This document shows positions 1 to 64,000 of a stretch of DNA of 64,000 bases, piece by piece. Location: IMG/VR virus record IMGVR_UViG_3300028394_000035. The stretch is one strand, 5' to 3'. How positions within the stretch are numbered: the stretch's first letter is position 1; each line of letters starts with the position of its first letter. Source of the DNA: a virus. The notes beneath the pieces were generated by a model. The model did not search any database, had not been told where the DNA came from, and saw nothing but the letters and a program-made list of their open reading frames with translations. The position numbers were made by a program, and so were the translations under genes.

Positions 1-1
1 A

Positions 2-1783
2 ATTGTAATCCCAGACGACACATATTTAACATTTGGAACTAGTAAAGATGTAAAATTAAGATATGATGAATTAACCGACGATAGATTTGAAATTGAAGGT
101 GCTGATTGGAATTTTGCAAATAATGTTGCAATTAGCATTAGCGATACTACTGCTTCAACAACTCCTACGACCGGAGCTCTTACAGTTGCTGGTGGTGTTG
201 GTTTTGCTACTCATCTAAATGTTGGTGGAAATGTAGATATTGATTTAGATTTAAATGTTGATGGTGGAGATATAACCACAAATCTAACAGCATTTAATTT
301 ACTAAATGCAAATGCAACAACAGTTAATGCCTTTGGTGCTGGTACTAGTATTGTAATTGGTGCTACGACAGGTATTGCAACCATTCGTAATGCGACTTTA
401 AGTGTTCCAAATGCGACCACACTAAATCTTGGTGCAACATCTTCTGCAACAAGTGTTAATTTTCAAAGCACTCCAAACACTTCTTTTGTTTCGATTGCCG
501 CAACTACAAATGCAACAACTACAACATCTGGTGCATTAAGAGTTGCCGGTGGTGTTGGAATTGTAAGTAATGTTTATATTGGCGGAATTTTAAATGTAAC
601 AGGAAATCAATCTGGTTCAAATTTAACACTCACAGGAAACCTTCAAGTTGATGGTAATACAACTCTAGGAAACGCCTCAGGCGATGTTGTAACCATCACA
701 GGTTCGATTAATCATACCGGACCTCTTACCAATACTGGTGGGGTTACGATTGATAATATTGGAATTAGTTCAAATGTAATTTCAACTAGATCTGGTGGCG
801 GAAATATATTATACATTGATCCATATCCTGATGGATTAAGTAATGAAGGAATGGTCGTTATTAAAGGCGATCTTCAAGTTGATGGAACCACAACTACAGT
901 AAATTCAAGTAATGTTACTGTAAATGATGCAATTCTATCACTTGGCGAAGTTACAAGTGTAAGAACCGTAGTTGCAACAGTTGCATCTGGCGTATCTACA
1001 ATTTCTTTGGATTCTGTTGTTGGTATTAATACTGGTGATATTATTACTGGTAATGCTGCTTTACCAAATAGTGGACTGACTACGATTACAGCATATAATA
1101 CATCCACAAAGATTATTACAATTACTGGAACTACAAGTTCCGGAATTAGTACAACATCACAATTAACAGTAATACACGCTTATGATACAAATACCGATAG
1201 AGGTATTTCTTTTGATTATAATACCGGTGTAGGAACTGCAAATAATAAAACAGGATTTTTTGGTTATCACGATACAACTAATAGTGGAAGTGCTGCACCA
1301 GTAAGATCTTGGACCTATGTACCAGATGCAACAAATTCAAATAATGTTATAACCGGAACCAGAGGTTATTTAGATATTAAAGGAATTTATTATCAAACTG
1401 GTGATTTTAATACTCACGGTGTTGTATTCTTTGATAATGATGGACTTCAAACTTCTACTAATAATCCATCCACAGCATCAAGCACCAGAACTTCTACTCA
1501 AATTTTAACTGCTGTTACTGAAATTAATTTATCTCTTCCATCATCTACATCAGTAACAGCTGGTGATCAAGTAACACAAGTCAATAATAGTGGGGCATAT
1601 GGTGTGGTTAAAACTACTGTTTCTGGAACAACAATTACATTAATTGGTGTCCAGGGAACATTTGACACTACAAATGATTTGAAGGTAAATGGTGCAAATA
1701 TTTCAATAATACCAGGAACAGTAACAACAATATATACAAATAAACCAATGTGGACTGATACTTTGGACGGAGGGACATTCTAA
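2..1783 (+). CDS. 5'-truncated virion structural protein (fibre/baseplate-associated type)
   Basis: The frame reads open from base 2 (IVIPDDTYLTFG...) and is in frame with the 851 ORF. Gly/Thr/Ser-rich with repeated GAL(T/R)VAGGVG motifs and a C-terminal DTLDGGTF; lies just upstream of the neck genes. Confidence 0.7.
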   Translation: MVIPDDTYLTFGTSKDVKLRYDELTDDRFEIEGADWNFANNVAISISDTTASTTPTTGALTVAGGVGFATHLNVGGNVDIDLDLNVDGGDITTNLTAFNLLNANATTVNAFGAGTSIVIGATTGIATIRNATLSVPNATTLNLGATSSATSVNFQSTPNTSFVSIAATTNATTTTSGALRVAGGVGIVSNVYIGGILNVTGNQSGSNLTLTGNLQVDGNTTLGNASGDVVTITGSINHTGPLTNTGGVTIDNIGISSNVISTRSGGGNILYIDPYPDGLSNEGMVVIKGDLQVDGTTTTVNSSNVTVNDAILSLGEVTSVRTVVATVASGVSTISLDSVVGINTGDIITGNAALPNSGLTTITAYNTSTKIITITGTTSSGISTTSQLTVIHAYDTNTDRGISFDYNTGVGTANNKTGFFGYHDTTNSGSAAPVRSWTYVPDATNSNNVITGTRGYLDIKGIYYQTGDFNTHGVVFFDNDGLQTSTNNPSTASSTRTSTQILTAVTEINLSLPSSTSVTAGDQVTQVNNSGAYGVVKTTVSGTTITLIGVQGTFDTTNDLKVNGANISIIPGTVTTIYTNKPMWTDTLDGGTF

Positions 1784-1785
1784 TT

Positions 1786-2028
1786 ATGAATAGTGAAGTT
1801 GATGTGAATATTTTAGTTAATCTGTATCATCAAAAAATTTCAGCATTAACGAATCAAAATATTTTATTAGAGGCAAAATTACAATCATTAACAAAAGATT
1901 TTGAAGATCAAAAAAATATTTTATTAACAACAAATCTTGAATTGCAACAACATAATGATGAAATATTAAAATCAAAAAGAAAAATAAAACCAGAAGATAA
2001 ATACGAAGAGGCAGGAATTCAACAATGA
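1786..2028 (+). CDS. small coiled-coil hypothetical protein upstream of gp13
   Basis: 80-aa ORF with heptad-like pattern; ATGA overlap with gp13. Confidence 0.75.
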   Translation: MNSEVDVNILVNLYHQKISALTNQNILLEAKLQSLTKDFEDQKNILLTTNLELQQHNDEILKSKRKIKPEDKYEEAGIQQ

Positions 2029-2840
2029 CTCAACCATCATCCCGTCAAGGATTAATTGATTATTCTTTAAGAAAACTTGGATATCCAGTCGTAGAAATTA
2101 ATGTAGATGATGACCAAATTGATGATTTGGTGGATGATGCAATTCAGTATTTTAATGAAAGACATTATGATGGAATTGAAAAAGTATTTTTAAAACATAA
2201 ACTATCAGAAAATGAATTAAATTCAATAAGGACAGGTGTCACCACTACAACTGCCACATCTACTGTTGGAATTGCTACTCTTTCTTATACAGAAACCAAT
2301 AATTTCATAAAACTTCCAGATCACGTAATCGGTGTAAATAACGTATTTAAAATAGATTCAAGTACAATATCAAGTGGTTTATTTAATATTAAATATCAAT
2401 TATTTCTAAACGATTTGTATTATTACGGAGCATTAGATCTTTTAAATTATGCAATGGTTAAGACATATTTGGAAGATTTAAGTAGATTAATCACACCCGA
2501 TATTCAAATTCGTTTTAATAAAAAAAATCATAGATTATATTTGGATATTGATTGGAGTCAAATGAGTCCAAATAATTATCTTATATTGGATTGTTATAGA
2601 ATGGTAAATCCCGCAGATGCATCAAGTGTTTATAATGATTGGTGGTTAAAAAAATATTTAACTGCACTAATCAAAAGGCAGTGGGGACAGAATATGATTA
2701 AATTCCAAGGCGTATTGCTTCCTGGTGGTGTGCAACTTAATGGAAGACAGCTTTTTGATGATGCAGTTAAAGAAATAGAAGAAGCAGAAAATCAACTTAA
2801 AACGGAATACGAATTGCCTCCAATGGATATGATAGGATAA
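2025..2840 (+). CDS. gp13: neck protein gp13
   Basis: LRKLGYPVVEINVDDDQIDDLVDDAIQYF and KRQWGQNMIKFQGVLLPGGVQLNG motifs; synteny. Confidence 0.95.
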   Translation: MTQPSSRQGLIDYSLRKLGYPVVEINVDDDQIDDLVDDAIQYFNERHYDGIEKVFLKHKLSENELNSIRTGVTTTTATSTVGIATLSYTETNNFIKLPDHVIGVNNVFKIDSSTISSGLFNIKYQLFLNDLYYYGALDLLNYAMVKTYLEDLSRLITPDIQIRFNKKNHRLYLDIDWSQMSPNNYLILDCYRMVNPADASSVYNDWWLKKYLTALIKRQWGQNMIKFQGVLLPGGVQLNGRQLFDDAVKEIEEAENQLKTEYELPPMDMIG

Positions 2841-2844
2841 TATT

Positions 2845-4251
2845 ATGTCTCCACTTAATCCATATTTTTTGCAGGGTTCTTCTAGTGAACAAAGATTAGT
2901 ACAAGATTTGATTAATGAACAATTGAGAATGTATGGGCAAGATGTAGTATACATTCCAAGAAATATTATCAATAAAAATACAATATTAAAGGAAATAACA
3001 TCATCAAAATTTGATGATTCATTCAGAATTGAAGCATATTTAGTCAATTATGAGGGATTTGGAGGTCAAGGAGACATTCTATCAAAATTTGGAGTAAAAA
3101 CTACTGATGAAGTTACATTTATAATTTCAAAAGAAAGGTATGAAGATTTTATTGGTCCATTTATTTCTTTAAATACACAAATTGAATTATCATCCAGACC
3201 TCAAGAGGGAGATTTGATTTATCTTCCATTAGATAATACAATTTTTGAAATCAAATATGTAGAAGGAAAAAAACCATTTTATCAATTAAATAATTTATAC
3301 GTTTACGAATTAAGATGCGAAGTGATGGATTATGAAGCAGATGATGTAATTAATACAAGTATTAATGAAGTTGACGAGTCAGTAAAAGATTTTGGATATA
3401 TCGTAAAACTTATTATGGTCGGTTTGGGCGCAACATCAACATCTGCAACTGCAGAACTTGCAGTTAATCTCGGTGGTAGTTCTGTATCAAGAATAGATTT
3501 AATTAATGATGGGACTGGTTATCTTTCTGTTCCGATTGTTGCAATAAGTACTGCTTCTTCTGGAGGTATAAATGCGACAGCAGTTGCAATAATGACGAGT
3601 CGTTCCAGTCAAACTGGAAGTTCAATTGATAAAATTTTAGTTATAAATCCAGGTATTGGATATACAATTGCACCCACTGTTAGTATTATAAGTAGTAGTG
3701 GTTCTGGAGGAATAGCAACAGCAATTATATCTTCTGGTTCTTTGGGTCCAATAAATTTAATTGATGGTGGTGTTGGTTATTCTACTGCACCTATTGTCGC
3801 AATAAGTACTGCACCTGTTGGTGGAACAAATGCAACTGCACAAGCATTTATTAATTCTTCTGGTATTGTAACTTCAATTCGTTATACTAATGCTGGGGCA
3901 GGTTATACACAGCCACCAGTAGTTACAATATCTTCACCTGTTGGTGTATCTACGGGCAATTATATATTCAACGAAATAGTAAGAGGAGTTTCAACAGGAA
4001 CTACTGCTTATGTAAATAATTGGGATTATGATACAAGAATACTTCAAGTCAAAACTTTAAATGGAAGTTTTATTCGGGGAGAATCTGTAGTTGGTATGGG
4101 AACAACAAGTGGAGGGTCAAATGCAAATTATAGAATTCTTTCAATCAATACTCAAGATGAATATGATGATTATGCAGACAATATACCAATAGAAAATGAA
4201 GCAGATGAAATTTTAGATTTTAGTGAAAGAAACCCTTTTGGGGATTATTAA
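2845..4251 (+). CDS. gp14: neck protein gp14 with an inserted repeat domain
   Basis: LNPYFLQGS..EQRLVQDLINEQLRMYG start, PQEGDLIYLP, C-terminal DFSERNPFG. Confidence 0.92.
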   Translation: MSPLNPYFLQGSSSEQRLVQDLINEQLRMYGQDVVYIPRNIINKNTILKEITSSKFDDSFRIEAYLVNYEGFGGQGDILSKFGVKTTDEVTFIISKERYEDFIGPFISLNTQIELSSRPQEGDLIYLPLDNTIFEIKYVEGKKPFYQLNNLYVYELRCEVMDYEADDVINTSINEVDESVKDFGYIVKLIMVGLGATSTSATAELAVNLGGSSVSRIDLINDGTGYLSVPIVAISTASSGGINATAVAIMTSRSSQTGSSIDKILVINPGIGYTIAPTVSIISSSGSGGIATAIISSGSLGPINLIDGGVGYSTAPIVAISTAPVGGTNATAQAFINSSGIVTSIRYTNAGAGYTQPPVVTISSPVGVSTGNYIFNEIVRGVSTGTTAYVNNWDYDTRILQVKTLNGSFIRGESVVGMGTTSGGSNANYRILSINTQDEYDDYADNIPIENEADEILDFSERNPFGDY

Positions 4252-4279
4252 ATCTAAATAATTAATAAAAGGTATTATT

Positions 4280-5332
4280 ATGTTAGGCCAATACTACTAT
4301 CACGAAATAATTCGTAAGACAATTATTGCCTTTGGTACTTTATTTAATGATATTAATATCAAACACAAAAAACAAGATGATAGCGATTTTAGCACTATAA
4401 AAGTTCCAATTGCATATGGTCCTACTGAAAAGTTTTTAGCAAGATTAGAGCAAAAACCAGATTTGAGAAAAAGAGTTGCTATAATTCTCCCAAGACTTGC
4501 ATTTGAAATGAATAGTATTCAATATGATAATAGTAGAAAAATTTCTACTATGCAAACATTTAAATCAAAAAGTCTCACAGATGATAAAGTAGTAAATAGA
4601 TTGTTTATGCCTGTTCCTTATAATTTGGGCATACAACTTTCAATTATGACTCAATATAATGATGATGCTCTTCAAATTGTAGAACAAATTCTCCCATACT
4701 TTCAGCCATCTTTTAATTTAACAATTGATTTGGTATCTTCTATAGGTGAAAAACGTGATATTCCAATAGTTCTTGGAAATATAAATTTCAAAGATAATTA
4801 CGAAAGTGGATATGACGAAAAAAGAATTATAATTTATGATTTAAATTTTACAGCAAAAACGTATCTATTTGGACCATTACCTGATTCTACTGAAGGTCTT
4901 ATCAAAAAAGTACAAGTCGATTATTATACAGACACAAACAGAAAAAATGCTTCTAGACAACTTCGTTATGTTGCTGAACCAAGAGCAATACAAGATTACA
5001 CCGATGATAATACAACTTCACTAGCAGAACATATAGATGATAAAATTACTAAATTTGATGTGAGTAATGCAGCATCACTTACTGTAAATGAATATATTGA
5101 AATTGATAATGAAGAAATGTATATTAAAGAAATATCTGGAAACACAATCACAGTTAATAGGGGACAAGATGAAACCGAAATCGTATCACATACTTCTGGT
5201 ACTGTTGTAAATATTATTAATAATGCAGATGATGCTTTAATCGAACAGGATGATGATTTTGGATTTAGTGAATATCGTTATGACTATGGTGACGGAAAAA
5301 TTTATAGTCCAACTAAAGGTATTGATGTATGA
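4280..5332 (+). CDS. gp15: tail sheath stabiliser/terminator gp15
   Basis: YYYHEIIRKTIIAFGTLFN, VPIAYGP, PVPYNL, QIVEQILPYFQP motifs. Confidence 0.93.
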   Translation: MLGQYYYHEIIRKTIIAFGTLFNDINIKHKKQDDSDFSTIKVPIAYGPTEKFLARLEQKPDLRKRVAIILPRLAFEMNSIQYDNSRKISTMQTFKSKSLTDDKVVNRLFMPVPYNLGIQLSIMTQYNDDALQIVEQILPYFQPSFNLTIDLVSSIGEKRDIPIVLGNINFKDNYESGYDEKRIIIYDLNFTAKTYLFGPLPDSTEGLIKKVQVDYYTDTNRKNASRQLRYVAEPRAIQDYTDDNTTSLAEHIDDKITKFDVSNAASLTVNEYIEIDNEEMYIKEISGNTITVNRGQDETEIVSHTSGTVVNIINNADDALIEQDDDFGFSEYRYDYGDGKIYSPTKGIDV

Positions 5333-5760
5333 AAAATAATTTTGATAAGATAGATGAGTCTTTAGAAATTAAAGCAACAATTACGGCAAAAGAAATTATT
5401 AAAGAATCAAAAAAAGAAATAAGAAGCATTCAAAGTAAAGATCACTCCGAATTAGATTATGATTATATTCGTGGGACTCTTTATAATTTAATCGAAAAAG
5501 GACAAGAAGCAGCAACAAGTCTTTTGGAACTTGCTCAAGATGGACAACAACCAAGGGCATATGAAGTTTTTGGGCAGTTGATTAAAAGTGTTGCTGATTC
5601 TACTGATAAACTAATGGATATACATCAAAAAGTAAAAGAACTTAAAAAAGAAGAAAAATCTGGACCAAAGAATGTTACAAATGCACTCTTTATTGGTTCT
5701 ACTGCAGAACTTCAAAAACTTCTTAAAAATGGTTTAAATGCAGAAGATATTTCTAAATAA
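5329..5760 (+). CDS. gp16: terminase small subunit gp16
   Basis: DYDYIRGTLYNLIEKGQEA, PRAYEV and NALFIGSTAELQKLLK motifs. Confidence 0.92.
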   Translation: MKNNFDKIDESLEIKATITAKEIIKESKKEIRSIQSKDHSELDYDYIRGTLYNLIEKGQEAATSLLELAQDGQQPRAYEVFGQLIKSVADSTDKLMDIHQKVKELKKEEKSGPKNVTNALFIGSTAELQKLLKNGLNAEDISK

Positions 5761-5778
5761 TAGAAAGCAAAAAATAAA

Positions 5779-7662
5779 ATGAAAAATAGTACTTTTAAAA
5801 ATTGGAGATTTACGACAGATATGATGATGTGTGATTATATTTTGTCCGAAGATCACGAACATTCAATGGCTAGAAGTGAAATTAAAGTAATTCAAAGTGC
5901 AATTAATAGATTGATGCAAAAATTAAAAGGTGAAGGAAATATTGAAGCCTGGGTGCAGTCAAAGATTACGAAGGCAGCAGATTATATTGATACTGCAGCA
6001 GATTATTTAGATAGTCAAGATAATAAAATAGAAGAACAAAATCAAGGACCTAGTAGTCCTGTTAAATCGTATTATCCACCTGAAGATAATCCAGGGGCAC
6101 CAATTATTATTGGACCTAATCGAGGAGCTGCAGGAATTAAATATCCAGTACGATACAAAACACCGTTAGCAACAAATACTCCAAACAAATCAAAGGTTCA
6201 AATGGCATCTTATGAACCAGAAGGTGATCAGATTGATGAGGTTTCTCTTCCAGGAACTGGTACTGTAATGGCACCGTCTGGTGGTGTACCATATGTGCAA
6301 AAAAAAGTATTAGGAGTGACTGTACCATTTAGTCAAAATATTGTATCTCCTTCTACTGGAGGTGTAAAAAAACCCAATCAATATAATCCTAATAATACCG
6401 AGTATTCTTCTACACAAGTTCAAAGATATAATGCTACTAAAAGTGCTCCTAGTGTATTGAAACCAAAAGAAGGAAATCCTGAGTTTGGATATACAAGTGT
6501 TTCTAAAACTCCAGAAAAACCACGTCCAAATTTTTTTAAAAAACCTGACATAACTTCAACTACAAAACCTGCAGAAAAACCAACACCTCCACCAACCACT
6601 GCTTCTGGTGCAATGGCTCAAGGACTTAAAGATGTACCAGTTTTAGGTGCAGTTGCTAATATTGCTAAAAAATATGATGATAAAGTTAATTATAGAAACC
6701 AACCTCCCGAAATAAGAAAACAAATGGGTCTCCAAAATTCTTATGATTTCGAAAGTGAGGTATTTGTTGAGGAAAAAAAAAATAATTGCAACGAAGAAGG
6801 TCTTCGTGATTGGTTTGGTAAGTCCAAATCAAAGGACGGAAAGTCTGGTTGGGTAAATGTAGTAACTGGCGGAACTTGTGCAAGTGATGAACCAGGAGAA
6901 GGAACTCCCAAGTGCGTTTCATCCTCAAAAAGAGCAAGTATGACTGATACAGAAAGAAAATCCGCAGCAAGAAGAAAGAAATTGGCAGATCCAGGACAAC
7001 AATCAAAATCTGGTGCAGCAAAACCAACTTATGTTGCTACTGATGTAAAGGAAGAATCGGATACAAAAACTAAAGGTAGTGGAACCAAAGATGCTTGTTA
7101 TACTAAAGTAAAATCAAGATATTCTGTCTGGCCTTCTGCCTATGCCTCGGGGGCTCTCGTAAAATGCCGTAAAGTTGGTGCTGCTAATTGGGGAACAAAA
7201 TCCGAAAGTACCAATTCGCTTGATGGTGATTGGCATACTCCAATTCGAGAAAGAGCAGATAGATATTGCCCAAAATGTGAAAAACTCGAAAGAAGAAGTG
7301 AATGCAAATACGGTTCAAGATATTGGGATATGTTTTCTTTACCAGCAGAGATAATTAGTTCAAAAAAAGATTATAATATAACAATGCCATATCCCGCAAA
7401 TGAGGAAACAAATATAGACGAAAACTATTTAAGAATACAAACTCGTGGATCTACATATACTATACTAATAAATTGGAGAGGAAAATATATAACAACTCAA
7501 ATGTTTTTCCAACAATTTACCAGACCAACAAAAACGGAAGTAACAAGAGAAATTAGAAAAGTTTATCCAAATGCAATTGTATTAGCATTTAATCCTTCAG
7601 CAAATGATCCAAACAAACCATTATTATTTACAGGAGAACCAAATGGACCCAAATCTTATTGA
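5779..7662 (+). CDS. large modular hypothetical protein (possible head-cargo polyprotein)
   Basis: 627-aa ORF between gp16 and gp17; distinct Cys/Lys-rich modules separated by low-complexity linkers ending in xxE/EE; late-promoter-like CTAAATA just upstream. Confidence 0.8.
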   Translation: MKNSTFKNWRFTTDMMMCDYILSEDHEHSMARSEIKVIQSAINRLMQKLKGEGNIEAWVQSKITKAADYIDTAADYLDSQDNKIEEQNQGPSSPVKSYYPPEDNPGAPIIIGPNRGAAGIKYPVRYKTPLATNTPNKSKVQMASYEPEGDQIDEVSLPGTGTVMAPSGGVPYVQKKVLGVTVPFSQNIVSPSTGGVKKPNQYNPNNTEYSSTQVQRYNATKSAPSVLKPKEGNPEFGYTSVSKTPEKPRPNFFKKPDITSTTKPAEKPTPPPTTASGAMAQGLKDVPVLGAVANIAKKYDDKVNYRNQPPEIRKQMGLQNSYDFESEVFVEEKKNNCNEEGLRDWFGKSKSKDGKSGWVNVVTGGTCASDEPGEGTPKCVSSSKRASMTDTERKSAARRKKLADPGQQSKSGAAKPTYVATDVKEESDTKTKGSGTKDACYTKVKSRYSVWPSAYASGALVKCRKVGAANWGTKSESTNSLDGDWHTPIRERADRYCPKCEKLERRSECKYGSRYWDMFSLPAEIISSKKDYNITMPYPANEETNIDENYLRIQTRGSTYTILINWRGKYITTQMFFQQFTRPTKTEVTREIRKVYPNAIVLAFNPSANDPNKPLLFTGEPNGPKSY

Positions 7663-7831
7663 ACTGACAAATCTAACTAAAATATTTGAATACGAAAAAA
7701 TTTCAAGGGATTTGAATGAATGTAAAGATATTGAGTCACTTAAAAACATTTGTAAGTGTTATGTGAAGTTATATTTTAAACAACAAGAGACATTAAGTTG
7801 TATTGGTTTAGGGCAGTTTAAGGGTGAATAA
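7643..7831 (+). CDS. small helical protein, possibly NblA-like
   Basis: ATG at 7643 preceded by AGGAG; 62 aa with a hydrophobic pattern loosely alignable to NblA. The function is tentative. Confidence 0.6.
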   Translation: MDPNLIELTNLTKIFEYEKISRDLNECKDIESLKNICKCYVKLYFKQQETLSCIGLGQFKGE

Positions 7832-7834
7832 ATA

Positions 7835-9484
7835 ATGAGTAACGACCAATATCTGGGTAATCCTCTATTAAAAAAGGCGAATACGCCAATAGAGTTTACC
7901 AAGGATCAAATTGAGCAATTTATAAAATGTAAAAAAGATCCTGTGTATTTTGCGAAAAACTACATAAAAATTGTTTCACTTGATCACGGTCTTGTGCCTT
8001 TTAATATGTACAAGTTTCAAGAAAAACTTATTAAGAATTTCCATGATCACAGATTTAACGTATGCAAAATGCCAAGACAGTCTGGTAAATCTACCACTGT
8101 CGTTTCTTATTTGCTTCATTACGCACTATTTAATGATAATGTCAATATTGCGATTCTTGCTAATAAAGCGTCTACTGCTAGAGACCTTCTTGGAAGACTT
8201 CAATTAGCATACGAAAACCTACCTAAATGGATGCAGCAGGGGGTTTTAATATGGAATAGGGGTTCATTAGAACTAGAGAATGGTTCAAAGATTCTTGCTG
8301 CCTCTACGTCTGCCTCTGCGGTGCGTGGTGGTTCTTATAATATCATCTTTTTGGACGAATTTGCATTCGTTCCTAACCATATTGCTGAAGATTTTTTCAG
8401 TTCTGTTTATCCTACCATATCTTCTGGACAATCTACCAAATTAATTATTGTTTCTACTCCTCACGGAATGAATCATTTTTATAAAATTTGGCATGATGCT
8501 GAAAGATCAAAAAATCAATACATTCCTACCGAAGTTCATTGGAGTGAAGTTCCTGGTAGAGATCAGGTATGGAAAAAACAAACAATAGAAAACACAAGCG
8601 AACAACAGTTTCAAGTTGAGTTTGAATGCGAGTTCTTGGGTTCTATTGGAACATTAATCAATCCATCAAAAATAAAAACTTTGGTTTATGATGAACCAAT
8701 CAAAAGAAGTGGGGGGTTAGATGTATACGAAAAACCGAAAGACGAGCATACTTATATAATGACAGTGGACGTTTCGAGAGGATTGAATAACGATTATTCG
8801 GCATTTGTTGTTTTTGATATATCAACCTTTCCTTATAAAATAGTAGCAAAATATAGGAATAATGAAATTAAACCAATGTTATTTCCAAATATAATTTTAG
8901 ATGTAGCAAAAGCATATAATAAATCATTTGTGTTAGCAGAAGTAAATGATATTGGAGAACAAGTTACGAGTATTCTTCATTTTGATTTAGAGTATGATAA
9001 TATTTTAATGTGTGCAATGAGAGGAAGAGCAGGGCAACTTGTTGGGCAAGGATTTTCTGGAAAGAAAACACAACTTGGCGTAAAGATGTCAAAAACAGTT
9101 AAAAGAGTTGGTTGTTCAAATCTAAAAACAATTATTGAAGACGATAAACTTATTTTTAATGACTATGAAATTATTAGTGAACTTACTACTTTTATTCAAA
9201 AAAATCAATCATTTGAAGCAGAAGAAGGATGCAATGATGATTTGGTAATGTGTTTAGTAATTTTTTCTTGGTTAGTTGTTCAAGATTATTTTAAAGAAAT
9301 GACAGAGAATGATGTTCGAAAAAGAATATACGAAGATCAAAAAGAACAAATAGAACAAGATATGTCTCCATTTGGATTTATTACTGATGGCCTAAATGAA
9401 GAAACTTCTTTTGTAGATAATGATGGGGACAGATGGCACACCGATGAATATGGTGATGTCTCATATATGTGGGAGTACAGATAA
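7835..9484 (+). CDS. gp17: terminase large subunit gp17
   Basis: Walker A-type PRQSGKSTT, Walker B IIFLDEFAF, nuclease motifs TVDVSRG and NDDLVM; uninterrupted. Confidence 0.98.
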   Translation: MSNDQYLGNPLLKKANTPIEFTKDQIEQFIKCKKDPVYFAKNYIKIVSLDHGLVPFNMYKFQEKLIKNFHDHRFNVCKMPRQSGKSTTVVSYLLHYALFNDNVNIAILANKASTARDLLGRLQLAYENLPKWMQQGVLIWNRGSLELENGSKILAASTSASAVRGGSYNIIFLDEFAFVPNHIAEDFFSSVYPTISSGQSTKLIIVSTPHGMNHFYKIWHDAERSKNQYIPTEVHWSEVPGRDQVWKKQTIENTSEQQFQVEFECEFLGSIGTLINPSKIKTLVYDEPIKRSGGLDVYEKPKDEHTYIMTVDVSRGLNNDYSAFVVFDISTFPYKIVAKYRNNEIKPMLFPNIILDVAKAYNKSFVLAEVNDIGEQVTSILHFDLEYDNILMCAMRGRAGQLVGQGFSGKKTQLGVKMSKTVKRVGCSNLKTIIEDDKLIFNDYEIISELTTFIQKNQSFEAEEGCNDDLVMCLVIFSWLVVQDYFKEMTENDVRKRIYEDQKEQIEQDMSPFGFITDGLNEETSFVDNDGDRWHTDEYGDVSYMWEYR

Positions 9485-9495
9485 AATTGGTAATT

Positions 9496-9503
9496 TATAA
9501 ATA
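9496..9503 (+). promoter_or_regulatory. T4-type late promoter (TATAAATA)
   Basis: Exact consensus upstream of gp18. Confidence 0.85.
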
Positions 9504-9540
9504 CTTTTAGACAAAATGAAATTTCTTCAGAGGGAAAGAC

Positions 9541-11943
9541 ATGGCGGTAAATTTAGTATCTCCGGGCGTAAGGGTAAGGGAAGTCGATTTAACTATTGGA
9601 AGAATTGATGGCGTAAATGATCAAACTGGTGCAATTGTTGGTCCTTTTTCTCAAGGTCCAGTAGATTATCCAATTTTAATTGAAACAGAACAGGATTTGT
9701 TGAAATATTTCGGAAAACCATTATCTACCGATTCGCAATACGAATATTGGATGAGTGCTTCATCTTATCTTTCATATGGTGGTATTCTAAGAGTAGTTAG
9801 AACTGATGGATCAAATTTGAACAATTCAAATGCTGGCGTTTCAGCTGATTCCGTTACTCTTAAAATTAAATCTTATGAAGATTATACAAATAATTATTCT
9901 ACCGGGTCAACTTGGTATTATGGAGCAAAAAATCCAGGTTCTTGGGCAAATAATTTAAAAGTATGTGTAATTGACTCTGCCGCAGATCAAAGAGTTGCAA
10001 TTGGTACTTTTGGGTTATCGGTTGGTTTTGGTGTAACCGTTGGGGTTAATACTTCTCTTGCTGGAGTTGGATCTGCTTCAAATTTTACTGGATATTTAAG
10101 AGGAATTGTTACAAAAATTGGCAACCAAAACGTTGATGTAAAGGTTACTGATAGATACGATAATTCATCTGGTTTATCAACTAACGTATCATATTCACAA
10201 AATAGTATTAATTCTTTTCCTTCTCAATCTGGTTCTTATTTTTTCAAAACTACTTCGGGAGTTACTACATCGGTTGAAGCAAATAGATTTTTTGGTTCAG
10301 TAGGATCTGGTTCTACTGTTATTAATCCCGTATCTCTTACTCAAAATCTTCCAACTTCTGGGGTAACTGTTGGAAATCAAATTAGAACAATTACTGCAGG
10401 AATAGTAAACACTTCTACAATTGTTGGTCTTGGGACTACAACTGTTAATGGTGGCACACAAAATACAATTTTGATAAATTCTGCTTCGGCAGGAGTGGGA
10501 ACAAACGTTCAATTTGTTTCATTAGTTCCAGCAGGGACTGCATTTAACTTTGCATCAAGTGGTTCTGCTGCGATTACTGTTTCTGATTGGTATAATTTGC
10601 AAACATTAGGATTAACTAATTCTACAATATACTGGAAATCAATTGCCGAAAAACCATCTACTTCCCAATATGCATCAGAAAGAAATTCAAAAAATGATGA
10701 AATTCACGTATTAGTTGTCGATGATACTGGTAGCGTGACCGGGATTTCAGGAAATATTCTTGAAAAATATACACACCTTTCTAAGGCATTAGATGGCAAA
10801 ATATCTCCATCAGAAGTTGTATATTATAAAGATTTAATTGCAGATGTATCAAATTACATTTATGCCGGATTTGCTCCTACTGGTTCTGCTACTGATTTTA
10901 CAACATATACTGGTTATACCAATACAAGTACGGGAAACTGGGGCACTAATGCCCAAAGCACTTCATTTGCAGGAATTGGAAATGTAACTTACAATTTAAC
11001 TGGTGGTGTTGATTATAGTTCAACTGGGGGAATGGCACCGACATTTGGAGATATTATTTCATCTTATGAAATTTTCAGAAATCCTGCTGAGTATTCAATC
11101 AATTTTCTGATTAATGGTCCATCTAGTGGTGCTTCAATTTTTGAAGCACAGTCAAAAGCAAATACTTTAATTTCAATTGCCGAAGAAAGAAAAGATTGTA
11201 TAGCTGTTATTTCTCCATACAAATCTGGAGTATTGAACATCACAAGCACCGATACACAAACTACAAATATTATTAATTTCTTTGATCCCATAATATCAAG
11301 TTCCTATGCAGTTTTTGATACTGGATATAAGTATACATTTGATCGCTTCAATAATACATTTAGATACATACCTTGCAATGCAGATGTTGCTGGATTGATG
11401 GCTAGAACATCAATCAACCAATTCCCGTGGTTCTCTCCTGCTGGTTCTTCAAGAGGAGCAATTAGTAATGCTGTGAAACTTGCATACAATCCATCACAAG
11501 GTCAAAGAGACCTTCTATATCCAAAAAGAATTAATCCAATTATCTATTCACCTGGTTCTGGAATTATTCTTTTTGGTGACAAAACTGCTTTATCTTATGC
11601 TTCTGCATTTGATAGAATTAATGTTCGTCGTTTATTCCTTACGCTCGAAGAAACAATCGAAAGAGCAGCAAGAGCACAACTATTTGAGTTTAATGATGTA
11701 ATTACTAGATCCAATTTTATCAATATTGTCGAACCTTATCTTCGTGATGTAAAAGCAAAAAGAGGAATGAGTGACTTCTTAGTTATCTGTGATGAGACAA
11801 ATAATACTCCAGACATAATTGATGCAAATCAATTTAGAGCTGATATTTTCGTAAAACCAGCAAGATCTATCAACTTCATCGGTCTTACATTTGTTGCTAC
11901 TCGCACAGGTGTAAGTTTTGAAGAAGTCGTAGGCACAGTTTAA
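9541..11943 (+). CDS. gp18: tail sheath protein gp18
   Basis: LVSPGVRVREVDLT start, FSPAGSSRG, FDRINVRRLF, KPARSINFIGLTFVATRTGVSFEE end. Confidence 0.98.
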   Translation: MAVNLVSPGVRVREVDLTIGRIDGVNDQTGAIVGPFSQGPVDYPILIETEQDLLKYFGKPLSTDSQYEYWMSASSYLSYGGILRVVRTDGSNLNNSNAGVSADSVTLKIKSYEDYTNNYSTGSTWYYGAKNPGSWANNLKVCVIDSAADQRVAIGTFGLSVGFGVTVGVNTSLAGVGSASNFTGYLRGIVTKIGNQNVDVKVTDRYDNSSGLSTNVSYSQNSINSFPSQSGSYFFKTTSGVTTSVEANRFFGSVGSGSTVINPVSLTQNLPTSGVTVGNQIRTITAGIVNTSTIVGLGTTTVNGGTQNTILINSASAGVGTNVQFVSLVPAGTAFNFASSGSAAITVSDWYNLQTLGLTNSTIYWKSIAEKPSTSQYASERNSKNDEIHVLVVDDTGSVTGISGNILEKYTHLSKALDGKISPSEVVYYKDLIADVSNYIYAGFAPTGSATDFTTYTGYTNTSTGNWGTNAQSTSFAGIGNVTYNLTGGVDYSSTGGMAPTFGDIISSYEIFRNPAEYSINFLINGPSSGASIFEAQSKANTLISIAEERKDCIAVISPYKSGVLNITSTDTQTTNIINFFDPIISSSYAVFDTGYKYTFDRFNNTFRYIPCNADVAGLMARTSINQFPWFSPAGSSRGAISNAVKLAYNPSQGQRDLLYPKRINPIIYSPGSGIILFGDKTALSYASAFDRINVRRLFLTLEETIERAARAQLFEFNDVITRSNFINIVEPYLRDVKAKRGMSDFLVICDETNNTPDIIDANQFRADIFVKPARSINFIGLTFVATRTGVSFEEVVGTV

Positions 11944-11962
11944 CACAAAGAGGTAACAAAAA

Positions 11963-12634
11963 ATGGCTACTAACTCCAATTCTTTTACTGGCGGATCCCA
12001 AACCCCAAATAGTAGAACTTTAAATGAGTTCAAAAGTAGAATGTCTGGGGGAGGAGTAAGATCTAATTTATTTGAATGCGAAATTACTTTTCCTTCTGAG
12101 GTTTATAGTGCGACTCATACTGGAAATCAAAGCGATCTTTCAGATAAAACTAGATTTTTAATTAAAGCAGCAAATCTTCCTGCATCTACTTTGGGTATTA
12201 TTGATATTCCATTTAGAGGAAGAAATCTTAAAATTGCTGGTGATCGCACATTTGATCCTTGGACGATTACTGTAATTAATGATAACGATTTCCACATTCG
12301 AAATGCTTTCGAAAGATGGATCAATTATATGAATAAAAACGAAGATGCTGCTGGAAAAATTGATCCGAATACTTATCAACAAGATGCAATTATATATCAA
12401 CTTGGAAGAGCAAACCTTACCGGTTCAACTCCAACAACTGATACTCAAATACCTATACTAAAACAGTATAAATTTTATGGGGTATTTCCAACTGCTATAA
12501 GTGCAATTGATGTTTCTTATGATTCTTCAGATACAATTGAAGAATTTACAGTAGATTTGCAAGTCCAATGGTGGGATGCTCTTGATAATACTGGTACTTC
12601 TCAACTTGGCACATCGAAACAAACAACACCATAA
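11963..12634 (+). CDS. gp19: tail tube protein gp19
   Basis: GGGVRSNLFE, FRGRNLKIAGDRTFDPWTITVIND, IEEFTVDLQVQWW. Confidence 0.97.
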   Translation: MATNSNSFTGGSQTPNSRTLNEFKSRMSGGGVRSNLFECEITFPSEVYSATHTGNQSDLSDKTRFLIKAANLPASTLGIIDIPFRGRNLKIAGDRTFDPWTITVINDNDFHIRNAFERWINYMNKNEDAAGKIDPNTYQQDAIIYQLGRANLTGSTPTTDTQIPILKQYKFYGVFPTAISAIDVSYDSSDTIEEFTVDLQVQWWDALDNTGTSQLGTSKQTTP

Positions 12635-12660
12635 ATAGTAGAAACTATTTTATTTTATTG

Positions 12661-14343
12661 ATGTCTAAGTTGTTTGGGTTCAAAATACAAGATACTGGAG
12701 TAGATAAGTCAAAAAAACTTGTTTCTCCAGTTCCTCCTAATGAAGAAGATAAATCTGATTATTACATTCAAAGTGGTTTTTATGGGCAATATGTAGATAT
12801 TGAAGGTGTTTATAAGAATGAACAAGATCTTGTAAAAAGATATCGTGAAATGGCTTTACACCCAGAATGTGATAGTGCGATTGAAGATGTCGTAAATGAA
12901 GCTATTGTATCAGATTTGAATGATTCACCAGTAGAAATCGAACTTTCAAATCTTCCAGCATCAGACAAATTAAAACAAATTATTCGTGATGAATTTAAAT
13001 CCATTAAAGAAATTATGGATTTTGATAGAAAAGCACACGAAATTTTTAGAAATTGGTACGTAGATGGAAAGATTTTTTACCATAAAGTAATTGACTTAAA
13101 AAATCCTTCTGCTGGAATTCAAGAAATTAGATATATTGATCCAATTAAAATTCGTTTTATTCGTAAGGCAGAACAAACTGGACAAAATGCAAATTTTCCA
13201 GCATCATCAAGTAGAAGTAACGAACCAATAGATATTCATCAAGCACCAAAAATAGAAGAATATTATCTTTATGATCCAAATTCTTCTATTGGATCAAGTG
13301 GATCAATCTCTTTTCGCAATGATGCAAAAAGTGTAAAAATTGCAAAAGATGCTATTACCTATGTAACATCAGGTCTTGTAGATCGAAATAAGCAAACTAT
13401 TTTATCTTATCTTCATAAATCAATTAAAGCACTCAATCAATTGAGAATGATTGAAGATAGCCTTGTGATTTATAGACTTTCTAGAGCACCAGAAAGAAGA
13501 ATATTTTATATTGATGTCGGCAATCTTCCAAAAATTAAAGCAGAACAATATCTTCGTGATGTGATGAATCGTTATCGAAATAAGTTAGTTTATAATGCAG
13601 ATACAGGAGAGATTAAAGATGATCGCAAATATATGGCTATGTTGGAAGATTTCTGGTTACCACGAAGAGAGGGTGGAAGAGGAACTGAAATTACTACACT
13701 TCCAGGCGGACAAAATCTTGGAGAACTTGCTGATATTGAATATTTTCAAAAGAAACTTTACAAATCGTTAAATGTACCTTCAAGTCGAATCGATGTTGGT
13801 GGTGGTGGTTTCAATCTTGGCCGTTCATCTGAAATTTTAAGAGATGAACTTAAATTTACTAGATTTGTAGGAAGACTTAGAAAAAGATTTTCAGAAGTCT
13901 TTAATGATATGCTAAAAACACAATTGATTTTGAAAAATATAGTTACACTACAAGATTGGGAAGTTTTGAGAGAGCATATTCAATATGATTATGTTTATGA
14001 TAATCATTTTTCGGATCTAAAAGAAAATGAACTTCGCAATGATCAACTTGGGGTTGTTGCTGCAATGGAACCTTATATTGGTAAATACTTTTCAGCACAA
14101 TACATCAGATCAAAAGTATTAAAGCAATCTGATGGACAAATGAAAGAAATTGATGCTCAAATTCAAAAAGAAATTAAAGAAGGAATTATTCCAGATCCAA
14201 ATCAACCAATTGACCCAACTACTGGAATGCCGATGCAATCTTCTCCCAACGAAATGAATTTAGGGCAACCAATAATGGAACCAGATTTAGAAAAACAAGG
14301 AAAAGCAGCAGAAATTGAAATGCCGAAAGGTGGAGAGATATAA
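12661..14343 (+). CDS. gp20: portal protein gp20
   Basis: YRLSRAPERRIFYIDVGNLPK and EDFWLPRREGGRGTEITTLPGG motifs; ATG at 12661 preferred over TTG at 12658. Confidence 0.98.
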   Translation: MSKLFGFKIQDTGVDKSKKLVSPVPPNEEDKSDYYIQSGFYGQYVDIEGVYKNEQDLVKRYREMALHPECDSAIEDVVNEAIVSDLNDSPVEIELSNLPASDKLKQIIRDEFKSIKEIMDFDRKAHEIFRNWYVDGKIFYHKVIDLKNPSAGIQEIRYIDPIKIRFIRKAEQTGQNANFPASSSRSNEPIDIHQAPKIEEYYLYDPNSSIGSSGSISFRNDAKSVKIAKDAITYVTSGLVDRNKQTILSYLHKSIKALNQLRMIEDSLVIYRLSRAPERRIFYIDVGNLPKIKAEQYLRDVMNRYRNKLVYNADTGEIKDDRKYMAMLEDFWLPRREGGRGTEITTLPGGQNLGELADIEYFQKKLYKSLNVPSSRIDVGGGGFNLGRSSEILRDELKFTRFVGRLRKRFSEVFNDMLKTQLILKNIVTLQDWEVLREHIQYDYVYDNHFSDLKENELRNDQLGVVAAMEPYIGKYFSAQYIRSKVLKQSDGQMKEIDAQIQKEIKEGIIPDPNQPIDPTTGMPMQSSPNEMNLGQPIMEPDLEKQGKAAEIEMPKGGEI

Positions 14344-14346
14344 ATA
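14339..14346 (+). promoter_or_regulatory. T4-type late promoter (TATAAATA)
   Basis: Exact consensus upstream of the small acidic prohead gene. Confidence 0.8.
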
Positions 14347-14374
14347 GTTCTTAGTTATTATACATTATAAAAAT

Positions 14375-14578
14375 ATGGAAGATTTAGTAGATATGATTGT
14401 TACTGATGATTCCCCTTCACAAATTGCAGACAGAATTAAAGATATTCTGTTTGCAAAAAGTGCCGGAAGAGTAGAAGACGCAAAACCTTATGTTGCTTCT
14501 AGTCTTTTTGGTGAAGAGGATTCGGAGACATATGAAGAAGGTGATGACGAATACGAAGAAGATGAGGAAGAAGTCTAA
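14375..14578 (+). CDS. small acidic prohead core protein (gp67-like position)
   Basis: 67 aa with a very acidic C-terminus, directly after the portal gene. Confidence 0.7.
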   Translation: MEDLVDMIVTDDSPSQIADRIKDILFAKSAGRVEDAKPYVASSLFGEEDSETYEEGDDEYEEDEEEV

Positions 14579-15099
14579 TGGCTTTTAGAATTGTACAAAC
14601 AGTTAATGCTGTTAGTGTTTCTGCTGCAGCAACAACAACATCTAATGCAATTTCTCTTCAATCTGGATATCTTCGTGTTTCTTGTGGGTCAACTGCTGCT
14701 TATATTCAGATTTCTGAAAATCCAGTAGCAACTGCAAATGATTTTATGATTGTTCCAAATAGTGCTGATGTTTTGAAACAAAGAGTTGCAAGACAAAGAA
14801 TTTCAGGAATTACTACAGGAGCAACAACAGTTGTCGAATTTGGTGAAAATAACGGAAATCCATTTATAGTGGGTGATTATGTAACAATCTCTGGTGGTTC
14901 TCCCGCTGGAGTAAATACATCACATACACAAGTTACTGCGTCAAATGCATCATCAATTACACTAGGTTGGAATAGTTCCACTGTAACTGGAATTGCAGTC
15001 ACAAATGCAATTATATCTAGAAGTGTAAAAGTTTCTGTTTTTTCTCCCGCAGCAACAACTGTAAGTATTGCAGAAGTCCAAACCGCATCAGTAACCTAA
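14578..15099 (+). CDS. hypothetical virion structural protein
   Basis: 173 aa, Ser/Thr/Val-rich beta-type composition, inside the head operon. Confidence 0.75.
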   Translation: MAFRIVQTVNAVSVSAAATTTSNAISLQSGYLRVSCGSTAAYIQISENPVATANDFMIVPNSADVLKQRVARQRISGITTGATTVVEFGENNGNPFIVGDYVTISGGSPAGVNTSHTQVTASNASSITLGWNSSTVTGIAVTNAIISRSVKVSVFSPAATTVSIAEVQTASVT

Positions 15100-15100
15100 A

Positions 15101-15751
15101 ATGAAACTCATCACAGAAGAAGTACAAAAAGTCAATTTCATCACTGAAGGAAGGGGTGCTTCCAAAAAAATGTTTATTGAAGGAACATTTCTTCAAGGTG
15201 GTGTTAAAAATCGTAACAATAGAGAATACCCAATCCATATTTTAGAACGTGAAGTGAACAGATATAATGAAACATTTGTTCAAAAAGGTCGTGCTCTTGG
15301 TGAACTTGGGCATCCTGATGGACCAACTGTAAATTTGGATCGTGTTTCTCATATGATTACTTCACTTGTTCGTGAAGGAAATAATTTTAAGGGAAGAGCA
15401 CAACTTTTATCTACACCAATGGGCAAAATTGCACAATCACTGATTGGCGAAGGTGTAACTCTTGGAGTTTCTTCTCGTGGTGTTGGTTCATTGCTCCAAA
15501 CAAATGAAGGACATAAAATTGTTGGTGAAGACTTTATGCTTGCAACTGCTGCTGATCTTGTTGCTGACCCATCTGCACCTGATGCATTTGTTCAGGGCAT
15601 TATGGAAGGTAAGGAATGGTGTTGGGATGGTGGAATTCTAAAAGAACAGGCAGCAAAAAAAACATACAAGAGAATCAATACTCTTGTAGATCAAAAAATT
15701 CTTGATGAACACAAAGTGAATTTATTTCAAGAATTTCTATCAAATCTTTAA
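15101..15751 (+). CDS. gp21: prohead protease gp21
   Basis: ALGELGHPDGPTVNLDRVSH and GVSSRGVGSL catalytic motifs. Confidence 0.97.
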   Translation: MKLITEEVQKVNFITEGRGASKKMFIEGTFLQGGVKNRNNREYPIHILEREVNRYNETFVQKGRALGELGHPDGPTVNLDRVSHMITSLVREGNNFKGRAQLLSTPMGKIAQSLIGEGVTLGVSSRGVGSLLQTNEGHKIVGEDFMLATAADLVADPSAPDAFVQGIMEGKEWCWDGGILKEQAAKKTYKRINTLVDQKILDEHKVNLFQEFLSNL

Positions 15752-15753
15752 AT

Positions 15754-15761
15754 TATAAATA
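15754..15761 (+). promoter_or_regulatory. T4-type late promoter (TATAAATA)
   Basis: Exact consensus upstream of gp22. Confidence 0.85.
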
Positions 15762-15797
15762 AATATAGATTTAACATAGGTAAATCGGAGAGTTCAA

Positions 15798-16982
15798 ATG
15801 TCCCGTGGTAAAAACTTACAAGAAATGGAAACAGGCACAACCCAATCTCGCACTGCCGTAAATGCAAATGCAAAGGCAGCAGAACCAATGCAAAAGTTAA
15901 GTACAGGTATTGCTCCTGGTCAAACTGGTAATTGGGAAGACCTCGGTGGACCAACACCAGAGAATTATCGTTCCGATGATGATTCTGCAAAACTCATCAC
16001 TCCTACCGGAACACTTAAGTCCGTAAAGAATGTTGTGACTAAAGGTGCTAAATCTGCAGAAGCAATGCAGAAAATGAAAGAAGCAATTGAAGCACTCGAA
16101 GAAGATGAAGAACTTCTAGAAGCCAAACATAAAAATGATGATGAAGAATCTGAAGATGAAGAATCTGAAGATGAAGAATCGGAAGGTGACGAATCTGAAG
16201 ATGAAGATGATGACGAAGAAGAAGATAAAAAGAAAAAGAAAAAGAAAGTAGAAGAATCTATTAACATTGAAGAAGATGTTGATGCTCTTCTTGCTGGTGA
16301 AGATCTCTCCGAAGAGTTTAGAGAGAAAGCAAAACTTATTTTTGAAACAGCAATTAATGCTAAAATTTCAGAAATTTATGAATCATTAGAAGAGCATTAT
16401 GAATCCAAACTTCTTGAAGAAGTTGATTCAATGAAAGGTCAACTTGTAGAAAGAGTCGATGCATACCTTGAGTATGTTGCCGATGAATGGCTGCAAGAAA
16501 ATGCTCTTATTGTAGAGCAAGGTCTCAAGACCGAGATGACCGAATCATTCCTACAAGGAATGAAAGGTCTTTTTGAAGATCATTATGTAACAATCCCTGA
16601 CGATAAATATAATGTTCTTGAGAGTATGGTAGATAAACTTGATGAAATGGAGACAAAACTCAACGAGCAAATTGAAAGAAATGTTGCTCTAAATCAAAGA
16701 TTAGCAGAGTCGGTTGCCGATGTTATTTTTTCTGATATCACTGAGGGTTTAGCGACTTCTCAGAAAGATAAACTCGCTTCTCTTGCTGAAAATGTTGAGT
16801 TTGATAGTGAAGCAAACTATCGTGAGAAACTAGTAACTTTAAAGGAATCTTATTTCCCAAGAAACACTAGTGCTCAAAGAGATTATTCAGAGACATTATC
16901 TGAAGAAACAAATTACAATGAACCAGTTTCTGGTGTAATGGGATCGTATCTTCAGACTCTGAGCCGAGTTTCTAAAAAGTGA
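15798..16982 (+). CDS. gp22: prohead scaffold protein gp22
   Basis: DVDALLAGEDLSEEFREKAKLIFETA and VDAYLEYVADEW motifs; lies between gp21 and gp23. Confidence 0.95.
   Translation: MSRGKNLQEMETGTTQSRTAVNANAKAAEPMQKLSTGIAPGQTGNWEDLGGPTPENYRSDDDSAKLITPTGTLKSVKNVVTKGAKSAEAMQKMKEAIEALEEDEELLEAKHKNDDEESEDEESEDEESEGDESEDEDDDEEEDKKKKKKKVEESINIEEDVDALLAGEDLSEEFREKAKLIFETAINAKISEIYESLEEHYESKLLEEVDSMKGQLVERVDAYLEYVADEWLQENALIVEQGLKTEMTESFLQGMKGLFEDHYVTIPDDKYNVLESMVDKLDEMETKLNEQIERNVALNQRLAESVADVIFSDITEGLATSQKDKLASLAENVEFDSEANYREKLVTLKESYFPRNTSAQRDYSETLSEETNYNEPVSGVMGSYLQTLSRVSKK
16140..16199 (+). repeat. four imperfect 15-bp coding tandem repeats (GATGAAGAATCTGAA) in gp22
   Basis: Encode DEESE-DEESE-DEESE-GDESE. 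Confidence 0.85.
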
Positions 16983-17030
16983 TTTTTAAATCATAAATCA
17001 AACTAACAATTTCCAAAAGAGGTAAAACAA

Positions 17031-18419
17031 ATGCAAATGTTCGATGGAGAACGTCTGCAGGAGAAGTGGGCACCACTACTTAATTATGAGGGTCTTGATT
17101 CAATCAAGGACTCACATCGCAGAATGGTAACCGCAGTCCTGTTAGAAAATCAAGAAAAGTTTTTAAGAGAGGAAAATCAATTCCTTTATGAAGCACCAAC
17201 AATGGCCGCAGGGTCTGGTGGTTTCAGTGGTTCTTCTACTGCAACCGGTCCTGTAGCAGGTTTCGATCCAGTTCTAATTAGCCTAATTCGTCGTTCTATG
17301 CCTAACTTGGTCGCTTATGACCTTGCTGGCGTACAACCAATGAATGGTCCTACTGGACTTATCTTCGCAATGCGTTCACGTTATACTAATCAATCGGGAT
17401 CTGAAGCACTCTTCAACGAAGCAGATACTTCATTCTCCGGTCAAGATTCCGGTTTTGATGTTACTTCAGGTTTCACTGATGGCGCAGCTGGTTTCGGTAC
17501 TACTTCAAACCCAGCAGGAACCAATCCTGGACTTTTGAATCCAGTTGGAACTGCTGCAACTAATACCTATGCTACTGGTCAAGCAATGGGTACTGCTTCT
17601 GCTGAAGCACTTGGAGATGCAGCTGGTAACCAGTTCAATGAAATGGCTTTCTCAATCGAGAAAGTTACTGTTACTGCAAAGTCACGCGCTCTGAAAGCCG
17701 AGTATTCACTTGAGCTTGCACAAGACCTCAAGGCAATTCACGGACTAAATGCTGAAGCGGAATTGGCAAACATTCTCTCCACTGAGATTCTTGCTGAAAT
17801 TAACCGTGAAGTAATTCGTACCGTTTATAAAATTGCCGAGCAAGGTGCTGCTGTTAATACCGCTACTGCTGGTATTTTCGACCTCGATGTGGATTCAAAC
17901 GGACGTTGGTCCGTTGAGAAGTTCAAAGGTCTTTTATTCCAAATCGAGCGCGATGCAAACGCAATCGCACAAAGAACTCGTAGAGGAAAGGGTAATATGA
18001 TTCTCTGCTCTGCTGACGTTGCTTCGGCACTCACAATGGCAGGTGTTCTTGATTATACCCCAGCACTCAATGCAAACTTGAATGTTGATGATACCGGCAA
18101 CACTTTTGCTGGTGTTCTTCAAGGCAAGTATCGTGTATATATTGACCCATATGCTGCTAACGTATCTGCTAATCAGTACTACGTTGTAGGATATAAAGGT
18201 TCTTCGCCTTATGATGCAGGACTCTTCTATTGTCCTTATGTGCCCCTCCAAATGGTTCGTGCCGTTGGTGAGAACACCTTCCAGCCAAAAATCGGGTTCA
18301 AGACTCGTTATGGTATGGTTGCTAATCCATTCGCTGAGGGTACTGCTCAGGGTTCTGGTCGTCTTCTTGCTAATGCAAACCGTTACTACCGTCGTGTGCG
18401 TGTAGACAATTTAATGTAA
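17031..18419 (+). CDS. gp23: major capsid protein gp23
   Basis: FDPVLISLIRRSMPNL, AKSRALKAEYSLELAQDLKAIHGL, FQPKIGFKTRYG. Confidence 0.99.
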   Translation: MQMFDGERLQEKWAPLLNYEGLDSIKDSHRRMVTAVLLENQEKFLREENQFLYEAPTMAAGSGGFSGSSTATGPVAGFDPVLISLIRRSMPNLVAYDLAGVQPMNGPTGLIFAMRSRYTNQSGSEALFNEADTSFSGQDSGFDVTSGFTDGAAGFGTTSNPAGTNPGLLNPVGTAATNTYATGQAMGTASAEALGDAAGNQFNEMAFSIEKVTVTAKSRALKAEYSLELAQDLKAIHGLNAEAELANILSTEILAEINREVIRTVYKIAEQGAAVNTATAGIFDLDVDSNGRWSVEKFKGLLFQIERDANAIAQRTRRGKGNMILCSADVASALTMAGVLDYTPALNANLNVDDTGNTFAGVLQGKYRVYIDPYAANVSANQYYVVGYKGSSPYDAGLFYCPYVPLQMVRAVGENTFQPKIGFKTRYGMVANPFAEGTAQGSGRLLANANRYYRRVRVDNLM

Positions 18420-18438
18420 GTCTTTCTTACATATATTC

Positions 18439-18465
18439 AAGGGTCCCAATTGGGGCCCTTTTTTT
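18439..18465 (+). terminator. rho-independent terminator after gp23
   Basis: AAGGGTCCCA-ATT-GGGGCCCTT hairpin followed by a T-run. Confidence 0.85.
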
Positions 18466-18483
18466 ATCTAAATACAAATAAAA

Positions 18484-19032
18484 ATGTCGCAATCACCTTG
18501 GGCAAAGCAAATATCAAATCGTAATTATCTATCTCCTGCTGGATTTAAATTTTCAATTACAAAAATACCAAAGGTTGATTTTTTTTCTAATTCTGCTCAA
18601 GTGCCTGGAATTAATCTTGGTGTTGCAATGCAACCAACATATCTTAAAGATATTCCGGTTCCAGGTGATAAATTAACTTATGATGATTTTTCTTTAGAAT
18701 TTTTTGTAGATGAAAATTTAGAAAATTATCTTCAAGTACATAATTGGTTAAGAGGTCTTGGATATCCAAATAGTATTCAAGAATTTATAGATTTAAAAGC
18801 AGAAGATGAGTATTTTCCAAATACATCTGTAAAAAATTCATTTAATGAATATTCAGATGCAACATTAAAAATTTATAATAGCAACTTTAATCCAATTGTT
18901 GATATTCATTTTAAAGATATGTTTCCTGTAAGTTTATCTACGATTAAATTTGATTCAAAATCTACAGATATTAACTATGTTATAGCAGAGGTTAGTTTTA
19001 AGTATTCTATATATGACATAGTTGTTTTGTAG
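18484..19032 (+). CDS. gp3: tail completion protein gp3
   Basis: NYLSPAGFKF and PVPGDKLTYDDFSLEFFVDENLENY motifs; follows gp23. Confidence 0.9.
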   Translation: MSQSPWAKQISNRNYLSPAGFKFSITKIPKVDFFSNSAQVPGINLGVAMQPTYLKDIPVPGDKLTYDDFSLEFFVDENLENYLQVHNWLRGLGYPNSIQEFIDLKAEDEYFPNTSVKNSFNEYSDATLKIYNSNFNPIVDIHFKDMFPVSLSTIKFDSKSTDINYVIAEVSFKYSIYDIVVL

Positions 19033-19034
19033 TT

Positions 19035-19463
19035 ATGAATCTTGATGAAATACAATCATTATGGGAAGAAGATGCAAAGATAGATCCAGATAATTTGCAC
19101 ACAGAATCCATTAAAATACCTTCACTTCACGCAAAATATTATAAGATTTATAATAATATTCTTCTTCTAAAAAAACTAGAAGAAAATAAATTTAAGATAA
19201 TTAAAAAAAATAAATGGATGTATTTTTCAGGAAAAGCAGAACCAGAAGTTTATAGAGAACATCCATTTGATTATAAGGTATTAAGACAAGATATAGATAA
19301 GTATATGGATGCAGATGAAGAAATTTTAAAATCTATATCCAAAATAGAATATTATCAAACAATGTTAAATTATTTGGATAGTATTCTCAAAACAATATTA
19401 AATAGAACTTATCAAATCAAAAATAGTATTGAATTTCTTAAATTCACGGCAGGATATGACTGA
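19035..19463 (+). CDS. uvsY: recombination mediator UvsY
   Basis: IDPDNLHTESIKIPSLHAKY and RTYQIKNSIEF motifs. Confidence 0.92.
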   Translation: MNLDEIQSLWEEDAKIDPDNLHTESIKIPSLHAKYYKIYNNILLLKKLEENKFKIIKKNKWMYFSGKAEPEVYREHPFDYKVLRQDIDKYMDADEEILKSISKIEYYQTMLNYLDSILKTILNRTYQIKNSIEFLKFTAGYD

Positions 19464-20925
19464 TATTATTATACAAAAGAAAAATGAAATATATCTAAAG
19501 GTCGAAGCAGATCCGCATATTCATCAAGAGTTATTTGATCATTTTACCTTTGATGTACCTGGGGCAAAATTTATGCCTCAATATCGTAGCAAACATTGGG
19601 ATGGAAAAATAAGACTCTACAGTAATCATACTGGAGAAATTTATGTTGGTCTTTTAGATAAAATATTATCTTGGGCAAAAAATGCTGAATATAATATTGA
19701 GTTTAAACATAATAAATTTTATGGAGACCCATTTGAAGAGAATTTGATGATTTCACACGAAGGTGTGACTGATTATATGAAAAAAATATCTAGACACGAA
19801 CCAAGAGATTATCAAATTAATGCTGTTTATGATGCTTTAAAATACAATCGTAAGCTTTTGATTTCACCAACTGCTTCTGGTAAATCTTTAATGATATATT
19901 CTATTGTAAGATATTTTACAGATAAGAATGAAAAAATACTTGTAGTAGTTCCTACTACATCATTAGTAGAACAGATGTATAAGGACTTTGAAGATTATGG
20001 TTGGAATGCCGAAGATTATTGCCATAAAATTTATTCTGGAAAAGAAAAAGATACAAATAAAAACGTAATCATCACAACCTGGCAATCCGTTTATAATCTT
20101 CCTAGAAAATTCTTTGATGATTTTGGTGTAGTGATTGGCGATGAAGCACACCTATTCAAGTCAAAATCGCTTGTAGGGATTATGACGAAATTGGATAATA
20201 CGAAATATCGTTATGGATTTACAGGCACCTTAGATGGGTCACAAACGCATAAGTGGGTGCTTGAAGGATTGTTTGGCCCTTCTTATAAAGTCACACAAAC
20301 AAAAGAACTGATTGATAAAGGCCATTTATCTAAACTAGATATTAAAGTTCTTCTTTTAAAACACGATCAACATAAATTTAATGAATATGAAGAAGAAATA
20401 CAATATTTAATTACTCACGAAAAAAGAAATAACTTTATTAAAAATCTTGTTTTAGATTTAAATGGAAATAGTTTAGTTCTTTTTAATCGTGTAGAAAGTC
20501 ACGGACAACCACTTTATGAACTTATAAATAATTCAGCATCAAAAGATAGAAAAGTATTTTTTGTCTATGGTGGGGTAGATGTAGAAGAAAGAGAAAAGGT
20601 AAGAGAAATTACTGAAAAAGAAAAAGACGCAATTATTGTTGCATCATATGGTACATTTTCTACTGGCATTAACATTAAAAATCTTCATAATGTAATCTTT
20701 GCTTCACCATCAAAATCAAGAATAAGAAATCTTCAAAGTATTGGAAGAGTTCTTCGTAAAGGAGATAACAAATCACAAGCAGTATTATATGATATTGCAG
20801 ACGATTGTACTTATAAATCAAAAAAAAATTATACATTAAATCATTTGATTGAAAGAATTAAGATTTATAATGAAGAAAAATTCAATTACGAAATTATACA
20901 AATAGAATTTAAGGAAAAAAAGTAA
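19456..20925 (+). CDS. uvsW: SF2 helicase UvsW
   Basis: SPTASGKS, DEAH, FASPSKSRIRNLQSIGRVLR; start taken at ATG 19456. Confidence 0.97.
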   Translation: MTDIIIQKKNEIYLKVEADPHIHQELFDHFTFDVPGAKFMPQYRSKHWDGKIRLYSNHTGEIYVGLLDKILSWAKNAEYNIEFKHNKFYGDPFEENLMISHEGVTDYMKKISRHEPRDYQINAVYDALKYNRKLLISPTASGKSLMIYSIVRYFTDKNEKILVVVPTTSLVEQMYKDFEDYGWNAEDYCHKIYSGKEKDTNKNVIITTWQSVYNLPRKFFDDFGVVIGDEAHLFKSKSLVGIMTKLDNTKYRYGFTGTLDGSQTHKWVLEGLFGPSYKVTQTKELIDKGHLSKLDIKVLLLKHDQHKFNEYEEEIQYLITHEKRNNFIKNLVLDLNGNSLVLFNRVESHGQPLYELINNSASKDRKVFFVYGGVDVEEREKVREITEKEKDAIIVASYGTFSTGINIKNLHNVIFASPSKSRIRNLQSIGRVLRKGDNKSQAVLYDIADDCTYKSKKNYTLNHLIERIKIYNEEKFNYEIIQIEFKEKK

Positions 20926-21326
20926 TGTACGAAGAAGAATTTTATGCAGCAATCAAGATGGTATCAGGTGAAGAAGTATTTTCTAAAGTATGTCCTTGTG
21001 AAGAAAAAGATAGAATTATTTTAATTCTTGATAATCCAGTTTTAATGGAAACTATCACAATCCGTCAGCTTGGAATGACAGCACTTAAAGTTATTCCTTG
21101 GATGAAACTTACTGATGATACAATGTTTATTGTAGAAATGAATAGAATAATCACAATGACAGAAGTAAATGATAGTTCTATTATTAAAGTATATCAAAAA
21201 TATATTAGAGAAAGAAATAAAATATCTAGCAAATCACAACTAAGTTCAAATATGGGTTTCATTTCTTCAATTGCTGATGCTAGAGTATCCTTAGAAAAGC
21301 TTTATAAATCTAATAGTAAAACTTAG
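20925..21326 (+). CDS. conserved hypothetical protein (possible Sm-like fold)
   Basis: AIKMVSGEEVFSKV motif; lies between uvsW and gp55. Confidence 0.75.
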   Translation: MYEEEFYAAIKMVSGEEVFSKVCPCEEKDRIILILDNPVLMETITIRQLGMTALKVIPWMKLTDDTMFIVEMNRIITMTEVNDSSIIKVYQKYIRERNKISSKSQLSSNMGFISSIADARVSLEKLYKSNSKT

Positions 21327-21356
21327 ATACACCCATTCTTCAAAACCCACAGAGTT

Positions 21357-21385
21357 ATTTTAGTTAGTTTGGGGAAAGTTGTCAA
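21357..21385 (-). promoter_or_regulatory. sigma70-type promoter on the minus strand (TTGACA-N17-TAAAAT)
   Basis: Reverse complement of 21380-21385 is TTGACA and of 21357-21362 is TAAAAT, with a 17-nt spacer. Confidence 0.6.
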
Positions 21386-21408
21386 GTTCTTGATTGTTAT
21401 GTTATAAT
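21379..21408 (+). promoter_or_regulatory. sigma70-type promoter for gp55 and the replication block
   Basis: TTGTCA-N18-TATAAT with an extended -10 (TGn). Confidence 0.7.
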
Positions 21409-21429
21409 AAGAACAAATCAAATTCAAAA

Positions 21430-21897
21430 ATGAATAAAGTAAAGAAAAATCCACATTATGTAAATAATAAAGATTTTCACGATGCATTAGTTGCATACAA
21501 TATGAGAATAGATGCTGCAAAAGAAAATGGAACACCACCACCAAGGATTTCAAATTATTTGGGTGAGTGTTTTTTAAAAATTGCTACTCACTTATCATAT
21601 CGTCCCAACTTTGTAAACTATATGTTTCGTGAAGATATGATAAGTGATGGTGTGGAAAATTGCGTTCAATATATTGATAGATTTGATATAGAACGTACAA
21701 ATCCATTTGCTTATTTTACGCAAATTGTTTATTATGCTTTTCTTCGTAGAATACAAAGAGAAAAAAGACAAATGGAAATCAAAGATAAGATTATTGAACG
21801 TAGTGGATTTGAAGAAGTATTTACATCTGATGTGGGTGGTATTAACTCGGATTATAATACAATTAAAGATAACGTACACATCAAACTTCACCAATGA
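21430..21897 (+). CDS. gp55: late sigma factor gp55
   Basis: HYVNNKDF, IATHLSYRPNFVNY, NPFAYFTQI; start taken at ATG 21430. Confidence 0.97.
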   Translation: MNKVKKNPHYVNNKDFHDALVAYNMRIDAAKENGTPPPRISNYLGECFLKIATHLSYRPNFVNYMFREDMISDGVENCVQYIDRFDIERTNPFAYFTQIVYYAFLRRIQREKRQMEIKDKIIERSGFEEVFTSDVGGINSDYNTIKDNVHIKLHQ

Positions 21898-22937
21898 AAC
21901 TTGGTTTAATTACAGACACTCACTATAACTTCAAGAAAGCAAATAAATCATTTCATGATTATTTTGCGAAGTTCTATAATGATATTTTTTTTCCTAAACT
22001 AGAAGAACGAAATATCAAGGCAGTAGTCCATCTTGGTGATGCATTTGACAGTCGTAAGGGTGTGGATTATTGGGCATTAGAATGGGCACAGAAGAATGTA
22101 TACAATCGTTTTCAGGAACTTGGTATTCTTGTTTATAATATCGTAGGTAATCACGATTGTTATCATAAAAATACTAATGATGTAAATGCAATAGATTTAT
22201 TATTACAAGAATATGATAATGTAATACCAATTTCTGAACCAAAAGAATTTTGTATTGATGGTTTAGGCACTTTAATGCTTCCTTGGATTTGCACGGATAA
22301 TCGGGAAAAAACCGATCATCTATTGAAAAATACACAAGCAAAGGTTATATTTTCACATTTAGAATTATCTGGATTTGTAGCTTATCCTGGTCATATTATG
22401 AAAGAAGGAATGGATGCAAGCATATTTAAAAAATTTGATAGAGTGTATTCGGGGCATTATCATACCAAAAGTGATGATGGTAAAATATATTATCTCGGAA
22501 ATCCATATCAAATGTTTTGGAATGATGTAGATGATACTAGAGGTTTTCATATTTTTGATACTGATACATATGAATTAGAGTATTTTAAAAATCCATATAA
22601 TATGTTTGAGAGGGTATATTATGAAGATAATGATTATAAAAAATTTGATACCTCATATTTGGAAGAAAAAATCGTAAAAGTTGTTGTTCGTCAAAAATCA
22701 AATCAATTAAAATTCGATAAGTTTATTGATAAAATATTAAAAGCAAATCCACTTGATTTAAAAGTTGTTGAAATTATTGATGTTAATGATGGAGATGTGG
22801 ATTGTGAAGAAATATCAGCAGAAGATACATTATCAATTTTGGATAAATACGTAGAAGAAGCAGAATTCAATTTAGACAAAATGGTTGTAAAAAAATTACT
22901 CAGAGATGTATATAAAGAAGCATTAGAGATAGAATAA
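21894..22937 (+). CDS. gp47: recombination nuclease gp47 (Mre11/SbcD-like)
   Basis: TDTH, HLGDAFD, GNHD and SGHYH metallophosphoesterase motifs. Confidence 0.97.
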   Translation: MKLGLITDTHYNFKKANKSFHDYFAKFYNDIFFPKLEERNIKAVVHLGDAFDSRKGVDYWALEWAQKNVYNRFQELGILVYNIVGNHDCYHKNTNDVNAIDLLLQEYDNVIPISEPKEFCIDGLGTLMLPWICTDNREKTDHLLKNTQAKVIFSHLELSGFVAYPGHIMKEGMDASIFKKFDRVYSGHYHTKSDDGKIYYLGNPYQMFWNDVDDTRGFHIFDTDTYELEYFKNPYNMFERVYYEDNDYKKFDTSYLEEKIVKVVVRQKSNQLKFDKFIDKILKANPLDLKVVEIIDVNDGDVDCEEISAEDTLSILDKYVEEAEFNLDKMVVKKLLRDVYKEALEIE

Positions 22938-23224
22938 TGTATATACTGGCAATTAAGGAAAATGAGGACGAAGGTGCTTATGCAGTAGTGGATGATGATG
23001 GCGAAAAGGCATTATATATTTTCGAAGATGAAGATGATGCCAAACGTTATGCCGGATTGCTAGAAGCAGAAGATTATCCTATAATGTCAGTGGTTGAAGT
23101 AGAAGATGAAGTTGCGATACGTACTTGTGAAATGTATGGATATCACTATGTTATAATTAATTCAAATGAAATTGTAATACCCCCAAGACAAAATGATCTT
23201 ATTCAAACGAATAGCTTATCGTAA
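22937..23224 (+). CDS. acidic hypothetical protein between gp47 and gp46
   Basis: 95-aa ORF translationally coupled to both neighbours. Confidence 0.75.
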   Translation: MYILAIKENEDEGAYAVVDDDGEKALYIFEDEDDAKRYAGLLEAEDYPIMSVVEVEDEVAIRTCEMYGYHYVIINSNEIVIPPRQNDLIQTNSLS

Positions 23225-24908
23225 TTTTTTATCATCAGGAAATAATTTAACTGAAATAAATCTTACGGGAGAAACTACTACATTAATTATTGGCCATAAT
23301 GGTTCTGGCAAAAGTACAATGCTTGATGCTTTGTGTTTTGGTTTATTCAATAAAGCATTTCGTAAAATTAATAAAAACCAACTAGTTAATTCTACAAATG
23401 AAAAAGAATGTTTGGTTGAGGTTGAGTTTAGTATTGGAAATAAAGAATATAAAATCATAAGAGGAATTAAACCAAATATTTTTGAAATTTGGATAAATGG
23501 AGAATTGCAAAATCAAGTAGCAGCATCAATAGACCAACAAAAGCATCTTGAAGATATAATACTAAAACTTAATTATAAATCATTTACACAAATCGTAATT
23601 CTTGGTAGTGCTTCTTTTGTTCCTTTTATGCAACTTTCTACGGCTAATCGTCGTGAGGTTGTAGAGGATTTATTAGATATTAAAATATTTTCTGCGATGA
23701 ATTCTATTCTTAAAGAAAAGATAAGAAGTTCAAATGAAAAAATTAAAGAATTTGATATATTTGAAAAATCAATTCAAGAAAAAATTCTAATGCAAACAGA
23801 ATTTATTGAAGAGTTGGAAAAAAGAGGAAATGATAAAATAATTGCGAACCAAGAAAAAATCGTCAATTTATTAAATGAAGTTGGCGTTTATATTCGTCAA
23901 AATTCTTTTCTCGAAGAAGATGTATTTAAATATATTAAAGAACAAGAAGAAGTTTCTGGTGCAACTGATAGACTAAAAAAACTTGATAATTTAAAAGGAA
24001 AACTATCAGAAAAGGTATCTGTAATTACAGAAGAGCATAAATTTTTTAATGAAAATACGGTTTGCCCAACTTGTACACAAACAATTGACGAAGTATTTCG
24101 TGTAAATAAAATTACAGACGTTCAAAATAAAGCAAAAGAATTACAAACAGGTTATCAAGACCTTGAATGTACTATCAAAAACGAAGAAGAACGAGAACGT
24201 CAATTTATCATTCTTTCTAAGGAGATTGCAAAATTAAACAATGAGATTTCTCAAAACAATACTAGAATATCATTTAACCAAAAACAAACACAAGAACTTG
24301 AATATGAAATTCAAACAATTACCGAACAATTTAAAAATAGAAATACTGAACAACAAAAATTAGAAAAACTTGAAAAACAACAAGTTGATAATTTCAAAAA
24401 GAAATCAAAGTATAAAGAAACGATTAATTATTTTGATTTCGCACAAATACTAATGAAAGATGGAGGAGTTAAAACTAAAATTATTCAAAAGTACCTTCCT
24501 TTAATGAATAAACAAATCAATAAGTATTTGCAGATAATGGATTTTTATATTAACTTTACACTTGATGAAGAGTTTAAAGAAAATATCAAATCTCCAATAC
24601 ACGAAGATTTTACTTATGAAAGTTTTAGTGAAGGTGAAAAGATGAGAATTAATTTGTCTATTCTTTTCACTTGGAGAGAAATTGCAAGAATGAAAAATTC
24701 AATTAATACTAATTTACTAATTTTAGATGAAGTTTTTGATAGTTCTTTGGATAATATGGGAACAGATTATTTTACTAAAATAATTAAACATATAATTAAA
24801 GATGCAAATGTATTTGTAATTTCACATAAAACAGATGAACTAATTGATAAGTTTGATAAAATTATTCGGTTTGAAAAAATTAAAGGATTTTCAAAGATTG
24901 CACCTTGA
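23193..24908 (+). CDS. gp46: recombination ATPase gp46 (Rad50/SbcC-like)
   Basis: GHNGSGKST, CPTC zinc hook, FSEGEKMRI, ILDEVFD. Confidence 0.98.
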   Translation: MILFKRIAYRNFLSSGNNLTEINLTGETTTLIIGHNGSGKSTMLDALCFGLFNKAFRKINKNQLVNSTNEKECLVEVEFSIGNKEYKIIRGIKPNIFEIWINGELQNQVAASIDQQKHLEDIILKLNYKSFTQIVILGSASFVPFMQLSTANRREVVEDLLDIKIFSAMNSILKEKIRSSNEKIKEFDIFEKSIQEKILMQTEFIEELEKRGNDKIIANQEKIVNLLNEVGVYIRQNSFLEEDVFKYIKEQEEVSGATDRLKKLDNLKGKLSEKVSVITEEHKFFNENTVCPTCTQTIDEVFRVNKITDVQNKAKELQTGYQDLECTIKNEEERERQFIILSKEIAKLNNEISQNNTRISFNQKQTQELEYEIQTITEQFKNRNTEQQKLEKLEKQQVDNFKKKSKYKETINYFDFAQILMKDGGVKTKIIQKYLPLMNKQINKYLQIMDFYINFTLDEEFKENIKSPIHEDFTYESFSEGEKMRINLSILFTWREIARMKNSINTNLLILDEVFDSSLDNMGTDYFTKIIKHIIKDANVFVISHKTDELIDKFDKIIRFEKIKGFSKIAP

Positions 24909-24933
24909 CTTTTTGAGATAAATTTGATAGAGT
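24905..24933 (+). promoter_or_regulatory. sigma70-type promoter
   Basis: TTGACT-N17-TAGAGT upstream of the 24959 ORF and gp45. Confidence 0.5.
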
Positions 24934-24958
24934 ATAAAGAGCAAACCTTGAAAAAATT

Positions 24959-25537
24959 ATGTCAGAGATGCCAGACAAAAAAGAAAATTTTGAAACTGAT
25001 TATGAAAGTTTTCTTCCAGAAGGTTATTCAGCAGTCGCAGCTGGATCTTCTATTACTGGAAGTCATCTTCTTGGTGGTATGGGAGAAGATCATATTTCTT
25101 TTGGTTGTAATACTAACTACTGGGAAGATGATGGTTTTAGTTTGACTGGAAATCCATATGCATCGCCAGATGTTCTTTCTTTAAATTCTCACACTATTCC
25201 TACTTCTTATGAGGTAAAACCATCACTAAATTCAGATCACTTCTGGAAGTTTGGTGAAGGAAAGACACTCAAAGTAGTAGAAGACTATATTAAAGGAACA
25301 TATAATGGTCACTATGCCTCTGATAAGTCAAAGGTTCAAGTTCTGGATATGATTGATGCGATTGATGATGGAGTTCCTTTCTGTCGTGATAATCTCATTA
25401 AGTATTCTTCTCGTTTTGGTAAGAAGGATGGAATGTCAAAACTTGATGCCCTGAAGATTATACACTACGGTGTTCTTCTATATCATTTTGCCGGATTTAA
25501 TAATGAAACTCAAAAATCAAACTATGAAACTTTCTAA
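24959..25537 (+). CDS. DUF3310-like protein with a long N-terminal extension
   Basis: C-terminal HY...FCRDNLIKYSSRFGKK...KIIHYG motif resembles the DUF3310/T7 gp1.7-like family. Confidence 0.6.
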   Translation: MSEMPDKKENFETDYESFLPEGYSAVAAGSSITGSHLLGGMGEDHISFGCNTNYWEDDGFSLTGNPYASPDVLSLNSHTIPTSYEVKPSLNSDHFWKFGEGKTLKVVEDYIKGTYNGHYASDKSKVQVLDMIDAIDDGVPFCRDNLIKYSSRFGKKDGMSKLDALKIIHYGVLLYHFAGFNNETQKSNYETF

Positions 25538-26189
25538 CGAAACCCTGACTGTTCTTAAGAACTTTGCCGGAATTAATCAATCAATTCTCGTAAGAAAGGG
25601 AAACAAACTTCGCACAATGTCTGTAATGAAAACAGTTCTTGCCGAAGCTGTTGTAAATGAAGAGTTTGAAAAAGAATTTGCCATTTATGATCTAAATCAA
25701 TTTCTGAATGGTGTTTCTTTACACGAAGATCCAGAGCTTGATTTTCAGAATGACGCATACGTTGTTATTCGTGAAGGAAAAAGACGTGTAAAATATTTCT
25801 TTGCTGATCCTCAGGTGATTGTATCTCCTCCAGAAAAGGAAATTTCTTTACCATCACAGGATGTATGTTTTCAATTGGAACATTCTCAGTACGATAAAAT
25901 CAAGAAAGCAGCAGCAGTTTATCAATTAGAAGATCTTTCTGTAATTGGTGAGGCAGGCGTTATTCGTTTAGTTGTTCGTGATAAACGAAATGCTACTTCG
26001 AATGAATATTCAATTGTAGTTGGAGAGACTGATAAAGAATTTACTTTTAACTTTAAAGTAGAAAACTTAAAGATTATTCCTGCATCTTATGATGTTGTGC
26101 TTTCTTCTAAACTTTTATCAAAATTTACAAACGAAAGATATAATTTGAACTATTATATTCCTATGGAACCCGATTCTACATTTGAATGA
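25524..26189 (+). CDS. gp45: sliding clamp gp45
   Basis: MKLSNETLTVLKNFAGINQSI and FAIYDLNQFL; start taken at ATG 25524. Confidence 0.97.
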   Translation: MKLSNETLTVLKNFAGINQSILVRKGNKLRTMSVMKTVLAEAVVNEEFEKEFAIYDLNQFLNGVSLHEDPELDFQNDAYVVIREGKRRVKYFFADPQVIVSPPEKEISLPSQDVCFQLEHSQYDKIKKAAAVYQLEDLSVIGEAGVIRLVVRDKRNATSNEYSIVVGETDKEFTFNFKVENLKIIPASYDVVLSSKLLSKFTNERYNLNYYIPMEPDSTFE

Positions 26190-26698
26190 ATATCTTCGTC
26201 ACGTCTCCATTTCCTGCCGAGAGTGCCACTTGCCTTCCAGACAAACACATAGTTAAAATGCCCTTAGAGACATGCCAAATGCTCTCTATCGTGGCATCAA
26301 AGAAGTGGGGACACAACTATGGAACTCTTCCCAAGACCGATGGAACTCCCTACAAGACAGAGAAGGGTGCCTTCCGTAATCACCCTTGTACTTTATGGGC
26401 AGCAAAAACAATTGATAATGCCTACTGGTTAATCAAATGGGGAATGAACTTGTGTGATGAATATACTTTACGATATAATAAAACTCACTCCTGCTATAAT
26501 ACCTTACTGCAAGCATACTATTTGTTTCCCAAAGGTAAGATTGACAAAGTGACATCATTTGCCCGTGCGATGCCCGATGAATATAAACTTGACGACAGCA
26601 TTGACACTTTTACTGCTTACAAGATGTATATTGCATCCAAACCTTGGGTTGCATCTAATTATCTTCGTATGCCAGAACGAAAACCTTCGTGGATTTAA
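26186..26698 (+). CDS. pyrimidine-dimer DNA glycosylase (DenV)-like protein
   Basis: MNIF...DKHIVKMPLETCQMLS and NHPCTLWA motifs. Confidence 0.7.
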   Translation: MNIFVTSPFPAESATCLPDKHIVKMPLETCQMLSIVASKKWGHNYGTLPKTDGTPYKTEKGAFRNHPCTLWAAKTIDNAYWLIKWGMNLCDEYTLRYNKTHSCYNTLLQAYYLFPKGKIDKVTSFARAMPDEYKLDDSIDTFTAYKMYIASKPWVASNYLRMPERKPSWI

Positions 26699-26701
26699 AT
26701 T

Positions 26702-27646
26702 ATGAATAATGATTTCTTGTGGGTAGAAAAATACGCGCCGAAGAAAATTGAAGATTGCATTCTACCTGAAGGTATTAAAAAAACATTTCAGGATTTTGTA
26801 AATCAAGGACAAATACCAAATCTGTTACTTGCCGGACCTCCTGGGGTTGGTAAGACAACAGTCGCAAAAGCACTTTGTAATGAATTAGGAGTTGATTTTT
26901 ATGTCATTAATGGATCTGATGAGGGAAGATTTCTTGACACAGTACGGAACCAGGCAAAGAACTTCGCTTCGACCGTTTCACTTCAAGCAACTGGCAAACA
27001 CAAAATTATCATCATTGACGAGTGCGATAACACAGGGAACGATGTTCAACTCCTCTTACGGGCAAATATTGAGGCATTTTATGGTAACTGCCGATTTATC
27101 TTCACCTGTAACTACAAAAACAAAATCATCGAACCCCTTCACTCCCGATGTGCCGTTGTCGAGTTTGGTATTAAGTCCAAGGACAGACCAAAAATCGCAG
27201 CAAAGTTCTTTGAAAGACTCAAAAAGATCCTGGATCAAGAAAAAGTTGAAGCAGATGATAAGGTTCTCGTTCAACTGATAAATAAGCATTTTCCTGATTG
27301 GAGAAGAGTCTTAAATGAATGCCAACGTTATTCTGTATCTGGTAGCATTGATTCTGCCATTCTTGCTACTTTCTCTGACATTAAAGTAAATGATCTCATT
27401 AAACATCTCAAAGAAAAGAACTTTCCGGAAGTTCGTAAATGGATTGTGGCAAACCTTGATAATGATGCCAGTAGTATTCTTCGTATGGTGTATGATGCTC
27501 TATATGAACATCTGGATGGTCCCAGTATTGCTTCTTGCGTTCTTATTGTGGCGAAATATCAATATCAATCAAATTTTGTAGCAGACCAAGAGATAAATCT
27601 TTTAGCAGCATTAACAGAGATTATGATTGAGAGTAACTTTAAATGA
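26702..27646 (+). CDS. gp44: clamp loader large subunit gp44
   Basis: LWVEKYAP, GPPGVGKTT, IIIDECD, PLHSRC. Confidence 0.98.
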   Translation: MNNDFLWVEKYAPKKIEDCILPEGIKKTFQDFVNQGQIPNLLLAGPPGVGKTTVAKALCNELGVDFYVINGSDEGRFLDTVRNQAKNFASTVSLQATGKHKIIIIDECDNTGNDVQLLLRANIEAFYGNCRFIFTCNYKNKIIEPLHSRCAVVEFGIKSKDRPKIAAKFFERLKKILDQEKVEADDKVLVQLINKHFPDWRRVLNECQRYSVSGSIDSAILATFSDIKVNDLIKHLKEKNFPEVRKWIVANLDNDASSILRMVYDALYEHLDGPSIASCVLIVAKYQYQSNFVADQEINLLAALTEIMIESNFK

Positions 27647-28545
27647 AATCTCTTAAAACTTGTTTAAGATATCCTGGGGGCAAAAGTAGGGCGGTCACAA
27701 AGATGGATCCATACTTTCCTGATCTTAGATATTATAATGAGTTTCGAGAACCATTTCTTGGGGGTGGATCTGTAGCAATTCATATTACCAAAAAATATCC
27801 AGACTTAACTATTTGGGTAAATGATCTTTATGAACCTTTGGTGAATTTCTGGCAACAACTTCAGATGTTTGGTGCCGATATGAAAGACAATCTTCAAGGA
27901 ATAAAATTAGCAAATAATAAACCAGAATTAGCAAGAGATCTATTTCTTTATTGTAAGGATAAATTACACGAAGAAGATCGCTCAAATCTTGATCGTGCTT
28001 CTGATTTTTATATTATCAATAAGTGTTCTTTTTCTGGACTTACGGAAAGTTCCTCATTTTCGCCACAGGCATCTAATTCCAATTTCAGTCTTAGAGGTAT
28101 TCAAAAACTTCCTGAGTATTCTAAACTTATTTCAAAATGGCGTATAACTAACTATTCATATGATTATATGATGGACGGAAACAGAAATGTTTTTATGTAT
28201 CTTGATCCTCCTTATGACATTAAGGATAATCTCTATGGCAACAAAGGATCAATGCACAAAGGATTTGATCACGATAAGTTTGCTGTTGATTGCGATAATA
28301 ACGATATGGATCAGTTAGTAAGTTATAATTCAGATCAGTTAGTGAAGGATAGATTTAAAAATTGGACTGCTGCTGAGTTTGATTTGACTTATACGATGCG
28401 TTCCGTAGGAGAATATATGAGAGATCAAAAACAACGTAAAGAACTTTTGCTTTTTAATTATAATAAAGATCCAAAAATTCAATTCAGTTTTGATGGTTGC
28501 TATAATTATAATAGATTGAAAAAAGAGGGTCTAATTGATGACTGA
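27643..28545 (+). CDS. dam: DNA adenine methyltransferase (Dam/D12 class)
   Basis: RYPGGKS, EPFLGGGSV, YLDPPY. Confidence 0.93.
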   Translation: MKSLKTCLRYPGGKSRAVTKMDPYFPDLRYYNEFREPFLGGGSVAIHITKKYPDLTIWVNDLYEPLVNFWQQLQMFGADMKDNLQGIKLANNKPELARDLFLYCKDKLHEEDRSNLDRASDFYIINKCSFSGLTESSSFSPQASNSNFSLRGIQKLPEYSKLISKWRITNYSYDYMMDGNRNVFMYLDPPYDIKDNLYGNKGSMHKGFDHDKFAVDCDNNDMDQLVSYNSDQLVKDRFKNWTAAEFDLTYTMRSVGEYMRDQKQRKELLLFNYNKDPKIQFSFDGCYNYNRLKKEGLIDD

Positions 28546-28921
28546 ACTCAAAGATTGGTTGAACTCAATCAACCAGACAAAAAACAATATTATAGACGAA
28601 GATCCTTCACTTGAAAAAGAATATTCTCCTTATGTGATCAATCATTGTCTTTCTGGATATATTGATTGCGTAATGTATGCAAATGAAATGAATATAACTC
28701 CAAATCTCGATAAAAAGTTACAATACGATTTTTATATAAATATTCTTAGAACTAAGAAGAGATTTTCTCCTTGGCTTCGTAAAGATACGATTAAAGATCT
28801 TGAATATGTCAAACGGTATTATCAATATAATAACGAAAAGGCACAACAGGCTTTAAAAATATTAACAAAAGAACAAATTAACTTTATTAAATCTAAATTT
28901 GAGACTGGAGGAATGAAATGA
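28538..28921 (+). CDS. gp62: clamp loader small subunit gp62
   Basis: LKDWLNSINQTK, LQYDFYIN, KRFSPW; ATG at 28538. Confidence 0.93.
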   Translation: MTELKDWLNSINQTKNNIIDEDPSLEKEYSPYVINHCLSGYIDCVMYANEMNITPNLDKKLQYDFYINILRTKKRFSPWLRKDTIKDLEYVKRYYQYNNEKAQQALKILTKEQINFIKSKFETGGMK

Positions 28922-29355
28922 GTGCCGTACAAGAACCAGAAGTGAAATGGACACCCGATATGATGGTTGAGGTTCTATTAAATGAACCTGATGACTTTTT
29001 GAAAGTTCGTGAAACTTTGACACGTATTGGAGTTGCTTCTCGAAAAGAAAAGAAAATATACCAGTCTTGCCACATTCTTCATAAGCAAGGTAGATACTAT
29101 CTTGTTCATTTTAAAGAACTTTTTGCATTAGATGGTAAACACGCAAATCTAACAGCAAATGACATACAAAGACGTAATCGTATTGTTCAATTGGTTGCTG
29201 ATTGGGGATTATTTACAATTGTAAAACCAGAAAAGATTACTGATATTGCGCCGTTAAACCAAATTAAAGTTCTTGCTTATAAAGAAAAAGGAGAATGGAT
29301 TTTAGAAACAAAGTATAATATTGGAAAAAAGGCAAAACCAGCAGAAACCGAATAA
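28918..29355 (+). CDS. regA: translational repressor RegA
   Basis: DDFLKVRETLTRIGVAS and QSCHILHKQGRYYLVHFKELFALDG. Confidence 0.98.
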   Translation: MSAVQEPEVKWTPDMMVEVLLNEPDDFLKVRETLTRIGVASRKEKKIYQSCHILHKQGRYYLVHFKELFALDGKHANLTANDIQRRNRIVQLVADWGLFTIVKPEKITDIAPLNQIKVLAYKEKGEWILETKYNIGKKAKPAETE

Positions 29356-29361
29356 AATCAT

Positions 29362-29385
29362 ACGGGGTTCACTACCCCGTTTTTT
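29362..29385 (+). terminator. rho-independent terminator after regA
   Basis: ACGGGGT-TCACT-ACCCCGT hairpin plus T-run. Confidence 0.8.
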
Positions 29386-29461
29386 GTGCTTTCTGTTATA
29401 ATTAGTATTGTGAATGCCGTAAGGGTTCACATAATCAAATCTCGCTTTTTAAGGAGCAAAA

Positions 29462-29896
29462 ATGACTAATCTTTCTAGGTACACATCTGCTGATCTTCCT
29501 GCCCTGATGGATAGGATTACTCGTAATAGTATTGGAATGGACGAATATTTTGATCGTCTATTTAACCTTCATGAAACAACATCAAATTATCCTCCATATA
29601 ATTTAGTTCAAATCAGTAGTGTAGAGTCGAGGTTAGAACTCGCACTTGCTGGATTTGCTAAAAAAGAAGTTCTTGTTTATACGCAAGATGGAAAACTTTT
29701 TATTGAAGGACAAAAAGAAGATAAAGAAACTGAAACAAATTATGTACATAAAGGTTTAGCGCAAAGAAGTTTTACTAGAACCTGGACTCTTGCTGATGAT
29801 ACAGAAGTCACTTCTGTAAATTTTGAGGACGGATTACTTACAGTAATTTTGGGAAGAATCGTTCCAGAATCGCATAAGAGAAAAGATTATCTATAA
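29462..29896 (+). CDS. hsp20: small heat-shock protein Hsp20
   Basis: NYPPYNLV, LELALAGF, HKGLAQRSFTRTWTL, FEDGLL; AAGGAG RBS. Confidence 0.97.
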   Translation: MTNLSRYTSADLPALMDRITRNSIGMDEYFDRLFNLHETTSNYPPYNLVQISSVESRLELALAGFAKKEVLVYTQDGKLFIEGQKEDKETETNYVHKGLAQRSFTRTWTLADDTEVTSVNFEDGLLTVILGRIVPESHKRKDYL

Positions 29897-29926
29897 ATAA
29901 TAGTGAGCTAAACTATCGTTGCTGCA

Positions 29927-29968
29927 GGGAGGTAACTGGCAAAATCCAGTTGCACCTCCCCTTTTTTT
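29927..29968 (+). terminator. long terminator hairpin after hsp20
   Basis: GGGAGGT-AACTGG/CCAGTT-GC-ACCTCCC stem followed by T7. Confidence 0.8.
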
Positions 29969-29978
29969 ATGCTATAAT
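29950..29978 (+). promoter_or_regulatory. sigma70-type promoter overlapping the terminator
   Basis: TTGCAC-N17-TATAAT with TGn extension. Confidence 0.7.
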
Positions 29979-29999
29979 CAAAACAGGTATGATGAAATT

Positions 30000-30404
30000 A
30001 TGTCTATCAAATTAGCACTTTTAAAATCAGGAGAAGAAGTAATCGCAGATATTAAGGAAATTATAAGCGAAGACGAGAAAGTAATTTCGTTTTTATTTTG
30101 TAATCCTTATACTGCAAAACTTCTTACGCCTCAAGTTTTAGTAGAAGATACTGAAAAAACACCAGAAAGGGAATATAGTGTTTCTTTTAATTCTTGGATG
30201 CCATTATCTTCTGAAACTGATATTGCAGTAAGCACTGACTGGGTGGTTTCAATTGTGGAACCAATAGAAATGGTAAAAAAATCTTATGAGGAGAAAATGA
30301 ATGGAAGACGAAATGATGCTACCGATGGATCAGCAAGTGGAGGAAGAGGGGGAAATAACAACTCAAGTATTAATCTTAGTGAACAGGTTGATTTTGATCA
30401 GTAA
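30000..30404 (+). CDS. conserved hypothetical protein (possible Sm-like fold)
   Basis: Start at ATG 30000 (MSIKLALLKSGEEVIADI); the longer 29919 start runs through the terminator. Confidence 0.75.
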   Translation: MSIKLALLKSGEEVIADIKEIISEDEKVISFLFCNPYTAKLLTPQVLVEDTEKTPEREYSVSFNSWMPLSSETDIAVSTDWVVSIVEPIEMVKKSYEEKMNGRRNDATDGSASGGRGGNNNSSINLSEQVDFDQ

Positions 30405-30606
30405 AATTCAAGAAGTTTTAGCAGATATAGGACAACCTGATTGTAGATTGATTGATCCTTATATTATTTCGGATAGTCAAGAATTATCTCCTTGGATGTG
30501 TGATTATACTTCTACGACTGAAATTATGATTAGTTCTGATAAAATTTTGTCTTTACTAGAACCAAAAGAAAACATACTAGAGAAATACCTTGGATTTACT
30601 AAATGA
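30301..30606 (+). CDS. conserved hypothetical protein upstream of gp43
   Basis: GAGGAG RBS 7 nt upstream; ATGA overlap with gp43. Confidence 0.7.
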   Translation: MEDEMMLPMDQQVEEEGEITTQVLILVNRLILISKIQEVLADIGQPDCRLIDPYIISDSQELSPWMCDYTSTTEIMISSDKILSLLEPKENILEKYLGFTK

Positions 30607-33098
30607 AGTTTTATACGAATGTTTATGAGAAATTCAATAAAATATATGTAAGAGGATATGAAGATGGGAATTATTTTTCATATGGAGAAGAATTTTTACC
30701 TACTTTATATGTTCTTTCTAAAAAGAAAAGTAAACATAAAACTTTAGATGGATTGGATGTAGAACCAATTCAGCCAGGTAAGATTTCCGAATGTAAAGAT
30801 TTTTTTGCAAAATATGCAATGGTAGAAGGATTTCCAATTTATGGAAATGATAATTACAAGGCACAATACATTTCAGAAAAATATCCAGAAGATGAAATAA
30901 AATTTGATATTAATAAAATTCGTTTATTTACGATTGATATTGAAGTTGCGTCTGAGGGAGGATTTCCAAATGTTTTTGATTGTGCCGAAGAACTTCTTGC
31001 AATTACTTTACAAAATTATGCAACTAAAAATATTATAACTTTTGCTTCTCGTCCCTATAATAATACTCGTAAAGATGTTCAATACGTACAATGTAGAGAC
31101 GAAGTTGATTTGGCGCATAGGTTCTTATCATTCTGGGAAGAAAACACTCCCGATGTGGTAACTGGTTGGAATTGTGAACTTTATGATATTCCTTATATTT
31201 TAGGAAGAATTGATAAAATTCTTGGGGAGAAGGATGCTCGTCGTCTTTCTCCTTGGAAAAATATCTATCGCAAGGAACTAGTAATTAAAGGAAGAGCACA
31301 AATTTCTTATGATGTTGCTGGAATATCCGTAATTGATTATTTGGATTTATATAAAAAGTTTACTTATACCAATCAAGAGTCTTATAAACTAGACCATATT
31401 GCTTTTGTTGAATTGGGTCAGAAAAAATTAGATCACTCTGAATTTGAAACCTTTAAAGATTTTTATACAAAAGACTGGCAAAAATTTATTGATTATAATA
31501 TTAAAGACGTAGAACTCGTAGATAGACTTGAAGATAAAATGAAGTTAATTGAACTTTGTTTTACGATGGCTTATGATGCAAAAGTAAATTATACAGATAT
31601 ATTTTATCAAGTAAGAACTTGGGATGCAATCATTTACAATTATTTGAAAAAAAGAAATATCGCAATTCCACAGAAAGATCGTTCTACAAAAAGTGATAAG
31701 TTTGCCGGTGCTTATGTAAAAGAACCAAAACCAGGAATATACGACTGGGTTGTTAATTTCGATTTGAATTCACTTTATCCTCATTTGATAATGGGGTATA
31801 ATGTTTCACCTGAAACTTTATTAGATAAAAAACATCCTACAGTATCTGTGGATAAAATTCTAAATAAGCAACTTGATTTTTCTGATTATAAAGATTATGC
31901 GGTATGTCCTAATGGAGCAATGTATCGTAAAGATATTCGTGGATTTCTTCCAGAACTAATGGAAAAAATGTATAATGATCGTGTCATTTATAAAAAGAAG
32001 ATGATTGAGGCAAAGAAACAATATGAAAAAACTCCAACTAAAAAATTAGAGAAAGAGATTGCTCGTTGTAATAATATACAAATGGCAAAAAAGATTTCTT
32101 TGAACTCTGCCTACGGAGCCGTAGGTAATGAATATTTTCGTTATTATAAGTTAGCAAATGCCGAAGCAATCACAACATCAGGGCAAGTTGCAATTCGTTG
32201 GATTGAAAATAAGATGAATTTGTATCTAAATAAACTCCTTAAGACAGATGAAGTTGATTATGTTATTGCTTCTGATACTGATAGTATCTACCTTCATATG
32301 GGTCCTCTGGTTGAAACTGTATACAAGGGAAGAGAGAAAACTACTGAAGGCATTGTTTCGTTCCTTGATAAGATCTGTAAGATGGAACTTGAAAAGTATA
32401 TTGAAAGTTGTTACCAAGAACTGGCAGATTATGTAAATGCCTATGATCAAAAAATGCAGATGAAACGCGAGAATATTGCTGATCGTGGAATTTGGACTGC
32501 TAAAAAAAGATACATTCTCAATGTCTGGGATAGTGAAGGTGTGCGATATGAAGAACCTAAACTTAAGATAATGGGTATTGAGGCAGTCAAATCTTCTACA
32601 CCAGCACCTTGTCGTCAAATGATTAAGGATGGGTTGAAAATTGTAATGAGTAAAACAGAAGATGAAATGATATCTTATATTGATAACTGTCGTAATACTT
32701 TTATTGAACTTTCACCAGAAGAAATATCATTTCCTCGTATGGTCTCAGATGTAAATAAACATAAAGCAGTTTCTACTCTTTATGGTAAAGGTACACCAAT
32801 TCACGCAAGGGGTGCGTTAATTTATAATCATATGATTAAAGAAAAGGGTCTGGATAAAAAGTATGCATTTATTCAAAATGGCGAAAAGATTAAGTTTTGT
32901 TACCTTAAACTTCCAAATCCAATTCGTGAAAATGTAATTTCTTTTATTCAAGAATTTCCAAAGGAACTAGCACTAGACAAATATATAGATTATGATTTAC
33001 AATTCAATAAAGCTTTTCTTGACCCAATGAAGGTCATTTTAGATGCTATTGGATGGAACGTGAAAAAAACAGTTAACTTGGAATTATTTTTTGTATAA
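30603..33098 (+). CDS. gp43: family B DNA polymerase gp43
   Basis: DIEV exonuclease motif, FDLNSLYPH, KISLNSAYG, ASDTDS; uninterrupted. Confidence 0.99.
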   Translation: MKFYTNVYEKFNKIYVRGYEDGNYFSYGEEFLPTLYVLSKKKSKHKTLDGLDVEPIQPGKISECKDFFAKYAMVEGFPIYGNDNYKAQYISEKYPEDEIKFDINKIRLFTIDIEVASEGGFPNVFDCAEELLAITLQNYATKNIITFASRPYNNTRKDVQYVQCRDEVDLAHRFLSFWEENTPDVVTGWNCELYDIPYILGRIDKILGEKDARRLSPWKNIYRKELVIKGRAQISYDVAGISVIDYLDLYKKFTYTNQESYKLDHIAFVELGQKKLDHSEFETFKDFYTKDWQKFIDYNIKDVELVDRLEDKMKLIELCFTMAYDAKVNYTDIFYQVRTWDAIIYNYLKKRNIAIPQKDRSTKSDKFAGAYVKEPKPGIYDWVVNFDLNSLYPHLIMGYNVSPETLLDKKHPTVSVDKILNKQLDFSDYKDYAVCPNGAMYRKDIRGFLPELMEKMYNDRVIYKKKMIEAKKQYEKTPTKKLEKEIARCNNIQMAKKISLNSAYGAVGNEYFRYYKLANAEAITTSGQVAIRWIENKMNLYLNKLLKTDEVDYVIASDTDSIYLHMGPLVETVYKGREKTTEGIVSFLDKICKMELEKYIESCYQELADYVNAYDQKMQMKRENIADRGIWTAKKRYILNVWDSEGVRYEEPKLKIMGIEAVKSSTPAPCRQMIKDGLKIVMSKTEDEMISYIDNCRNTFIELSPEEISFPRMVSDVNKHKAVSTLYGKGTPIHARGALIYNHMIKEKGLDKKYAFIQNGEKIKFCYLKLPNPIRENVISFIQEFPKELALDKYIDYDLQFNKAFLDPMKVILDAIGWNVKKTVNLELFFV

Positions 33099-33100
33099 CT

Positions 33101-34105
33101 ATGGACTTTTTAAAAGATATTGTAAAAGAAATTGGTGGAGAATACACACAACTGGCATCCGAAATTGACGAAACTGAAACGTATGTGGATACTGGCAGCT
33201 ACATTTTTAACGCTCTTGTATCTGGTAGCATCTTTGGTGGTGTTTCTGGGAACAAGATTACTGCAATTGCAGGGGAAACTTCTACTGGAAAAACTTTCTT
33301 CAGTCTTGCTGTCGTTAAGAATTTCCTTGATAATAATCCTACTGGATACTGTTTGTATTTTGATACTGAAGCAGCAATCACAAAATCCCTTTTGGAAGGT
33401 AGGGGAATTGACACAACTCGCTTGGTGGTTGTCAATGTAGTCACGATTGAAGATTTCCGTAATAAGACTCTGAAAGCAGTTGATTTATATTTGAAAAAAT
33501 CTAAAGACGAAAGACGACCTTGTATGTTTGTACTTGACTCTTTGGGTATGCTCTCTACTAATAAAGAAATTACAGATACACTTGCCGAGAAGGATACTCG
33601 TGATATGACTAAGGCACAACTGATTAAGGGTGCTTTTAGAATGTTGACTCTTAAGTTGGGTCAGGCAAATATTCCTATGATAGTCACCAATCACACATAT
33701 GAAAGTATGAGTCTTTATGGTGGTAAGCAAATGTCAGGTGGATCTGGATTGCAATATGCATCATCTACAATCGTATACTTATCAAAGTCAAAAGAAAAAG
33801 ATGGAACAGAAGTTATAGGAAATATTATCAAAGCAACAACAAAGAAATCAAGATTAAGTAAAGAAAACAAACAAGTTGAAATTCGGTTATTTTATGATGA
33901 ACGTGGACTTGATAAGTATTATGGATTACTTGAACTTGGTGAGATTGGTGGATTGTGGAAAAATGTCGCAGGACGTTATGAGATTGGTGGTAAAAAAATC
34001 TATGGTAAAGATATATTAAAAGATGTAGACAAGTATTTTACTCCAGAAGTAATGCAAGCACTTGACGAAACTGCACAAAAAGAATATTCTTATGGAAGCT
34101 CTTAA
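33101..34105 (+). CDS. uvsX: RecA-like recombinase UvsX
   Basis: GETSTGKT, VLDSLG, IVTNHTY, GGSGLQYASS. Confidence 0.97.
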   Translation: MDFLKDIVKEIGGEYTQLASEIDETETYVDTGSYIFNALVSGSIFGGVSGNKITAIAGETSTGKTFFSLAVVKNFLDNNPTGYCLYFDTEAAITKSLLEGRGIDTTRLVVVNVVTIEDFRNKTLKAVDLYLKKSKDERRPCMFVLDSLGMLSTNKEITDTLAEKDTRDMTKAQLIKGAFRMLTLKLGQANIPMIVTNHTYESMSLYGGKQMSGGSGLQYASSTIVYLSKSKEKDGTEVIGNIIKATTKKSRLSKENKQVEIRLFYDERGLDKYYGLLELGEIGGLWKNVAGRYEIGGKKIYGKDILKDVDKYFTPEVMQALDETAQKEYSYGSS

Positions 34106-34649
34106 TGGATTAGTTCAAGTATATGAGAATGCATTAGAAGAAAATGTATGTGATTTTTTGATTGATATGTTCGAAGAACATTCAAATAAACAAGAACGTA
34201 TAGAAAATGAAAGAAAACCAAACTTTACTCAATTTAATCTTACAGAAAATTGTAAATTAACAAAAGAGATTGAGCAAGTTCACAATCATCTTATTCAAAA
34301 AACATTTCAATATCGCAACGAATATTACGAAATGGTAGACAGAAGAGTTTTTCCAAAAGAACACGCATTTGAGCAATTTCGAATTAAACGTTATAATGAT
34401 GATGGAAATGATGAGTTTGATACTCACGTAGATGTGGTTGATTATGAAACCGCAAGAAGATTTTTATCTTTTATGTGGTATCTTAATGATGTCGAAGAAG
34501 GAGGAGAAACAAAATTTTTAAATATGATGGTCAATCCAAAGAAAGGAAATCTTCTGGTTTTTCCTCCACTTTGGATGTTTCCACATTCTGGACTAATTCC
34601 AATTAGTTCGCCAAAATATATTATTAGTACGTATTTACATTATAAGTAA
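34092..34649 (+). CDS. 2OG-Fe(II) oxygenase
   Basis: HVD...H facial triad (FDTHVD...MFPHSG) and LNDVEEGGET; start taken at ATG 34092. Confidence 0.9.
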   Translation: MEALNGLVQVYENALEENVCDFLIDMFEEHSNKQERIENERKPNFTQFNLTENCKLTKEIEQVHNHLIQKTFQYRNEYYEMVDRRVFPKEHAFEQFRIKRYNDDGNDEFDTHVDVVDYETARRFLSFMWYLNDVEEGGETKFLNMMVNPKKGNLLVFPPLWMFPHSGLIPISSPKYIISTYLHYK

Positions 34650-36025
34650 TGGAAAAAATTGAAACTACTATTCTTCGCAATCTTCTTTTTAATAATGAAT
34701 ATTGCAGAAAAGTATTGCCTTTTATTAAAACGGAGTATTTTGAAAACCTTCACGAGAAAGTAGTTTTTGAAGAGATTTGTAAGTTTATTGTTGCTTATGA
34801 AGAACTTGCTACTAAAGAAGTTCTTTTAATTGAAACTGAAAAAAGAACAGATATTACAGAGGATACTTACAAAACTATTTGTGATTATGTTTCAAAACTT
34901 GATGATGGACACGCAGATTTAGAATGGGTAACTGATACTACCGAAAAATGGTGTCGTGATAGAGCAATTTATCTTGCTTTGATGGAAAGTATCAAAATTG
35001 CTGATGGTCAAGATGAAAAGAAAAACAGAGATGCAATTCCAAGTATTCTTCAAGAAGCATTAGCAGTTGGTTTTGATAATAATGTTGGGCACGATTATCT
35101 AAATGATTTTGAGAAACGTTATGATTTTTATCACAAAAAACAAGAAAAAATACCATTTGATTTAGATTATTTCAATAAGATTACCAAAGGTGGTATACCA
35201 AATAAAACACTCAATATCGCTCTTGCCGGAACTGGTGTTGGCAAATCTTTGTTTATGTGCCACGTTGCTGCTTCTGTTCTTTTACAAGGAAAGAATGTTC
35301 TTTATATAACTCTTGAAATGTCAGAAGAAAAGATTGCCGAACGTATTGATGCAAATCTTTTAAATATTAATATCAAAGATATTGAAACACTTCCAAAAAT
35401 AATGTTTGAAAGTAAAGTAAATGCTATTGCAAAGAAAACACAAGGAACTTTAATCATTAAAGAATATCCAACTGCTTCAGCACATTCGGGACATTTTAGA
35501 GCATTATTAAATGAACTGCAATTGAAAAAATCATTTCGTCCTGATATTATTTTTATTGATTATTTAAATATTTGTGCTTCTTCAAGATATAAAGGTAATC
35601 TTTCGGTTAATTCTTATTCTTATATTAAATCAATTGCTGAAGAATTAAGAGGGCTTGCGGTAGAAATGAATGTTCCTATTTTTAGTGCAACACAAACTAC
35701 TCGTAGTGGTTCTACAAATTCTGATCCAGATTTGACTGATACTAGTGAGTCTTTTGGTCTTCCTGCGACTGCTGACCTTATGTTTGCTTTGATTTCTACC
35801 GAAGAATTAGAACAATTGGGACAGATTATGGTAAAGCAACTTAAGAACAGATATAATGACCCAACATCCAATAAAAGATTTGTTGTTGGAATAGATAGAG
35901 CAAAGATGAAACTTTATGATGTAGAACAAAACGCTCAAGATGGTATACTTGACGCTGGTAAAGATGAAGAGTATAATGATGAAGAAAAGAAACCTAAAAA
36001 ATCATTTGAGGGATTTAAATTCTAA
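34649..36025 (+). CDS. gp41: replicative helicase gp41
   Basis: AGTGVGKS, FIDYLNI, SATQTTR, KQLKNRY. Confidence 0.98.
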   Translation: MEKIETTILRNLLFNNEYCRKVLPFIKTEYFENLHEKVVFEEICKFIVAYEELATKEVLLIETEKRTDITEDTYKTICDYVSKLDDGHADLEWVTDTTEKWCRDRAIYLALMESIKIADGQDEKKNRDAIPSILQEALAVGFDNNVGHDYLNDFEKRYDFYHKKQEKIPFDLDYFNKITKGGIPNKTLNIALAGTGVGKSLFMCHVAASVLLQGKNVLYITLEMSEEKIAERIDANLLNINIKDIETLPKIMFESKVNAIAKKTQGTLIIKEYPTASAHSGHFRALLNELQLKKSFRPDIIFIDYLNICASSRYKGNLSVNSYSYIKSIAEELRGLAVEMNVPIFSATQTTRSGSTNSDPDLTDTSESFGLPATADLMFALISTEELEQLGQIMVKQLKNRYNDPTSNKRFVVGIDRAKMKLYDVEQNAQDGILDAGKDEEYNDEEKKPKKSFEGFKF

Positions 36026-36026
36026 T

Positions 36027-36437
36027 ATGACCCAAGTTATTGATACAAAAAAATATATTGAGTTCGTTCGTGAAACTACAAGTAAAGCAAGTAGTGATTT
36101 TCCTTCTTTGCTTTCTCGTCTAACTGAATTGGAAATTGGAGATGCAGATGTCCCTCGTCTTATGACTGCTGCATTTGGAGTGAGTGCCGAGGCAGGAGAA
36201 CTTGTAGAAATTATAAAAAAAATATTCTTGCAAGGAAAGCCATATAATGAAGAAAATATCATCCATATGAAAAAAGAGGCAGGAGATATTCTCTGGTATA
36301 TGTCTCAACTTTGCATTGCTCTTGATACTACTTTTGAAGAATTGATGGAAATTAATTACCAAAAACTATCAGCAAGATATCCAGAAGGAACTTTTGATAT
36401 TCATCGTAGTGAAAATAGAGTAGAGGGGGATTTGTAA
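36027..36437 (+). CDS. mazG: MazG-family nucleotide pyrophosphohydrolase
   Basis: EAGELVE...KKEAGDILWY; start taken at ATG 36027. Confidence 0.92.
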   Translation: MTQVIDTKKYIEFVRETTSKASSDFPSLLSRLTELEIGDADVPRLMTAAFGVSAEAGELVEIIKKIFLQGKPYNEENIIHMKKEAGDILWYMSQLCIALDTTFEELMEINYQKLSARYPEGTFDIHRSENRVEGDL

Positions 36438-36444
36438 AACATAC

Positions 36445-36476
36445 ACTCTCTCCTCTTTTGGGGAGAGTTTTTTTTT
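36445..36476 (+). terminator. rho-independent terminator after mazG
   Basis: ACTCTCTCC/GGGGAGAGT stem plus T9. Confidence 0.85.
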
Positions 36477-36483
36477 ATAAATA
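36476..36483 (+). promoter_or_regulatory. T4-type late promoter (TATAAATA)
   Basis: Exact consensus directly after the terminator. Confidence 0.85.
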
Positions 36484-36517
36484 TAAGAAAATAAGGTAGA
36501 GTAGGATATTTTTTTAT

Positions 36518-36745
36518 ATGAAAACTTTTAAAATATTTTTAGAGAATGCAGCAGAAAATCTTGCAGCACTAAGAGCAAAAAGCGAAAATCGTAAACAAGA
36601 ACTAATGCAACAAATTGCTACTCAAAGACAACAAAAAAAAGAAGATGAAGAATTAGAAAATACAATAAACAGAGAAATTGAAGAAAGAGAAAAAGCAAAA
36701 ACAAATAAAAGAAAACCCACAAAATTAGAAGACAAAAAAAGATAA
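36518..36745 (+). CDS. small charged protein with a capsid-targeting-like N-terminus
   Basis: MKTFKIFLE/N start; downstream of a late promoter. Confidence 0.7.
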   Translation: MKTFKIFLENAAENLAALRAKSENRKQELMQQIATQRQQKKEDEELENTINREIEEREKAKTNKRKPTKLEDKKR

Positions 36746-36772
36746 GATAAATAACTAGAAAACCTAGTATAA

Positions 36773-37966
36773 ATGAAGACATTTGTCCAATTCATCAAAG
36801 AAGCCACAGAAACCCTTGCATCTACTGAAGCAAAGAATAGAGGTCTTGTGGGTGATGGACACGGGGATTGGTTTGATAAGCAAGGGAAGTTAATAGCAAA
36901 AACAGTTGGCGGAAAGTTAAAATATTTTGGACAAGGTGAGAAAAAACAACAACCAGAAGTATCAGTAAAACAAAAAGTATCAACACAACAAGCAACACCT
37001 ACAACACAACAAGGACAAGTAGGACAGCAGGAAACCCAAGAGGAGCAACCAAATGGGATTGTAATTTTACTTGGTAGATTTAATCCTCCATCCAAAAATC
37101 ACGAAGCATTATTAGCAGCAGGTTATAATCAATCAATAAGAAAAAAATATGAATATCGTATCTATCCAAGTCGTATTCAGGATGGAGATTTAAATCCACT
37201 CAATCCACAATTAAAGATTTCATATATGAAATCTATGTTCTCCAAGTATGCAGATTATATTGTAGATAGTGATAATATTAAAACTATTTTTGATGTTTTA
37301 AGTTCTGTTTATAATGATGGTTATACTGATGTAGTAATTGTAACAGGGCAAGATAGACTTGGAGAATTTCAAAGTTTAGCACATAAAGGTGAAGGTCAAA
37401 ATTATCAGTTCAATAATATCGAAGTAGTTTCGTCTGGTGTAAAGGACCCTGATAGTGATGTAGAAACTGCTGGTTCTTCGTCAATGATGAGAACTGCTGC
37501 TGCACTTGGTGATTATGAAAAGTTTTCTGCTGGATTGCCACCATCTATGAAGATGGGCGAAAAACAAGAAATGTTTAATACTTTATCAAAATCAATTAAG
37601 GTAACAGAAAATACACAACTTTGGAAAATTGCACCAGAATTGGATATTAGCGGATTGAGGCAAGATTATAAAAATAATGGTCTTTTTGATGTTGGAGCAT
37701 TAGTCGAAAATCAAAATACTGGATTGATTGGAAGAATACTTCGTCGTGGTGCAAATCATTTAATTTGCGTAACGAAAGAAGGTGTAATGTTTAAGAGTTG
37801 GTTAAAAGATTTGAGAGAAGTATATGAAGTTGGAACTTGCTCTTACCGAGCACACGCACAATCAATTACACCAGGCCAACCAGTAGTTTCTTTTACGGAT
37901 GTAGAGATTAAAGAAACAATACCAAAGAAAAATATAAATATCAATAAAGCAGCAAAAGTAAAATGA
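36773..37966 (+). CDS. cytidyltransferase-like (HIGH-superfamily nucleotidyltransferase) protein
   Basis: LGRFNPPSKNHEALL, NPLNP, VTGQDR, SSSMMR; N-terminus MKTFVQFIKE/A. Confidence 0.8.
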   Translation: MKTFVQFIKEATETLASTEAKNRGLVGDGHGDWFDKQGKLIAKTVGGKLKYFGQGEKKQQPEVSVKQKVSTQQATPTTQQGQVGQQETQEEQPNGIVILLGRFNPPSKNHEALLAAGYNQSIRKKYEYRIYPSRIQDGDLNPLNPQLKISYMKSMFSKYADYIVDSDNIKTIFDVLSSVYNDGYTDVVIVTGQDRLGEFQSLAHKGEGQNYQFNNIEVVSSGVKDPDSDVETAGSSSMMRTAAALGDYEKFSAGLPPSMKMGEKQEMFNTLSKSIKVTENTQLWKIAPELDISGLRQDYKNNGLFDVGALVENQNTGLIGRILRRGANHLICVTKEGVMFKSWLKDLREVYEVGTCSYRAHAQSITPGQPVVSFTDVEIKETIPKKNININKAAKVK

Positions 37967-39042
37967 GAACTTGGAAGGAAGTTATACAAGAAGCAAGTGC
38001 TACTGAAATTAAAAGAGCAGGAGAAGCAGCATTACGAGATGAAAGAAATAAAAATAAAGCAGAAAAAATAACAAAAGGCAAATCTTCTTATCAGGATTAT
38101 TTGGAAAAACAACTTGCATTTAAAAAGGACAAATACGAAGCACAAAAAAAAGCACAAATTGAAAGAGCGAAAGAAAAAAATGTCCAAGGACCTTTAGATC
38201 AAGCAAAGGCGTCACTTAAAGGAATTCAAACCCAAACTATTTCGGACAAAGATAAGGAAGGCACGGCATATTCTAAACTTATGGGAAATGTTGGTTCTAC
38301 TGCTGTTGGAGTTGGTGGTGCTGTATTTCACGGTATAAGAGCATTAGCAGCAAGAAAAAAAGCAGAAACAAAAGCAAAGGAGAAACAACAAGAAAAAAGA
38401 GAAAGAAAAGCAGCTGGAAGACCACCTGGAAAAACTGAAAAAAAAGAAAATCCTTCACCCGAAGCACCAACTGCTAAAACAGAAAAATCACAAGAACAAC
38501 CAAAATTACTTGTTCCATCTACAAAAAGACTTCCTCCATCTGGAGGTACTGGTGGTCGTGGTGCTAAAAAGCAAACACTTGGACAAAGAGCAAGAAATAA
38601 TCCAGCAATTAAAGCAGGATTAATTACTCAACGTATGGAAAGTTATTCTAATTGGAGAGAAGAACTTTTAATTGAAGTAGACGAAAAAGATAAAGGAAAA
38701 AAAGAAAAAATTATAGATGTGATGAAAGGAAAAAATACAATCATTATCAATCCAGAAGATAAAAAGGTAAATGAAGAATCTGCTGCTTGGCAAAGAAAGG
38801 AGGGAAAGAATCCAGAAGGTGGATTAAATGCAAAAGGAATTGCGTCTTATCGTAAAGAAAATCCTGGTTCAAAACTCTCTCTTGCTGTGACTACTCCACC
38901 ATCAAAACTTAAAAAAGGTAGTAAAGCAGCAAATCGTAGAAAGTCTTTTTGTGCTCGTATGGGAGGAATGCCTGGACCTATGAAAGACGAAAAAGGTCGC
39001 CCAACCAGAAAGGCATTAGCATTAAGAAAGTGGAATTGTTAA
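37963..39042 (+). CDS. basic modular hypothetical protein
   Basis: MRTWKEVIQE/A start; C-terminal Lys/Arg-rich module (ESAAWQRKEGKNPEGGLN...RKSFCARM...RKWNC). Confidence 0.75.
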   Translation: MRTWKEVIQEASATEIKRAGEAALRDERNKNKAEKITKGKSSYQDYLEKQLAFKKDKYEAQKKAQIERAKEKNVQGPLDQAKASLKGIQTQTISDKDKEGTAYSKLMGNVGSTAVGVGGAVFHGIRALAARKKAETKAKEKQQEKRERKAAGRPPGKTEKKENPSPEAPTAKTEKSQEQPKLLVPSTKRLPPSGGTGGRGAKKQTLGQRARNNPAIKAGLITQRMESYSNWREELLIEVDEKDKGKKEKIIDVMKGKNTIIINPEDKKVNEESAAWQRKEGKNPEGGLNAKGIASYRKENPGSKLSLAVTTPPSKLKKGSKAANRRKSFCARMGGMPGPMKDEKGRPTRKALALRKWNC

Positions 39043-39093
39043 ATTGTGGTAAAATAGATAAATAAAATAGGAACATTTCACCTAGAGGTTATT

Positions 39094-39279
39094 ATGTCAG
39101 TCGCAATCGTATGGGCATGGGTATCAGCTAATCAAGCACTTTTAGCAACTGTATTATTTGCAGTTTCGGAAGCACTTGGAGCAAATCCAAAAGTCAAGGC
39201 TAACGGTATTCTTTCACTTATCATTATTCAGGCACAAAATGCTTTGAAAGCAAAAGGCGCAAAAGACATTACTCCTTGA
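39094..39279 (+). CDS. small membrane protein (holin candidate)
   Basis: 61 aa with two hydrophobic segments and a basic tail; GAGG RBS and GATAAATA upstream. Confidence 0.6.
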   Translation: MSVAIVWAWVSANQALLATVLFAVSEALGANPKVKANGILSLIIIQAQNALKAKGAKDITP

Positions 39280-39313
39280 GAGTAATTATAAAAAAACTCA
39301 ATTTATTAAATTA

Positions 39314-39339
39314 TAGTGAATTTTTCAAAAAATTCACTA
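39314..39339. repeat. perfect AT-rich inverted repeat
   Basis: TAGTGAATTTTT-CA-AAAAATTCACTA. Confidence 0.8.
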
Positions 39340-39357
39340 AATATAAAATAGATTTAC

Positions 39358-39384
39358 TGGGGAGTAAATAACTCCCCATTTTTT
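39358..39384 (+). terminator. rho-independent terminator
   Basis: TGGGGAGT-AAATA-ACTCCCCA plus T6. Confidence 0.85.
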
Positions 39385-39391
39385 ATAAATA
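39384..39391 (+). promoter_or_regulatory. T4-type late promoter (TATAAATA)
   Basis: Exact consensus upstream of the 39420 ORF. Confidence 0.85.
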
Positions 39392-39419
39392 CTTTTAGGA
39401 AAACTTACGGAAGAAAAGA

Positions 39420-40454
39420 ATGGCACTCTGGGGCATTTCAACAACAACCGAAACTGCGGCAAATAATTATAACATTCCAAAGTTTATGCACATCGTTGAC
39501 AAAAACATTACAGGGCATAATGTTTTTGCTGATGGTCGAGGATGGATACACAGACACTACAAGAGTTCTGAAAACTCTGGAATTAGCACCAGGTATTATG
39601 ATGAGGTTTTAGTTCCTGTTGCTGGTCTGAATACTGCTGGTAGTGGTTCTAATAGTACAGGACACGGAAATTCTACTCCAGTAGCAGTTTTCTTCGAAGA
39701 TCCAAACAAGGCATCACCAATCTCTGTTGGTGGTGGCGGAACTACCGGTATTGCTACTAATACTACTGGATATGTTCATCTTGTTTATAATGAACTGGTT
39801 TATGTTTCTGCCGGAGCAACAGTTAGAATTCGTACCTTTGATGCTAATAATGCAAATGAAAGCACTGCAATTGTTGGGACAGCAGCATCAGTTACACCTG
39901 GAGCACCAGTTGTTAATTATGTAAATGTCAATGGATTGACTGTTTTTACAAATTATAACGGACAGATTACAAATAGAGTAGCATTTGCCTTTACTTCACC
40001 AAGTACTGTTTTGACTGCAAACGTTCCATTCACAACATCAGTAACTACGACAGGACAAACTGTTGCGATTGGTGGAACTAATATCTTTGTTGACTCAGTA
40101 ACGGGTGTTTCTATTGGAAGTTCACTTACAGTAGCAGGTAAACTTACAAATGTTTCTGTTGTTGCTGTTGGAACTACTTCTGTTCAAATTGGAACTGCAA
40201 GTACAATTTCTTCAACAATTACTGCAGGACTTGGAGTTACATTTAGCACAAGAACAAATGCTACAAAGTTGTTTATTGATATGAGTAGAGGATTTATTGG
40301 TGTTGGTACTGATGGTGCAACTGGCGTTGGTATCATTAGCTCCTTTACTTCTGACATCATTCGTCAAATAGGCGGTGCTGGAACTTATCTTTCTTTACAA
40401 AAAGATGGAGTAACTGCCGTTGGACTTGGAACAACTACATTAACAGTTAGATAA
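39420..40454 (+). CDS. putative virion structural protein (MALWG-start type)
   Basis: Late promoter; Thr/Ser/Gly/Val-rich; MALWG start as seen in T4-like cyanophage proteins. Confidence 0.65.
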   Translation: MALWGISTTTETAANNYNIPKFMHIVDKNITGHNVFADGRGWIHRHYKSSENSGISTRYYDEVLVPVAGLNTAGSGSNSTGHGNSTPVAVFFEDPNKASPISVGGGGTTGIATNTTGYVHLVYNELVYVSAGATVRIRTFDANNANESTAIVGTAASVTPGAPVVNYVNVNGLTVFTNYNGQITNRVAFAFTSPSTVLTANVPFTTSVTTTGQTVAIGGTNIFVDSVTGVSIGSSLTVAGKLTNVSVVAVGTTSVQIGTASTISSTITAGLGVTFSTRTNATKLFIDMSRGFIGVGTDGATGVGIISSFTSDIIRQIGGAGTYLSLQKDGVTAVGLGTTTLTVR

Positions 40455-40462
40455 TATACAAT

Positions 40463-40834
40463 ATGAGATTTGATGAATTGAATGAAGAAAACTACATAAT
40501 CTTTGCGATTAAACATTATGAAAATCCACAAGCAATTACGCAAGAGGATTTTTTTGAAGATATGAAAAGATTTAAGTGGATTAAACGACTTCTAAACAAA
40601 TATAAAAATACCGGTGATTTAAATACTCATTTAATCATTAATCACTTTATGTCTCTTTATAATGTATTTGGAGAATCTACAACACCTTTATTGTTTTATA
40701 AAATTAATAAAGAACTTTGGGGTGTTTTAAAGACTTTTGTTTTATATCTTGGAAGACTTCCAGAATATCCAAAAACTACAATACACGATATACCAGTAGA
40801 CATAGAGTGTCTTAAGATTTTAAACTCAATCTAA
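40463..40834 (+). CDS. conserved T4-like hypothetical protein
   Basis: FDELNEENY..FAIKHYENP...RFKWIKRLL...HLIINH motif; typical position upstream of primase. Confidence 0.75.
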   Translation: MRFDELNEENYIIFAIKHYENPQAITQEDFFEDMKRFKWIKRLLNKYKNTGDLNTHLIINHFMSLYNVFGESTTPLLFYKINKELWGVLKTFVLYLGRLPEYPKTTIHDIPVDIECLKILNSI

Positions 40835-41046
40835 TGAAAGAAGAAGTTCTATTAAAGGTTATTAGTATTATTCGTAATCTTCGAGAAGACGGAATAATAT
40901 CCTCTGGTGCGCCAACAAATAATGCTTCAGGTGAAAATATTGCAGGTCTTCCTCCGGACAACCCACCAGTAGATTTAAGAAAAAAAAAATATAAAGGTAT
41001 TCCATTTTTTTACAAAAATATCTTTAGGAGAAAGAAAAATGTTTAA
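40834..41046 (+). CDS. small hypothetical protein
   Basis: 70 aa with LRE/D..PTNN..IAGL..PPV and a basic tail; coupled to both neighbours. Confidence 0.65.
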   Translation: MKEEVLLKVISIIRNLREDGIISSGAPTNNASGENIAGLPPDNPPVDLRKKKYKGIPFFYKNIFRRKKNV

Positions 41047-41518
41047 GCAAACTGGAGCATCAACTGATACTAAAGTTGCAGTTCTTGAAGAAAAAGTTTC
41101 TATCTATGAGCAAATGATGAAAAAGATTGAAGATGCAATATACGCAATTAGTGAAACAAGTCAAGGTATTTCTAAAATGCTTGCAATACACGAAGAAAGA
41201 CTAGAGCAAGGCATAAGATCTGACGAAGTAATCATTAAAATGATCGATGATCTTAAAAAAACAGTAGAAGCAGAAGATGTCGATTTGAGTGATCGTATTG
41301 ATGAAGTGATTGAAAGAGCACAAGAAAAAATAAATGAAATTGATAAAAAAGTAGAAGAAGTCAAAAAAGTCAAATGGATGGTGATTGGAATTGGCACTGC
41401 TATTGCGATTGTGGTAGCATCAGCAACATCATTAATGGGCGGTATATTGACACCTGATAATTTTGGATATAAGATAGAACAGAGAATAGTCCCAAATTCA
41501 GAAAACATTAAAAGATGA
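41039..41518 (+). CDS. coiled-coil protein with a C-terminal transmembrane helix
   Basis: Heptad pattern followed by WMVIGIGTAIAIVVASATSLMGG. Confidence 0.75.
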   Translation: MFKQTGASTDTKVAVLEEKVSIYEQMMKKIEDAIYAISETSQGISKMLAIHEERLEQGIRSDEVIIKMIDDLKKTVEAEDVDLSDRIDEVIERAQEKINEIDKKVEEVKKVKWMVIGIGTAIAIVVASATSLMGGILTPDNFGYKIEQRIVPNSENIKR

Positions 41519-42516
41519 GTTTTATTGATGAGAAATACATTTCGTTAGTTTCATCCAGGCTTCAAAAATTTACAAAGAAAAAATCAGGTTTATATAACTT
41601 CCGTTGTAATTATTGCGGAGACTCTGAAAAGCAAAAAAGTAAAGCAAGGGGATATTTATATCAAATCAAAAATGATTATAATTACAAATGCCACAATTGT
41701 GGTGCAACACGAACTCTTACAAACTTTTTAAAAGATTTAGATACTGTTCTTTATGATCAGTATGTAATGGAAAGATATAAGAATGGATTAACTGGAAAGA
41801 AATCAAATACACCAGAACCAGAATTTAAATTCGAAGCACCAATATTTAAAAAAAAAAGTTTCAATCTTCCAACTATCCTAGAACTAAATAAAGAACATTT
41901 AGCAAGAGTTTATTTAGAAAAAAGACAGATACCAGAAAAGTTTTTAAGTGAATTATATTACTGTGAAAATTTTAAAGAATGGACAAATACACAAAAAGAA
42001 ACTTTTAAATCGGTTCAATATGATGAACCAAGAATTATTATTCCTTTAATTAAGGATGGTGAAATTTTTGGTTATCAAGGTCGTAGTTTAAATAAATCAT
42101 CAAAAGTTAAATACATTACAATCATTCTTGATGATAGTCAACCCAAAATCTTTGGTTGGGATAATCTTGATTGGAAAAAAACAATTTATATTGTCGAAGG
42201 TCCTTTTGATAGTATGTTTTTGAATAATGCAATTGCGATGGTTGGTGCTGATATGGATTATATGTTTTTTATTCACCATTATGATGTTGAATTTGTATTT
42301 GTTTATGATAATGAAAAAAGAAATAAAGAAATGATAGCAAGAGTCGAAAAGACAATTGATATGAAATTTCCTGTGGTGATTTGGCCACAAGACTTGAAAT
42401 ATAAGGACATTAATGATATGATATTAGAAGGACTTGATGTAGAAAAAATCATAAAAGATAATACTTTTATGGGATTAGTAGCAAAAGCAAAACTTATTGG
42501 ATGGAAACGAGTATGA
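41515..42516 (+). CDS. gp61: DNA primase gp61
   Basis: Zinc finger RCNYCGDS...YKCHNC; TOPRIM VEGPFDS and YDNE. Confidence 0.97.
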   Translation: MSFIDEKYISLVSSRLQKFTKKKSGLYNFRCNYCGDSEKQKSKARGYLYQIKNDYNYKCHNCGATRTLTNFLKDLDTVLYDQYVMERYKNGLTGKKSNTPEPEFKFEAPIFKKKSFNLPTILELNKEHLARVYLEKRQIPEKFLSELYYCENFKEWTNTQKETFKSVQYDEPRIIIPLIKDGEIFGYQGRSLNKSSKVKYITIILDDSQPKIFGWDNLDWKKTIYIVEGPFDSMFLNNAIAMVGADMDYMFFIHHYDVEFVFVYDNEKRNKEMIARVEKTIDMKFPVVIWPQDLKYKDINDMILEGLDVEKIIKDNTFMGLVAKAKLIGWKRV

Positions 42517-44816
42517 GCAATGGAACAAAGGTTATTAAAAGAAGTGGAACTGCCGAAAGATTAGATTTGGATAAACTTCATATAATGGTAGAGGAAGCTT
42601 GCAAAGACCTCTCTGGGGTTTCTGCATCTCAAGTTGAGATACAGTCTGGCATTCAATTTTATGATGGGATTACAACAGCAGAAATACAAGAAATTTTAAT
42701 TCGTTCTGCATCAGATTTGATTGATTTGGAAACCCCAAACTATCAATATGTTGCTGCCAGACTTTTGTTATTTTCTGTTCGTAAATCTTTATATGGAAAA
42801 CTTCAAGAGCATCCAGACTTTTTTACCCATATTCAGTCTTGTGTAAATCTTGGAGTTTACGACTCTGAAATTTTATCATTATACACAGAAGAAGAAATTA
42901 ATCGTCTTGGTTCTTTTATCAAACATAGTCGCGATTATCTATTTACTTATGCCGGTCTTCGTCAGGTAGTTGATAAGTATTTGGTACAAGATCGTAGTTC
43001 TGGTGGAGTATACGAAACTCCGCAGTTTATGTATATGATGATTGCAGCAACAATCTTCTCTAAATATCCAAAAGAGATCCGTTTAGATTACATTCGTAAA
43101 TATTATAATGCAATCTCAAGACACCGAATCAACATTCCAACACCAATCATGGCAGGAGTGCGAACACCACTTCGTCAATTTGCATCTTGTGTTCTGGTTG
43201 ATGTTGATGACACCCTCGATAGTATCTTTAGCAGCGATATGGCTATTGGCAGGTATGTCTCACAAAGGGCTGGTATCGGCATTAACGCAGGCAGAATCAG
43301 GGGCATCAACAGCAAAATCAGAGGGGGAGAAGTTTCTCATACAGGTGTTATCCCATTCCTCAAAAAGTTTGAATCAACTGTTAGATGTTGTACACAAAAC
43401 GGGATTCGCGGTGGAAGTGCTACTGTCCACTTTCCAATCTGGCACCAAGAAATAGAAGACATTCTTGTTCTCAAAAATAACAAAGGAACAGAAGATAATC
43501 GTGTTCGTAAACTTGATTATTCAATTCAACTTAGTAAAATATTTTATGAAAGATTTATTCAAGATGGTGAAATTACGCTTTTCTCCCCGCACGATGTACC
43601 TGGATTATATGATTCTTTCGGAACAATTGAGTTTGATTCTCTCTACCTTGGATATGAAAATAACCCCAATGTTCCAAAGAAAACAATAAAGGCACAAGAA
43701 CTTATCCTCAATCTTCTTAAAGAAAGAGCAGAAACAGGTCGTATTTATATTATGAATATGGACCATTGTAATTTTCATAGTTCTTTTAAGGATCAGATTA
43801 CAATGTCAAATTTGTGTCAAGAAATAACTTTACCGGTTGTTCCACTTCAGCATATTGATGATGATGGACCAGAAGAAATAGCAACTTGTATTTTAAGCGC
43901 ATTAAATGTTGGTAAAATAAAATCAGATGAAGAACTTGAGGAACTTTGTGACCTTACAGTAAGAGCACTTGATGAACTGATTGATTATCAACACTACCCT
44001 GTAAAGGCAGCAGAGAACTTCACAAAGCGTCGTAGAGCTCTTGGTGTGGGATTTATAGGACTCGCACACTATCTTGCAAAACTGGGACTTGCTTATGACT
44101 CTCAAGGTGCTTGGGATGCTGTGCATGGTCTTTCTGAATCGTTTCAGTATTACTTGCTGAAAACATCAAACCAACTCGCAAAAGAAAAAGGACATTGTGA
44201 ATATTTTGGACGTACCAAATATTCTGATGGTATGCTTCCGATTGATACTTATAAAAAAGATGTAGATGAAATCTCCAATATTCCCTTTCAGCACGACTGG
44301 GAAGCACTAAGAGCATCTATTTTAGAGTATGGGTTGAGACATTCCACACTATCAGCACAGATGCCATCAGAGAGCAGTTCTGTCGTCTCTAATGCAACTA
44401 ATGGTATCGAACCTCCTCGTGGTTATCTGTCAGTCAAGCAATCCAAAAAGGGACCACTAAAACAGATTGTACCTCAATACCAAACTCTCAAAAATAATTA
44501 TACTTTACTTTGGGATATGAAATCTAATCGAGGATATATCAATATTGTTGCAGTAATGCAAAAGTTTTTTGATCAGGCAATATCAGGTAATTGGTCTTAT
44601 AATCCAGAGAATTATCCTGATAATGAAGTTCCTGTAAGTGTAATGGCAAATGATTTTCTCACCACATATAAACTAGGTTGGAAAACAAGTTATTACCAAA
44701 ATACTTATGATGGAAAGACGGATGATGCAAAAGACGAAAGAGTAAATACTATTGATGATTTAGTAAATGAAATTTTAAATTCAGGAGAAGATGACTGTGA
44801 AAGTTGCAAAATTTAG
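42513..44816 (+). CDS. nrdA: class Ia ribonucleotide reductase alpha subunit
   Basis: ATP cone VIKRSG, PTPIMAG, ASCVL, SNLCQEI, QMPSESSS, C-terminal CESCKI; no intein. Confidence 0.98.
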   Translation: MSNGTKVIKRSGTAERLDLDKLHIMVEEACKDLSGVSASQVEIQSGIQFYDGITTAEIQEILIRSASDLIDLETPNYQYVAARLLLFSVRKSLYGKLQEHPDFFTHIQSCVNLGVYDSEILSLYTEEEINRLGSFIKHSRDYLFTYAGLRQVVDKYLVQDRSSGGVYETPQFMYMMIAATIFSKYPKEIRLDYIRKYYNAISRHRINIPTPIMAGVRTPLRQFASCVLVDVDDTLDSIFSSDMAIGRYVSQRAGIGINAGRIRGINSKIRGGEVSHTGVIPFLKKFESTVRCCTQNGIRGGSATVHFPIWHQEIEDILVLKNNKGTEDNRVRKLDYSIQLSKIFYERFIQDGEITLFSPHDVPGLYDSFGTIEFDSLYLGYENNPNVPKKTIKAQELILNLLKERAETGRIYIMNMDHCNFHSSFKDQITMSNLCQEITLPVVPLQHIDDDGPEEIATCILSALNVGKIKSDEELEELCDLTVRALDELIDYQHYPVKAAENFTKRRRALGVGFIGLAHYLAKLGLAYDSQGAWDAVHGLSESFQYYLLKTSNQLAKEKGHCEYFGRTKYSDGMLPIDTYKKDVDEISNIPFQHDWEALRASILEYGLRHSTLSAQMPSESSSVVSNATNGIEPPRGYLSVKQSKKGPLKQIVPQYQTLKNNYTLLWDMKSNRGYINIVAVMQKFFDQAISGNWSYNPENYPDNEVPVSVMANDFLTTYKLGWKTSYYQNTYDGKTDDAKDERVNTIDDLVNEILNSGEDDCESCKI

Positions 44817-45981
44817 AGTTCACTCGCAAGAACCTACAATGCTAAAAGGAATGACCGTCTTTAATACTAATGACGTTGATTCCAAGAAACAACCAATGTT
44901 TTTTGGAAAACCACTTGGAATTCAAAGATATGACTCCTATAAGTATCCAATTTTTGATAAGTTAACTCAACAACAACTTGGTTTCTTTTGGAGGCCAGAA
45001 GAAATTTCTCTACAAAAAGATCGTGCAGATTACCAAACACTAAGACCAGAACAAAGGCATATCTTTACTTCAAATTTAAAGTATCAAATTATGCTTGATA
45101 GTGTTCAAGGTCGTGGTCCTGGAATGGCATTTACACCTTATTGTTCTCTTCCTGAACTTGAAGCATGTATGACTGTATGGGGATTTATGGAAATGATACA
45201 TTCTAGATCTTATACTTATATTATTAAGAATGTTTATCCAGATCCAGCAGAAGTTTTTGATACTATTCTAAATAATGAAAAGATATTAGAAAGAGCATCA
45301 TCAGTTACTGGTGCTTATGATGATTTTATAAATTCTGCACATTCCTATGGAACTTCTAATGATTGGGAGTTTGCAAATGAAGGTGTTCCTTATGGAACTG
45401 ATGCAAGACTTGAATTAAAACGAAAACTATATCGTGCAGTTGCTAATGTAAACATTTTAGAGGGGATTAGATTTTATGTCTCGTTTGCATGTTCTTTTGC
45501 GTTTGGGGAACTTAAACTCATGGAGGGATCTGCCAAAATTATCTCTCTTATCGCAAGAGATGAAAATCAGCATCTTGTCATCACTCAAAACATCCTCAAC
45601 AAATGGAATGACGGAGATGATCCAGAGATGCAGAAGATTGCTAAGGAGGAACAAGAATGGGTAAGAGGAGCATTCAAAAAGTGTGTAAATGAAGAAAAAC
45701 TATGGGCAGAATATTTGTTTAAAGATGGTTCTATGATTGGATTGAATGATAAACTACTTGGAAACTATGTTGAGTGGATTGCAAATCGTAGAATGAAAGC
45801 AGTTGGATTAAAACCTGAATATGATATTGCATCAAAGAACAATCCACTTCCTTGGACTGAACATTGGATTAATTCTAAATCAGTTCAAGTTGCACCCCAG
45901 GAAACGGAAATTTCTAGCTATTTGGTTGGTGGAATTAAACAAGATATGAAAAACGATAGTTTTACTGGATTTAAGTTATAG
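44791..45981 (+). CDS. nrdB: class Ia ribonucleotide reductase beta subunit
   Basis: FFWRPEEISL, LDSVQGR, EMIHSRSY, LEGIRFY, IARDENQH, VAPQETE. Confidence 0.98.
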   Translation: MTVKVAKFRVHSQEPTMLKGMTVFNTNDVDSKKQPMFFGKPLGIQRYDSYKYPIFDKLTQQQLGFFWRPEEISLQKDRADYQTLRPEQRHIFTSNLKYQIMLDSVQGRGPGMAFTPYCSLPELEACMTVWGFMEMIHSRSYTYIIKNVYPDPAEVFDTILNNEKILERASSVTGAYDDFINSAHSYGTSNDWEFANEGVPYGTDARLELKRKLYRAVANVNILEGIRFYVSFACSFAFGELKLMEGSAKIISLIARDENQHLVITQNILNKWNDGDDPEMQKIAKEEQEWVRGAFKKCVNEEKLWAEYLFKDGSMIGLNDKLLGNYVEWIANRRMKAVGLKPEYDIASKNNPLPWTEHWINSKSVQVAPQETEISSYLVGGIKQDMKNDSFTGFKL

Positions 45982-45986
45982 GATTT

Positions 45987-46009
45987 GGGGGCATATGCCC
46001 CCTTTTTTT
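45987..46009 (+). terminator. rho-independent terminator after nrdB
   Basis: GGGGGCATATGCCCCC palindrome plus T7. Confidence 0.85.
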
Positions 46010-46016
46010 ATAAATA
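46009..46016 (+). promoter_or_regulatory. T4-type late promoter (TATAAATA)
   Basis: Exact consensus upstream of the 46038 ORF. Confidence 0.85.
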
Positions 46017-46037
46017 AATAAAAACCGTAGAAATGAT

Positions 46038-47471
46038 ATGTCTAATTTTTACAAAAAAGAAAACATAAATGAAGGTTTGAGTTTTGAAATAAAACCGTCC
46101 AGAGGAATTGGAGCATTAACACCTGACGCAGCTCAACAACTAGGACCAAAAGCAGTTGAACTACAAAAGAAAAAAGCAGCAGAAGTAGATCTTCCTAACA
46201 AGTCGGGCGTTAAACTTGCAAATTCATATAAACCGAAAGGAAAAATAGTAAAAGAAGCACACTACAATCCTACGACTGGAAAAATTCAAGCAGAAAAACC
46301 ATCAGAAGAAGAAATTAATACGTTGGCAAAAAAAGCAGCAGCATCTGGACCAAAGAAAAGAAAACCAGTTGGTTCAGTTCGTAAAAATAGTGCGACCTTC
46401 AAACCATCATCACCAGAGCAAGCAAAGGCGGATATGAAAAGTTGGAATGATTATTGGAGTGGAAGTGAAACAATTGATGTAGGTGCTGATGCTGGTTCTA
46501 CTATTAGCGATTTCGTCCATTCAAAGAGCAAAACATTCAAGGGTGATAGTACGAAGCAAAGAATTAAGAGAGCACTTGGTGCTTATTATGGAGCACAGAA
46601 AGAAGAAATAGAAAATAGTTATGAGTGTGTGATAGAAGCACTTGTAGAATATGGATTTGCCGAAGATGCCGAAACTGCAAACGATATGATTATTGGATTA
46701 AGTGAAGGTTTTATTGGTATGATATTTGAAGAATATTTGGAAGAGAAAGCAAGAGGCACTAGACCAAAAACAACTGCACACGCATATGATATGGACGAAA
46801 CTTTGTTTGGTCACGACCATTCAAAGGTGAATGTCCACGTTCATAATGAAAAAGGAGAGAGAACTCAAAGTTTGAGTAATCAAGAATTCAATACTCATAA
46901 ACTTCCAAAGGGTCATTCTTATAACTTTGATGAGTTTAGAAGTTCAAAGGTTTTTGAAAAGTCAGCAAAACCTTTGAAAAAAATGATTAAGCATTTGAAT
47001 AAACAAAAAGCACGAGGATATGATACTCATATTGTAACGGCTCGTAGTGATATGGACGATCAACCTGCATTTGCAAAACATCTTTCTAAGTATGGTATTA
47101 ATATCAATCCAGGAGAAAACGGTAAAGGACATACTCACGTTCATCGTACAGGTAATCTTGAAGGTAGTGATGTTGGAGTAAAGAAGAAAGATACACTTCA
47201 AGGTTTATCACAAAAACACGGATATAAGAAAATTCATATGTATGATGATGCTGCAAAGGTCCATAAGGCGGTTCAAAACACACCAGGAGTTGAGGTCAAA
47301 ACTCATATGGTAAAACCAAGAGGGAAGTCAGGTGAAGTGCGACCACGGTCGTTTAGAGCAACCGAAACACAAAAAGAAGAATATTATATTGATTTTGGAA
47401 TTAATAATATACAAGAAGTGAAAGAAATAGACATTACGCCTTATGAATACTGGAAAGAAAATATAAGATAA
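46038..47471 (+). CDS. modular protein containing an internal HAD-superfamily phosphatase domain
   Basis: Motif I YDMDETLF, motif II IVTAR, Lys in VKKKD, motif IV MYDD, embedded between low-complexity modules. Confidence 0.75.
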   Translation: MSNFYKKENINEGLSFEIKPSRGIGALTPDAAQQLGPKAVELQKKKAAEVDLPNKSGVKLANSYKPKGKIVKEAHYNPTTGKIQAEKPSEEEINTLAKKAAASGPKKRKPVGSVRKNSATFKPSSPEQAKADMKSWNDYWSGSETIDVGADAGSTISDFVHSKSKTFKGDSTKQRIKRALGAYYGAQKEEIENSYECVIEALVEYGFAEDAETANDMIIGLSEGFIGMIFEEYLEEKARGTRPKTTAHAYDMDETLFGHDHSKVNVHVHNEKGERTQSLSNQEFNTHKLPKGHSYNFDEFRSSKVFEKSAKPLKKMIKHLNKQKARGYDTHIVTARSDMDDQPAFAKHLSKYGININPGENGKGHTHVHRTGNLEGSDVGVKKKDTLQGLSQKHGYKKIHMYDDAAKVHKAVQNTPGVEVKTHMVKPRGKSGEVRPRSFRATETQKEEYYIDFGINNIQEVKEIDITPYEYWKENIR

Positions 47472-47499
47472 ATAATAGAAAAAGTACTTTTTTAGTAAA

Positions 47500-48972
47500 A
47501 TGAAGCAAGAGAATTTAGACGAGCTTAAAAATATCTACTTAGGTTTGGTGACTGGTGGGGAAGGACCGGAAGTGTTGAGTGAGGCACCTACTCAATTTGC
47601 TAAAGATTTACAGAATAATATAAGAGATACGGCAGCTCAAAAAACAGTTAATAAAGCTCTTAGTGGAGGACTAAAACCTGCTGCAACACCTACAGTTCCG
47701 AGACCTGCTGCACCTACTCAATTTGCTAAAGATTTGCAGAATAATATAAGAGATACGGCAGCTCAAAAAACAGTTAATAAAGCTCTTAGTGGAGGACTAA
47801 AACCTGCTGCAACACTACCAGCAAAAAAAGTTGGTCCTAAGATTGTAGGTCCTAAGATTGTAGGTCCTGGTGGTGATAATAGTGGAGGAACACCAGCAGG
47901 ACAAGCACCAAAACCTGCTGCTCCAAGACCAGCAGCAGCACCTACAAAACCAATGGGTGGCGCTCCTATGGACCAGTTTGCAAGAGCAAATCCAACTCTT
48001 GCCGCCAAAGTAAAACCAGGGCAATCTGGATATGATACTATCAACACAAGATTATCTGCCGATAACGATAGAGGACCAAGCACACCAACACCAGCAGCAG
48101 AACCTTCTGGTGAAACTGATAGGCTCAAAAAGGCACTTGACATCAAAAAGTCAGATGTGACCTCTTCTTATGAATGGTCTTCAGTAAAAACTCTAAAGAA
48201 TATTGCAGATGCATATTCTAGTGTTTATGAGAAGAAAGAATATGAAACATCCAGAGATAAAGACAAAGATGGTGATAATGACTTTGCTGATAATATGATT
48301 GCTCGAATGGTTGCTTCTGGTATGTCCCGTGAAGAAGCAATTAAGAAAGTAAAGAATAAGTCTTATAATGAAGAAATTGAGTATATTGAAGAAAGAGACG
48401 AAGGCAAACCAGGTTTAATGTTTAAGAAGATTGCTGCAAAAGCAGCAAAGAAATATGGTTCAAAAGAAGCAGGCAATAGAGTTGCTGGAGCAATTCGTAA
48501 GAAAGTTCTTGCAAATGAAGCAACTGCGATGGCTAAGAGAGGTCTTGATGAACCTGCAATTCGTAATAAGATTGCATCAACAACTCGTGGCGATGAGAGT
48601 GCAGACAAAGCAACTGCACTAGCAGATCGTGAAACTTATGGTGATAATAAAAAGAAAGAAGGTAGAGAGAAACTTGCAAGAAAGCAAAGAGGCGATTTCC
48701 GTGATACGACTTCTTCAAATCCTGGACTTCACGGATATGCATACAAAGCAACAACCGATGCTGATAAAGAAAAGCAGGCAGCAAGAGGAAAACAAAGAGG
48801 TGTCCTAACTCCTAATGAAAAGAAGACCCTGAATAGAGAAGAAGTTCATATCTATGATACTATTATATCACACTTACTTGAATATGGTTTCGCAGATACA
48901 GAAGAAGGTGCAGATGTGATTATTGAAAATATGAGCCAATCTTGGATTAAACAAATCCTAAGTGAAGATTGA
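47500..48972 (+). CDS. modular low-complexity hypothetical protein
   Basis: 490 aa with Pro/Ala/Lys-rich linkers and an internal duplication; GATAAATA upstream. Confidence 0.75.
   Translation: MKQENLDELKNIYLGLVTGGEGPEVLSEAPTQFAKDLQNNIRDTAAQKTVNKALSGGLKPAATPTVPRPAAPTQFAKDLQNNIRDTAAQKTVNKALSGGLKPAATLPAKKVGPKIVGPKIVGPGGDNSGGTPAGQAPKPAAPRPAAAPTKPMGGAPMDQFARANPTLAAKVKPGQSGYDTINTRLSADNDRGPSTPTPAAEPSGETDRLKKALDIKKSDVTSSYEWSSVKTLKNIADAYSSVYEKKEYETSRDKDKDGDNDFADNMIARMVASGMSREEAIKKVKNKSYNEEIEYIEERDEGKPGLMFKKIAAKAAKKYGSKEAGNRVAGAIRKKVLANEATAMAKRGLDEPAIRNKIASTTRGDESADKATALADRETYGDNKKKEGREKLARKQRGDFRDTTSSNPGLHGYAYKATTDADKEKQAARGKQRGVLTPNEKKTLNREEVHIYDTIISHLLEYGFADTEEGADVIIENMSQSWIKQILSED
47584..47815 (+). 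repeat. 106-bp direct repeat, two copies with a 126-bp period
   Basis: 47584-47689 and 47710-47815 differ at one synonymous base (TTA/TTG); both encode APTQFAKDLQNNIRDTAAQKTVNKALSGGLKPAAT. Confidence 0.9.
47833..47868 (+). repeat. 15-bp coding tandem repeat (GGTCCTAAGATTGTA x2.4)
   Basis: Encodes GPKIV-GPKIV-GP. Confidence 0.85.
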
Positions 48973-48991
48973 TTTATAAAAACAAATAAGT

Positions 48992-49020
48992 AAAAGCACC
49001 TATTGACTAGGTGCTTTTTT
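48992..49020 (+). terminator. terminator hairpin (possibly bidirectional)
   Basis: AAAAGCACCTA-TTGAC-TAGGTGCTTTT plus T-run. Confidence 0.85.
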
Positions 49021-49031
49021 ATGACTATAAT
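49003..49031 (+). promoter_or_regulatory. sigma70-type promoter with its -35 in the terminator loop
   Basis: TTGACT-N17-TATAAT. Confidence 0.75.
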
Positions 49032-49095
49032 AACTCTGTGGGTTTTGAGAAAATATCTTAGGTTCTAAATACATTAAGATTACTTAAAGGACCTC

Positions 49096-49557
49096 TTGGC
49101 GACATATAATAATCCTTGGTTATATAATGAAGAACCCTTTGAGACAAATGATATCCAAGATTGGTATGGGTTTGTATATCACATACGAAACACTTGTAAT
49201 ACTCGGTGTTATATTGGAAGAAAGTACTTTTGGTCTTTTACAAAGGATAAAGGAAAGAAAAGAAAAAGCAAAAAGGAAAGTGATTGGAAAAATTATTATG
49301 GAAGCTGTACAGAACTCAAAGAAGACATAAAGATATTTGGAAAAGATAAGTTTGAAAGAAAGATTATAAGTCTTCACAAGACATTAGGAAAAACTAATTA
49401 TGAAGAAACTAAACAGTTATTTTTAAATAATGTTTTGATTGAAGCACTTGACGATAATCATCCAAAGTATTATAATTCACAGATACTATCTCGTTATTTT
49501 AGGAAAGATTATTTCAATTATGAATCAAACAAAAACACAAATAATGGTGCAGTGTGA
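49096..49557 (+). CDS. GIY-YIG family endonuclease
   Basis: GFVY...YIGRK, WKNYYGS, and a conserved E in NYEETKQ; TTG start after AAAGGA. Confidence 0.85.
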   Translation: MATYNNPWLYNEEPFETNDIQDWYGFVYHIRNTCNTRCYIGRKYFWSFTKDKGKKRKSKKESDWKNYYGSCTELKEDIKIFGKDKFERKIISLHKTLGKTNYEETKQLFLNNVLIEALDDNHPKYYNSQILSRYFRKDYFNYESNKNTNNGAV

Positions 49558-49723
49558 TAGTATTGTTGCATATTATATTGAACGAATAGAACATCATTAT
49601 AAAAATGGAAGAAAAAAAGAAGCAAGATGTTTACATAAAGAAATTCAACAATGGATACAGGAAAAAGAAGATTATGAAGTGATTACTTTAGAATACTTAA
49701 CTGATTATTTTGACAAAACCTAA
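49520..49723 (+). CDS. small hypothetical protein
   Basis: ATG at 49520, overlapping the end of the nuclease gene. Confidence 0.55.
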   Translation: MNQTKTQIMVQCDSIVAYYIERIEHHYKNGRKKEARCLHKEIQQWIQEKEDYEVITLEYLTDYFDKT

Positions 49724-49738
49724 ATAATCTCATATAAT
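49710..49738 (+). promoter_or_regulatory. consensus sigma70 promoter
   Basis: TTGACA-N17-TATAAT, exact consensus; a CTAAATA late-like box lies in the spacer. Confidence 0.75.
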
Positions 49739-49742
49739 GATT

Positions 49743-49771
49743 AAGCAATCCTTAAAAAGATTGCTTTTTTT
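49743..49771 (+). terminator. terminator hairpin
   Basis: AAGCAATC-CTTAAAAA-GATTGCTT plus T-run. Confidence 0.8.
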
Positions 49772-49796
49772 ATTATGAGATTTTGACGTGACAACC

Positions 49797-49863
49797 TAGA
49801 GCCGTGGAAGATGCCCTTCGAGAGATGTGGTGTACCCCTCTTCTATACGGATGCCGAATTCTA
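49797..49863 (+). ncRNA. candidate structured 5' leader RNA
   Basis: GC-rich island in AT-rich context. Nested pairings TAGA/TCTA, CCGT/ACGG, GAAGA/TCTTC and an inner GAGA-tetraloop stem, folded by eye. Confidence 0.4.
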
Positions 49864-49872
49864 TTAAAATTA

Positions 49873-50532
49873 ATGCTACTATCAACAATTGCTACCCTTT
49901 CAGTCTTAACTGCGTTTGCTTCACCACTACTCTTACCGGTGAGTGCTCCACCAGTGCCTGAGAAAGAAAGTTTAGAACTCACAATTCAAGACTTCTCAAA
50001 TCAGAAAGACACCAAATCTGAAAAACTAAACATTACAGAAACGAAGGTCGAAAATAAAGAAAAGATTTGGAAATGTAAAGGGTGTAATCAAACAGAAACT
50101 TATGCTTTGAGTTACTTGCAAAAACAAGGAATCAAAGATAAGAATGCTCTAGCAACCATCATGGGTAATATCAAACAGGAATCAGATTTTGTTCCTAATA
50201 TCTGTGAGGGTGGGTCTAGAGTTTCCTACCAAGGATGTGGAAGCGGTGGATATGGATTAATCCAATGGACCGATTCTGCAAGATATGATGGATTAGGAAG
50301 ACATGCTGCCCGTATGGGTGCTAGTGCTTCTACACTTGATACTCAACTCAACTATATGTTGAATGAGGGTGATTGGAAAATGATTGAACCGAGAATGAAA
50401 ACTCCTGGTAAATCAATTGACCAGTATATGTACTACGCAAGTAAGTGGATACGCTGGGGACATCACGGAGCAAGAACTGACTTTGCTTATCGTTATGCGA
50501 AAAAAATGGTTCTTACAGAAGTAGATGCCTAA
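49873..50532 (+). CDS. phage tail-lysozyme-like muramidase with an N-terminal signal/anchor
   Basis: ATIMGNIKQES (catalytic E), GGYGLIQWT, LDTQLNY; hydrophobic N-terminus from ATG 49873. Confidence 0.8.
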   Translation: MLLSTIATLSVLTAFASPLLLPVSAPPVPEKESLELTIQDFSNQKDTKSEKLNITETKVENKEKIWKCKGCNQTETYALSYLQKQGIKDKNALATIMGNIKQESDFVPNICEGGSRVSYQGCGSGGYGLIQWTDSARYDGLGRHAARMGASASTLDTQLNYMLNEGDWKMIEPRMKTPGKSIDQYMYYASKWIRWGHHGARTDFAYRYAKKMVLTEVDA

Positions 50533-50567
50533 TTGAATAAATATGGGGGAATGTATCTTCCCCCTTT

Positions 50568-50975
50568 GTGTTTAACTTTAATTTTGGCAAGAAGAAACCA
50601 ACTATTTTTAAATATGCAATTGTAGGAGTTATATTTACTTCAACTATTACAGTTATATCTCAGTGTACTCGTATACCAGAAGAAAAATTATATGATATTG
50701 TAGATCAAGTTCAAAGAAAAATACCTGGAAAACCTTTGAATGATTATATTATAACTGATCCAATTCTTTTAGATAGAAGAATCAAAAGAGATGTTGATTC
50801 TGCAATACTAGAATATGAGAGGTTGACGGGAGATGATGGTAGTGTTAGAATAAGTCCATCATATTTTTCAGAAAAACCACCTGATGGCAGTAAAGCACAA
50901 AAATTACTTGGTGGTGAATTAAGAATATGTGGTTCTTGGGTTCCTGATTGCCCAAAAGAAAATCAAGTTCAATAA
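50568..50975 (+). CDS. hypothetical membrane-anchored protein
   Basis: GTG start; basic N-terminus, one TM helix ending in SQC; C-terminal CGSWVPDC. Confidence 0.65.
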   Translation: MFNFNFGKKKPTIFKYAIVGVIFTSTITVISQCTRIPEEKLYDIVDQVQRKIPGKPLNDYIITDPILLDRRIKRDVDSAILEYERLTGDDGSVRISPSYFSEKPPDGSKAQKLLGGELRICGSWVPDCPKENQVQ

Positions 50976-50976
50976 T

Positions 50977-51049
50977 GCGAATGTAGTTCAGTTGGTAGAA
51001 CGCTATCCTTCCAAGTTAGATGTCGTCGGTTCGAGTCCGATCATTCGCT
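50977..51049 (+). tRNA. tRNA-Gly(TCC)
   Basis: Acceptor GCGAATG/CATTCGC, anticodon loop CT-TCC-AA, T-loop GTTCGAGTC; CCA not encoded. Confidence 0.92.
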
Positions 51050-51071
51050 TTCCCTTTTTGGGATAATTTAT

Positions 51072-51143
51072 TCCACAATAGCTCAGCGGTAGAGTCGGTG
51101 ACTGTTAATCACTTGGTCCCTGGTTCGAATCCAGGTTGTGGAG
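51072..51143 (+). tRNA. tRNA-Asn(GTT)
   Basis: Acceptor TCCACAA/TTGTGGA, anticodon loop CT-GTT-AA, T-loop GTTCGAATC; CCA not encoded. Confidence 0.95.
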
Positions 51144-51165
51144 TTTCTTATTATAACTATTTAAA

Positions 51166-51810
51166 ATGTTCTGGCAAAAATATCATGATATTTTAATTAA
51201 ATATCTAACCTTGGAAAATACATATTCTCAAGAAACTGTACAAAATGATTCTAAATTGGAATCTTTTTTGTATCAAGGAGAATACATTCTTAAATCTAGA
51301 GTAACTAATATAACAAAAGGCAGCACATCAATCTATAATAATATTCTCTATCCAAAAACTGGAAAAAATCTTCCTTGTCTCGGAATGGATTTGATGGCAT
51401 TCTTTAAAAATAAAGTTATCTTAACTTTTGATTTCCAGCATCCAAAAGAAAACTATGATTTTGATCATGAAATTGTGAGAAAAAATATGGGGAAATATTT
51501 GGATAATACTAAAGAAATTCGTTTCTTTGAACCAGGTAATCACTTCTCTCGATATGTATTTGTGCGTAAGTGTCATATGGATGAGGTGGATCAGTATTTA
51601 CCAGATTTTGAAAAATACGTTTCTACATATTCTAAACTTTTGGAGGAATTTCAACCAGAAGAAAATAATACAGAAGAGTTTATTAATTTTGATAATTATA
51701 TGCTAAAGTTAGATCCAGTATCTGGATATATGCAGTCAAATTTTGGTAAAGAATTTGCTGAAAAATATGTGAAAAAATTTTTATTTGAGTACTCTAGTTT
51801 CTCATTATAA
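51166..51810 (+). CDS. pebS: ferredoxin-dependent bilin reductase, phycoerythrobilin synthase type
   Basis: IYNNILYPKTG..LPCLGMDLM..F...V...DFQHP, RFFE.GNHFS, DEVDQYL and LDPV.GYM..FG match the cyanophage PebS sequence as I recall it; both catalytic Asp positions (GMDL, LDPV) are present. Confidence 0.88.
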   Translation: MFWQKYHDILIKYLTLENTYSQETVQNDSKLESFLYQGEYILKSRVTNITKGSTSIYNNILYPKTGKNLPCLGMDLMAFFKNKVILTFDFQHPKENYDFDHEIVRKNMGKYLDNTKEIRFFEPGNHFSRYVFVRKCHMDEVDQYLPDFEKYVSTYSKLLEEFQPEENNTEEFINFDNYMLKLDPVSGYMQSNFGKEFAEKYVKKFLFEYSSFSL

Positions 51811-51813
51811 ATA
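51806..51813 (+). promoter_or_regulatory. T4-type late promoter (TATAAATA)
   Basis: Exact consensus 15 nt upstream of the dps ATG. Confidence 0.8.
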
Positions 51814-51828
51814 TCTAAAAATAGGATA

Positions 51829-52263
51829 ATGGAAAAACTATTTAAACAATTAAGTGATGCTCAGGCATCACTCTTTGTTCTTTTTCAAAAGACTTGGGTA
51901 TATCATTGGGATGTAGTGGGACCTGATTTTCACCAATTTCACACATTATTTGGAGAGCAGTATAATACAATGTTTGAAGAGATTGATACTCTTACAGAAC
52001 ATATGAGATATTTGGGTATGAAACCAGTTAGTACTTTAACTAGAGCAGTTGAAGTATCTATGATTAAAGAGGCAAATAGTTCAATTAATGCTAATGAAAT
52101 GATTAGAGAATTACGTGATGACAATATGAAGATATGTGATATACTTACTGATGTATCAGAAGAGGCAGATAGTCAAAGGCAATATGCAACTTCTAATTTA
52201 GTCCAGAGCATCACAGAAACACATGGTAAATTTATTTGGATGTTAAGGTCCTTTTTAGAATAA
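51829..52263 (+). CDS. dps: Dps-family ferritin-like protein
   Basis: YHWDVVGPDFHQFHTLFGEQY...EEIDTLTEH with intact ferroxidase-type H/H/D/E positions; C-terminal HGKFIWML. Confidence 0.92.
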   Translation: MEKLFKQLSDAQASLFVLFQKTWVYHWDVVGPDFHQFHTLFGEQYNTMFEEIDTLTEHMRYLGMKPVSTLTRAVEVSMIKEANSSINANEMIRELRDDNMKICDILTDVSEEADSQRQYATSNLVQSITETHGKFIWMLRSFLE

Positions 52264-52275
52264 TGGAGAAATTAA

Positions 52276-52527
52276 ATGATTGAAATACGTTGCAAACTTT
52301 GTAATACAGAATTAAAAAGTCATCCAACACAGACACGTTGTTGTGGATGCACGAATATGATGACTGTTGTTGGTGATAAAATCACGGCACTTGACTTAAG
52401 TAAGGTTGTTATGATAAACTCAATACGTCAACAACAACAAAACTCATATTTTACAGAGGAAGAACTTGCTTGGCAGCAAGCAAGAGCAAATCGTAAAATA
52501 CGTAAATTAGAATTTGAGGTGAGATGA
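52276..52527 (+). CDS. small Cys-rich (zinc-ribbon-like) protein
   Basis: CKLC...CCGC; GGAG RBS. Confidence 0.7.
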   Translation: MIEIRCKLCNTELKSHPTQTRCCGCTNMMTVVGDKITALDLSKVVMINSIRQQQQNSYFTEEELAWQQARANRKIRKLEFEVR

Positions 52528-52679
52528 ACTGGGAATCCCCAAATCTATCAAAGCAAGATGTGGAATTGCTTACTATAACATTAGATGATTATATTTTTTA
52601 TGCAAAACGTGATGGTATATTTGATTGCAATGAAGTCGAAAGACTATTAATCAGATTGGAAGACCATTTACAAAACTAG
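52524..52679 (+). CDS. 51-aa hypothetical protein (not in the ORF track)
   Basis: MNWESPNLSKQDVELLTITLDDY...; ATGA overlap with the upstream gene and GAGG RBS. Confidence 0.6.
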   Translation: MNWESPNLSKQDVELLTITLDDYIFYAKRDGIFDCNEVERLLIRLEDHLQN

Positions 52680-52691
52680 TAAACCAGATGG

Positions 52692-52764
52692 GCTCTTTTA
52701 GCAATCTGGTGAATGCACCGAACTCATAATTCGGATAAGGTCGGTTCGATCCCGACAAGGAGCA
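52692..52764 (+). tRNA. tRNA with CAT anticodon (elongator Met or Ile2)
   Basis: Acceptor GCTCTTT/AAGGAGC, anticodon stem CCGAA/TTCGG, loop CT-CAT-AA, T-loop GTTCGATC. Confidence 0.88.
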
Positions 52765-52787
52765 TAGTCACGGAGAGACTTTAAGAG

Positions 52788-52816
52788 TTGCATAAACTCT
52801 CCTTTTTTGTTATAAT
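52788..52816 (+). promoter_or_regulatory. sigma70-type promoter for the sugar island, overlapping a terminator-like hairpin
   Basis: TTGCAT-N17-TATAAT with TGn; AGAGTT/AACTCT hairpin plus T6. Confidence 0.65.
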
Positions 52817-52842
52817 ATATAACACAAACAAAGATAATTTTT

Positions 52843-53886
52843 ATGAGTGAGTATAAGAAAACAGCACTTGTTCTTGGTGCTGGTGGATTTATTGGGAGTC
52901 ATATGGTTCGCAAATTGCGATCAGAAGGATACTGGGTTCGTGGTGTAGATCTTAAATACCCAGAGTTCTCAGAAACAGAAGCAAACGAATTCATTCAAGG
53001 AGACTTGAGAGATGTGAGTTTTGTTGAGAGAGTAATCCAGTTTAAAGGATATCAGGGTAATTTTTATCACAGTGTTCCTTCACGATATCTACAACCATTT
53101 GACGAAATTTATCAGTTTGCTGCTGATATGGGTGGAGCAGGATTTGTTTTTACTAGAGAGAATGATGCAGACATTATGCATAATTCTTGTACAGTAAATT
53201 TGAATGTGCTTGAATCTGTTCGTAAGTTTAATGATATTACTGGTCGGAATACTACTAAGATTTTCTATTCTGGATCTGCGTGTATGTATCCAGAACATAA
53301 TCAACTTGACCCAGATAATCCTGATTGTCGTGAAGAATCAGCATACCCAGCAGAACCAGATTCTGAATATGGATGGGAAAAACTTTTTTCTGAAAGGTTA
53401 TTTCTTGCGTATCATCGTAATTATAAAATTCCTGTTAGAGTTGCTAGGTATCATAATATCTTTGGACCAGAAGGAACCTGGGAAGGTGGACGTGAGAAAG
53501 CACCAGCAGCAATATGTCGTAAGGTCGCAGAACTTCCAGAAGATGGTGGAACAGTTGAAGTGTGGGGTGATGGAAAACAAACTCGTTCATTCCTCTATAT
53601 TGATGAGTGTATAGAGGCAACTCGTCGTATGATGGAATCTGATTTTATTGGGCCAGTAAATATTGGTTCAGAGGAAATGGTAACTATCAATCAACTCGTG
53701 GATACTGCAGCAAAAGTTGCTGGTAAAAAAGTATCAAAAAATCATATTGATGGACCTCTTGGTGTTCGTGGACGTAATTCCAATAATGATTTGATTCGTA
53801 AAGAACTTGGTTGGGATTATAATATGACTTTAGAAGAGGGTATTACAAAAACTTATAAATGGATTGAGGAACAGATAAATGGTTGA
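52843..53886 (+). CDS. GDP-mannose 3,5-epimerase-like SDR
   Basis: GAGGFIG, FAADMGG, SSAC-like SGSACMYP, YGWEK, REKAPAAICRK, GVRGRNS. Confidence 0.85.
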   Translation: MSEYKKTALVLGAGGFIGSHMVRKLRSEGYWVRGVDLKYPEFSETEANEFIQGDLRDVSFVERVIQFKGYQGNFYHSVPSRYLQPFDEIYQFAADMGGAGFVFTRENDADIMHNSCTVNLNVLESVRKFNDITGRNTTKIFYSGSACMYPEHNQLDPDNPDCREESAYPAEPDSEYGWEKLFSERLFLAYHRNYKIPVRVARYHNIFGPEGTWEGGREKAPAAICRKVAELPEDGGTVEVWGDGKQTRSFLYIDECIEATRRMMESDFIGPVNIGSEEMVTINQLVDTAAKVAGKKVSKNHIDGPLGVRGRNSNNDLIRKELGWDYNMTLEEGITKTYKWIEEQING

Positions 53887-54532
53887 AAATTTTTCATGGG
53901 TTGAAAATAAAAAGGATAACTTCAAAGAATATGCTCTAAATCTTCCAGATAGTGAAGTAGAAGAAATTCTTGGTAGTATTCCTTCTGGGTGGAACTATCC
54001 TCCAAAAAGCCATAGAGGATTTGTGGAATGGTTGATTAATCGCATTAAACCAGAGGTCACAGTTGAACTTGGTGTTGACTATGGATACTCTTCTTTCTTA
54101 ATGGCACTATGCCAAGACAATCCAGTATACGGTATTGACTGCTTTGATGTTTCCGTTCATGGTCCTCGTGAAGATGATGATTATCAGTTTGTAATGTCAG
54201 TTAAAGAAAAACTTGGTCTTGATAATCTAGAAATTATTAAAGGTTATTTTAACGATGTAGCAAAAACTTGGGATAAAGAAATTGATATTCTTCACATTGA
54301 TGGTCTTCATGATTACAAAAATTGTAAAAATGACTGTGATACCTGGGCACCTTTAATAAAAGAAAATGGCGTAATTCTATTTCATGACACTATTTCAAAC
54401 CCTGATGGTGTCGGACACTTTTTTTCTCAACTTGAAGTTCCAAAAGTAAACTTTACAAATTCTTTTGGTCTTGGAGTAGCTTCAAACAATGTAGATCTAA
54501 TTGAAGAGATTAAGCAAACTTTTAAACTATGA
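53879..54532 (+). CDS. class I SAM-dependent methyltransferase
   Basis: VELGVDYGYSS, GIDCF, LHIDGLHDY, LFHD. Confidence 0.88.
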   Translation: MVENFSWVENKKDNFKEYALNLPDSEVEEILGSIPSGWNYPPKSHRGFVEWLINRIKPEVTVELGVDYGYSSFLMALCQDNPVYGIDCFDVSVHGPREDDDYQFVMSVKEKLGLDNLEIIKGYFNDVAKTWDKEIDILHIDGLHDYKNCKNDCDTWAPLIKENGVILFHDTISNPDGVGHFFSQLEVPKVNFTNSFGLGVASNNVDLIEEIKQTFKL

Positions 54533-55065
54533 TTAAACTTATAATCCTTGATGTGGATGGTGTTCTTACTGATGGCACCAAATATTATGATCGTGATGGG
54601 AAAGTAGTTCTTAAACTTTTCTGTGATAAGGATTGGACTGCCATTAAAAGATTTCGTGCTATTGGAATTCCAGTTGTTTTTATAACTGGCGATCCTTATA
54701 ATGAGATCATTCTTAAGAATAGAAATCTTCCTGTTGTAGTGAATCGTGGCGAAGGATTTCATAAAGACAAAGTAAATTATCTTGCAGAAGTTCTTGATGA
54801 TTACAATTGTCTTGCAGAAGAAGTTGTTTATCTTGGAGATGATCTTTTTGATTATGGTATAATGAGAGAGGTTGGATATCCTTATTGTGTGTTAAATTCA
54901 CCAAGAACTCTTCAAGACATTTCTGTAGTTCTTCACTGTAATGGTGGAGAAAATGCAGTGATGTGTTTGTTTGAATATCTGGAGGATAGAGAATTGATTC
55001 CGGTTGTTCCTTATGATGAGGTAATGTCTAAAATTTATGAACTTGACTTGAAGGAAAACTTTTAA
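54529..55065 (+). CDS. KdsC/YrbI-like HAD sugar-phosphate phosphatase
   Basis: LDVDGVLTDG, ITG, YLGDDLFD. Confidence 0.88.
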   Translation: MIKLIILDVDGVLTDGTKYYDRDGKVVLKLFCDKDWTAIKRFRAIGIPVVFITGDPYNEIILKNRNLPVVVNRGEGFHKDKVNYLAEVLDDYNCLAEEVVYLGDDLFDYGIMREVGYPYCVLNSPRTLQDISVVLHCNGGENAVMCLFEYLEDRELIPVVPYDEVMSKIYELDLKENF

Positions 55066-55736
55066 TGAAAGACATTTCTCTTTATGGGCATCTGACTATT
55101 GATACGATTCTTGACGGTAATTCTGAAAAGAAAAGTTTAGGATCAATGGCAAATGTTTGGAGATCTTTACTTGAGATTGATTCAACATTAAATATTGGAC
55201 TTTCTCCAATTGATGTTGGTCAAGCACTTGTTTATATTGATAAACTTTCAGCACAAAGGTATTCAAAAGCAAATTTAAATCTAGTTCAACACAAAGTAAA
55301 AATCTTCGAATCAAAAGTTCACCATCTAATTTATCTCAATGAAATGTCTATTCATGATTTTATTCCAAAACTGAATGGTATTATCACTGCAGATATATGT
55401 TCTGGAAAATCATTGAATAAAGATTTACTTAAGTGTGTAGATTATCTTTTTATTTCTGATGAAGATATTGATGGCAATCTTTCAGATTACGTGAATACAA
55501 TAAAGGGATATGTGATACTTCATAGTTCATCAGGAAGCGTTGTATCAAATGGAAAAGATGAGTTTTTCTATAAACTGCCTAAAGATTTGATACTGAAAGG
55601 TGTTAATGTTCTTGGTGCTGGTGATACATTTGCGTCTTGTTTCTTATATAAATTACTAAGGAATGAAGGAAGCATCCACAACTGGATCGAATTTGCTCAT
55701 TTAAAGACAACTGAAATTATTAGGAATTCGATATGA
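55065..55736 (+). CDS. PfkB/ribokinase-family sugar kinase
   Basis: C-terminal VNVLGAGDTF anion-hole motif. Confidence 0.75.
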   Translation: MKDISLYGHLTIDTILDGNSEKKSLGSMANVWRSLLEIDSTLNIGLSPIDVGQALVYIDKLSAQRYSKANLNLVQHKVKIFESKVHHLIYLNEMSIHDFIPKLNGIITADICSGKSLNKDLLKCVDYLFISDEDIDGNLSDYVNTIKGYVILHSSSGSVVSNGKDEFFYKLPKDLILKGVNVLGAGDTFASCFLYKLLRNEGSIHNWIEFAHLKTTEIIRNSI

Positions 55737-56890
55737 AACCAAATATTCTTGTTCCGATGGCGGGACTTGGTAGTAGATTTATTAAAGAAGGATTTAAAGT
55801 ACCAAAGCAGTTAATTAATATCAAAGACAAACATCTAATTGATATTTCGCTTGATTGTTTGAACTATGAAGATTGTAATCTAATCTTCGTGGTTAGGGAT
55901 GAAACTGTTTATAATTTTCATATTGATGAACTCCTAAAGAAAAAGTTTGGTGAAGATATCAAGATTGTTATTATTGATAAACTTACTGATGGATCTGTGA
56001 GCAGTTGTTTGTATGCAGAAGAATATATTGATAATGATGCACCTCTTGTAGTTCATACTCTAGATATTGAATTCCGTCCAGTATTTGATCCGTATACTAT
56101 GAATGACTTGAATGCAGATGGACTCCTTTTGACATTTAAATCAAATTCTGCAAATTATAGTTATGCTGATGTTAATGAAGATGGATATGTAAAAAGAACT
56201 GCTGAAAAGAAAGCAATTAGTTCTAATGCCTGTGTTGGTATCTATGGATTCAAAAAAGGATCCGACTTCTGCAAGTATGCAAAGGAAATGATCGAAAGAG
56301 ATATTAGAACCAATAATGAGTTTTATATTGCACCTTTGTATAATCTTCTTATTGATGATTGTAAGAAAATCGTTACTTCGGATGTAGATAAAATGCATGT
56401 ATTTGGAACTCCTGATGAGTTTCATTTCTATAAAGAAAATGTCATTCGTAAGGTTGGTGATAAACCAATTGCTATTTGCTCAGACCATTCTGGATTTGAA
56501 TCAAAGGAAAAGTTTAAACATATTCTAGAAAAACACAATCTTGAGTATATTGATTTTGGAACTATCTTGAATAAGGATTGTGATTATAGTGATTATATTG
56601 CACAAGCAGTTAAAGCAATTGCTGAGCGTGATTGTGATTATGGATTTGGTTTCTGTAGAACAGGTCAAGGTGTGAATATTTGTGCTAACAAATACAAAGG
56701 TATTCGTTCAGCACTTATCTATGATGATTTCTCTATGGAGATGGCAATCCGACATAATTGTGCTAACTTTTTTGCAATTCCTGCAAAAGATTATACTATC
56801 GAAAAAATGGATAAGTATTTGGAAATCTGTTCTACTCATAGCTTTGATGGCGGTCGTCATCAGGTTCGTATTCAGGAATTAGAAAAATGA
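55733..56890 (+). CDS. sugar nucleotidyltransferase fused to an RpiB/LacAB-type isomerase
   Basis: N-terminal VPMAGLGSRF...PKQL; C-terminal SDHSG, DYSDY, CRTGQGV..ANK.KGIRSA, HNCAN, FDGGRHQVRI. Confidence 0.88.
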   Translation: MKPNILVPMAGLGSRFIKEGFKVPKQLINIKDKHLIDISLDCLNYEDCNLIFVVRDETVYNFHIDELLKKKFGEDIKIVIIDKLTDGSVSSCLYAEEYIDNDAPLVVHTLDIEFRPVFDPYTMNDLNADGLLLTFKSNSANYSYADVNEDGYVKRTAEKKAISSNACVGIYGFKKGSDFCKYAKEMIERDIRTNNEFYIAPLYNLLIDDCKKIVTSDVDKMHVFGTPDEFHFYKENVIRKVGDKPIAICSDHSGFESKEKFKHILEKHNLEYIDFGTILNKDCDYSDYIAQAVKAIAERDCDYGFGFCRTGQGVNICANKYKGIRSALIYDDFSMEMAIRHNCANFFAIPAKDYTIEKMDKYLEICSTHSFDGGRHQVRIQELEK

Positions 56891-57207
56891 TTCAAGCAAA
56901 TATTGTTGACTTTAAAGCAGGATGGTTTGTTGGGGACTTTGAACCATCTATTTTTAAGAATCCATTTTTTGAAGTTGCACACCATTCTCACACAAAAGGT
57001 CAACAAACTTTTCCTCATTACCATGCAGTCACTAATGAACTTAACTACATTGTAAAAGGTGAACTAGTAGTATCTGGAAAGCATTTGAATGCAGGTAATA
57101 TGTGGATCTATGAACCAAAGGAAATTTCTGATGTTGAGTTCTTGAGTGATGTCGATCTTATAGTAGTGAGATGGCCGTCTATTCCTTCGGATAAGTATAT
57201 GGTATGA
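56887..57207 (+). CDS. cupin-domain protein
   Basis: GWFVGDFEP and HYH....E cupin motif. Confidence 0.75.
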   Translation: MIQANIVDFKAGWFVGDFEPSIFKNPFFEVAHHSHTKGQQTFPHYHAVTNELNYIVKGELVVSGKHLNAGNMWIYEPKEISDVEFLSDVDLIVVRWPSIPSDKYMV

Positions 57208-57671
57208 AACTGATAGCACATAGAGGTAATATTGTAGGACCTAATCCTCTAGAGGAGAATAAACTAGAATACATTGAAGCAGCAATTGCAGGTGGATATG
57301 ATGCTGAGATTGATGTAAGATGGGAAGATCATCAGTTTTATTTGGGACATGATGGACCACAATATTATGTTCCTATGACTTGGTTAGTTAAAAGAAAAGA
57401 GAAACTTTGGATTCATTGTAAAGATTTTAAATCTTTGAATATTTTTTCTAATAGTCCAATAGATTTTAACTTTTTTTGGCATGAAAACGATAAGTACACT
57501 TTGACTAGTAAAGGTTATATTTGGACTTATCCTGGGCAATTATTTGAAAATAATTCTGTTATTGTAATGCCAGAAGTATTCGACTTGCAAAATATTCAAG
57601 ATAATGATACAATAGTATACAGCAAAAAATCTTTTGCTGTATGTAGTGACTATGTGGAAAAATTTAAATGA
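57204..57671 (+). CDS. glycerophosphodiester phosphodiesterase-like protein (short)
   Basis: IAHRGN...EN...DAEIDV...GHD; C-terminal VCSDY. Confidence 0.75.
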   Translation: MKLIAHRGNIVGPNPLEENKLEYIEAAIAGGYDAEIDVRWEDHQFYLGHDGPQYYVPMTWLVKRKEKLWIHCKDFKSLNIFSNSPIDFNFFWHENDKYTLTSKGYIWTYPGQLFENNSVIVMPEVFDLQNIQDNDTIVYSKKSFAVCSDYVEKFK

Positions 57672-58279
57672 CATCTACGATTTCCCCAGTATTTAAAGAA
57701 TTAAAACAATATGATAAAATTAATGTTATAGATGTTGGATCTGCAAGAGCATCTTTTTTGGTAGAATTGGAAAAATTCTTTGATCTAAAAAATGTTTATG
57801 CTATAGGAATTGATCCAATTGATTATGGAGTAGAATCTCATTATGATAAGTTTTATCGTGTTTGTCTAGATGACGTTAAAACTCCTCAAAGGCAAATGTT
57901 TTATAATGATGATCAATCCTCTTCACTTTTTTCTTCCAAAGGTGAAGAAATGGGGTTCATTGACATTTTAAATATCAATAGCATTATTGATATTGATTTG
58001 CCAGAAGAAATTATACATTTTATTAAAATTGATGCAGAAGGAAAAGATTTGTCTATTGTAAAATCCTTATCAAAACGAAATTTAAATAGAATAAAATTTA
58101 TTGCAATAGAGTGTCCAAATAAAATTCCAAGATATGATGGTGAATATATTAAAAAAGATTGTATTGATTATTTTGATTCTATAAATTTTAAATTTTTTTA
58201 TGAATATGATACCACTATTGAACCTTGGAATAAATCAGATTTGAGTGATGTCGTTTTCATAAACAAACGAGAATTATGA
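57668..58279 (+). CDS. FkbM-type methyltransferase
   Basis: VIDVGS, GIDP, FIKIDAEG. Confidence 0.75.
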   Translation: MTSTISPVFKELKQYDKINVIDVGSARASFLVELEKFFDLKNVYAIGIDPIDYGVESHYDKFYRVCLDDVKTPQRQMFYNDDQSSSLFSSKGEEMGFIDILNINSIIDIDLPEEIIHFIKIDAEGKDLSIVKSLSKRNLNRIKFIAIECPNKIPRYDGEYIKKDCIDYFDSINFKFFYEYDTTIEPWNKSDLSDVVFINKREL

Positions 58280-59016
58280 AAATAGCACTATGCTTGTCAG
58301 GACAACCAAGAGCAGTTCAAGTTGGATATCAAAAACTTTATAATACAGTTCTAAAGTATAATGATGTAGATGTTTTTATTCACACTTGGTTTGATCTAGA
58401 AAATCTTAATACAAATTCAATTATTCCTGGAAGAGAAGGTCATACGTTAGATTCTCAAGCAATTGATAAATTGGTTAATTATTATCAACCAAAAAGAATT
58501 ATGGTCGAAAAATCTAAAAATTGGAAAAGAAAATATGATATTCCAGATAAATGTTTTACTAATGCCTGGACTTGGGCTTTAGAAGTTAAAGATGGGTTGG
58601 AAGTTGCAAAAGATTATATTTGTAATACTACAAATAGTATGTTTTACAGTATTATGATGGCAAACCTTTTGAAAGAACAGTACTCTGTAGAAACTGAAAT
58701 TCCGTATGATTTAGTGATTAGAAATAGAATTGACTATTCGCCTCATGTAGTGTTAAAATTAGATGAAGCAGTTATAAACGATGATACGTTAACGTATCAA
58801 GATCTTCATCAACCTGATGGTATGATTAGTGATTGGTTTGGTATGGGATCAACAAATACAATGAATGTTTTTTGTGGTGTTTATAATCAAATAGGTCAAC
58901 TTATTCGACAATCAAATGACGTTGATGGATATTGGTGCAACGAACTTCTCCTAAAACATCATATCGCAAACAATAAGATTAAAATAAATCCTGTAGATTA
59001 TCAAGTTCATTATTAA
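58276..59016 (+). CDS. putative glycosyltransferase-like protein
   Basis: [29 protein letters not shown] pattern typical of glycan-island proteins. Confidence 0.6.
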
Positions 59017-59017
59017 T

Positions 59018-60043
59018 ATGAAAAAAGCACTTATTACTGGCATTACTGGTCAAGATGGATCTTATCTTGCAGATCTTCTTTTAAGTAAAGGATATAAAGT
59101 TGATGGTATTATCCGCAGAAATTCAACTTCAGATTGTACTGATAGGATTAATTATCTTTTAGAAAATCCAAATATTACTTTACATTATGGCGATTTGACT
59201 GATTTTTCCAACATTACTTCTATTATTCAAGAAACACGTCCCGATGAGATCTATAACCTTGCAGCACAAAGCCATGTAAAAGTGTCTTTTTCGAATGCAC
59301 TCTACACTGCTGATGTAGATGCTCTTGGTGTATGTCGCATTCTTGAAGCAATTAGAATTCTTGGATTGATTAATACAACTAAGTTTTATCAAGCAAGCAC
59401 ATCAGAAATGTACGGACTTGTTCAATCAATTCCTCAAAGGGAAGATACCAAATTTCATCCACGTTCTCCTTATGGTGTAGCAAAACTTTATGCACATTGG
59501 ATTACTAAAAACTATCGGGAAGCATATGGTTTGTTTGGATGTAATGGTATTCTTTTTAATCATGAAAGTCCTCGTCGTGGCGAAAATTTTGTAACACGAA
59601 AGATTACCAAAACTCTTGCTGAGATTAAAAATGGCAAACGTACTTCTTCACTTGAACTTGGAAATATGGATGCAAAACGCGATTGGGGACACGCAAAGGA
59701 TTATGTAGAAGCAATGTGGTTAATACTTCAGAATGATATACCTGACGACTATGTTGTTGCTATGGGCGAACAACATTCGGTTCGTGAGTTTGTAGATATT
59801 GCATGTAAGCACTTTGAATTTGATATTGAATGGGATGGTAATGGAGTAGAAGAACGTGCGATAAATAAAAGCAATGGAGACATTTTGGTAAAGGTTAATC
59901 CTGAATTTTATCGTCCCACAGAAGTAGATTCTCTTGTTGGTGATTCTACTTATACCAAAAAAAGAATTGGATGGAAACCTAAGTATTCTTTTACAGATCT
60001 CGTAAAAGAAATGTGTGATAATGATTTGGAGAAAACTAAATGA
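59018..60043 (+). CDS. gmd: GDP-mannose 4,6-dehydratase
   Basis: [49 protein letters not shown]. Confidence 0.97.
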
Positions 60044-60969
60044 AAAGAAAAATTATTTTTTGGGTAGAAAATAAACCATATCAAACTTTTTCTTACATCT
60101 ATATTGGAATGAGGAAAGCATTCGAAAAGTTTGGATATGAAACTTATTGGTTTAGTGATGAATTTTTCCCATCACAAACTGAGTTTGATTATTCCAATTC
60201 TGTGTTTTTTATAGACAATCAAGGACCACTTGATTGGAATGTTCCTATTATTGATAGTGGAATTTACTTTGCCTATGATAAATTTACTAATGTTAATAAG
60301 TATCTCGATAAAGTCAAATGTTTGATAAACTATCGTGTTGCTGAATTTAAAAAACCAATCCCTGATGATGATCGTTATGTTGAAATTGAAAAGGGAGTAG
60401 TATTTGATACTCAAGCAACAGAACCATATAATGTTGTTTATATTAGTTGGGCTACAAATTTGATGCCTGAAGAAATTGATTTTGATTGGGTAAACAAAGA
60501 ACGTAATAATGAATATAATTTTGTAGGAACTATTCATGCTCCTAGACTAAATGCAGAACCTCTGCATCAACAGTTTATTGAAATTGTAAAAAATAAAGGA
60601 ATTCCATTCAATCATTATGATCCAAATGTAAATCCTGCTACAGATAAGGATCACATCAGCATACTTCAAAAGTCGATGTTTGTTCCAGATTTTAGGCCAC
60701 AAGAACAAAAAGAAAATTGGTATGTTCCTTGTAGAATTTTAAAAGCAATTAGTTATGGTTGTCTCGCAGTTTCTGACTCACCATATTTGAAACATTTTAT
60801 TGATGATAGTATTCTTACATCGGAAAATTCACAAGAAATTTTTGATATTGGAATTAAAAATCAAAATAACAAAGAATTAATTCTTCATCAAATGGAGATA
60901 ATCAAAAAAGAACATACATATTTGAATAGAGTTAAAGGTATTATAAAAATCATAGAAAAAATAATATAA
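60040..60969 (+). CDS. putative GT-B glycosyltransferase
   Basis: C-terminal [10 protein letters not shown]...HTYLNRV pattern; glycan-island context. Confidence 0.6.
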
Positions 60970-60970
60970 C

Positions 60971-61819
60971 ATGAAAATAACTATTCTTGGATCTAGTGGA
61001 CAAATTGGAGACTACCTAACAGAATACCTTAGAGATAAAGGTCATCATGTTTATGAATTTGATAAAGATAAAAATCCTAGTCATGATATGACTAGGATCC
61101 CTAATCAATATCTTGAAGATGTAATTGAGAATGCAGATTTTGTTTTTTTCCTTGCATTTGATGTTGGTGGTTCTCGTTATCTTAAAAAATATCAACATAC
61201 TTTCCAGTTTATTGATAACAACACTCGTTTGATGGCAAATGCATTTGGTCTTCTTAAAAAATATAATAAAAGATTTATTTTTGCATCATCTCAGATGAGT
61301 AATATGAGTCATTCTCCTTATGGAGTACTTAAGAATGTTGGAGAACTTTATACCAAATCACTCAAAGGACTTATCGTTAAGTTCTGGAATGTGTATGGAA
61401 TTGAAAAAGATCAAGAGAAAGCACACGTCATCACAGATTTTATTCGTAAAGGATTTGAAACTGGTGTAATTGATATGCTTACTGACGGACAAGAAGAACG
61501 TGAGTTTCTTTATGCTGAAGATTGTTGTGAAGCACTTGAAGCAATTATGAATAATTATAATGATTTTACATCAGAAGATAATCTTCACATTACAAGTTAT
61601 CATCCAACTAGTATTTTAGATATTGCCCATATTATTAAGGGTCAATTTAATTTGATCGGTAAGCATGATGTGAAATTGCAACCATCTACTGAAAAGGACA
61701 GTGTTCAGATGGATAAAAAAAATCGTCCAGACATGTATCTATCTAAATGGTGGATTCCAAAAACCACAATTGAAAATGGAATTGCTAAAGTATTTGAGGT
61801 AATGAAAAATGATTGGTAA
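60971..61819 (+). CDS. NAD-dependent epimerase/dehydratase
   Basis: GSSGQIG, SSQ, YGVLK, REFLY. Confidence 0.88.
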   Translation: MKITILGSSGQIGDYLTEYLRDKGHHVYEFDKDKNPSHDMTRIPNQYLEDVIENADFVFFLAFDVGGSRYLKKYQHTFQFIDNNTRLMANAFGLLKKYNKRFIFASSQMSNMSHSPYGVLKNVGELYTKSLKGLIVKFWNVYGIEKDQEKAHVITDFIRKGFETGVIDMLTDGQEEREFLYAEDCCEALEAIMNNYNDFTSEDNLHITSYHPTSILDIAHIIKGQFNLIGKHDVKLQPSTEKDSVQMDKKNRPDMYLSKWWIPKTTIENGIAKVFEVMKNDW

Positions 61820-62663
61820 TAATTTTATTGGGACACTTGGAAGATTGGGCAATCAAATGTTCCAATATGCAGCATTAAAGGGAATTGCATCAAATTGCGG
61901 ATTGGAATATACTATTCCACCACAACATAATGAATATCAAATTGATAATTATGGTTTGCTTGAATGTTTTGAGTTAACTACCAATCAAAAAATTGGATTT
62001 ATTCAGACAGAAAAAGTAACTCAAGAAAGCCATTTTCATTTTGATGACTATTTGTTTAATAATTGTCCAGATAATGTTTCTTTGTCTGGTTTTTTTCAAA
62101 CTGAAAAATATTTTCAAAAAATTAAAAATAAAATAAAAGAAGATTTTACATTTAAGAAAGATTGGTTGGAACCTTCTCTTGAATTTATTTCTCAGTTTGA
62201 TGGAGAAGAAATTGGATTTATTCATGTTCGAAGAGGAGACCCAAATCTTACAGATAAACGTGGATTTAAATGGGCATATGTAAATCTTCAGGATCAACAT
62301 CCCGTTCAACCAATTGAATATTACGAAAAAGCAATACAAGAGTTTTCAAAAGATATGAAATTTCTTGTTTTTTCGGATTCGATTGATTGGGTTAAGGAGC
62401 AAGAATTTTTTAAAGATGAAAGATTTATGTTTTCTGAACCAGAACATAAACATGATGATGGGGCTCTGGTTCCATATATTGATTTGTGTTTGATGTCTTT
62501 ATGTTCTCATGCTATAATTGCAAATAGTAGTTTAAGTTGGTGGGGATCTTGGTTGCAAAAAAATCCAAATAAAAAAATTATAGCACCAAAAAAATGGTTT
62601 GGTTCGGCATACTCTCAGCATAATACAAAAGATTTATACTGTGAAAAATGGAAAATTATTTAA
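61809..62663 (+). CDS. GT11 alpha-1,2-fucosyltransferase
   Basis: GRLGNQMFQYA, HVRRGD, FSD, DLCLMSLC..AIIANSSLSWW. Confidence 0.93.
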   Translation: MIGNNFIGTLGRLGNQMFQYAALKGIASNCGLEYTIPPQHNEYQIDNYGLLECFELTTNQKIGFIQTEKVTQESHFHFDDYLFNNCPDNVSLSGFFQTEKYFQKIKNKIKEDFTFKKDWLEPSLEFISQFDGEEIGFIHVRRGDPNLTDKRGFKWAYVNLQDQHPVQPIEYYEKAIQEFSKDMKFLVFSDSIDWVKEQEFFKDERFMFSEPEHKHDDGALVPYIDLCLMSLCSHAIIANSSLSWWGSWLQKNPNKKIIAPKKWFGSAYSQHNTKDLYCEKWKII

Positions 62664-63461
62664 ATGATTTATGTAACTGGTTCAAATGGATTAATAGGAA
62701 AACATTTAAATGCTAAAATTAAAATAAAACCAATATCATATAGAAATAATGTACCAAACATTATGTTTGCTTCTAATTCGACTTTGGTGCATCTTTCTTC
62801 ATCTACTACCCCAAGAAATACAACAAACGATATAGAGCAATCATTTTATAGTGATGTTTTTATTCCTTTACAAATATTTGAAAGTTATTTGAAGAATAAT
62901 CCTCATGGAAAAATTATATTATTATCTTCTGCTGGAGATCTTCACAGTTCAATAACTGATGAAATAACCAATGAAAATTCTACTCCAAATCCAAAATCTG
63001 TATATGGAGCACATAAAATTCTTTTAGAAAATTATATAAATTTATTACATAAAAAATATTCATTTACTAGTATTGCATTTAGAGTTAGTAATGTTTATTC
63101 CGGAAAAGCATCCAATAATCGAGTGAATGGATTAATTGATAAACTATTAACAGCAGAAGAAAAGGTAGAAATTTATATCAATCTTAATACTGTTATTGAT
63201 GTTATTCATGTTGAAGATTTGATTGAACTTATACTAAAAACTATTCATAAAAAAATGGATACAAAACATTTTACATTTTTGGTTGGTAATGAAAATTATA
63301 AAATTTGTGATATAATAGATATTATATCTTCTCTTAGAATTCTTGATATTTCAGTTAAAAAAAATAATCAAAAAACAACTTGTGTAAATTTAGATTGTAC
63401 AAAAGTTAAAGAATATTTTTCTTGGTCTTGTCAACATTTTTTAAAAGATTTAAAAATTTGA
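62664..63461 (+). CDS. NAD-dependent epimerase/reductase
   Basis: TGSNGLIG, SSAG, YGAHK. Confidence 0.8.
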   Translation: MIYVTGSNGLIGKHLNAKIKIKPISYRNNVPNIMFASNSTLVHLSSSTTPRNTTNDIEQSFYSDVFIPLQIFESYLKNNPHGKIILLSSAGDLHSSITDEITNENSTPNPKSVYGAHKILLENYINLLHKKYSFTSIAFRVSNVYSGKASNNRVNGLIDKLLTAEEKVEIYINLNTVIDVIHVEDLIELILKTIHKKMDTKHFTFLVGNENYKICDIIDIISSLRILDISVKKNNQKTTCVNLDCTKVKEYFSWSCQHFLKDLKI

Positions 63462-63470
63462 GGTTTATTA

Positions 63471-64000
63471 ATGACTATTGCAATAACTTTTTGGGGAACA
63501 CAAAAATACTTAAACTTTTTTTCAAATTGGTATGATTCTATTGAAGAAAATTTTATGCCAAATATAGATAAAAAGTATTTTGTTTTTACTGATGGTGAGT
63601 TTGATGGCGATGTTCCCAAAAACATTAAACTCGTAAATACCCCACATTATGGGTTTCCAGATACATTTTTTAAAACATTTGAAAAATTATTAGAAATCGA
63701 AAAAGAATGTGAAGATTGTGACTGGTTAGTTACAATTGATGCTGATATGATCGTACATAGTAAAGTTACATTTGAAGAATTTTTTGGTAATGATGAATCA
63801 AAAAAGTATCTTGGGGTTCATCATCCTTGTCATTATTTAAAAATGCCTCCTCACGATAGACTTCCTGGATGTTTTGATACTAATCAAAAATCAAATGCTT
63901 GCATCGAACCTGGAATGGATTTATCTATTTATTGGCAGACTTGTTTATGGGGCGGTAAAATTCCTTATGTGTTTAACATGATGCGTCAGATTGATTCTTG
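63471..64000 (+). CDS. GT6-family glycosyltransferase, 3'-truncated (not in the ORF track)
   Basis: Manual translation: MTIAITFWGTQKY...YFVFTD...IDADM...LGVHHP...YWQTCLWGG, matching the GT6 fold with a DXD motif; open to the window edge. Confidence 0.8.
   Translation, partial: MTIAITFWGTQKYLNFFSNWYDSIEENFMPNIDKKYFVFTDGEFDGDVPKNIKLVNTPHYGFPDTFFKTFEKLLEIEKECEDCDWLVTIDADMIVHSKVTFEEFFGNDESKKYLGVHHPCHYLKMPPHDRLPGCFDTNQKSNACIEPGMDLSIYWQTCLWGGKIPYVFNMMRQIDS

Follow-up and report, generated by a model that had tools for sequence, protein, structure and literature searches.

Capsid-targeting-like N-termini on three consecutive, predicted late proteins of a T4-like marine cyanophage

Based on the N-termini encoded by three consecutive, predicted late genes, we propose that a T4-like marine cyanophage (cyanomyovirus) makes these proteins as precursors bearing a capsid-targeting sequence (CTS), which are processed by gp21 in the style of T4 and become head-internal cargo; we consider this reading probable. 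The genes, ORF1 to ORF3, lie in a stretch of 64,000 nucleotides from IMG/VR record IMGVR_UViG_3300028394_000035, hereafter the window. Their translations start with MKTFKIFLE/N, MKTFVQFIKE/A and MRTWKEVIQE/A, respectively, where the slash marks the predicted cut. These starts and their likeness to the capsid-targeting peptides of T4 had been pointed out in a preliminary description of the DNA. Both observations hold: the starts are exact and far beyond chance, and they resemble those of IPII and IPIII (MKTYQEFIAE/A) and of IPI (MKTFKEF...) in the T4 record NC_000866. The features are compiled in Table 1.

Table 1. Features of the window that bear on the proposed cargo genes.
Feature	Position	Strand	Basis or remark
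Mosaic protein of 627 aa lacking a CTS, flanked by gp16 and gp17	5779..7662	+	T4-GC 119 modules
gp21 prohead protease (Peptidase_S77)	15101..15751	+	PF03420 1.4e-35; phrog_207 2e-79
gp22 scaffolding core protein, 22 [LI]xE sites	15798..16982	+	phrog_237 2e-102
gp23 L52-Y53-E54/A55, gp21-type maturation site	17184..17192	+	Position equivalent to T4 L63-T64-E65/A66
Intrinsic-terminator-like hairpin and T-run	36445..36468	+	9-bp stem, 5 GC pairs, T8 tail
T4-type late promoter box TATAAATA	36476..36483	+	34 nt before ORF1 ATG at 36518
ORF1, 75 aa, MKTFKIFLEN start	36518..36745	+	ORF list
ORF2, 397 aa, MKTFVQFIKEA start	36773..37966	+	phrog_395, AF2, Foldseek
ORF2 CTS-like decapeptide MKTFVQFIKE, predicted cut before Ala11	36773..36802	+	Homolog conservation
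Second TATAAATA box, within ORF2 3' end	37933..37940	+	22 nt before ORF3 ATG
ORF3, 359 aa, MRTWKEVIQEA start	37963..39042	+	ORF list, Pfam
ORF3 CTS-like decapeptide MRTWKEVIQE, predicted cut before Ala11	37963..37992	+	Homolog conservation
Internal conserved motif YSNWREELLIE/VD, ORF3 aa 228-240	38644..38682	+	CTS-like / gp21-type [LI]-x-E
DUF6321 (PF19846), ORF3 aa 281-357, two conserved Cys	38803..39033	+	E = 4.5e-23
Small hydrophobic ORF of 61 aa at the end of the unit	39094..39279	+	ORF list; terminator at 39358-39378
Terminator-like hairpin ending the unit	39358..39378	+	Followed by TATAAATA at 39384
477-aa late-promoter gene, C-terminal HAD-phosphatase-like domain	46038..47471	+	N-terminus MSNFYKKENINE/G, not CTS
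490-aa protein, leader MKQENLDELKNIYLG...VLSE/AP, 126-bp tandem repeat	47500..48972	+	Different conserved leader

The N-terminal peptides and the T4 targeting determinants

The capsid-targeting sequence of T4 IPI-III was reportedly described by Mullaney and Black in 1996. When the whole window was searched in six frames, the pattern M[KR][STPN][FWY]xx[FILVM][FILVM]xE was matched twice and its 9-residue variant once, against 0.05 and 0.02 matches expected from 100 Markov-1 simulations of the window. All three matches are the starts of ORF1, ORF2 and ORF3, with a combined expectation of about 0.07. Looser N-terminal patterns were rejected for bringing in spurious antisense ORFs in S-SM1 and, in the window, UvsX (MDFLKDIVKE), a non-virion protein.

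Mutagenesis in T4 has assigned residues 4 and 7 to targeting and residues 8 and 10 to processing, the gp21 motif being L/I-x-E (PMC9026906). The invariant tag positions among the homologs of ORF2 and ORF3 are 4, 7, 8, 10 and 11; 119 of 120 homologs of ORF2 retain M-K-[TS]-F-x-x-F-[IV]-x-E-A, and 108 of 120 homologs of ORF3 retain M-[RK]-x-W-x-E-[IV]-I-x-E-A, even where the C-terminal DUF6321 is all that is otherwise common. The targeting determinants are F4/F7 in ORF1 and ORF2 and W4/V7 in ORF3, while the gp21 motif at positions 8-10 reads I-K-E/A in ORF2 and I-Q-E/A in ORF3. ORF1 deviates, with a CTS-like variant of 9 residues, one short, that has F-L-E/N and not L/I-x-E and is best compared with T4 IPI; nine related loci diverge after MKTF[KQ]IFLE[ND] but keep the frame open (67-76 aa). 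The invariant tag residues show synonymous codon variation in relatives, which indicates selection on the peptide rather than on the RNA.

In genome-wide counts made on related complete phages, the DNA-level tag pattern had 9 matches in 8 genomes, every one of them on the strand annotated as coding, while its reversed form, used as a control, had 0. A megablast search of the window against phage records gave no match. The P-TIM40 homolog of ORF2 carries the tag MRFLDFIKE/A, and in Melnitz, a T4-like phage of Methylophilales, the same enzyme is tagged MKKFSEIIE/A and preceded by a small basic MKKFSEL... protein, so the arrangement would be older than the cyanobacterial host range. The jumbo-phage homologs of ORF2 have no tag, and their alignments begin at about aa 95. 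As judged by these sequences, the tag is restricted to T4-like phages with a gp21-type protease.

The N-terminal peptide could instead be unrelated to capsids, for instance an amphipathic helix for binding a membrane or a partner, or a translation or stability element spread by duplication, in which case detection in virions would be contamination by abundant late proteins. The N-terminus of UvsX is loosely similar, the AF2 model of ORF2 places the peptide within a longer helix (aa 4-22, modest pLDDT) that spans the predicted cut, and carry-over was raised by the proteome authors themselves. However, the peptides match the T4 determinants residue by residue, including the Glu-Ala cleavage dipeptide, and the strict DNA-level pattern finds in T4 only known internal proteins (ipII, ipIII) and gene 61.1. 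The restriction of the tag to phages with a gp21-type protease, the selection on the peptide and the repeated detection across independent laboratories and phages likewise make a role unrelated to capsids highly improbable.

A predicted late transcription unit

The preliminary description placed an exact late promoter before the three ORFs, and the box TATAAATA is indeed present at 36476-36483. From the promoter boxes, the segment 36476-39378 is predicted to be transcribed as a late unit in this T4-like cyanomyovirus. The upstream hairpin closes the mazG unit and directly precedes the promoter; taken with the hairpin at 39358-39378, it indicates that the unit runs to about 39378 and includes the small hydrophobic ORF. 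The window contains 11 copies of TATAAATA on the + strand and 2 on the - strand. For gp18, a gp67-like gene, gp22, ORF1, ORF3 and the genes at 39420 and 46038, a copy precedes the ATG by 21-37 nt, and the box-to-ATG spacing of ORF1 and ORF3 matches that of gp18, gp22 and the gp67-like gene. The gene at 39420, preceded by the box at 39384, encodes a T4-GC 425-like virion protein.

The proteins behind the tags

ORF1 is basic (pI 9.6), highly charged and helical, and belongs to no Pfam or PHROG family.

By sequence and structure model, ORF2 is the cyanophage “cytidyltransferase” (T4-GC 190), a predicted NMNAT/PPAT-like nucleotidyltransferase. It matches phrog_395 “cytidyltransferase” at 1e-76, aligns along its entire length with proteins of S-SM1, P-SSM2, P-TIM68 and Sf-FS3 at 35-48% identity, and lies between mazG/gp41 and gp61, a synteny common to its relatives. 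The CTS is followed by a conserved beta-hairpin module (aa 11-53), a disordered linker (aa 54-90), a Rossmann nucleotidyltransferase domain (aa ~95-275) with GRFNPPSKNH and SSSMMR, and a C-terminal beta-barrel (aa ~305-352). The AF2 model has a pLDDT of 73.5 overall and of about 80-94 in the domain at aa 95-275, and the top Foldseek matches are NadM 2qjo, NaMNAT 9rpm and PPAT 3x1j (probability 1.0, E down to 9e-6). In the nucleotide-binding signature, ORF2 has GRFNPP-SKNH, whereas S-SM1, Sf-FS3 and P-TIM68 have TxGH, and P-SSM2 and P-TIM40 have HAGH. The Ser and Asn of SKNH are conserved in the close sub-lineage of ORF2, and their presence in place of (T/H)xGH makes the predicted enzyme activity uncertain. 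Since ORF2 has no Pfam family at E <= 0.01 and its family profile has no match among PDB sequences, a substrate specificity (NMN or other) cannot be assigned.

ORF3 is a very basic mosaic protein (pI 10.1) in which the CTS is followed by long helices, a Gly-rich hydrophobic segment, a Pro-rich disordered linker, a conserved motif and DUF6321, which scores 82.1 bits against a gathering cut-off of 28.5. Its relatives retain the decapeptide at one end and DUF6321 at the other, with a middle part that is swapped; the gene after the ORF2 homolog has a CTS start in 50 of 70 related loci. ORF3 has modules in common with the “structural protein” SfFS3_168, and DUF6321 recurs in S-SM1, in the T4-GC 119 protein (gene of 1488 nt). 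The structure model (pLDDT 57) was too poor for a fold search.

Proposed route into the head

In the reading as head-internal cargo, the N-terminal peptide, amphipathic with an aromatic residue at 4 and a hydrophobic one at 7, would dock the protein onto the gp22 core assembling on the portal, and the docked protein would become enclosed as gp23 forms the shell. The gp21 protease would then cut after Glu10 (I-x-E/A; after Glu9 in ORF1), freeing the mature protein in the head; ORF2 and ORF3 would begin with ATETLASTEAK... and ASATEIK..., respectively, and ORF3 may be cut once more, at YSNWREELLIE/V. The mature protein would remain with the packaged DNA until infection, when it would pass out by way of the tail. 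Cargo of this kind would comprise the small basic ORF1 protein, the NMNAT/PPAT-like nucleotidyltransferase and the basic, largely disordered DUF6321 protein. The gp21 and gp22 encoded in the window are the presumed processing enzyme and docking partner of the tagged proteins. We infer docking, cleavage, head-internal location and ejection by analogy with T4 IPI-III. As to the role of the enzyme in the host, our leading guess is that it promotes infection through NAD-related or nucleotidyl-transfer chemistry at an early stage.

Virion proteomes of relatives

Mass spectrometry of related phages is consistent with a place in the particle. The family of ORF2, T4-GC 190, has 25 peptide counts in S-SM1 virions, which exceeds gp20 and gp21, and T4-GC 119 has 13 (PMC3037559 Table S8); the neighbours of T4-GC 190, namely T4-GC 1453, 1454, 1455, 425 and 426, were detected there as well (PMC3037559). 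The NMNAT of S-SCSM1 (ORF91) was detected in virions in a paper that also cites S-CBWM1 and another phage (PMC9602691). T4-GC 190 was undetected in S-PM2 and Syn9 virions (PMC3037559 Table S8), and the NMNAT of S-SCSM2R is not among 23 detected virion proteins. The S-SM1 proteins T4-GC 119, 1453 and 1454, all detected by mass spectrometry, have no tag, so the tag is not the sole route into the particle and detection alone does not amount to location in the head lumen. For the NMNAT-like “cytidyltransferase” found in cyanophage particles by several groups, cargo versus contamination was left undecided, carry-over of abundant late proteins being considered possible by the authors (PMC9602691). 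In the open-access literature, we found no paper tying the cytidyltransferase family to a CTS, and searches for CTS/IPIII with cyanophage gave T4 reviews only. Searches for transcript timing of T4-GC 190 and for peptide-level mass spectra likewise gave nothing.

These data also bear on whether the tagged proteins, above all ORF1 and ORF3, are components of prohead-core assembly like T4 gp67/gp68, degraded or expelled at maturation and never delivered. Both proteins are charged, helical or disordered, and have no enzymatic domains; T4 IPIII influences head morphogenesis (PMC9026906), and T4-GC 190 is missing from two virion proteomes, as described above. Against this stand the 25 counts of T4-GC 190 in mature S-SM1 virions, the few gp21 motifs of ORF3, unlike a scaffold, and the enzyme fold of ORF2, which would be unusual in a scaffold. 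We regard such an undelivered assembly role as decidedly improbable.

Internal sites and the wider set of genes

The preliminary description went further and united ORF1-3 with the genes at 5779, 46038, 47500 and possibly 40834 in a dispersed set of head-packaged polyproteins, from which gp21 would release many small basic peptides and at least two enzymes. The enzymes in question would be the nucleotidyltransferase and the HAD phosphatase. The inclusion of these four genes and the polyprotein idea are weakly supported, and we hold this reading to be unlikely.

Among the internal xxE sites listed in support of it, WREELLIE/V does lie in a conserved motif, which resembles a CTS and fits [LI]-x-E, but the rest are no more than chance. 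This motif, YSNWREE[LF][LI]xE/[VI], sits between disordered linkers of ORF3, occurs in related loci 65 times on the coding strand and 0 times on the other, and has E226, S229, W231, E234 and E238 as invariant columns around it. In one relative, two in-frame copies of MKTWKEIITE stand 149 codons apart. Per 100 aa, ORF1-3 contain 0.6-1.3 [LI]xE sites, whereas the mean over the window is 1.5 and the gp22 scaffold has 5.6; no enrichment is seen when 5779, 46038 and 47500 are included (0.6-1.4). The strict sites in ORF3 are only two, one of them in the conserved motif, a depletion without statistical significance (P = 0.33). In ORF2, the internal [LIVFM]xE sites fall in conserved folded domains, and their conservation is therefore uninformative. 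Beyond the motif in ORF3, the single conserved one between modules, a release of many small basic peptides finds no support, and gp21-type sites show no enrichment.

As for the dispersed set, 5779, 40834, 46038 and 47500 all start without the CTS. The families of 46038 and 47500 do share, each within itself, a conserved N-terminal leader of a different type that ends in [LIV]xE/[AG], so a dispersed set is possible, though unlikely. In addition, 46038 has its own TATAAATA. The modules of 5779 are common to T4-GC 119-type virion proteins, so that a relative of it, detected by mass spectrometry, has virion evidence. For 46038 and 47500 there is neither virion evidence nor a homolog in S-SM1: 46038 gave no match by tblastn against 50,697 phage records, 47500 matches only S-WAM1 among phage records, and neither S-SM1 nor the genes next to the cytidyltransferase in four phages yielded a relative when searched with an HMM built from the 47500 family.

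A broader reading would be a general leader-addressed cargo system in T4-like cyanophages and their relatives of other marine bacteria, with modules that are shuffled and injected. Exchangeable short leaders ending in a gp21 site would be of two or more classes, one being the T4-type CTS and another, in the 47500 family, M-N-x-x-D-L-x-x-L-x-E-A-Y-x-x-V-Y...[LV]xE/A. The modules would be the NMNAT-like nucleotidyltransferase, HAD phosphatase, DUF6321 and Cys-rich ones, and the injected enzymes would act before phage gene expression; they might, for instance, replenish NAD+ in the face of defences that deplete it. We put this forward tentatively, as a possible but doubtful generalization.

Comparison with known systems

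The closest likeness of the proposed cargo is to T4 IPI-III. The decapeptide M-K-T-[FY]-x-x-F-I-x-E/A is shared, with an aromatic residue at 4, a hydrophobic one at 7, I/L at 8 and Glu at 10, and ORF2 equals IPII/III at 7 of 11 residues; the genes are predicted to be late, the genome that encodes the tagged proteins also has a gp21 (S77) protease and a gp22 scaffold, and the proposed cargo includes a small, basic protein (ORF1) as well as variable, mosaic ones. In contrast to IPI-III, the mature parts of ORF1-3 are unrelated in sequence, ORF2 is an enzyme of about 45 kDa and ORF3 a mosaic DUF6321 protein, ORF3 has Trp at position 4, the ORF1 tag differs in length and site, and the three genes are clustered in the gp41-gp61 interval.

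T4 Alt, a packaged ADP-ribosyltransferase, is a head-carried enzyme, as ORF2 would be; gp21 processes it, and its action in the host is expected at the very start of infection. Unlike ORF2, it has the propeptide MELITE/LFDE, is also cut at its C-terminus, and differs in fold and chemistry from an HxGH-type nucleotidyltransferase. In the giant phages phiKZ and SPN3US, many ejection proteins inside the head mature through cuts made after Glu by a prohead protease, but the consensus and protease lineage are others, and the propeptides are long and have no common 10-residue tag. ORF2 is a member of the T4-GC 190 virion protein family with the same synteny, for which the published work reports detection in virions and no targeting mechanism (PMC3037559, PMC9602691).

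Implications

The conserved T4-type tag and its Glu-Ala site offer a concrete packaging mechanism for the NMNAT-like enzyme found in virions. If the proposal is true, many “hypothetical” late genes would gain a role, and the native tag could be used for loading proteins into cyanophage heads. It would also follow that abundant ocean viruses deliver a nucleotidyltransferase together with other proteins into the host as infection begins, a point relevant to how Prochlorococcus and Synechococcus are taken over and their defences countered.

Three adjacent putative late genes with starts resembling the T4 capsid-targeting sequence

The window has a G+C content of 32.8% and belongs to a T4-like cyanomyovirus, with gp13-gp23, UvsY/W/X, gp41, MazG, gp61 and NrdAB in their usual order; no nearly identical phage record was found in the phage record collection searched. 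Three consecutive genes downstream of mazG, named here ORF1, ORF2 and ORF3, have exactly the N-termini claimed for them in the preliminary description. These resemble the capsid-targeting sequence (CTS, or tag) of about ten residues that the protease gp21 removes from T4 internal proteins. The cluster and the other window genes considered here are compiled in the table, where, as in the text, a slash within a peptide indicates a gp21 cut, predicted except in T4.

Features of the tagged cluster and of other window genes discussed in the text
Feature	Position	Size	N-terminus	Remarks
ORF 5779	5779-7662	627 aa		mosaic; between small (5329) and large (7835) terminase genes
gp22 scaffold	15798-16982			
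UvsX	33101-34105		MDFLKDIVKE	
mazG	35940-36437			gene before cluster
Terminator-like hairpin	36445-36468			directly after mazG
TATAAATA late promoter box	36476			after first hairpin, before ORF1
ORF1	36518-36745	75 aa	MKTFKIFLE/N	
ORF2	36773-37966	397 aa	MKTFVQFIKE/A	
Second TATAAATA	37933			within 3' end of ORF2
ORF3	37963-39042	359 aa	MRTWKEVIQE/A	
Small hydrophobic ORF	39094-39279	61 aa		
Second terminator-like hairpin	39358-39378			
ORF 40834	40834-41046	70 aa		
ORF 46038	46038-47471			
ORF 47500	47500-48972			
Tandem repeat	47584-47815	126 bp, 1.8 copies		inside ORF 47500

The T4-type late promoter box TATAAATA has 11 copies on the coding strand and 2 on the opposite one, and lies 21-37 nt upstream of the ATGs of gp18, a gp67-like gene, gp22, ORF1, ORF3, the gene at 39420 and ORF 46038.

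According to the T4 record sequence, IPII and IPIII begin MKTYQEFIAE/A, IPI begins MKTFKEFTSTTTPVSTITE/A, and Alt begins MELITE/LFDE. Incorporation of IPIII needs only its first 10 residues; residues 4 and 7 of the T4 CTS mainly set targeting, residues 8 and 10 set processing, and gp21 cleaves after the Glu of L/I-x-E (PMC9026906). When all 64 kb were translated in six frames, M[KR][STPN][FWY]xx[FILVM][FILVM]xE matched twice (about 0.05 expected from Markov-1 simulations) and its 9-residue variant once (about 0.02 expected). The three matches are the starts of ORF1-3, which is more than chance would give. The start of UvsX is also loosely like the tag, so relaxed versions of the motif yield false positives.

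That ORF1-3 are head-internal proteins of the T4 style is the best-supported reading, and we consider it likely. Our confidence is higher for ORF2 and lower for ORF1, because the ORF1 tag, compared with the T4 CTS, is one residue short and ends F-L-E/N.

Conservation and specificity of the tag

Among the best 120 of 5,607 ORF2 homologs, 119 start with M-K-[TS]-F-x-x-F-[IV]-x-E-A, and 108 of the best 120 ORF3 homologs start with M-[RK]-x-W-x-E-[IV]-I-x-E-A, including proteins that have only a C-terminal DUF6321 in common with ORF3. The invariant positions 4, 7, 8 and 10 are those that count in T4, and position 11 is the P1' alanine. Since the codons at the invariant residues vary synonymously (AAA or AAG; TTT or TTC; ATA, ATC or ATT; GAA or GAG; GCA, GCC or GCT), the constraint acts on the peptide and not on the RNA. 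In 80 related viral contigs, 147 CTS-like starts run in the direction of the ORF2-homolog match and 2 against it. At 70 loci the downstream sequence is long enough to show the gene following the ORF2 homolog, and in 50 of them this gene has such a start. Nine close relatives have an ORF1 beginning MKTF[KQ]IFLE[ND], in which the frame is kept (67-76 aa) and the body is divergent.

The specificity of the motif was assessed with its DNA pattern in eight complete phage genomes, together about 1.6 Mb. There were 9 matches, each on the coding strand of its record, and 0 for the reversed control. In the T4 genome, the strict CTS pattern is found in ipII, ipIII and gene 61.1 only. The latter encodes a hypothetical protein of 54 aa that starts MKTFKEFIKE (NC_000866, 18966-19130, minus strand). 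Its neighbours are genes 41 and 61, which in cyanomyoviruses enclose the tagged cluster. The cyanophage matches are the cytidyltransferase and several small basic late-module proteins, namely SfFS3_117 (between gp16 and gp17), SfFS3_169 and PSSM2_115, which adjoins PSSM2_114 (MRTFQEFLQLCE) and a 'virion structural protein'.

ORF2, a tagged nucleotidyltransferase-like protein

ORF2 belongs to T4-GC 190, the 'cytidyltransferase' of the cyanophage core (phrog_395, 1e-76), with 35-48% full-length identity to proteins of S-SM1, P-SSM2, P-TIM68 and Sf-FS3. Its AF2 model (pLDDT 73.5) predicts that the tag lies in an N-terminal helix, followed by a beta-hairpin module that is small and conserved (aa 24-51). 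Residues 54-90 are a disordered linker, after which come a Rossmann nucleotidyltransferase domain and a C-terminal beta-barrel. In Foldseek the model is closest to NMN/NaMN adenylyltransferases and PPAT; by sequence, neither Pfam nor the PDB gave a match, so no substrate is assigned. An SSSMMR motif is present, and the nucleotide-binding signature (aa 101-110) reads GRFNPP-SKNH, in contrast to the TxGH or HxGH of other cyanophage copies. As its Ser and Asn are kept among close relatives, SKNH is a lineage-specific variant and not a sign of decay.

Alignments with homologs in non-T4-like jumbo phages begin only at about residue 95, so the tag-bearing part is unmatched there. The P-TIM40 homolog starts MRFLDFIKE/A. 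The same gene pair is found in the T4-like Methylophilales phage Melnitz (MZ577095.1, 13273-15614), which has a non-cyanobacterial host: the first gene encodes a 130-aa basic protein (MKKFSELTSELIE/R) and the second a 650-aa protein (MKKFSEIIE/A), in which the nucleotidyltransferase domain stands right behind the tag and is followed by long C-terminal additions.

Evidence from virions

Within the cyanophage core, T4-GC 190 has been termed an 'experimentally determined virion structural protein' (Sullivan et al. 2010, PMC3037559). In S-SM1 virions it gave 25 peptide counts, compared with 18 for gp20 and 8 for gp21, and it was not detected in virions of S-PM2 and Syn9 (PMC3037559, Table S8). The mazG-gp61 neighbours T4-GC 1453, 1454, 1455, 425 and 426 were also detected in S-SM1 virions, as was T4-GC 119 (PMC3037559). 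T4-GC 1455 starts MLSFKELQE/K and its P-SSM4 relative MLSFKAYLAE/K. The NMNAT of S-SCSM1, which aligns with ORF2 from residue 1 onward at 40% identity, was detected by its authors, who cite two further phages and consider such proteins probably virion-carried, allowing for carry-over and offering no mechanism (PMC9602691). The S-SCSM2R NMNAT is absent from the list of 23 virion proteins detected in that phage. Our search of the openly accessible literature found no link of the CTS or the T4 internal proteins to cyanophage proteins.

Possible internal cleavage sites and the proposed dispersed cargo set

The preliminary description had regarded the internal 'xxE' sites of ORF1-3 as marks of polyproteins releasing many small basic peptides. 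These sites are not special, as [LI]xE occurs at 0.6-1.3 per 100 aa in ORF1-3, at or below the window mean of 1.5, and the release of many small peptides is not plausible. What persists of the polyprotein idea is one conserved motif of ORF3, E-x-[YF]-S-[NDS]-W-[RK]-[ED]-E-[LFI]-[LI]-x-E/[VI] (aa 228-240), located between disordered linkers; in related loci it has 65 occurrences on the coding strand and 0 on the opposite one. It resembles a second tag placed inside the protein, and in one relative MKTWKEIITE is present twice in frame. A single internal cut of ORF3 is plausible. The gp22 scaffold has 22 [LI]xE motifs, and its density of 5.6 per 100 aa, far above that of ORF1-3, is in keeping with a scaffold that gp21 degrades wholesale, as it does in T4.

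ORF1 is a charged basic protein for which no family was found. ORF3 is a very basic mosaic, mostly helical or disordered, that ends in DUF6321 and whose modules recur in SfFS3_168 ('structural protein'). ORF 5779, without a Pfam family, has other modules in common with SfFS3_168, P-TIM68 gp159 and SfFS3_117. Its Cys-containing modules (GLRDWFGKSKSKDGKSGWVNV..., DACYTKVKSRYSVWPSAYASGALVKCRKVGAANWG and RYCPKCEKLERRSECKYG) occur in varying order in these three relatives, in ACG-2014f gp129 and in the S-SM1 T4-GC 119 protein, which combines the DUF6321 of ORF3 with modules of ORF 5779.

None of the four ORFs that had been added to the cargo set (5779, 46038, 47500 and 40834) carries the tag. ORF 5779 has modules in common with an MS-detected family, but a protein detected in virions is not thereby shown to be inside the head. 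ORF 46038 combines its late promoter box with a HAD-phosphatase-like C-terminal half. The families of 46038 and 47500 have conserved N-terminal leaders of non-CTS kinds: MSNFYxE/G, MSG..KFKRIYSE/G, and M-N-x-x-D-L-x-x-L-x-E-A-Y-x-x-V-Y followed by [LV]xE/[AG]. In the form M-[NDK]-x-[KQE]-[DNE]-L-x-x-L-x-E-[AL]-Y-x-x-V-Y, with [LV]xE/[AG] near residue 27, the third leader was seen in the 47500 family on 95 of 150 cluster representatives, and also on a few homologs of 46038. These leader sequences are suggestive of a second propeptide or targeting class; no relative of 46038 or 47500 with virion evidence was found. The tandem repeat of ORF 47500 is near-perfect (99% match) and duplicates a 42-aa segment (APTQFAKDLQNNIRDTAAQKTVNKALSGGLKPAAT...).

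In ORF 40834, the segment past NLRE/D (GIISSGAPTNNASG...PPVDL) resembles that past the maturation site of gp23 (FLYE/APTMAAGSGGFSGSS...DPVL), and S-SM1_197 (T4-GC 426), annotated 'major head protein' and MS-detected in virions, opens directly with a segment of this kind. Judging from this likeness, the segment may imitate the N-terminal arm of gp23.

Proposed packaging mechanism

The protease gp21 (Peptidase_S77, 15101-15751) and the scaffold are both encoded in the window, and the gp23 site L52-Y53-E54/A55 is the equivalent of T4 L63-T64-E65/A66. The tagged proteins would be expressed late; from docking onward, we infer that the tag would bring them onto the gp22 core, that the gp23 shell would enclose them, that gp21 would cut after Glu10, and that the cargo would stay with the DNA and be ejected at infection. 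The proposal is directly testable with existing MS data, through the predicted neo-N-termini at residue 11, such as ATETLASTEAK in ORF2 and AERSFAAK in the T4-GC 190 protein of S-SM1. It would explain how a protein that others have detected in virions is packaged, for which a mechanism has been missing, and would mean that the Kyanoviridae use a mechanism known from T4.
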